The notes under the pieces: model-generated
Told to the model about the DNA's origin: nothing
Seen by the model: the letters and a program-made list of their open reading frames with translations, nothing else
Databases searched by the model: none
Made by a program: the position numbers and the translations under genes
Shown: positions 1-22,716 of the stretch, one piece after another
Position numbering within the stretch: the stretch's first letter is position 1
How the letters are laid out: the number at the start of each line of letters is the position of its first letter
From: a virus
Length of the DNA stretch: 22,716 nucleotides
IMG/VR virus record: IMGVR_UViG_3300033121_002248
Reading direction: 5' to 3' (one strand)

Positions 1-2
1 GC

Positions 3-90
3 TCGAACCTGGTGCGCAAGAAGCCCGACTGGTACGGCCCGGTGTGGCCGGGCGTGCCGGACGACCTGCCCTACGTGTGGCCGACCTGAA
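3..90 (+). CDS. 3' end of an upstream gene (partial); translation ...SNLVRKKPDWYGPVWPGVPDDLPYVWPT*
   Basis: Frame 3 is open from the window edge to TGA at 88-90, with the high GC3 codon bias of the other + strand genes. A GAGGAGG ribosome-binding site for the next gene follows. Confidence 0.35.
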
Positions 91-115
91 CCTGTACATG
101 AGGAGGACGAAGCTG

Positions 116-859
116 ATGGAGTGGACGCGAGACGAGGCCGTGGCCGCGATGGTCGAGTACTGGACGAAGTGGGTGCGTGGGGAAGGCGACCCAGCCCTCG
201 CGCACCGCCCCACGCGGGACTGGAGTGCGTCGTGGCTCGCGCGTGTGGCGAATCGCGCGGAGGAGTTCGAGCGCGCACTGCGGCCCGAGGTCGAGAACGC
301 CTACGACTGTCGCGTGGGCTCGTGGGGTGCACAGCACTCCACGCTCTACAACGACTACCACCCGGAGTACGGGCTGGGGTGGGCCTGCCGCGTGGTGTGG
401 CCGAGCGAGCCAGCCGAGTACGACCTGTGGCTCTTCCCGCGCAAGACGCGCACGTGGTTCACCCCGGAGGGCGTGCCCATGGTGGACGAGTCGTGGCGCG
501 GACCGGGGCGAGAACTGCCGAAGAAGGAGGGACCGCAGTTCAAGCACGACTGCGAGGCGTGCATCTTCCTCGGGCGCTGGACCGAGCCCGAGAAGGACGG
601 GGTGCTGCGCGTGGAGTACGACCTCTACGTCTGCCCGCGGGACTGGATGGCGCGAGACGGGCAGCACACCTGCTGCGTCGCGCGGTACAGCAGCGACGGG
701 CCGCGCTACGCGTCGATGACGCTGTCGAACGAGCTCTGGGACGAGTCGCTGGCGGCGATCGGTGGACCGCGTAAGTCGATGTACCACTGCTACATCCCGG
801 CGCTGTGCAAGGCGTGGGAGCGCTGGTGCGGCTACCAAGTCAAGAAGGAGACGGGCTGA
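116..859 (+). CDS. hypothetical protein (248 aa), Cys/Trp-rich C-terminal half
   Basis: ORF 44..859; the preferred start is ATG 116, 8 nt after GAGGAGG (99-105). High GC3. Its stop overlaps the next start (ATGA). Confidence 0.55.
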   Translation: MEWTRDEAVAAMVEYWTKWVRGEGDPALAHRPTRDWSASWLARVANRAEEFERALRPEVENAYDCRVGSWGAQHSTLYNDYHPEYGLGWACRVVWPSEPAEYDLWLFPRKTRTWFTPEGVPMVDESWRGPGRELPKKEGPQFKHDCEACIFLGRWTEPEKDGVLRVEYDLYVCPRDWMARDGQHTCCVARYSSDGPRYASMTLSNELWDESLAAIGGPRKSMYHCYIPALCKAWERWCGYQVKKETG

Positions 860-1071
860 TGGACAACGAAGTGGTCGAGAAGGGCGCGAAGTGCGCGTGC
901 GGGCAGACGCTGCCGTGGCACCTGTTCGAGCTGGGCGGCGGGCTGCGGCACATCTGCAGCTGCGAGCGCGCGTACAAGGAGCAGGACGGCGTGGTGCGCC
1001 ACGTGGGCGCGGCGGTGACGGGCGCGACGCTCGTGCTGTCGGTGATGAGCAGGGAGGTGCCCAGTGGATGA
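859..1071 (+). CDS. small Cys-rich protein (CxC...CxC), putative zinc-ribbon
   Basis: ATG 859 overlaps the upstream TGA, with AAGGAG 7 nt upstream. The product contains CAC...CSC cysteine pairs. Confidence 0.5.
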   Translation: MDNEVVEKGAKCACGQTLPWHLFELGGGLRHICSCERAYKEQDGVVRHVGAAVTGATLVLSVMSREVPSG

Positions 1072-1537
1072 GCGACGGTTCTCAGACCTGCAGGACTTCC
1101 TGCTCGACGACGCGCGCTTCGCGGCCGCGCTCGACCTGCCCGGGTGGCGCCGCGAGGAGCGCGGCCCGCTGTGGCTGGCCGACTTCGATGTCGTGCTGAT
1201 CGACATCGTGTCGCAGGTGCAGTGGGCGAGCCGCGACCTGCGCCTGCGCTGGCCAGCGCAGGTGGTGGACGAGCGCCACGCGGCGTTCCAGTGCGTGTCC
1301 GAGACGTGGGGTGCCCCGAGCAGCTACGGGGCGGGCGGCTACCACCGCTTCCACGTGCAGGCGTGCGGTGGGGTGCGCATGAGCGCCCCGCACACGGGCA
1401 GCGGCAGGCAGAACGACGCGTCGGTGCTGGTGGCCCTGTGGCTCGACATGCCGACGTACAACGTGCGCTTTCGCGACGGCGCGGACGACGCGCGTCTGGT
1501 GCTCTTGAGCGAGATCGACGGTCGGTGCGCGTCGTGA
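1064..1537 (+). CDS. hypothetical protein (157 aa)
   Basis: GTG 1064 follows AGGGAGGTG. Coding-like GC3. The stop TGA at 1535-1537 overlaps ATG 1537. Confidence 0.5.
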   Translation: MDERRFSDLQDFLLDDARFAAALDLPGWRREERGPLWLADFDVVLIDIVSQVQWASRDLRLRWPAQVVDERHAAFQCVSETWGAPSSYGAGGYHRFHVQACGGVRMSAPHTGSGRQNDASVLVALWLDMPTYNVRFRDGADDARLVLLSEIDGRCAS

Positions 1538-1623
1538 TGCGGCGTGGACCGAACCTGCAGAACATCCCCATCCGCACGACGGAGGGCAGGCGCATCCGCG
1601 AGCTGTTCCTGCAGGACAGCAAT
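1537..1623 (+). pseudogene. remnant of a family-A (Pol I-like) DNA polymerase: encodes RRGPNLQNIPIRTTEGRRIRELF, the segment just upstream of motif A
   Basis: Near-identity to the conserved PolA segment [21 protein letters not shown] (E. coli Pol I; Taq [18 protein letters not shown]). No TGRLSS segment upstream and no DYSQIELR, KxxNFGxxYG or VHDE motifs downstream. GC3 drops after about 25 codons, and the region then carries the RBS of the next gene. Confidence 0.5.
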
Positions 1624-1728
1624 CCGCACCGCGAGTTGATGCGGGCGATGCAGAGTGCGCTTCCTCGACACGATGAACAAGCGCCGGTACGGCCGAGACG
1701 GCATGGAACCGAGAAGGAAGGTGGACAG

Positions 1729-2244
1729 ATGAACTGGAGTGACCTGCCGGACGAGGTCCGGCGCGCCTTCGGGCCCGTACTGCCCGGGCCGGACCCGCGC
1801 CCCATCGTCGAGGTGCAGTTCTTCGCGAAGGACGTCCCCGCCAACAGGGGCATGGCCGTCGTGAAGCACAAGCACGTCGCGTGGGACATCGTCTGGAACA
1901 GCTGGTGCGACCCGCGCCGCGAGATCCTGCGCGCCTGGCGCTCGAACCCCTGGAGGAAGCACCACACGCGCAACTACTGGGTGTGGTTCAGGCGCGACGA
2001 GCTGCGCACGAACGGCGGGCTGCTCTTCCAGATCGAGACCGACGGGCGGGTGGTCTGGGTGAACAGCGAGCGCGGGCTCATCGGGCGCTTCAGCCACAGC
2101 GGCGTGGACGTGCACAACGTGCCGGGTGAGCCCACCACCTGCGAGGACTGCTTCCCAGAGCCCGGCTGGGAGCGGTTCAAGGCCGGCATGCTGCGCGTGC
2201 ACGGCGTAGTCGTCGACGACAAGTACAAGCCGAAGGAGGCGTGA
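1729..2244 (+). CDS. hypothetical protein (171 aa), Trp-rich; in frame with the upstream PolA remnant
   Basis: ATG 1729 lies 4 nt after GAAGGAAGGTGG. High GC3. The frame is continuous from ATG 1537, so a 236-aa fusion protein cannot be excluded. Confidence 0.5.
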   Translation: MNWSDLPDEVRRAFGPVLPGPDPRPIVEVQFFAKDVPANRGMAVVKHKHVAWDIVWNSWCDPRREILRAWRSNPWRKHHTRNYWVWFRRDELRTNGGLLFQIETDGRVVWVNSERGLIGRFSHSGVDVHNVPGEPTTCEDCFPEPGWERFKAGMLRVHGVVVDDKYKPKEA

Positions 2245-2585
2245 TGGTGGACCTGACCGAGGAGAACTTCGACAAGTTCGTGCGCGTGCTCGCGCAGTTC
2301 AGCGTGGCGGGCTTCGTCGTGCACCTGACGGCGCGGCCCGGCACCGTCAAGAACGAGAGCGGTGCGGAGACCGTGGCCCGCATGCTGCGCGACGCCGGGC
2401 TGCCGCAGGAGCTGATGGGCCCGGTGGAGTCGAAGCGCCTGCTGCGTCACGGCGGGCGCGGGCGCTTCGAGTTGGCGTGGAACGAGGCCATCAAGCAGGC
2501 CGTGGCGCCGCTGCCACCCGAGCTGCAGATGCAGGCGCTCGAGCAGTTCACGGCCACGAGGGCGTGGCGGCAGGCTGTGTACTGA
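2244..2585 (+). CDS. hypothetical protein (113 aa)
   Basis: GAAGGAGG at 2233-2240 and a GTGATGGTG start cluster. Stop-start overlap with the next gene (ATGA at 2583-2587). Confidence 0.5.
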   Translation: MVDLTEENFDKFVRVLAQFSVAGFVVHLTARPGTVKNESGAETVARMLRDAGLPQELMGPVESKRLLRHGGRGRFELAWNEAIKQAVAPLPPELQMQALEQFTATRAWRQAVY

Positions 2586-2947
2586 TGGTGGAGACCATCA
2601 ACTGGCTGGCCGTCACCTTCGACTCTGCGTTCCTCTGGATCGGGGTGATGCTCGGCTACCTCATCGGCCACATCCGCGGCTCGCAGTGGGGGCTCGACCA
2701 CGTGCAGACGCTGGTGCGCGGGCGGAGCGAGGATGGGAAGAAGACCGTCTACGTGCGCCCCAGCAACCTCACGCAGCAGGAGCAGGCGGCGTGGGTGCAC
2801 GCCATCCAGGAGGTGGACCGCGACGCCACGCACAGGCAGATGCTCGGGCTCGAGACGTTCTGCTGCGTCGAGTGTGAGAAGGAGCCCACCTACGAGCTGC
2901 TCTGCTCGCTGTGCATCGCTGATGAGCGCCTGTTCGGGCATAAGTGA
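2585..2947 (+). CDS. small membrane protein (N-terminal TM helix AFLWIGVMLGYLIGHI), C-terminal CxxC..CxxC
   Basis: ATG 2585 overlaps the upstream stop. The hydrophobic N-terminus is evident in the translation. Its last codons (CAT AAG TGA) form a copy of the GGCATAAG motif. Confidence 0.5.
   Translation: MVETINWLAVTFDSAFLWIGVMLGYLIGHIRGSQWGLDHVQTLVRGRSEDGKKTVYVRPSNLTQQEQAAWVHAIQEVDRDATHRQMLGLETFCCVECEKEPTYELLCSLCIADERLFGHK
2937..2944 (+). promoter_or_regulatory. GGCATAAG motif copy 1 (extended GGGCATAAGTGAGGTACGGGC, shared with copy 2)
   Basis: One of 9 same-orientation copies of C/G-GGCATAAG-T/C lying 6-70 nt upstream of + strand start codons, followed by an RBS. See findings. Confidence 0.45.
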
Positions 2948-2951
2948 GGTA

Positions 2952-2972
2952 CGGGCAGTGCTTTCCTGCCCG
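2952..2972 (+). promoter_or_regulatory. stem-loop CGGGCAG-tgctttc-CTGCCCG in the leader of the 2991 gene
   Basis: Perfect 7-bp inverted repeat with a 7-nt loop, lying between the CATAAG motif and the GAGGTGA RBS. Confidence 0.3.
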
Positions 2973-2990
2973 CTACATCAGAGGTGACCC

Positions 2991-3449
2991 GTGAGTGAAA
3001 ACGACAAGGGCTTCGAGTTCCTGCTGAATCGCGACAGCGCCGGAGCGGTCCGGTACGAAGGGGCGATGCCGGAGAATGACGAGCTGCTCTACCTGGTGAA
3101 CATGTGGATCGCGCACGATCCGCGCTGCACACTCGTGCAGGTGGAGCTCATCCCCAGCGAGAAGTACGACGGGGGCAGGAGCGGCAAGATCTTCGTGCGC
3201 CTGCACAGCATGGGCACGCCCAGCTTCACCGAGCACGGCGACCTGCGCGTGCCGGAGAAGTCGATGGGCGAGCTGCGGAGCTGGAACAACGGCGGGGTGC
3301 TCGTGGCCCGCAACTACGCCACCGACGCGATGGCGCGCGCCTTCTTCACCAGTGAGCGCCTGCGCGACCGCGCCCACGCCGACCTCCGCGCGGTCGTGGG
3401 CAGCCTGAAGGAGGTCTTCACGGGCCTCCAGCCCAAGAAGGAGGACTGA
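2991..3449 (+). CDS. hypothetical protein (152 aa)
   Basis: GTG 2991 follows AGAGGTGA. High GC3. Ends TGA overlapping ATG 3449. Confidence 0.55.
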   Translation: MSENDKGFEFLLNRDSAGAVRYEGAMPENDELLYLVNMWIAHDPRCTLVQVELIPSEKYDGGRSGKIFVRLHSMGTPSFTEHGDLRVPEKSMGELRSWNNGGVLVARNYATDAMARAFFTSERLRDRAHADLRAVVGSLKEVFTGLQPKKED

Positions 3450-3820
3450 TGCTCCAGGTCGTGGACCAGCACGGGGAACAGCGGGGCGACGTCGCCGAAC
3501 TCTTCAAGGCGCGCGCGCTCGCGCGCTACGGCTATGAGCGCGCCGCCCTCAGGTACGCGGGGCGCCTCCAGGTCGTGGACGGCAACGAGCACCACGTCGA
3601 GTCGCGGCCAGAGGTGGAGGCGTGGCGGATGCAGCTCCACCACGACGTGCGCGCGCTGGCCCACGAGGGGGCGCAGGAGGCGCTGCGGAAGCGCGGCGCG
3701 CCGCTCCCGGACAACAAGGAGACGTTCCTCATCGAGTGGGGCGGGGAGACCTGGTACGTCCAGTTCTGGGACGGCGAGGTCTTCCTCGCCACCAGCGCGA
3801 CGGTGCGGGCGGGGTGGTAG
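3449..3820 (+). CDS. hypothetical protein (123 aa)
   Basis: ATG 3449 follows AAGAAGGAGG. Coding-like codon bias. Confidence 0.55.
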   Translation: MLQVVDQHGEQRGDVAELFKARALARYGYERAALRYAGRLQVVDGNEHHVESRPEVEAWRMQLHHDVRALAHEGAQEALRKRGAPLPDNKETFLIEWGGETWYVQFWDGEVFLATSATVRAGW

Positions 3821-3848
3821 TGGGTGGAGGGCGCCTGTGGCTCTCCCA

Positions 3849-3863
3849 TTAGCCCGGCATAAG
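3849..3863 (+). promoter_or_regulatory. TTAGCC-CGG-CATAAG motif copy 2
   Basis: ATTAGCCCGGCATAAGCGAGGTACGGGC lies 49 nt upstream of ATG 3912. Confidence 0.45.
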
Positions 3864-3911
3864 CGAGGTACGGGCGGCAAGACTGCTCGCAACTCCGAGG
3901 ACAACTACATC

Positions 3912-4745
3912 ATGGATTTCAGCTTCGACGAGTACATCAAGGCCGGCAAGGACGAGCGCGACCGCCGCTGGCCCCACACCAAGCTCCTGCTCAACCAGGA
4001 CGGCGACGGGGGCGAGCGCCTGTGGGTGCGCATCGTGGACACGAAGAACCACATCGCCATGCTCGACAACAGCCCGCTCGACCGCCGCTGGTGGTACGGC
4101 GACCTCGTCCACTTCAGCGGCAACCGCATCACCGAGCTGGTGAAGCGCACCTGGGACTCGCGCCTCGGCGTGATGTACCACTCCGCCCGGAACGAGGAGC
4201 AGGACCGCGCGCTGCGCCAGGAGATCTACGACCGCGTCGTGGCGTTCGGTGCGGCCCACGCGGACGTCAGCTTCTTCAGCCCGGGTGTGGGCTTCGTGCT
4301 CGTGCGCAGCAACACCGAGCGCAGCGTCACCACGTTGGAGGTCGCGCACGCCATCGGCCTCGTCGAGGCGGTCTTCGACGTGAGCGACATCACGCGCTTC
4401 AAGGAGGACGGCAAGTTCGACGTGGTGCGCCTGTTCCGCGGCCTCCCGCCGGTGAACGCCGTGCTGGGCGAGCACGAGATGCAGGGGGAGAAGGTGCAGC
4501 TCATCGCGCTGCGCTACCCGAACAACCGCCTGGCGGTGCAGGCGGTGGACGCGCGCAAGGAGCCGTACGCGAAGCTGTCGGTGAACGTGCCGGAGATCCC
4601 ACTCGAGCGCTGCGAGTTCATCGTCTCGCACGAGCTGGACGACGAGGACATCGCGGGCCTCATCGGGACCGGCATCTTCGCGGACACCGGGCGGCGGTGC
4701 GACTACGGCCACGTCCGCGGCGCGCGCATCCTGGCTGTGACCTGA
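3912..4745 (+). CDS. hypothetical protein (277 aa)
   Basis: ATG 3912 (MDFSFDEYIKAG...). High GC3. The annotated ORF 3534..4745 extends upstream through the promoter motif, so the internal ATG is preferred. Confidence 0.55.
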   Translation: MDFSFDEYIKAGKDERDRRWPHTKLLLNQDGDGGERLWVRIVDTKNHIAMLDNSPLDRRWWYGDLVHFSGNRITELVKRTWDSRLGVMYHSARNEEQDRALRQEIYDRVVAFGAAHADVSFFSPGVGFVLVRSNTERSVTTLEVAHAIGLVEAVFDVSDITRFKEDGKFDVVRLFRGLPPVNAVLGEHEMQGEKVQLIALRYPNNRLAVQAVDARKEPYAKLSVNVPEIPLERCEFIVSHELDDEDIAGLIGTGIFADTGRRCDYGHVRGARILAVT

Positions 4746-4768
4746 GACCTACAACCGGAGAGACCGAG

Positions 4769-4942
4769 ATGGTGTGCATCGAGATGAAGGGCAAGGACGG
4801 CTGGGAGCGCGTGCGCGGCAAGTACGCCAACGAGCGCGACGCGCAGAAGGCCATCGCGACGAAGAAGGAGGAGGCGGCCCGCGCGCGGCCGCCCCGCCCG
4901 GCGCCGGAGTTCCGCGTCGTGCCGTTCGAGAAGGATTCGTGA
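4769..4942 (+). CDS. small basic protein (57 aa)
   Basis: ATG 4769 follows GGAGAGACCGAG. Stop TGA overlaps GTG 4939. Confidence 0.4.
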   Translation: MVCIEMKGKDGWERVRGKYANERDAQKAIATKKEEAARARPPRPAPEFRVVPFEKDS

Positions 4943-5256
4943 GCGGCGCCGGCGCGCACGTGGACGAGGTGGCGCGCCTCGCCCTCGACGCGTTCGAGAA
5001 GCGCGGTCATACGCAGGTCGGGCGAGAGGAGCTCGGCGACCTGCAGGCGGTGGTGGCCGAGATGCTGCGCACGGCCGTGCGCTGTGGGAACCTCCCGCCC
5101 TACCGCACGATGGGCGGTGTCCGGGACGTGGAGGCGACAAGCGACGTGGAGGTCGTGTACCGTGGCGACGTGGTTCGCCTCGGGCTGGTCTTCTACACGG
5201 ACGCGGGTGCGCGGGAGAAGCGCTACTACCGGCGCGAGTTCCGAGGTGCAGCGTGA
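4939..5256 (+). CDS. hypothetical protein (about 105 aa)
   Basis: GTG 4939 (GAAGGAT upstream). In-frame coding bias up to TGA at 5254-5256. Confidence 0.4.
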   Translation: MSGAGAHVDEVARLALDAFEKRGHTQVGREELGDLQAVVAEMLRTAVRCGNLPPYRTMGGVRDVEATSDVEVVYRGDVVRLGLVFYTDAGAREKRYYRREFRGAA

Positions 5257-5549
5257 CCCTCCTCGCCTGGAGCAAGGAGCAGCCCTGGTGGCCGCACGTG
5301 CGGGGCCTCATCGAGTCGGGCCTGTACGTGCTCCTCCACCTGCCGGAACTCCCGCCGGTGGAAGAGCGGAAGCTCTTCCACCGACCGAGCGGTGGCTGTG
5401 TCGAGATCGCGCAGTGCCGCGCCGATTGCTGGCACATCGTGCTCGCCGCGGACCCCCACGAGATGGCGCGCGTGGTCCGCGAGAACAGCGTGGTGTCACC
5501 GCTCGGGCGACCGCGTGGGTGGATGCACACGACCGTCATCGACGAGTAG
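5253..5549 (+). CDS. hypothetical protein (98 aa)
   Basis: GTG 5253 overlaps the upstream stop (GTGA). Confidence 0.45.
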   Translation: MTLLAWSKEQPWWPHVRGLIESGLYVLLHLPELPPVEERKLFHRPSGGCVEIAQCRADCWHIVLAADPHEMARVVRENSVVSPLGRPRGWMHTTVIDE

Positions 5550-5569
5550 GCAGAACCGGCCTCCGCAGG

Positions 5570-5577
5570 GGCATAAG
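5570..5577 (+). promoter_or_regulatory. GGCATAAG motif copy 3
   Basis: GGGGCATAAGTAGAG lies 41 nt upstream of ATG 5618. Confidence 0.45.
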
Positions 5578-5617
5578 TAGAGTGGAACAGGGCACGCAGC
5601 CCTTCCGGAGGGAAGTG

Positions 5618-5953
5618 ATGCGACAGGGAGAGGTCGAACGCCGCGCCCGCGCGCGGGGCCTGGTCGTCCGTCGACAGCACGACGTGCTGGAGGCGGTCGC
5701 CCGGGTGTTCAGGAACTCCGGCGGGCCGCTCGACTTCGAGCAGGTGTCGCTGCGCGTGGACAGCACCACGGCGGCGGCCCTGTGCGAGTGGGGTGACCCG
5801 GCCCACCCCGACCTCGGGGTGGGCCTGCGCCGCGCGCTCGAGATGCTGGTCACGACCGGCCGAGTCGAGTGCGTGCGTGTGGTCGAACGAAGCGGCGCCA
5901 GCCGAGTCGCTGGGTCGAGCGTGCGCATGGTCTGGCGGGTTCTCGACAACTGA
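5618..5953 (+). CDS. hypothetical protein (111 aa), possibly a winged-helix-like DNA-binding protein
   Basis: ATG 5618 follows GGAGGGAAG. Product is basic and Arg-rich. The DNA-binding function is a guess only. Confidence 0.5.
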   Translation: MRQGEVERRARARGLVVRRQHDVLEAVARVFRNSGGPLDFEQVSLRVDSTTAAALCEWGDPAHPDLGVGLRRALEMLVTTGRVECVRVVERSGASRVAGSSVRMVWRVLDN

Positions 5954-5995
5954 GCGGGGAGTGCGTGGGGGCAGTCGCTCGCCCCGATTTACTTG

Positions 5996-6011
5996 TTAGC
6001 CCCGGCATAAG
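5996..6011 (+). promoter_or_regulatory. TTAGCC-CCGG-CATAAG motif copy 4
   Basis: TTAGCCCCGGCATAAGCGCCGTGGAGGACACCATG. The motif is 17 nt upstream of ATG 6028, and a GGAGGA RBS lies between them. Confidence 0.45.
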
Positions 6012-6027
6012 CGCCGTGGAGGACACC

Positions 6028-6198
6028 ATGTTCGCTTCCCGAATCGTCACCCTTCCCCGCGCCTCGACCTGGTTCGAGCGCGTCGCCCGCGCCATCCGCG
6101 AGCTCTCCGAGGAGATCGAGGCCGAGGTCCGCGCCCAGCAGGAGCAGCGCGAGCAGGGCATCGAGGACGAGTGGCCGCGCCGGCGCGGTGCGCGCTGA
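6028..6198 (+). CDS. small helical protein (56 aa)
   Basis: ATG 6028 follows GGAGGA. Confidence 0.4.
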   Translation: MFASRIVTLPRASTWFERVARAIRELSEEIEAEVRAQQEQREQGIEDEWPRRRGAR

Positions 6199-6199
6199 C

Positions 6200-6436
6200 A
6201 TGCCGCCGAGGACCTACTCGCCGGTGAAGCTCGGCACCCAGCCCTACAACCCCGTCAAGGTGCTGGGGAAGAACCTCGAGGTCGGAGACATCATCTGGTT
6301 GCCCAACGAGGCGCCGGCGACGGGCGCGGTGCGCGCCTACAAGAACACGCCCGACTACGTCTCCAAGTGGAGCCGCGCGCGGGTGGAGAAGCTCAACCTG
6401 GGCGGGCCAAGCGGCCTGCTCCTCTCCTGGTGCTAA
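6200..6436 (+). CDS. hypothetical protein (78 aa)
   Basis: ATG 6200, 2 nt after the upstream stop. Confidence 0.45.
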   Translation: MPPRTYSPVKLGTQPYNPVKVLGKNLEVGDIIWLPNEAPATGAVRAYKNTPDYVSKWSRARVEKLNLGGPSGLLLSWC

Positions 6437-6438
6437 GC

Positions 6439-7008
6439 ATGGAAGACGACAACAGGCTCTACCGCACGGTCGTGACGGTGGAGGTCCTCTCGCGCGGGCC
6501 GCTGGAGTTCGAGGACCTCGCCCACCTGCACACGCTCATCACCGACGAGCACTACTCGGGCGACTACAGCGTCGCGTCGAGCGAGGTGGTGAGCAAGGAG
6601 GCGATGCGCAAGCTCCTCGCGGCCCAGCGCTCCGACCCCGACTTCTTCGACGAGCTCGACGAGGACGAGGTGGAGTGGGACGACGTCGAGCACAGCCACG
6701 AGGTCGGTGGGCGCGGTGTGCGCATCACCTGGACGTACACGGGCGAGGGTGTCGACGGCGACTACGACCCCGAGGACATCGACGACGAGCCGCGGCTCCG
6801 CGCGGACGTGGTCGTCTTCGAGGACTACGACAAGGAGCGGGTCGCCGTCTCGTACTGCACGCTCGCGCCGGCCGGTACGCCGCCGAAGGAGCTCGAGAAC
6901 ATGCTGTTCGACCTCTCGGACGCGGTGCGTGCCGACTGGGAGAACCCCAAGACGGTCGTGGAGCTGTGGACGCACCGCACTCGGCCCAAGAACCTCGGAG
7001 ACCTGTGA
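6439..7008 (+). CDS. highly acidic protein (189 aa; DEDEVEWDDVEHSHE, DGDYDPEDIDDEP runs)
   Basis: ATG 6439. Very high Asp/Glu content is evident in the translation. Confidence 0.55.
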   Translation: MEDDNRLYRTVVTVEVLSRGPLEFEDLAHLHTLITDEHYSGDYSVASSEVVSKEAMRKLLAAQRSDPDFFDELDEDEVEWDDVEHSHEVGGRGVRITWTYTGEGVDGDYDPEDIDDEPRLRADVVVFEDYDKERVAVSYCTLAPAGTPPKELENMLFDLSDAVRADWENPKTVVELWTHRTRPKNLGDL

Positions 7009-7364
7009 TGTCCGCGAAGGAAATGACCCTGGACGAGATCCGCGACTCGATGGACCCGACCACCCGCACCGCGAACATGACCATCGTCCGCCGGTGGGTG
7101 GAGCGCGACGACGGCGTCGCCGTGTACGAGAACATGGCGATGGACAGCCGGAACTTCGGGCACCGCAAGTACGTGTCCTTCGGCTCGCGTGACGCGCAGC
7201 TGGAGACGGACGAGCCACCCGAGCGCCTGCCGGACATCGGGAGCCAGATCAACTGGCCCTACATGTTGGCGGGCACCTACCGGCGCTGCTGCGAGCGTGA
7301 CGACGACGGGGATGGCAACTGCCCCGTCCACGCGCGCCGTGGAGTGCGGAGGCCTGGTCGGTGA
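7008..7364 (+). CDS. hypothetical protein (118 aa)
   Basis: ATG 7008 overlaps the upstream TGA. Its stop overlaps the SSB start. Confidence 0.45.
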   Translation: MSAKEMTLDEIRDSMDPTTRTANMTIVRRWVERDDGVAVYENMAMDSRNFGHRKYVSFGSRDAQLETDEPPERLPDIGSQINWPYMLAGTYRRCCERDDDGDGNCPVHARRGVRRPGR

Positions 7365-7759
7365 GCCGCGCCACGGTCAACAAGGTGTTCCTGCTCGGCT
7401 CGGCCGGGCGGGACGGAGAGATCTCGTTCACCAAGGGTGGTGTCGCCCTGGGCGTGCTGAGCATCGCCACCAACCGTAGCGTGCGCACCTCCGACGGCTA
7501 CGCCGAGGTCGCGGACTGGCACCGCATCAAGGCGTTCGGCCCGCTCGGCGAGCGCCTGGCCTCCGTGAAGAAGGGCGCGCACGTGTTCGTGGAGGCGGAG
7601 CTCCAGTACTCGCGGTGGACGGACAAGAACAACGTCGTCCGCTACTCCAACGACATCATCGCCAAGAGCGTCGAGCTCCTCGCCGAGCACGAGGACCGCG
7701 CGCCGGAATACGAAGCGCAGGGCGAAGAACCACCAGTCCACAAGGAAGAACCGTCATGA
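7361..7759 (+). CDS. ssb: single-stranded DNA-binding protein (OB-fold SSB)
   Basis: VNKVFLLGSAGRD..ADWHRIKAFG..AELQYSRWTDKNNVVRYSNDIIAKSVELL aligns with bacterial SSB (VNKVILVGNLGQD..TEWHRVVLFG..GQLRTRKWTDQSG). It has an acidic C-terminal tail but lacks the DDDIPF end. Confidence 0.85.
   Translation: MSRATVNKVFLLGSAGRDGEISFTKGGVALGVLSIATNRSVRTSDGYAEVADWHRIKAFGPLGERLASVKKGAHVFVEAELQYSRWTDKNNVVRYSNDIIAKSVELLAEHEDRAPEYEAQGEEPPVHKEEPS

Positions 7760-22716: not shown

Follow-up and report, generated by a model that had tools for sequence, protein, structure and literature searches.

A probable truncated copy of a small PolA-like phage gene at a mosaic junction in a metagenomic viral contig

We analyzed a stretch of viral DNA of 22,716 nucleotides (hereafter the window) and found that positions 1537-1654 are probably a truncated member of an annotated but unstudied family of phage micro-ORFs, with polA not having been lost at this locus. 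The segment would be a copy of a small, mobile phage gene (PHROG 12116, gp221-like) that gives way, after about codon 39, to 22 codons left from an unrelated gene and lying in another frame, its own stop being lost. What looked like a pseudogene scar would thereby become a more ordinary and better defined object, the truncated copy of a small accessory gene, situated where recombination left a junction, and as such it tells nothing about how the phage replicates.

Organization and coding signals of the locus

The features of the locus are collected in Table 1. The 157-aa gene that precedes the segment has GC contents of 0.73, 0.48 and 0.94 at the three codon positions and gave no match in Pfam and PHROG scans. 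As the first-pass annotation of this DNA had noted, the segment begins at the stop of this gene: the ATG at 1537 overlaps the TGA at 1535-1537, and such a TGATG stop/start overlap is the usual junction type in this phage, occurring at many real genes. Read in frame 1 from 1537, the DNA encodes MRRGPNLQNIPIRTTEGRRIRELFLQDSNPHRELMRAMQSALPRHDEQAPVRPRRHGTEKEGGQ, followed by the methionine of the 171-aa gene at 1729. This frame is open from 1144 to 2244, its first stop lying at 2242-2244; with no stop codon inside it, the stretch 1537-1728 extends the 171-aa gene upstream in the same frame, so that initiation at 1537 would give a protein of 235 aa. The earlier suggestion of an in-frame fusion spanning 1537..2244 is in this respect literally true of the sequence.

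Table 1. Features in and around the PolA-like segment
Feature	Position	Strand	Basis or remark
Upstream 157-aa gene	1064..1537	+	52% identical to 160-aa protein of relatives L005-L010
Probable truncated mini-PolA micro-ORF, ~39 codons, MRRGPNLQNIPIRTTEGRRIRELFLQDSNPHRELMRAMQ	1537..1654	+	Pfam, PHROG, phmmer, GC3, family alignment
Core family-A polymerase similarity, PNLQNIPIRTTEGRRIRELFL	1549..1611	+	tblastn with Klenow fragment
ATCCGC microhomology, breakpoint seen in another sample (L012, SRR12487046)	1622..1627		L012 junction
Remnant of 3' part of 167-aa-family gene, native frame 2, VRFLDTMNKRRYGRDGMEP...	1655..1720	+	tblastn, nucleotide identity, GC3 switch
Shine-Dalgarno region GAGAAGGAAGGTGG of 171-aa gene	1711..1728	+	direct reading, compared with other gene starts in the window
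Conserved 171-aa gene (P0001)	1729..2244	+	in frame with 1537-1728; GC3 0.97

The coding signatures run unbroken across 1537, and the segment 1537..1654 has a GC3 of 0.93 in frame 1. The third-position GC signal of frame 1 persists to about nt 1650 and is followed by a frame-2 signal. The decay of codon bias reported previously thus holds insofar as the frame-1 signal ends, but it ends after 38 codons instead of 25 and gives way to the signal of another frame. Compared with other gene starts in the window, 1729 is preceded by a strong Shine-Dalgarno sequence whereas none was found before 1537, and gene callers place the start of the 171-aa gene at 1729, not at 1537. Furthermore, its homologues P0002-P0005 (66-74% identity) begin at the methionine equivalent to 1729, the exception being short, unrelated N-terminal extensions in P0004 and P0005. 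No promoter or terminator was found between 1200 and 2300, no Rfam family was detected in the window, and a fold z-score of -0.44 gave no sign of an RNA element. The window also carries SSB, PolX, GyrB and one protein shared only with huge phages of 462-735 kb, and the phage genome of which the contig forms part is probably much larger.

A single segment of a family-A DNA polymerase

When all six frames of the 22.7-kb window were searched by tblastn with the E. coli Klenow fragment, positions 1549-1611 matched E. coli Pol I residues about 673-693 with 15 identities in 21 residues (71%, E 2e-5). The runner-up, at E 0.13, was not polymerase-like, and the similarity is therefore far beyond chance. 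The same search returned no other polymerase-like match and no motif A, B or C in any of the six frames. Likewise, peptide residues 4-29 aligned with positions 125-150 of the 381-position Pfam profile DNA_pol_A (PF00476; E 1.2e-5), with a score of 24.9 bits that lies below the gathering cut-off of 34.3 bits and falls short of a whole domain. What the window holds is the motif 2 segment (PNLQNIP..GRRIR..F); the string RHDE at 1666-1677 sits in DNA native to the frame of another gene. Both the orphan PolA-like segment described in the first-pass annotation and its isolation from any other polymerase part are borne out by these searches.

A chance similarity or a chimeric assembly has a negligible likelihood. 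The segment comes from one metagenomic contig. Only one further assembly covers 1537-1621, Logan assembly L011 (SRR32380191), which is possibly from the same sample as the JGI contig and offers weak independent support. However, this assembly is identical across the region, the coding signatures do not break at 1537, and the match stands out both within the window and, at E 1.5e-6, against 1.84 billion proteins.

The peptide heads a family of short phage ORFs

Dozens of short phage ORFs (53-130 aa) carry this peptide at their head, among them PHROG 12116, phiCbK gp221 and the metagenomic P0006, P0008, P0010, P0013 and others. A phmmer search of the 1.84 billion proteins aligned window residues 2-38 with P0006 at 72% identity and yielded the short ORFs P0006 (63 aa) and P0008 (54 aa). 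The PHROG 12116 profile matched the window peptide over positions 9-40 of 81 with an E value of 1.4e-5, which is weak in absolute terms owing to the short length; it also matched P0006, P0008 and an ORF of L013, with E values from 1e-5 to 3e-7 across matches. In tblastn, phiCbK-like gp221 aligned with window residues 5-42. A homologue search with the 40-aa peptide alone gave no match; the words it shares are probably too frequent for the word index, and the relatives were recovered instead by exhaustive HMMER searches and an alignment query.

Several features place the window copy within this family. It keeps all seven invariant columns (P5, Q8, N9, P11, R13, G17, F24) of a 43-sequence family alignment. 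An ORF of the mini type is expected to start within about 4-17 residues ahead of P-x-[LIM]-Q-N-I-P; the methionine at 1537 lies 4 residues before the motif, in the same MRRGPNLQ start as P0008 and P0028, and the basic residues and methionine directly upstream are a non-PolA feature common to the window and the minis. Beyond Pol I motif 2 and helix J, the window retains the family-specific FLQ and the next helix found in mini-ORFs, not the AF[VI]AP..DYSQIELR of real PolAs, and homology to the family ends at about residue 38-39 (~nt 1650). From the motif onward, a position-specific matrix of mini-ORFs outscored one of true PolAs by 7.4 bits (leave-one-out accuracy about 94-95%), and among the loci compared the best nucleotide match of the motif was 80% for mini-ORFs versus 77% for a true polA. 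The copy also shares the phage setting among small accessory or early genes. AlphaFold2 predicts helices at residues 15-25 and 30-40 of the window peptide and a disordered tail. Its role as the defining element of a distinct family of small phage ORFs is the very kind of result that the first-pass annotation had named as grounds for rejecting its reading as a polA relic. Two family traits are lacking: the motif-A-like helix D[YF]xx[LI]ExR[IL]L, which most members have 5-15 residues past the F, and a stand-alone ORF of 53-130 aa with its own stop.

A profile search brought together about 50 short ORFs whose ends are not those of PolA; several of them lie on contigs 40-500 kb long, and other members sit in phage-like contigs. 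A homologue of 78-83 aa, annotated 'Pol I DNA polymerase, palm domain', occurs in 24-26 phiCbK-like Caulobacter phages, where it is syntenic and follows a GcrA-like gene. Across the 23 motif codons of five unrelated members, pS reaches 0.50-1.05 versus a pN of 0.05-0.17. The pN/pS ratio between phiCbK gp221 and its BL57 counterpart is 0.38, below that of both neighbor genes. P0006 and P0013, the only closely related pair available, have a tail pN/pS of about 1 and motif codons identical in DNA, and the pair is therefore uninformative on selection at the motif. These sequence comparisons show a family spread over many unrelated phages in which the protein sequence of a motif of about 25 residues is conserved and synonymous sites are saturated. 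Many members consist of the motif and an arbitrary tail or cargo.

Searched against structures, the family profile hit only bacterial Pol I (E down to 4e-18), with which it aligns contiguously over a stretch that begins at motif 2 and includes motif A, for instance at residues 648-696 of M. smegmatis Pol I (E 4e-18). It seems probable that the family traces back to the palm of bacterial Pol I, specifically to its N-terminal half, comprising motif 2 (TGRLSS..PNLQNIP), helix J and mostly the motif-A strand and helix. The family signal lies in a very short and very conserved segment, which leaves a residual chance of separate captures from different polA genes. AlphaFold2 models were moderate (pLDDT 68 and 77, pTM below 0.4), and a Foldseek search of the phiCbK gp221 model against the PDB gave no match with E below 0.6, a result of little weight given the elongated shape and low pTM of the model. 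In the literature on PNLQNIP, on the palm domain of phiCbK and on proteins mimicking Pol I, our search turned up no study of the function of any member.

At locus L100 the mini-ORF follows an intact 813-aa phage PolA whose motif, TGRTSWREPNMQNPPRSGGFRECF, is divergent, while the mini-ORF carries the Pol I consensus. This divergence speaks against the mini-ORF being a duplicate of the phage's own polA. Complementation of a split polymerase was also rejected there, the PolA being complete through motifs 2, A, B and C.

We also weighed a neutral capture, by illegitimate recombination, of a piece of about 80 nt from the polA of the host or of a co-infecting phage, the likeness to small ORFs then being convergent. 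The region is demonstrably recombination-prone (see below), a GC3 of 0.93 is compatible with a high-GC host gene as well, and databases commonly contain broken pieces of true PolA. Nevertheless, no near-identical donor emerged, true polA genes being the poorer nucleotide match, and the window copy has non-PolA features in common with the minis on both sides of the motif. Moreover, a set of 41 loci drawn from 185,579 species-representative genomes contained no orphan, whereas several orphans occur in phage and metagenome contigs. We consider such a capture very unlikely.

Two origins involving mobile DNA found no support either. An attP core taken from a host gene is at odds with the absence of an integrase among the Pfam-scanned ORFs of the window and with the tight packing of the segment between coupled ORFs; among the loci compared, the best true polA is only 77% identical at the nucleotide level. 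As for an exon remnant of a homing endonuclease, intron or intein, the neighboring ORFs lack Pfam and PHROG matches, the window holds no Rfam family, and its only GIY-YIG ORF sits 8 kb away.

The segment lies at a mosaic junction

A tblastn search of the window with the 167-aa protein of L005 matched only at 1655-1720, over residues 126-147 (77%, E 6.5e-7). At the nucleotide level this remnant is 91-93% identical over 56 nt to L005 positions 9671-9726 and L007 positions 4077-4132. Its 22 codons are out of frame if read from 1537, and frame 2 is closed upstream of it by a TGA at 1637-1639. A genuine deletion or recombination scar at about 1654/1655 thus joins the mini-ORF to the remnant of an unrelated 167-aa-family gene. 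Special conservation of the 56-nt patch at 1655-1710, as expected of a mobile or regulatory element, was discarded: the 171-aa gene has 85 such 56-nt windows of at least 91% identity with the same relatives, which makes the patch an ordinary remnant of a conserved gene.

A second junction was seen in another sample. Contig L012 is 100% identical to window positions 1622-2951, and its first 24 nt together with ATCCGC equal window positions 3094-3123. The two parts are joined at ATCCGC such that the first 44 codons of a 152-aa gene replace the PolA motif in frame. The contig begins exactly 31 nt, the k-mer size, before the first distinguishing base. Homology of 1537-1732 to the 152-aa gene itself was rejected, the local alignment score being within the shuffled range. 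Together with the 1655-1720 remnant and sub-genic mosaics elsewhere, the L012 junction marks the region as recombination-prone, and sequence comparison places the window copy at a mosaic junction.

In syntenic relatives the same flanking genes enclose either two genes, of 111 and 80 aa, or one of 357 aa, and neither polA nor a PolA-like peptide was found at this position; the PolA-like segment is missing from the closest relatives. Viral contigs searched with both flanking proteins yielded no related loci, and megablast of window positions 1-6000 against cultured and deposited phages gave no match.

These data bear on the central claim of the first-pass annotation, namely that the segment is the in situ fossil of a full polA deleted or replaced in this lineage. 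The segment is indeed an orphan, ultimately derived from PolA, in a 22.7-kb contig without a polymerase. However, the unrelated small genes between the same flanks in relatives bear no trace of PolA, let alone the intact polA that a synteny comparison was expected to reveal, and both the distance from methionine to motif, exactly as in P0008 and P0028, and what follows the motif (FLQ and a helix) agree with mini-ORFs. Furthermore, the lack of a replicative polymerase, which had been offered in support, is uninformative in 22.7 kb of a genome that is likely much larger. We therefore regard the fossil reading as highly improbable.

Possible function of the window copy

The window copy has no motif-A-like helix, Shine-Dalgarno sequence or stop, and the closest relatives lack it altogether; it may therefore be a dead remnant and not a working gene. 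It would then be debris of the deletion that also cut the 167-aa-family gene, with only the 171-aa protein made from the site at 1711-1728. The strong Shine-Dalgarno sequence before 1729, the preference of gene callers and all homologues for a start of that type, a tail made of the DNA of another gene out of frame, relatives that manage without the segment and the L012 variant in which the motif is wholly replaced are all in keeping with this. On the other hand, the start codon, all invariant residues and the GC3 are intact, the TGATG junction matches many real genes of the phage, and, since many members join the motif to a tail or cargo of no fixed kind, a truncated copy could still function. 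On these grounds a dead remnant appears somewhat unlikely.

If the truncated copy is instead expressed, a start at ATG 1537, coupled to the upstream TGA, would place the PolA-like peptide on the N-terminus of the 171-aa protein, to which the loss of the stop would fuse it. The conserved peptide may be the functional unit, mimicking the strand-loop-helix of host Pol I that binds the primer terminus. It could act as a competitive or dominant-negative microprotein on Pol I or DNA 3' ends, or as a docking tag that brings a variable C-terminal cargo to a Pol I-type site. We infer this mimic or docking role with low confidence. Unrelated phages keep a core of 25 residues at the consensus of bacterial Pol I and leave the rest free to vary, which would be the signature expected of such a peptide.

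Extending the idea to the family is tentative, and we hold it to be unlikely: widespread phage microproteins of 50-130 residues, many in large or huge phages, would act by mimicry of host Pol I, and the window would hold such a module shuffled onto a new partner. Their core would be a near-perfect copy of motif 2 and helix J of Pol I, to which miniaturized motifs A, B or C or flanking zinc ribbons are often added. They might poison or titrate Pol I, or a factor or defense sensor that recognizes Pol I, or target cargo to 3' ends. If mimicry were true, it would represent a compact new route for phages to disrupt the DNA repair and replication of the host or to turn them to their own use, and would flag a systematic annotation error in which short ORFs are called 'DNA polymerase I'. 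The family is labeled 'DNA polymerase' or 'palm domain' in databases though its members are unable to be polymerases.

Comparison with known systems

Bacterial Pol I (PF00476; Klenow, Bst, Taq and M. smegmatis structures) is the source of the motif. The window holds about 6% of its polymerase domain and lacks the catalytic Asp, O-helix, motif C, thumb, fingers and exonuclease; the piece therefore cannot polymerize.

Among named phage proteins, phiCbK gp221 (AFU87053.1, 81 aa, 'putative Pol I DNA polymerase, palm domain') is likewise a short ORF that opens just before motif 2 (..PPIQNIPIRTEAGRQIKDGFLQ..) and lies among small genes. It shares FLQ and the next helix with the window, at about 47% identity over 38 residues. 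Unlike the window, gp221 keeps motif-A-like (IDFAEIEARILAEL) and motif-C-like (VHDEF) segments and its own stop, whereas the window has motif 2, helix J and one further helix, and then a foreign gene remnant leading into the next gene. The real replicative PolA of phiCbK is gp123, separate from gp221 (PMC3556154), and the phiCbK genome paper contains no discussion of the role of gp221.

The closest relatives of the window peptide are P0006 and P0013 (63-70 aa), which share RRGPNLQNIPIRTPEGRRIRD[AL]F with it, FLQ..H.E[LM]..AM falling within the P0006 match. In contrast to the window copy, they lie 9 nt downstream of an 813-aa phage PolA and have their own Shine-Dalgarno sequence, their own stop and a motif-A-like DALTEAEL tail.

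PolA genes that are split into pieces or work with small partners are known from the exo/pol split of T7-like phages and from CCPol-MP of SCCmec (PMC10201439). In those systems whole domains rebuild an enzyme, whereas the window piece is a sub-domain fragment of 25-50 residues. Furthermore, unlike in split polymerases, the co-resident PolA of a mini-ORF, where seen, is complete and has its own divergent motif.

A lone PolA-like segment follows the 157-aa gene

The ATG at position 1537 overlaps the TGA of the upstream 157-aa gene, forming the TGATG overlap that is the commonest gene junction type in this phage. From this ATG, frame 1 reads MRRGPNLQNIPIRTTEGRRIRELFLQDSNPHRELMRAMQSALPRHDEQAPVRPRRHGTEKEGGQ and continues stop-free into the Met (1729) of the conserved 171-aa gene. 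Residues 4-29 of the peptide aligned with positions 125-150 of the 381-position Pfam DNA_pol_A profile (E = 1.2e-5, under the gathering score). A six-frame tblastn search of the window with the E. coli Klenow fragment returned a single match at 1549-1611 (15 of 21 residues identical, E = 2e-5), and the whole 22.7 kb contained nothing similar to motif A, B or C. The similarity is therefore real and far beyond chance, in agreement with the first-pass annotation of an isolated polymerase segment. The decay of codon bias described there was also observed, but not after about 25 codons: the third-position GC signal of frame 1 persists to about nucleotide 1650, where a frame-2 signal takes over.

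No sign of a former polA at this position

The segment had been interpreted as the scar of a polA gene lost or replaced in this lineage. Contigs L001-L010 of relatives, on which homologues of the 171-aa protein share 66-74% identity with it, keep the flanking genes and differ at the position of the segment. In L001-L004 a 357-aa gene takes this place; in L005-L010 the homologues of the 157-aa and 171-aa genes are separated by two genes, one of 111 aa and an HTH-like one of 80 aa. Since PolA-like sequence is absent from all of L001-L010, they give no sign that polA ever occupied it, and synteny argues against the scar.

The lack of a replicative polymerase had also been taken to support a lost polA. 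The window (69% GC, nearly all genes on the + strand) encodes an SSB and the proteins listed in the table, including an 894-aa protein that, among 50,697 deposited phage records, matches only three uncultured huge phages (462-735 kb; 34% identity across 95% of the protein). The window therefore probably covers only a small part of a very large phage genome, which makes the absence of a replicative polymerase uninformative. At 78 aa, the ORF with the GIY-YIG match falls short of a full homing endonuclease; a 238-aa ORF without matches follows it.

Coordinates of features in the window and in related or mini-PolA-bearing contigs
Sequence	Coordinates	Strand	Feature
Window	116-205		Start of 247-aa gene; 93% identical to L005 3502-3591 and L006 5138-5227
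Window	1655-1720		Second orphan fragment of the interval, frame 2; 22 codons of 167-aa-family gene
Window	9793-10029	+	78-aa ORF, GIY-YIG domain (Pfam)
Window	13491-14072		PolX thumb-only ORF, 193 aa
Window	15470-18154	+	894-aa protein, Major Vault Protein shoulder domain (E = 1.8e-20) and SPFH/Band 7 domain
Window	18254-18697		LigT/2H-phosphoesterase-like ORF (weak match)
Window	19337-19786		Staphylococcal-nuclease-like ORF
Window	21743-22714		GyrB N-terminal part, cut by contig end
L002	15072-16163		AcrVA2-like gene
L005	3808-4167		Acb2/Tad1-hairpin gene
L005	9296-9799		167-aa-family gene, intact
L013	1145-2653		TnpB/OrfB-like protein, 502 aa
L013	3359-5737		Cas3-like HD-helicase, 792 aa
L098	2247-2891		PF09414 RNA ligase
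L100	5550-8213		PolA with mini-ORF in same frame (also L097, L101, L102)
L100	13020-13955		PF09414 RNA ligase
L103	5702-6004		PF09414 RNA ligase
L104	4566-5135		PF09414 RNA ligase
L106	5001-5315		P0116, one of the 96-115-aa forms (others: P0024, P0029, P0044, P0057, P0058, P0094)
L108	1-191		PF09414 RNA ligase
L108	5001-5201		P0081, one of the permuted 65-66-aa ORFs (others: P0045, P0059)

The interval is a patchwork

Downstream of the PolA-like segment, a 56-nt patch (1655-1710) shares 91-93% identity with an internal stretch in the 3' part of a 167-aa gene that is intact in L005 and L007 and has left no other trace in the window; this identity is the ordinary level for conserved genes common to these phages. 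Read in frame 2, which an upstream TGA (1637-1639) closes, the patch encodes VRFLDTMN[KR]RR..GMEP, and residues 126-147 of the 167-aa protein match the window only there (E = 6.5e-7). Its position agrees with the switch of codon signal to frame 2. The simplest reading of the sequence is that 1655-1720 would be a gene remnant left by deletion.

A contig from SRR12487046 (L012) is 100% identical to window 1622-2951. Upstream of ATCCGC (1622-1627) it carries the sequence of window 3094-3123 instead, so that the first 44 codons of a 152-aa gene replace the PolA motif, joined through the ATCCGC microhomology to 1628 onward and in frame with the 171-aa gene. The first base that distinguishes this contig lies 31 nt, exactly one k-mer, from its start; the alternative junction is therefore real and not a graph artefact.

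Sub-genic mosaicism also affects the first 30 residues of the 247-aa gene at 116-859. Their counterpart in L005 and L006 is unannotated and sits between Pyr_excise and Acb2/Tad1-like genes, and residues 140-242 resemble the N-terminus of a 357-aa protein in L001. Since the Acb2/Tad1-like and AcrVA2-like genes of relatives lie a few kb from homologues of the genes flanking the PolA-like segment, the region looks like an accessory or anti-defence island.

The peptide belongs to a family of phage micro-ORFs

The PolA-like peptide is not unique to the window. A degenerate DNA scan of IMG/VR for PNLQNIPIRTxEGRRIR found two contigs only, both with the same 66-aa ORF (MMGKTGDRKKGPNLQNIPIRTPEGRRIRDAFRRPLPHVDYATLERHLL...). 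A family-biased pattern, run against metagenome and genome collections, recovered 77 genuine full-length polA loci, a third contig with the 66-aa ORF (L025) and one further orphan (L052); the 41 loci that came from species-representative genomes included no orphan. The DNA of the 66-aa mini-ORF is identical on contigs of 54, 125 and 528 kb, and in L013 the TnpB/OrfB-like and Cas3-like genes lie within 1-3 kb of it.

When the 64-residue window peptide was compared exhaustively with 1.84 billion proteins by HMMER, two metagenomic micro-ORFs were identified, P0006 (63 aa, E = 1.5e-6, residues 2-38 aligned) and P0008 (54 aa, starting MRRGPNLQNIPIRT), beside one broken true PolA and one spurious LRR protein. 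The window peptide and the three small ORFs scanned (P0006, P0008 and the L013 ORF) all matched PHROG 12116 (81 positions, labelled 'DNA polymerase'), a family that tblastn located in 24-26 phiCbK-like Caulobacter phages among deposited phages. A profile search added about 50 short ORFs with non-PolA ends, beside about 67 broken true-PolA fragments. Among structures, only those of bacterial Pol I aligned with the family profile, in one contiguous stretch that spans motif 2 through motif A (E down to 4e-18).

Members comprise minimal forms (53-65 aa; motif 2 and D[YF]xxLExRxL), forms that combine the motif alone with an arbitrary tail or a longer cargo, zinc-ribbon-flanked forms, permuted forms and the gp221-like phiCbK type. 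In the permuted ORFs a motif-B region (DVHRKTAAEMFGVP..NFGTLYG) is fused before motif 2. In the 96-115-aa forms the motif is flanked by a zinc ribbon on its N-terminal side and a CHTCGC..ECEC cluster on its C-terminal side; the 85-aa P0017 combines motifs 2, A and B in miniaturised form. Of five unrelated metagenomic contexts inspected, four have a PF09414 RNA ligase gene no more than about 5 kb from the mini-ORF, and an indel distinguishing L103 from L104 puts a truncated ligase ORF directly against the mini-ORF.

Constraint appears to act on the motif

Across the 23 motif codons of five unrelated members, pS was 0.50-1.05 and pN 0.05-0.17. In the single closely related pair available, the motif codons were identical, hence uninformative, and the tails had a pN/pS of about 1. 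Constraint appears to act on the N-terminal motif and not on the tails.

On four contigs (L097, L100-L102) the mini-ORF is located 9 nt downstream of an intact 813-aa phage PolA. This PolA has its own, divergent motif (TGRTSWREPNMQNPPRSGGFRECF), whereas the mini-ORF is at the bacterial consensus (RRGPNLQNIPIRTPEGRRIRDLF); the mini-ORF is therefore neither a duplicate of the resident polymerase nor a missing piece of it. The PolA ends in TAA, and read-through would add a Pol I-consensus peptide to a polymerase with a divergent motif 2.

Unlike real PolAs, the minis carry Met and basic residues just upstream of the motif, and often PEG and FLQ. A PSSM contrast separated minis from true PolAs with 94-95% leave-one-out accuracy, approximately, and grouped the window peptide with the minis (+7.4 bits, scored from the motif onward only). 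Among the loci compared, the best nucleotide match of 1546-1611 was 80% to mini-ORFs and 77% to true polA.

The window copy is truncated and fused to a gene remnant

The window copy keeps the family start position and all invariant residues, and its homology to P0006 and phiCbK gp221 extends to residues 38-42. A Shine-Dalgarno sequence, a motif-A-like helix and a stop codon are missing; past codon 39 or so the copy reads through the out-of-frame remnant and then joins the 171-aa gene in frame. Given the family alignment, AlphaFold2 predicted helices at 15-25 and 30-40 and a disordered tail (mean pLDDT 68). Our conclusion is that a truncated mini-PolA micro-ORF occupies 1537-1654 and that a deletion fused it to a gene remnant. 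The fusion protein offered as an alternative in the first-pass annotation (1537-2244) is formally correct as a predicted product, and the peptide potentially tags the 171-aa protein; whether the copy is still expressed is close to a coin toss. Polymerisation is impossible for this copy and for the mini-ORFs. The feature is a degenerate new member of a family already in databases by annotation, and its moderate interest lies chiefly in that family.

The family is built on an element of about 25 residues at the host-type Pol I consensus, joined to tails or cargo that vary freely, and is located in accessory-gene regions. From this combination we infer, tentatively and with more doubt than confidence, a mimic or docking peptide modelled on the primer-terminus-binding strand-loop-helix of Pol I. 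Such a peptide might act on host Pol I, or on a factor recognising Pol I, by competition or poisoning; alternatively, it might deliver cargo to 3' ends. An RNA-level explanation, a promoter or terminator signal, a homing-endonuclease or intron remnant and an attP core were considered for the segment and found unsupported.

Comparison with phiCbK gp221

The phiCbK member, gp221 (81 aa, MGERLSKSEPPIQNIPIRTEAGRQIKDGFLQQMRAAEQAMAKIDFAEIEARILAELGPGYEASFDGRVHDEFSYTVRKVEP), is annotated as 'putative Pol I DNA polymerase, palm domain' and is undiscussed in the phiCbK genome paper, which describes a separate T7-like replicative polymerase (PMC3556154). A Foldseek search with its AlphaFold2 model, two helices and a beta-hairpin bearing VHDE (pLDDT 77), gave no match. 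Synteny of gp221 is kept between phiCbK and BL57, and its pN/pS between these orthologues (0.38) is lower than those of its neighbours (0.58 and 0.74). With the fingers removed, gp221 consists of motif 2, a motif-A-like segment and the motif-C-like VHDE.
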